This document shows, piece by piece, positions 1 to 64,000 of a stretch of 64,000 nt of DNA. This DNA comes from Eledone cirrhosa (Eukaryota): contig OZ024757.1 in assembly GCA_964016885.1 (NCBI GenBank), forward strand, positions 16,120,001 through 16,184,000. The letters are read 5' to 3'. Under the pieces are notes generated by a model that searched no databases, was not told the origin of the DNA, and saw only the letters and a program-made list of their open reading frames with translations. Each line of letters begins with the position of its first letter. The stretch's first letter is position 1. The position numbers and the translations under genes are program-made.

Positions 1-990
1 CCTTGTGCCTAAAGTAGAAACAATTATTAATTAAAATGTGAGGTGGATTGGCAGTGTCGGTCGGTAGAGCGTCGGGCAACATGTTTTGTGGCATCTAGTT
101 ACGTTACTTTGCGTTCTGGGGTCAAATCTTGCCGTGTTCAATAAAATAAAGTACCAGTAACGTAATGGGGTCGTAATAATCGATTTTATCCACCCCGCCA
201 AAAAATTGTTGGCCCTGGCCTAAATCAGAAACTATTATTATTAGGCCCTTGCCATTCTGAGTTCAAATCCCGCCGAGGTTAACTTTGCCTTTCATCCTTA
301 CGGGGTCGATAAAATAAAGTACCAGTAATACACTGGGTATTTGCTGACCTTGTGACTAACGTAGAAACAATTATTTTTATTGTTATTGGACGGTGGGTTG
401 GCAGTATCGGTAGAGGGTCGGACGCCATGCTTTGACGCATAGAGTTACGGCCCTTGCCATTCTGAGTTCAAATCCCGCCGAGGCTAACTTTGCCTTTCAT
501 CCTTACGGAGTCGATAAAATAAAGTACCAGTAATGCACTGGGGTAATTGCTGGCCTTGTGCCAAAAGTATAAATAATAATTATTATTATTATCAAGGGCG
601 GTGGATTGGCAGTATCGGTAGAGGGTCGGACGCCATGCTTTCTAGCATGGTTACGTCCCTTTACGGTCTGAGTTCAAATCCCGTCGAGGTTAACTTTGCC
701 TTTCATCCTTACGTGGTCAATAAAATAAAGTACCAGTAATACACTGGAGTCGATTTTATTGACTTTCTCCTCCCCGCAAAATTGATGGCCTCGTGCCTAA
801 ATCAGAAACCAAGGACCGTGGACTGTCAGTATCGGTAGAGTGTCGAAAAATGTTTTGTGACATATAGTACGTCCCTTTACGTTCTCGGTTCAAATTGCAC
901 CGAGGTTTAGCTTTGCCTTCCATCCTTAGAGAGGCGATAAAATAAAGTACCAGTAATGCACTGGGGTCGATTTAATTGACTTTCCCTACC
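1..990 (+). mobile_element. Head-to-tail cluster of about 5 tRNA-derived SINE copies (family S1)
   Basis: Repeated unit tggcagtatcggtagag (A-box-like)...gagttcaaatcccgccgagg (B-box)...ctttgcctttcatccttacggggtcgataaaataaagtaccag...(att)n tail. The central part resembles the MetaSINE-type domain (from memory, not searched). Confidence 0.85.
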
Positions 991-1043
991 TTCAATCTTT
1001 GAAGTCATTGAAGCACTTGATGCATCGTGTTAATTCTTGGATC

Positions 1044-1240
1044 ATTCAGGACCCCGATGGCGGAGCTCCGGCTGTTTCGACAGCTAGATCCGAATTCAGT
1101 TCGGATCTAGCTGTCGAACCGGCTGGAGCTCAGCCATCGGGGTCCTGAATCTTTTCATATTACCCACTCTACTACCCCAAGTATCGAGTACTTTGGTGGG
1201 TTATGGTCCACCTGGTATTTTACGACACCCTTTCTGATTA
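1044..1240 (+). mobile_element. Family A fold-back element (PLE terminus-like)
   Basis: Inverted repeat 1044-1150 with axis near 1097, then tail ttacccactctactacccc...gagtactttggtg ending in (TA)n; homologous to about 10 other copies in the window. Confidence 0.75.
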
Positions 1241-1299
1241 TATATATATATATACACACGATATTAAACAAATGGAAACTATATTTATAAAACCATATC

Positions 1300-1365
1300 T
1301 ATTTCATTATACATATTTGAGGGATACCATATTAAAAATATGGCATGCCTTCTTCAGATAAAATA
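1300..1365 (-). ncRNA. Decayed type-I hammerhead ribozyme (GAAA mutated to CAAA), homolog of 61690-61754
   Basis: Minus strand: tattttat CTGAAGA aggc-atgccatatt..aatatggtat-ccct CAAA tatgta TA atgaaata. Confidence 0.65.
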
Positions 1366-1618
1366 CAATATATAAGCAGTTTTATAAATAAATTTATAAA
1401 TATATTATATATATATATATTGACAGGATATTGTTATCCTTTCAATATATTACACTCTGTATAGCTCTACACCTCGACACAGAAGTGAACCTAAACTTCG
1501 AGTGCTTACCCGGGTGAACCTGCAGTAACTCCAAGTTACACTCCCTATATATATATACATACATACATACATACATGACAATTTATATACACTCCCTATA
1601 TATATATACATACATACA

Positions 1619-1652
<34 letters not shown>

Positions 1653-1756
1653 CATACATACATACATACATACATGACAATTTCTTTTCTTTTACAACCT
1701 TGCCACCAGGAAGGTGGCCGGTCAAAAAAATATACTCGAAATTAAGAGAAAGAGAA

Positions 1757-1960
1757 AACATACATACATACATGGTGGCTGCCAACTCGTTTTCGAGTAC
1801 GGCCACTACTTTATATCCATGTAGGAGAACTCCTACCAATGCGCTGAATGAGTGACATTTTAGTCCAGCCAGCGACTTGAAAACTCTGGTACAAACACTA
1901 CACTTGTGACAATTATTGACACATAGTGCTGGGCCCATGGTACCATGTGACGACAAGTGC
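1757..1960 (-). pseudogene. RTE-type LINE 3' end (C-terminal zinc-finger-like segment plus (ATGT)n tail)
   Basis: Translation HKCSVCTRVFKSLAGLKCH resembles the CxxC..GLxxH C-terminus of RTE ORFs; followed by a short UTR and tandem tail. Confidence 0.55.
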
Positions 1961-1979
1961 AGAGAGATCTCCAGATATA

Positions 1980-2180
1980 AAGCAATGCCTGTGCCGTGAA
2001 GCTTTTATAGTGAGCAAAGGCACTGCACAAAGCCAGTCCCACTCTCTTAACCAAGATGATATTTACCAAAAAGAAGAACAAGTCAACATCATTGGATACC
2101 ATCAGGGTTGCAGGTGTTATATCAGAGTTTTCCTTCTCCTAGAATTCTGCCTTGACAAAGGCTAAGGGGTCATCTCTCCC
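1980..2180 (+). repeat. Interspersed repeat family C (also at 10081-10332, 11298-11575, 11790-11945)
   Basis: Shared aatgcctgtg..gaag..actgcac..cccactctct..aacatcatcgg..ttccttctcc..aaggcta. Confidence 0.65.
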
Positions 2181-2218
2181 AACATACATACATACATACA
2201 TACATATATAAATATTAT

Positions 2219-2350
2219 AAAGGGTCGTGAATCCGACGGCTGAGCTCTTGGCGTTTCGTTAGTTCCAAACTCGCTGTTGAAACGATAAGAACTCAGCCGT
2301 CGGAGTCCCGACTCTTTATAACAACTCCGAGTATCGAGTATTCTGGTGAA
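2219..2350 (+). mobile_element. Degenerate family A fold-back element
   Basis: ccgacggctgag...gtttc / gaaac...ctcagccgtcgg inverted repeat. Confidence 0.6.
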
Positions 2351-2354
2351 TAGC

Positions 2355-2455
2355 GTAAAATGAAGTGTTTTGCTCAAGATCACAACACGCAACCCAGGAA
2401 TCGAACCCAAGACTTTATGATCCAGCACCCTTAACACTAAGCCACGTGCCTCCAC
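2355..2455 (-). mobile_element. tRNA-derived SINE family S2 (CORE-like), 5' part
   Basis: Minus strand: ggaggcacgtggcttagtgttaaggg..ggttcgattcctggg..cttgagcaaaacacttcatttt. Confidence 0.75.
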
Positions 2456-3035
2456 TCACCACACTATATAAACGTTAATATATCACTGTACTTACATGGA
2501 ACCTGGAGAGAACACACTATATATACTTTAATATATAACAGTACTCAAAGGAACATGGGCAGAACCCACTATATAAACGTTGATATATCACTGTTAAGGA
2601 CCATGGAGGGAACACATTTTATAAACGTTAATATACCACAGTACTGAGAGGACCGAGGAGACAATGTTTCCGTTGGTCTTTCCAGTTGCTAATACTATCT
2701 ATCGGTCGCAACTCCGGGTAGAAGGAGCAACGTGAAATAAAGTGTCTTGCTCAAGGACATAACGCATCGTCCTGTCCAGGAATCGAACTCACAATCTCAC
2801 GATTTCGAATCCAATTCTCTTACCAGCCAGCCACACGCCTTCACTAACGTTACATAAACGTTAACATACCACTGTACTTAAAGGACCATGGATAAAACAC
2901 ACTATATATACGTTAATATACCAGAGTAAAAGACCATGGAGAGAACACATTATATAACCGTTAATATACCACAGTACTTAGAGGGAACACATTATATAAA
3001 CGATTATATACCAGAGTACTTACATGGACCATGGA
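2456..3035. repeat. Degenerate minisatellite of about 55-60 bp, interrupted by an S2 SINE (2650-2845, minus)
   Basis: Recurring acactatataaacgttaatata..cagtact..ggaccatggagagaac. Confidence 0.7.
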
Positions 3036-4374
3036 AAGAAGAATCTGTCACAGACATGAAATATAATTATTAAAAAAATAAGAAAACATTTAAATGTGTA
3101 AACTAATATTTCCTCCGTCTGCTGACATTATCACAATAAATATTAACAAGGCCATTCTTTTCATATTTCTCGAATGATATCTTTAGAAAATCTTCTTAAA
3201 TTAATCTCAGAACGAAAGGTTGTGATGTTTATTTTAAATTTTATTTTTAAATATGTTTTCCTTTGCAACAATATTTCCATTGAACTATTCCATAAAATAC
3301 CATTTCTAAGATTTTCGTTAATAATATATATTGTCTTTTTGTCTGAGCATTTTCATAATAATCTTGTTTATGAATAAAAAATCTTGAGTGGAATAACTCT
3401 CCAGCAGACGACCCACTAAAAGAATATGTTTCATTCTCGTCAAAGTTCTGGATAATAGAAAATTCTAATTCGATATTCATCGAAAGTATAAGCGCTATAT
3501 CTGACGTGAAAGTATTAAATGAAATAACATGAGAGCAAGACATAACTAAACGATATAACATGAGAGAAAGATATTCCTCTTCTTTAGTCTCCCTCTATCA
3601 AGAGAGTGAAACATTCATTTTGCTTTTTCTACTGGTTAGAATATATGTGGCTTACCACACCTGCATACTCATAGATTTCTCTGCTAACTGGAGCAATCGT
3701 GCCATCCCATTGTCGAATTAATAGTCCATCATCTGAGAAGTTACTGGTGCTCAGGACGCAGGGGTCATCTAATTAAACTGATGGTCATCACATGTGCTAC
3801 TGCTTGCTATGAAACAAGAAATTTTTTTTTATCTGGTCTTACTCCTCTAAATCTGAGCTGTTCTGCTAAGACTATCCTATGATAGTTATATCAGAGGAAC
3901 CTCGTGTAGGATGTGGCTTTTCACTATGCAGGCCAATCTTTCAACTGAGAGAGGCGAGGTACTCAGCTTGAATGAGCATATATTGCAAGTCATCAGTTTT
4001 ATGAGTGGTATGCTGAACAGACACTGGGACACACGGGGAGGCCATAAAAGATCACGCGAGGACGCCATAAAAGAGAACGCAACGCCACCCAATGAAATCT
4101 ATAACAGCTCTGCACACTCTTAAATCAACATATACATATTTACACATCCACGCGATATATATATATATATATATACATATATACATATATATACACACTA
4201 TTGGATGGCCGTTGACATGAGTTTCTCCGCCTTCTGTCAGGTGTGTCCCAAATCACCCTCCTCATCGAGCTAACTTGGTTGAGTTGCCGGTTTTGTCGCT
4301 GACGCCCCGATTATGTGACAAGTTGTACTTTGTTACATGTTACCTGTAGCACTCAAGAGGGGTCAGACAACTGA

Positions 4375-4730
4375 GAGAAGGCATAACTAAAGCATATAAC
4401 ATGAGAGAAAAACGTAACTAAAGAATATAACATGAGAGAGAGACATAACTAAGGGATATAAGATGAGAGAAGGACATAATTAAAGGATATAAGGTGAGAG
4501 AACGACAGAACGAGATAACTAAGGGATATAAGATGAGAGAAGGGCATAATTAAAGGATATAAGGTGATAGAATGACAGAACGAGATAACTAAGGGATATA
4601 ACATGGGAGAGAGACATAACGGATATAAATTGGGAGAAAGACATGAGTAAGGCGTATAACATGGGAGAAGACGTAACTAAGGGATATAACATGGGGGAGA
4701 GACATAACTAAGGGATATGACATTAGAAAG
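4375..4730. repeat. Degenerate minisatellite of about 31 bp
   Basis: Recurring gacataactaagggatataacatgagaga. Confidence 0.75.
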
Positions 4731-5030
4731 GCTTAACGAAGCGACATGAGCTTATTCTGAGCAGTAATTTATAACAAGTGTGTGTGTGATGTGTGTGGGG
4801 GGCATATCACACACGGAACTCTTGCACTCTTATAGGTATACCTATACAGACAAACACACAAAGACACAAACACCCCACACATATATATGTATATTCACAT
4901 ATACTACATGCACATGCATATATATATATATTTCACATGCAAATGATTAATATACATATATATATAAACACACACACACATATACATACACATTTAAACG
5001 CATGCAAATGATAATTCATGTATATATATA

Positions 5031-5231
5031 TATCTACATCTACATCTAAGGCGGGTAAAATTCCCGAGATCCATGGACGAGTTCTCTCCAGCGGTCTCTG
5101 TCCCTCATTATCGCTGCCATGTCCTGCGTCTCCAACAGACCAGTGTCTGTCCTTAGGGCATCAACATATGTTAACCTTGGTCTTCCTCTTCCAGTGTGTC
5201 CATGTAGGGGCTCCCAAAGGAGCACTGAGTG

Positions 5232-5233
<2 letters not shown>
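5031..5233 (-). pseudogene. RTE/RTE-X LINE ORF C-terminal fragment with (tagatg)n tail
   Basis: VLLWEPLHGHTGRGRPRLTYVDALRTDTG...MRDRDRWRELV, a typical RTE C-terminus. Confidence 0.85.
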
Positions 5234-5269
<36 letters not shown>

Positions 5270-6273
5270 CGAGAGAAAGATATTGTATATTACATATATA
5301 TATACACACACATATGCATACATAAACGCAAGCAAATGATAACCTCATAAACCGGCATTAAGCATATGATACGATATATCGATAAACTATCATTAGATAT
5401 ACCATATCTCGTATATCATCCCATATCATATCAACTATAGTCATATTGTGATGTGCTATCATTACAGTAAAAACCAATCCGCATTTGTCTCTACTAGTTG
5501 GCAAGGTCAAGCCATAACAATTATCTTTATTACCATGTTTTGTAAGATGTTTCTAACAACAGATCTTCCGTGACAACAGACATTTTATGAGGTCTGCAGG
5601 AAGCATTTGTCTGGCGGCCATATTGCGACGACATTACATCAACGATCCGCCTGTATGTCAATGGCGTCGATGGATATTTATTATGGCGGCCATATTGCGA
5701 TGACATTACATCAACGGCTCGCCTACATGTCAATGGCGGCGGCAACAGCACACGATGATGGTTAGATTGGGTATCCATTTACCTCCCTATCACTTATTTC
5801 CATCTGAGAGTAACTTCTACTTTAGTTACATGAGTCAGCAGTCTATCAGCAACAACAGGTTTCAAGATAATAAATAACAATCTATATCTGATATCGGGAA
5901 ATACAACTGAAATCATCCAGCTTTTGGTTACATCAATCTCTCCTCCTATTTATACACACATATTATACATACATACATAGATACATACATACATACATAC
6001 ATGCATACATACATACATACACATACATTACATACATATATATATATACATATATAAAGAATTAGTATATCTAGTAACATATATATACACAGATGCATAC
6101 CTATGCTAGCAAATATATAGGTTTTGTCTTAGTAACTTTGTGGTTCAATGCATGGGGATGCAGAACAATAATATGAGAGACGTAAAATAAGAAAATTATA
6201 AAATTAACTTACTTACTAAAGTGAAATTTTAGTAAGTTAATTTTATAATTTTCTTATTTTACGTCTCTCATAT

Positions 6274-6274
<1 letters not shown>

Positions 6275-6311
<37 letters not shown>

Positions 6312-6514
6312 CATATATATATATACATACATATATATATATACACACATATATATATACATATATATATATACACGCATATATATATACACGCATATAT
6401 ATATACATATATATATATACACGCATATATATATACATATATATATATACACGCATATATATATACATATATATATACACATGCATATATATATACATAT
6501 ATATATACACATGC

Positions 6515-6547
<33 letters not shown>

Positions 6548-6960
6548 CATATATATATACACATGCATATATATATATATACACATGCATATATATATAT
6601 ACACATGCATATATATATATATATACACATGCATATATACATATATATATATACATGCATATATACATATATATATATACATGCATATATACATATATAT
6701 ATACACATGCATATATACATATATATATACACATGCATATATACATATATATATACACATGCATATATACATATATATATACACATGCATATATACATAC
6801 ATATATACACATGCATATATACATACATATATACACATGCATATATACATACATATATACACATGCATATATACATACATATATACACATGCATATATAC
6901 ATACATATATATACATGCATATATACATACATATACATATACACATGCATATATACATAC

Positions 6961-7007
<47 letters not shown>

Positions 7008-7283
7008 TATGCATGTGTATATATATATACATATATATATACACATGCATATATACATACATATATATACATATATATATATATATTTATATACATACAT
7101 ATACATATATATATACATACATACATATATACACATGCATATATACATACATATATATACATATAAATATATATATATACATACATATATATATACATAC
7201 ATATATACATACATACATATATACATATATATATATATACATATATATACACATGCATATATACATACATATATATATATATA
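6275..7283. repeat. Compound (TA)n/(TACA)n/atgc microsatellite
   Basis: Direct inspection. Confidence 0.95.
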
Positions 7284-7308
7284 CAGACGTATATATGAAA
7301 AGATTCAG

Positions 7309-7405
7309 GACCCTGACGGCTGAGCTCCGGCCGTTTCGACAGCTAGATCCGAACTACAGCGCCAGTATTCGAGCGGCGAGAATCTAGCTGAACTCATCAA
7401 GGGCC
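7309..7405 (-). ncRNA. Family A full-length hammerhead-like motif with long stem II (core C3 altered)
   Basis: Minus strand: ggccc(t)TGATGA gtt-cagctagat...atctagctg-tc GAAAC ggccggagctcagcc GTC agggtc. Confidence 0.6.
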
Positions 7406-7509
7406 ATAATCCATAAATGGGAAGACAGTCAAAGCAAAAAATCGAGTACTCTGGTGGGTTATCGTCTAGCTGGTTTTTACCATACCCTATCTGATATATA
7501 TATTAACAT

Positions 7510-7561
<52 letters not shown>

Positions 7562-7569
7562 ATATATAT

Positions 7570-7711
7570 AACGAAGGAGATGTGGTAAGGAACCAGATGG
7601 ACCATAACGCACCAAAGTACTCAATACTTAGGGTAGTAGAGTGGGTAATAGGAACGAGTAGGACCCCGACGGCTGAGCTGAAGCCGTTTCGTCGGCTAAT
7701 TCTGGACTAAA

Positions 7712-7713
<2 letters not shown>
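7570..7713 (-). mobile_element. Family A single arm between (TA)n tracts
   Basis: acgaaggagatgtggtaaggaaccag...gaccccgacggctgagctgaagccgtttcgtcggctaattctg. Confidence 0.75.
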
Positions 7714-7757
<44 letters not shown>

Positions 7758-7798
7758 CGAAACATAAGTCAATTGCATGAACTCATAATCCTTTATTT

Positions 7799-7854
7799 AC
7801 TGCTATATATATTTCGATGATAGCCATTGAATGGCTATGACCTCATCAGGCAGT
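7799..7854 (-). ncRNA. Minimal type-I hammerhead ribozyme (family E)
   Basis: Minus strand: actgc CTGATGA ggtc-atagccat-tca-atggctat-catc GAAA tatata TA gcagt, followed by aataaa; stems I and II pair and the core is intact. Confidence 0.85.
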
Positions 7855-8315
7855 TAGTCAGTTCTTAGATATGCCAGCTCTGTGTTTATGGTGTTGATGG
7901 TATCAGAGCCTTGGGACGTATGTATAATATTAACATTATATATACTTTTAAAACTTTAATTGAAAAGGATCGAAGCGATGAGTTTATATGAATTTTCATA
8001 AAATTGTAGGAATTTGAGCACGGCGGATAGCTGTAAACAGCCGATTGCTACATGCATTGCAAAACATCGGATTAAAATATTAACACATATTGAGAGATGG
8101 GACGGAGGGAGGGAGAGAATGGAAGAAAGAGAGTAAAAAAGAATATAGTAATCATCTGTTTACAGCTACCCACAGCACTGAGATTCCTACAATTTTATGA
8201 AAATTCATGTATATGTGTCTGTGTGTTTGATTACGAAAGCCATTTAATACAGCAAAGCCATACCAGGAACCTAGTTCCGTCGGCCTAGAGGACCAACTTG
8301 TTCAACCTGTGTGTG

Positions 8316-8344
<29 letters not shown>

Positions 8345-8346
<2 letters not shown>

Positions 8347-8954
8347 ATAATCCTCCGTTTATCACGAGGGATACGTTCCAGAACCAACCGCGATAAATGA
8401 AAATCCGCGATATAGAGAGAGACCATAAAGACAAACGTTGTTTTCACAGTTTAAGCCTTAAAATATCTTTCGTACAAGCTTTAAGTACATACAAACTCAT
8501 TAAAACACACTTTTGTATTTAAACACCAAAAACAGTCAGTAACGATCGTACCACGAGTTACCAATGACAACCATTACCAGCCACGTTAACCGCTTGCTAA
8601 TACACTGCACATCTCCCGTCAATCTATGAAGGGTTTGTAGTAGATTAGAGAAGATCGCAATCAGTAAAACAGTAATGGAATGAAAAATAAAAAATATTTT
8701 TTCATAGTTAAAGCCTTAAGATGCCCCTTCCTTTCGCTATACACTTCAATCACATCGAAACTTATTTAATAAGTTTAAAATTTAAACAGTTTTTATTCAG
8801 ACGTACGTACCTCAATAAGAAAAGAGATATGTCTAACGAAAAATCCGCGATGTAGCGAGGATTGCCGCGATAGGAAATTAGATACGTTCCAAAGAAAAAT
8901 CCGCGATGTAGCGGGACCGCGAAAAGTGAACCGCGATATAGCGGGGGATTACTC
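8345..8954. mobile_element. Tigger/pogo-like non-autonomous DNA transposon (MITE)
   Basis: TIRs taatcctccgtttatcacg / cgcgatatagcgggggatta, subterminal gatacgttcc and aaaatccgcgat repeats, TA flanks. Confidence 0.8.
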
Positions 8955-10404
8955 TATATATAAACATTTATTCAATACCAAAGTCTATGTATGCGAGTGT
9001 GTGCCTTTGCGTATTTGTATGTCAGAAACCGCCATGATCACATCTAAGTAGATTAACCACTGACAAACTGAACTTTCTTTTGACACATTTCGTTTTTTGC
9101 TATAATTTTAGTTTATGTTGTTGTTCCTATCTTTCCTTAGTCCTTTTTTTTTCTTTTCTTTTCGTTTTTGGCTCGTCCCTTTGCCCTTTGATTTTGTCAA
9201 GGTCGGCAGACATTTGGCCAAACGACAATGCTTGGAAAGGAAAAGTAACAACGAAGAGATTCTCAATAAATTGCTGCATTATCTTATCTGATGAAAGTAT
9301 CATCACGAATATATTGTAAATGAAAAAAAAAGAGGCTGCGGGCGGTGGAGCTAACAGTAAATCGGGTTGTATAGAAAACATTGAACGGAGTCGGAGATAC
9401 GAAAAAAAAATCGATCTGACGTTTGCTTTTTTTTTTGCCTATTGTTATATAACATACAGAAAAAAACTTGAGCAGATGACCGAAATAGAAAGGGGAAGAT
9501 TTAATAATAATAATAATAAATAATAATAAATAATAATAATAATAATAATAAATAAATAAATAAATAAATGAGATGAAATATGGAAAAAACATATGATAAG
9601 TTTTATTTAAAAATAGGAACGGAACGAAGAAAAGCTTGCATGAAACGAAACGAAAGACTTGCTAATTCATGTAGAAAAAGTTATTTGTTTGTAGAAATTA
9701 ATCGAGAAAAGAAAGAGAAGATGTATACAGATATACATTGTATTGTGAAAAAAACATTGGAGTGCCAGGTATAGAGATATACAGAGAGGGTGGGGAGAGA
9801 GAGGGAAGGGAGAGTATCGGTTGGAACAATTAGTACGGAAGGAAGAGAGCGGGGGGCAGGATGTGTTTGGTGTGTTGTATACACCGAAAGTAGGGCAAAT
9901 ATCGGAATTACTAATTTTAAAATAATCAAGATTTTTTTTCCTCTTAATAATAATTGTTTCTAATTTCGGCTCAAGGTCAGCAATTTATAATGAGAGAGAA
10001 ATCGATTTCTCGACCCTAGTGTTTAACTAGTACTTTTTATTAATTCTCTCTCTCTCTCTATCTCTCTATCTTCCAGCCCGTCTGTATGTCTGTATGTACA
10101 GGCAACTCACGAAACTGGGATAACTCCGATATAAAACCCGCGACTCAGTAGTTACCGATGATGTTGATCTTTTCTTCTTTTCGGGTTATAGCTACTGTCG
10201 CTCAGAGAGTGGGATTGGCTCAGTGCACAGTCTTTCCTCACTTTAAAAAATATCTTCACGCACAGGCATTGCACGATAGAATTAATTAATAATTATTAAT
10301 AATGGCATATCGTACAATGGCCATACTCGATTTAAGTTTTTCGTACATTTACTTCCATTTCGGCGCCATTTTGAGTTGAACGTAGATTTGTTAAGTGGAA
10401 GAAT

Positions 10405-10755
10405 ATGGCCTACTGGTAAGTGTGTTGGATTTATGACCCCTCCCTGCACAAGACGCCAGTCAATCACACGGTTAGACCCCCGGCTGCTGCTATTCATTTT
10501 CAGCTGAGTATACTGGAGCAACGTGAAATGACGTGTTTTGCTCAAGAACACAAAACAACCCAATCCAGGAGTCGAACCCACGACATTATGATCGTAAGTC
10601 CAACATCCTTACCACTAAGCCACGCGCCTACACTCAGTATACTGGAGCAACAGGAAATGAAGTATTTTGCTGAAGAATACAACACACCACCTGGTCCAGA
10701 ATCGAACCCACGACATTATGACTGTAAGTCCAACACTCTTACCACTAGGCTTAAT
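10405..10755 (-). mobile_element. SINE S2, one near-complete plus one partial tandem copy
   Basis: Minus strand: A/B-box head, cttgagcaaaacac core, gattgactggcgtcttgtgcagggagg 3' part. Confidence 0.75.
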
Positions 10756-12193
10756 GTATTTCTTATGGAAATTCACTGCAACAGTGTGTGTGACAAAGCT
10801 GGTTCTTTAAATCAGAGGTATAATCCACCCGGGGACCTTCCAAACAGTGTGGGTCTAACAAATTTCACTCCTGGGGCTCGGATCGATCCGAGTTGTGGGA
10901 AATGATTACTTGCCCGAAATGAAACGGTGTGGGATTGAACTTGGATATTCTGATTGTGAAGAGAACTTCTTAGTCATTCGGTCATGCCACGTTCAGAGAA
11001 GTACATACATAAATAAACGCATACATATATACCTACACGTATATATATATATATATATAAACACACACACACACACACACACACATGTATATATAGACTA
11101 CACATGGCTGCGATAGCTGGCACCTTCGAAATTTGCAAAACATTCGTGCAATTCAAGGGATAACAATTGCTTTTCTTTTGCAACCTTGCCACCAGGAAGG
11201 TGGCCGGTCAAAGATATACTCGAAATTAAGAGAAATCGAAACACACATACATATGTACATACATACATACGTATGTATATAATGGCTGCCCCCTCGATAT
11301 CGATTATGGCCATTGCACGATATAACATTATTAATAATTATTAATTAATGCCATCGTGCAATGCCTGTGTGTGAAGATTATTTTTAAAGTAAGGAAAGAC
11401 TGTGCACGGAGCCAATCCCACTCTCTGAGCAACAGTAGCTATAAGCCGAAAAGAAGAAAATATCAACATCATCGGTAACTACTGAGCCGCAGGTTTTATG
11501 TCGGAGTTATCCCAGTTTCCCGAGTTGCCTTCTCCAACAAGACTGCCCTGACCAAGGCTAGGGGTCCTTCACTCCCAGTGGTTTAACTGCGCGATCGGGT
11601 GTCCAGCTCGATTATTTCTATGTCACCGCGCATATACATACACATGCATACATGTACATTCATATATGTATATACATGGTCGCTGCGAACTCTACTAAGA
11701 ATATTGCAATGGCTTATCAGATTTTATATTTTCGTGTACCTTTAGGCTACGGCCAGCCACGCGAACCTGTAACATAACCTGAACAAGAAATACCTGTGGT
11801 TTGAAGGTCTTTTAAGTGGTGAAAGGCCTTGCACTCGTTCAATCCCACTCTCTGAGCATGGAAAACACTACCCAAAAAGGAGAACTGGTCAACATCATCG
11901 GATGCTTCCGAAGCCGCAGGTTTTTTTCCAGAATTTCCCTCTCTCAGAAAGGTGTTGTGACATCAACTGGTGGCCTTTTATTCCCAGGTGGAAACAAAAG
12001 TACTATTTGGATGGCGACTAAACCGTACCAAGCTTTCTTGGCGAGGAGGGTGATTTTTTTGGCCACCCTGCGGGATGAAATACAGACCCGGCAAATGGCC
12101 GAGGAACTAAGCAGATGTACATATATATATATATATAACGGCGATGAATTAGTTTTGCGAGGTTTTTTATATGAAATCGTGTGTCGAAACAAA

Positions 12194-12275
12194 TATTGTT
12201 ATACTTGGGTAGGGTCATATTTGTGTAATATTGCCAGAATTACACAAATATGACCCTCCCCAAGTATAACAATAT
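12194..12275. repeat. Palindrome of the family B terminus
   Basis: ttgttatacttgggtagggtcatatttgtgtaat / attacacaaatatgaccctccccaagtataacaa. Confidence 0.8.
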
Positions 12276-12459
12276 ATATATATATACATATACATATGTA
12301 TATATGTACATATATGTATAAATGTACATATACATACATATGTATATATTTACATACACACACATCGACAGACAGACGCTGGATTTGATGCGAGACTTTA
12401 TTATTGCGAAAAGAAATTCCTAAATATATGACCAGGCTTCGTTCAATCAATTATGTTTA

Positions 12460-13724
12460 GGATAATGATGGTGGTGGTGGTGGTGGTGGTGGTGGTGGTG
12501 GTGGCGGTGGTGGTGATGATGATACTAATGACGATGATGATGATGATGATGATTGCGAAGTCAAATTCTGAAACATTTAGCCAGGCGCCGTACACTCAAT
12601 CATGATTATGATGAGGATGATGATGGAGGGGGGGGGGGGGGGGGGGGGCATGATGATGAGGGGGGGGGGGGTGATGATGTTGGTGGTGGTGGTGGTGGCG
12701 TTGATGATGGTGGTGGCGATGGTGATGATGTTGGTGGTGGGGTTGATGATGGTGGTGGCGATGGTGATGATGATGGTGGCGACGATGGTAGTAGTTGCGA
12801 TGATGATGATGGTGGTGATGATGATGAAATGTTGGCGATGATGATGGTGGTGGTGGTGGTGGTGGTGTCGAAGATAATATCGGCGGCGGCGGCGGTGGTG
12901 GTGGTAAGGATGGTAATACTAATGACGATGGTGATGATGTTGATGATGATGATGATGACAAGGGAGAAGTCGATGATCGTGATGACTATGGTGATGGTGA
13001 CGACCACGATAATGGTGATGGCGACGATGATGATCATCATGCTACTGCTACTGATGATGATGATGATGATGATGATGTTACAGCTGATGATGATGATGCT
13101 GATGATGATGTTACAGGTGATGATGTTACAGCTGATGATGATGATGCTGATGATGATGTTACAGGTGATGATGATGATGATGATGTTACAGCTGATGATG
13201 TTACAGGTGATGATGATGATGCTGATGATGATGATGTTACAGGTGATGATGATGATGATGTTACAGCTGATGATGATGATGTTACAGGTGATGATGATGA
13301 TGATGTTACAGCTGATGATGACGATGATGTTACAGCTGATAATGATGATGATGATGATGATGTTACAACTGATGATGATGATGTTACAGGTGATGATGAT
13401 GATGATGTTACAGCTGATGATGATGTTACAGCTGATGATGATGATGTTACAGGTGATGATGATGATGATGATGGTACAACTGATGATGACGATGATGTTA
13501 CAGCTGATAATGATGATGATGATGATGATGTTACAACTGATGATGATGATGTTACAGGTGATGATGATGATGATGTTACAGCTGATGATGATGTTACAGC
13601 TGATGATGATGATGTTACAGGTGATGATGATGATGATGATGATGGTACAACTGATGATGACGATGATGTTACAACTGATGATGACGATGATGTTACAGCT
13701 GATGATGATTGATGATGTTACAGG

Positions 13725-13756
<32 letters not shown>

Positions 13757-13855
13757 CTACAGGTGATGATGATGATGATGATGCTGACGATGACGATGAC
13801 GATAATGATAATGATGGCCATAATAATGATAAAGATGATATCGATGGTGATGATA
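12460..13855. repeat. (GAT)n/(GGT)n simple repeat with derived gttacagctgat units
   Basis: Direct inspection. Confidence 0.95.
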
Positions 13856-58424: not shown

Positions 58425-58525
58425 TAATTGCCTAATGCTGTTTATTACATAACTATATTAAGCTCAGTTACCTACATAGAGCAGTCTTTTTTCCTGGACT
58501 TTTCCGACGGAATTACTTCATTTAA

Positions 58526-58571
<46 letters not shown>

Positions 58572-58921
58572 TAAGTAGGATCAAAATCACAGCATATATA
58601 TAAAGATCATTGGCATCTTACAATCGATTTAATATCTATCATCTCAGGGTACAATCATAATGACCAGACACCGGCTTTCAGATGACTGAGTTTATATGTG
58701 CAAAGACACTTCCAAATGATCACTATTGAGACGATTGTAATAAAGTTAATATTTTGTATGAGCTGTAACAATGAATTCGATCCGACTTACTTTATTTAAA
58801 CTTTCACACTACAGCTGCCTTAAATCTGGAATACAACCCAACACGAGATAGACCTTGTAACAGCATCGAGTGCTTGGATGGCAAACCACTTCTAACTGTA
58901 GTTACACACTTACCTAACAGC

Positions 58922-58956
<35 letters not shown>

Positions 58957-59134
58957 GTGTATATATATATATGTGTGTGTGTGTTTGTGTGTGTAAAAGG
59001 TAAACAGAAAAAACAACACAATCGGTACAGTATATGGAAGGAATATATTAGTTTGAAGCTTGAAATTGCAGGAAAAGAGTCATATATAAAAATCATCAAA
59101 ATGGATGCAATAAAAACCTATTATACCATTACTC

Positions 59135-59272
59135 ATCAAAGTACTCGATACTTGAGGTAGTATGGTAATATGAAAAAATTGGCACCTCGACGGCTGAGCT
59201 CCTGCTGTTTCGACAGCTAGTTCGGAACTAGCTGTTGAAACGACAAGATCTCAGCCGTCGGTGTCACGACAC

Positions 59273-59280
<8 letters not shown>
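59135..59280 (-). mobile_element. Degenerate family A fold-back
   Basis: cgacggctgag..tttcgacagctagttc / gaactagctgttgaaac..ctcagccgtcg. Confidence 0.7.
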
Positions 59281-59319
<39 letters not shown>

Positions 59320-59419
59320 TATTGAACGAACGAATAAGGACGTTTCTTGTATTCGTCTTATTCGGGAAACCTCTGGTAATGAGGTAATTATATTGTATTG
59401 TTTATTATACATAATTATA

Positions 59420-59603
59420 TCGGTGAATTGGCAGTATCGATAGAGGGTTGGACGCCATGCTTTCTAGCATAGTTACGTTCCTTTACAGTCTGAGTTCAAA
59501 TCCCGCTGAGGTTAACTTTGCCTTTCATCCTTTACGGGGTCGATAAAATAAAGTACCAGTAATGTACTGGGTAATTTCTGGCCTTGTGCCTAAAGTAGAA
59601 ACA
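59420..59603 (+). mobile_element. SINE S1
   Basis: Match to the S1 consensus. Confidence 0.85.
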
Positions 59604-59605
59604 TA

Positions 59606-59644
<39 letters not shown>

Positions 59645-59954
59645 GCACGGACACATACATATATATTTATATACATATATATATGTGTGTGTCTCTGTGT
59701 GTGTGTATGTAAAGAGAGAGAGAGAGAGATAGAGAGATTTCATTAGCTGCTACGGTTTATTTAGTATCTATTAGAGAGAGTAACTTTATATCTTTGCGCC
59801 AATGGCTATCTTATATTTCTGAAACACTTCACTAAACCCTACTTCATGTTCATTCAGCTTCGTAAACATCCAATTGCACACGGTAAATAGTTTACACATA
59901 TATATACAAACATAGTGATTAACCACAAACAAAAACACAATTATGTGTATGTGG

Positions 59955-59998
<44 letters not shown>

Positions 59999-60003
<5 letters not shown>

Positions 60004-60192
60004 AGTAAGTAAGACCCCGACGGCTGAGCTCAAGCCGTTTCGACGGCTAATTCTGTACAGAATTAGCCGTCGAAACGGCTTGAGCTCAGCCGTCGGGGTC
60101 TTACTTACTCCTATTGCCCACTCTACTACCCTAAGTATTGAGTACTTCGGTGCGTTATGGCCCACCTGGTTCCTTACCACTTTTCCTTCGCT
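59999..60192 (+). mobile_element. Family A: perfect spacer-less palindrome (59999-60114) plus 3' tail, within (TA)n
   Basis: Axis ctgt|acag at 60056/60057. Confidence 0.9.
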
Positions 60193-60527
60193 ATATATAT
60201 ATATATATATATATAAGTCGTTTGGAAGCCTCGACAATGCAAATGGGTAAAGCTCCGGGTAACAAGGTCCGGTGGTGGAGAGAGAGATGTAAGTGGGTGT
60301 ACGTTGAGATGCGTGGTGTGTATAAGATGTGTGAGATGTGTAGAATGAAGGGAAGAGTATAAAGGATAAAAATAATAATAACAACACAAGAGAGAGTTAC
60401 CTTGGGAGAGATTTAATAGTCCCTATATATTTCGGATTCACATCCATCAACTGGGGGGTTTTTCCGGGGTGGGGGAAATGGTTGTCTGTCGGACAAGTCC
60501 GGAAGGCATCTTTCGCTGTTTGCTGAT

Positions 60528-60568
<41 letters not shown>

Positions 60569-60665
60569 CATACACACACATATATACACACAGACATATA
60601 TATATATACTCACACACTCACATATCTACATATACATATAAACACACACATATATGTGTGTGTGT

Positions 60666-60935
60666 GGAGGTACGTGGCCTAGTGGTAAGGGTGTTGGACT
60701 TACGATCATAATGTCGTGGATTCGATTCTTGGGTTGTGTGTTCTGTTCTTGAGAAAAACACTTCATTTCACGTTGCTCCAGTATACTCAACTGAAAATGA
60801 ATACCAGCAATAGCTGGGGGTTTAGCCCTGCAATTGACTGGCGTCCTGTCCAGGGGGGGAATCTTGTACTCTTAGTCGCTTCACACCATGAAACCGAGAT
60901 AATCAGCGGTCAAATGAGCCTTCTGTCTTAAGACA
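60666..60935 (+). mobile_element. Full-length SINE S2
   Basis: ggaggtacgtggcctagtggtaag (A box), gattcgattc (B box), CORE-like region, ccctgcaattgactggcgtcctgtccaggggg. Confidence 0.85.
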
Positions 60936-60969
60936 GACTCTAGACATATATATATATATATATATATAA

Positions 60970-61295
60970 CTGTTTCTACTTTTGCCACAAGGCCAGCAAT
61001 TATCCCAGTGTATTACTGGTACTTTATTTTATCGACCCCGTAAGGATGTAAAGCAAAGTTAACCTCGGTGGGATTTGAACTCAGAATAATATTATGATTA
61101 TGGCGGTGGATTGGCTCTGATCGATAGAGGGTCGGACGCCATGCTTTGACGCATAGAGATACGGCCCTTGCCATTCTGAGTTCAAATCCCGCCGAGGTTA
61201 ACTTTGCCTTTCATCCTTACGTGGTCGATAAAATAAAGTACCAGTAATACACTGGGTTATTGCTGGCCTTGTGCCAAAAGTAGAAACAATTATAA
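60970..61295. mobile_element. Inverted pair of SINE S1 (minus 60970-61086, plus 61102-61295)
   Basis: Match to the S1 consensus on opposite strands. Confidence 0.85.
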
Positions 61296-61349
61296 TATTA
61301 TTATTATTAATATTCTGCCCGTTTGCAAGCCTCATAACGCCATACACCT

Positions 61350-61426
61350 CTGAAGTGTACACCGGGTGGTTAGCCTGAAGTGTACACCGGGTGGTTAGCC
61401 TGAAGTGTACATCGGGTGGTTAGCCT
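61350..61426. repeat. 25-bp tandem repeat, 3 copies
   Basis: ctgaagtgtacaccgggtggttagc. Confidence 0.9.
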
Positions 61427-61549
61427 AATTTGCACACCGAGCGATTTTACAGCGAGACACAGCTGTAGAATATTCAAAGAAGGACATGTATTTATTATAC
61501 ATAAATATACCATGTATGCCTTCATATATACATGTTAATACCACTGCTA

Positions 61550-61616
<67 letters not shown>

Positions 61617-61689
61617 GATGGCTTCCAAAAACAATGGTTGCATTTTAATAGGGTACGTCAAAGCTTATTTGTAAAACTGTTATATATTG

Positions 61690-61754
61690 TATTTTGTCTG
61701 ATGAAGGCATACCATAATTTAATCTGGTATCCCTGAAATATGTATAATGAAATA
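61690..61754 (+). ncRNA. Minimal type-I hammerhead ribozyme
   Basis: tattttgt CTGATGA aggc-atacca..tggtat-ccct GAAA tatgta TA atgaaata; predicted cleavage after 61746. Confidence 0.85.
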
Positions 61755-61793
61755 AATATGGTTTTATAAATATAGTTTCCATTTATTAATATC

Positions 61794-61827
<34 letters not shown>

Positions 61828-61953
61828 TACGCTATTGCGGGTTGAATCGGAGGTAACCACAGTAAGTAAGGTACTCAATACATAGCAGAGTATAAAAGTT
61901 TTAATATAGATGAGATTCTACAGAACTAGAACTGTTTCATTCTTTATGATTTC

Positions 61954-62000
61954 ATTCCTGATGATTTCTAAAGAATGAAACAGTTCTAGTCCTGTAGAAT
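61954..62000 (+). ncRNA. Type-I hammerhead inside a fold-back (61897-62018)
   Basis: attc CTGATGA tttctaaagaat GAAA cag-ttctagtc-ctg TA gaat. Confidence 0.75.
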
Positions 62001-62091
62001 ATCATCTATATTAAAACTATATATATATATATATATATAAAGGAAATGAATACAAAGAGTTTAAAACCGTTAAAACATGTTTATAGAATTG

Positions 62092-62134
62092 TGCACCTAC
62101 GTACGTTTCGCCCTCAGCGGGCTTATCAAGGGCA
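62092..62134 (-). ncRNA. Decayed minimal HHR (core TTGATAA)
   Basis: Minus strand: tgccc TTGATAA gccc-gctga-gggc GAAA cgtacg TA ggtgca. Confidence 0.55.
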
Positions 62135-62199
62135 TGGAAAGCAAAATAATGTTCAATATAGGACCCAGGAGGGAATTTACGGTTAAATTAACATCATCG

Positions 62200-62259
<60 letters not shown>

Positions 62260-62263
<4 letters not shown>

Positions 62264-62383
62264 AAGGTCGACCATAACGCACCAGAGTACTCGATACTTA
62301 GGGTAGTAGAGTGGGTAATAGGAAAAGGGTCCAGAAATAGCCGTCGAAACGGCTTGAACTGCCGTCGGGGTGATGATTCTTTT

Positions 62384-62387
<4 letters not shown>
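62260..62387 (-). mobile_element. Internally deleted family A copy
   Basis: gaccataacgcaccagagtactcgatacttagggtagtagagtggg...gccgtcgaaacggc. Confidence 0.7.
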
Positions 62388-62423
<36 letters not shown>

Positions 62424-63187
62424 AGAGAGAGAGATACATATACACACACATATATATATATATACATACAGACACACACGTATATTATATATATATTATA
62501 TATATATATATATATCAAAATAGAAAGATGTATGTGGAAACATTTAGTGTATGTATGTATGTATGTGCGGGCACGCGCATATGCATTTATGTGCGTGTTT
62601 TTCTGTGTATGTGTGTGTATATGTGTGCGTGTACCTGAGTGTGTGTCACTGCAGGTCATACAGATCAATAGTATGAGCCAGTTAAGACTTTTTAATAAAT
62701 CTATTCATCATGATCCTCGTGATAAATCAATACCGCATTCAATCCCCCTCCCTCTCTCTCCACGTCGCCATCACCCTCACCATTTCATCGTTGTTCCCTT
62801 TTTCAGCTGATCAATCAAACACTGCCTCAATGAATTTCTTCAATATTGAACAGATTCAGACATCGTTATAATTACACACTTCATTAAACACCTGCGATCA
62901 ACCACGTGACTCCTTGTTAATTATGTGCATTGATTACACTAATTAGTAACAGCAATAAATTGAATATTATAATTGTTTAGGACGATGCCATGGCTGGCTG
63001 GTTACAGAGGTTTGCTACGGAATCGTAACTCTTAAATGAGTCGCAGAGGAGCAGGTGAGAGACGTATATCTCCTGCTCTGACTATATAGATGATTCCTTC
63101 CAAAAACATTACTCTCATCATCATCATCTCCACCAGCACCACCACCGCCATCATCATTGAGAGAAAAAGAGGTAGATATTGTAGTTA

Positions 63188-64000
<813 letters not shown>

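Follow-up and report, generated by a model that had tools for sequence, protein, structure and literature searches.

EN+ Penelope-like elements (PLEs) have been described as carrying a single ORF in which RT is followed by GIY-YIG, together with a partial-tandem pseudo-LTR (pLTR), and their insertions as showing an adjoining inverted truncated copy, a tail at one end, a microsatellite target and a palindrome at the junction (PMC8557442, PMC3846280), all of which we also find in the repeat described here (family A). The published reading of palindromic PLE junctions is self-priming (PMC3846280), and both the formation of inverted ends and the regeneration of the pseudo-LTR are called open in PMC2377424 and PMC8557442. 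Work in vitro on the Anolis Poseidon PLE described an arrangement like that of family A, with two internal RT start sites bounding the tail, the tail at the start of the ORF region, and both strands of an AT-rich target being cut and extended (PMC11167929). The upstream pLTR is variably truncated, as in family A, in D. virilis Penelope, where the transcript starts inside this pLTR from a TATA-less internal promoter with Inr and DPE (PMC2377424). PLE hammerhead variants are type I motifs which, like that of family A, have a U3-A8 core, a G10.1-C11.1 pair, an enlarged helix II and a palindromic loop III, and lie close together on opposite strands (PMC4209133). In L1 twin priming, another cDNA is started from the second target strand and becomes end-joined to the first (PMC11702581), an arrangement similar to the one that we propose below.

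Family A differs from each of these systems as they are presented in the accessible text of the same sources. Its tail is ~77 nt long compared with 30-40 nt in published EN+ PLEs, most of its copies are stubs of ~200 nt, and both of its arm ends fall within a single zone of 14 nt that shows a peak at one base and an additional G. PMC11167929 maps where RT starts, whereas the genomic copies of family A map where RT ends and how the products were joined. Unlike that of D. virilis Penelope, the putative start of family A is deduced from break positions and would lie inside stem II sequence. Helix II (54-59 nt) and helix III (5-6 bp) set family A apart from the PLE hammerhead variants, as does the absence of an Rfam match. 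The inverted piece in L1 is a different, upstream part of the RNA, whereas the arms of family A copy the same stretch from fixed sites. In the literature that we searched, largely open-access papers, we found no study that maps PLE junctions to the hammerhead or a start site, nor one that proposes a strong-stop model for these elements.

Materials and Methods

The genome is 3.0 Gb in size and rich in TA microsatellites. The sample consisted of 158 stretches of ten kb each, taken at round coordinates (1.58 Mb in total), eight of which adjoin the window; to these we added two sets of 29 young and 29 old copies that were picked by tail similarity alone and are therefore blind to break position. 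Structure was studied in thirty loci with the upstream ribozyme half and in 20 ORF-bearing copies. Breaks were mapped in 114 copies outside the window after hand curation (95 inverted, 17 non-inverted and 2 unknown), and 4 of 60 random tail hits were dropped from the counts (one at a stretch edge, three too decayed). Coordinates within the element are counted from the G of the hammerhead GAAA, set as 0, with stem II at approximately -1 to -56; break positions, being hand-curated, carry an error of about plus or minus 2 nt, and a larger one with long microhomology.

Results

Palindromic copies in the window

The window is the whole stretch of DNA that was analyzed, 64,000 nucleotides of Eledone cirrhosa contig OZ024757.1, and contains the following features of family A.

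59958..60000, no strand: (TA)n target, left flank of the 59999 copy
60001..60058, minus: inverted arm of the 59999 copy, from the proximal start site (CCT/ATT, +41) up to -17, without tail and without core
60055..60058, no strand: axis of the 59999 copy, a natural GTAC 4-mer common to both arms, with no loop
60055..60112, plus: direct arm of the 59999 copy, with the stem II 3' strand from -17 and GAAAC at 60072
within 60055..60112, plus: rest of this direct arm, with stem III, GTC and the stem I 3' strand
60113..60191, plus: PLE tail of the 59999 copy, between the proximal and distal start sites
60192..60215, no strand: (TA)n target, right flank of the 59999 copy
1044..1237, plus: old-subfamily palindromic copy, ends at about -16/-21, left end disrupted
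2219..2352, plus: decayed copy, inverted arm stopping at -1 and direct arm at about -20
7293..7440, minus: long inverted arm of the 7309 copy, 148 nt, with a complete hammerhead motif, TTGATGA core at 7394-7400 and end at -104
7441..7494, plus: tail fragment fused to the 7309 arm, this copy therefore being rearranged and no parent
7570..7711, minus: non-inverted copy, end at -21, without inverted arm
16272..16483, plus: palindromic copy, ends at -19/-19, with a 6-nt templated spacer
33857..34053, minus: palindromic copy, ends at -13/-17, with a 3-nt spacer
40852..40961, minus: short palindromic copy, axis outside stem II (+31/+20)
59101..59280, minus: old decayed palindromic copy, axis near -13
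62259..62388, minus: copy with an inverted arm (-17) much longer than the direct arm (about +30)

The 59999 copy is a perfect 116-nt palindrome (59999-60114) followed by a 79-nt single-copy stretch, the tail, with (TA)n runs flanking both sides. Its GTAC axis sits within a 14-nt quasi-palindrome (-22..-9) on the stem II 3' strand of the parent, and the parent type is found 2.2 kb outside the window at L051:7678-7813, and also in L194, L196 and L210. An earlier, sequence-only reading had described the copies at 59999, 1044, 16275, 33857 and 59135 as asymmetric palindromes with differing centers, which our analysis confirms, and we likewise observe that the arms of the named palindromic copies (1044, 16275, 33857 and 59135) hold GAAAC, stem III and GTC, with the core absent. 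The copy at 7309, which had been taken for the unrearranged parent, is actually an older-subfamily copy in which an inverted arm reaching -104 is fused to part of a tail, and the TGATGA core regarded as the parental type is a minor variant (2 of 37 rows, both from the same locus). That the axes differ between copies holds; that they all fall within stem II does not, as 61 of the 95 inverted copies have both ends there, and among window copies not listed in the earlier reading, 62259 breaks outside stem II on one side and 40852 on both.

Several other repeats are present in the window. Kilobase-long imperfect (TA/CA)n arrays (6274-7297 and 51200-52355) give rise to spurious long inverted repeats and miRNA-family matches, and a second very abundant repeat of ~185 nt, SINE-like by appearance and represented by 259 BLAST pieces in 1.64 Mb, occurs at 391-573, 37452-38109 (three in tandem), 39831-40013, 59420-59605 and 61104-61288. 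A search of the window with Rfam gave, among the best 150 of 424 matches, only microsatellite-type or palindrome-driven ones below the gathering score.

Identity of family A

Judged from its sequence, family A represents the hammerhead end of a PLE with RT and GIY-YIG, and comprises a pLTR and a 77-nt tail. A PLE origin had been proposed before, and the presence of an RT and GIY-YIG ORF and the anatomy of pLTR and tail bear it out. For example, at L085 a family A end is present on both sides, inverted, of RT and GIY-YIG coding sequence, in which YRDDG and VIY..YIG share one frame with one stop between them, and the RT region is matched at 98% or above in at least 40 places. Pfam gave 0 hits on the ORF pieces, and Atlas look-alikes of the coding region (at 0.94-0.96) carry RVT_1 in 42% and GIY-YIG in 31% of members. 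The cysteines of L085 comprise one between GIY and YIG, a CxC..C..C cluster in the linker and a later CxxC, compared with the EN+ PLE hallmark of two, of CCHH; the linker presumably points to the Neptune or Nematis clade.

The hammerhead region and tail lie immediately before the ORF, as a partial-tandem pseudo-LTR, in 7 of the 20 ORF-bearing copies fetched, and in full-length copies the tail reads on into the ORF, which means that a 5' copy of both start sites exists. Insertions are in (TA)n and have one or two fixed 3' ends per copy, after the tail or just before it. TA repeats follow the tail in 93 of 114 copies, and any target-site duplication would be masked by the (TA)n. An inverted arm is present in 95 of 114 copies and the tail at one end only, with none of 85 automatically located inverted arms carrying it.

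Two other classes of repeat were considered and rejected. We found neither the fixed TIRs nor the one internal consensus of a MITE, since centers vary and, on one side, the inverted repeat is followed by a tail that it does not include. Non-LTR retrozymes are head-to-tail tandem units, each with a complete hammerhead, in the account available to us (10.64898/2026.07.22.740005), whereas family A copies are dispersed, head-to-head and mostly without a core.

Copies of family A also occur next to one another. At L161:6193-6586, two insertions of different subfamilies lie back to back in opposite orientation in one common (TA)n, and this pair, window 7293-7711 and L051 likewise indicate that family A re-inserts beside itself. 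A related GIY-YIG-coding fragment adjoins old family A copies at L025:1-443 and L027:869-1292 (84% mutual identity).

The predicted hammerhead and its stem II

The motif has the core YUGANRA..GAAA..NUH and the three helices (stems I-III) of a type I hammerhead, and we therefore class it as a predicted type I hammerhead with the PLE-type U3-A8 core. This core, TTGA-N-AA, is present in 28 of 37 rows, 90% of cells in the alignment are paired, and G10.1-C11.1 occurs in 12 of 12 copies. The earlier description of a hammerhead with an extended stem II is upheld for a hammerhead-like motif: the proximal helix of stem II covaries, with two-sided changes between old and young copies in three stem II pairs (the sequences are related, and this is essentially one split), and predicted folding energies range from -9 to -23 kcal/mol. 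An Rfam search with the intact copy L194:1370-1510 returned no hammerhead match at E up to 10.

The predicted hammerhead cut is at +23, and arm ends show only weak scatter near +17..+25, so that a second peak at the cut site, which we looked for in the mapped copies, is not clear. In the central copy at L192, both arms stop at +22, beside the predicted cut, possibly a trace of a self-cleaved template. At L245:1440-1470, a long non-inverted copy has cleanly lost most of stem II through an internal deletion.

Position of the arm ends

Mapping of the copies outside the window demonstrated that arm ends are concentrated in a 14-nt zone (-10..-23) on the 3' strand of stem II, 10-23 nt upstream of GAAA, which holds the ends of 68 of 114 direct arms and 61 of 95 inverted arms. 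Counted over tail-bearing copies, with tail-less copies left out, the number of ends per nt at risk is 0.106 (direct) and 0.108 (inverted) in this zone, and 0.0015-0.023 in all others compared, i.e., tail, stem I, stem III, remaining stem II and upstream. Under a constant hazard, the observed scan statistic was never reached in 1000 simulations for each of the three sets. The most frequent end is -18 for direct arms (15) and -17 for inverted arms (21), with the same result in three separate samples, and the two arms halt at one template position, having been extended by ~135 and ~58 nt. Ends are clustered there in subfamilies that lack the local quasi-palindrome as well. Extrapolation from 56 tail-bearing copies in 1.58 Mb gives ~100,000 such copies genome-wide, with ~55,000 having both ends on the stem II 3' strand. 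Both uniform breakpoints and a fixed MITE, outcomes that would have spoken against the earlier mapping claim, were looked for, and clustered breaks with varied centers were found instead; the claim that breaks cluster in stem II consequently stands, narrowed from the hairpin axis to the 3' strand.

The two ends of a copy are coupled, both being in the zone in 53 copies, neither in 27 and only one in 15 (odds ratio 26). Of the 33 arms whose partner extends beyond -24, a set that pools three differently selected samples, 1 stops in the zone, compared with 61 of 85 others. This avoidance of the zone by the partners of long arms marks the stop as a property of the template molecule rather than a random stall, and implies that templates fall into a short class and a read-through class.

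These observations bear on two alternatives. Priming on both strands could be followed by stalling of RT inside stem II, or its displacement there by re-forming RNA, and by joining of the stalled cDNAs; the hairpin whose 3' strand contains the zone is indeed the most stable one nearby (-9 to -23 kcal/mol, with a covarying proximal helix), old-subfamily ends lie just before the GC-rich distal helix, and 8 of 17 non-inverted copies stop in the zone too. We nevertheless consider stalling rather unlikely, since it predicts neither a single-base peak with G bias nor the avoidance of the zone by the partners of long arms and in second passes through the 5' pLTR (0 of 7), and since the peak stays at the same motif despite predicted structures that differ between subfamilies. 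A nuclease cut in stem II, by host hairpin processing or small-RNA-guided slicing, could also produce a template 5' end at about -18, and would account for the coupling and for the read-through of uncut templates as well as run-off from an RNA 5' end does; it leaves both an extra G and a conserved Inr-like word unexplained, the cut predicted for the hammerhead itself is about 40 nt away, and we regard it as highly unlikely.

Some copies show further structure around the arm ends. A smaller cluster, at -32..-36, coincides with a self-complementary TTCGAA in the stem II loop of the old-subfamily copies L031, L037, L041 and L224, and the inverted arms of L190, L228, L229 and L113 have internal deletions across stem III or GAAAC yet end at -17. 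A foreign piece of 120-150 nt lies between two short arms, with ends in or close to the zone, at L168:9296-9590 and L102:7133-7410; in L168 this piece is part of the RT coding region of the element, which points to template jumping between the ends.

One folded cDNA or two primed cDNAs

The sequence-only reading had attributed the palindromes to a single tail-bearing cDNA that folds back and copies itself, independently at each insertion. Independent formation agrees with our data. Fold-back on the native stem II hairpin is largely refuted: such a cDNA must pass the loop, placing the end of the direct arm at -24 or beyond and that of the inverted arm on the 3' strand, and this geometry is seen in 0 of 95 copies. 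In addition, a self-copy cannot exceed its template, and in 33 of 95 copies the length of the inverted arm surpasses that of the direct arm by 5 nt or more, with such joints also present in raw reads. The catalytic core is missing because it was never copied, and not through deletion by snap-back.

Fold-back on stem II or on the small quasi-palindrome of the 3' strand has several observations on its side, namely the coupled ends, the 14-nt quasi-palindrome of the 59999 subfamily, at which 3 of 29 young copies have the expected junction, a small number of genuine private variants common to both arms, and a precedent in the self-priming already proposed for PLE palindromes in the accessible part of PMC3846280. 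Against this stand the two geometric findings given above, the absence of tail from the inverted arms, the non-inverted copies that end in the zone (8 of 17) and the equal clustering in subfamilies without a quasi-palindrome; shared variants and coupling would, furthermore, arise just as well if one RNA had templated two cDNAs. Taken together, one folded cDNA seems to us distinctly unlikely, and two primed cDNAs are the simpler source of the palindromes. Inverted arms begin at the proximal site, and the same site ends long copies with no inverted partner in view (L023, L025, L027, L035 and L044). The quasi-palindrome of the 59999 subfamily shows three junction outcomes, as a single crossover between two ends would give.

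A candidate RNA start in stem II

The stop zone centers on a conserved word, T(T/C)AGT, whose A(-18)GT is the same in all 12 intact copies, across subfamilies that differ in their loops, and is predicted to lie in unpaired sequence in the old subfamily but within a helix in several young subfamilies. We take this word to resemble the Initiator (Inr) consensus. By eye, no RGACGTGY-type downstream element was evident at the usual distance.

An extra G is associated with ends at this position. In whole-genome exact counts for the 59999 subfamily, 575 of the 1600 arms that reach -18 (36%) have a non-native base at -19 (G in 327, T in 191 and A in 57), the native C being kept in 1025. At a control position five bases downstream, likewise before AG, the counts are 620 for G and 370 for A (1.7 to 1), giving an odds ratio of 3.4 (p 4e-17) for the G bias at -19, a contrast that may be overstated because the control pools more subfamilies and more point mutations. 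Among hand-curated ends, a G follows 10 of 12 ends at -18 and 26 of 140 others, and many of the extra Gs can also be read as the base of the partner arm or as templated spacer. An extra G derived from the cap is given as a signature of complete reverse transcripts in the accessible text of PMC11702581.

The conserved start-like motif, the G bias and the partner pattern of long arms together favor an RNA 5' end over a stall. Four observations run against simple run-off: the peak is broad (-10..-23), the inverted arms have their mode at -17 rather than -18, most arms (1025 of 1600) keep the native C at -19, and in all seven full-length copies that reach the 5' pLTR, this pLTR goes on past -18, its upstream boundary lying anywhere from -56 to beyond -250. 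As simple run-off predicts that many pLTRs start at -18, a template jump, a circular template, as proposed for PLEs in PMC4209133, or an upstream start is needed.

Arm variants, later rearrangement and raw reads

The arms of one copy had been proposed to share private variants. Compared with the nearest arm of any other copy, the own arm was closer in 8, tied in 18 and farther in 20 of the 46 copies that remained after exclusion of indel-bearing and short-arm copies (two groups lost 1 and 2 more), which does not bear out sharing on the scale proposed; the words cited as private, taagtaaga and cgagtagga, are subfamily markers, the 59999 word being common to 15 of the 46 analyzed copies. True private variants shared by both arms numbered 2 compared with 0.02 expected in 15 young copies, and 11 old copies held 14 variants shared by the arms, 7 of them private compared with 2.7 expected. 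Variants are mostly confined to one arm (8 vs 2 shared in young copies, 78 vs 14 in old ones) and occur at approximately the rate of the tail, showing that the arms have not been homogenized. This pattern fits one RNA template with little later conversion, and does not separate the models.

The palindromes could alternatively reflect later center deletion and arm conversion in longer insertions, spread of a fixed palindromic MITE, or an assembly fault. Junction microhomology typical of deletions is present in some short asymmetric copies, and some asymmetric copies may indeed be later center deletions; the exact GTAC junction is common to at least five loci, which also speaks for this group. 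The one-arm variants speak against conversion, and the widely varying junctions, the tail at one end only and the tails of six GTAC-type copies, which have one shared non-majority base, in two copies, speak against a MITE. As to the assembly, raw Illumina reads (three samples, another study) contain 13 strand-switch joints on the parent, from a RAD library in which symmetric palindromes are probably under-seen, and one side of the joint lies at -22..-5 in 10 of the 13 and at -18 in three. The palindromic form is therefore no assembly artefact, and we judge this group of explanations extremely improbable. A drop in RAD read depth at L194:1449 coincides with an AATT word, probably the restriction site of the library, and was excluded as evidence.

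Discussion

Our analysis leads us to lean towards a reading in which two cDNAs, primed from the two nicked strands of the target, would have run off the capped 5' end of the RNA and then been joined. The copies themselves display insertion in (TA)n and one or two fixed 3' ends each. By analogy with what is described in PMC11167929, the endonuclease would nick both strands, with each 3'-OH priming RT at one site. The RNA would start at A(-18) of the Initiator-like T(T/C)AGT, within a small cluster of starts, and priming at the 5' copy of the two sites would then yield "strong-stop" cDNAs of ~135 and ~58 nt, often ending with a C copied from the cap. After the loss of a few nt, the two 3' ends would be joined either bluntly or through brief microhomology or a short spacer, and long arms would result from priming in the 3' pLTR, or a jump to it, with an intact stem II being read through.

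Minus-strand strong-stop DNA of LTR elements is a short run-off cDNA that results from priming near the RNA 5' end. We tentatively suggest, as a possibility, that PLEs make a retrovirus-like strong-stop DNA by two-site, two-strand priming near the capped 5' end, joining of the products giving stubs and a jump giving long copies; unlike in LTR elements, this would involve no tRNA primer or integrase. If true, the jump to the 3' pLTR would also regenerate the pseudo-LTR, and a start site inside stem II would mean that transcripts lack the core at their 5' end and undergo no self-cutting there. Under the same reading, stubs in which the start site and both priming sites are retained could serve as SINE-like sources.

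Such stubs may be misfiled as MITEs or miRNA-like hairpins. The ~100,000 copies are a record of RT stop points, which argues for two primed cDNAs over one folded cDNA, and in pointing to one base as the putative RNA start, these PLE stubs would offer a handle on how PLEs build their inverted ends.
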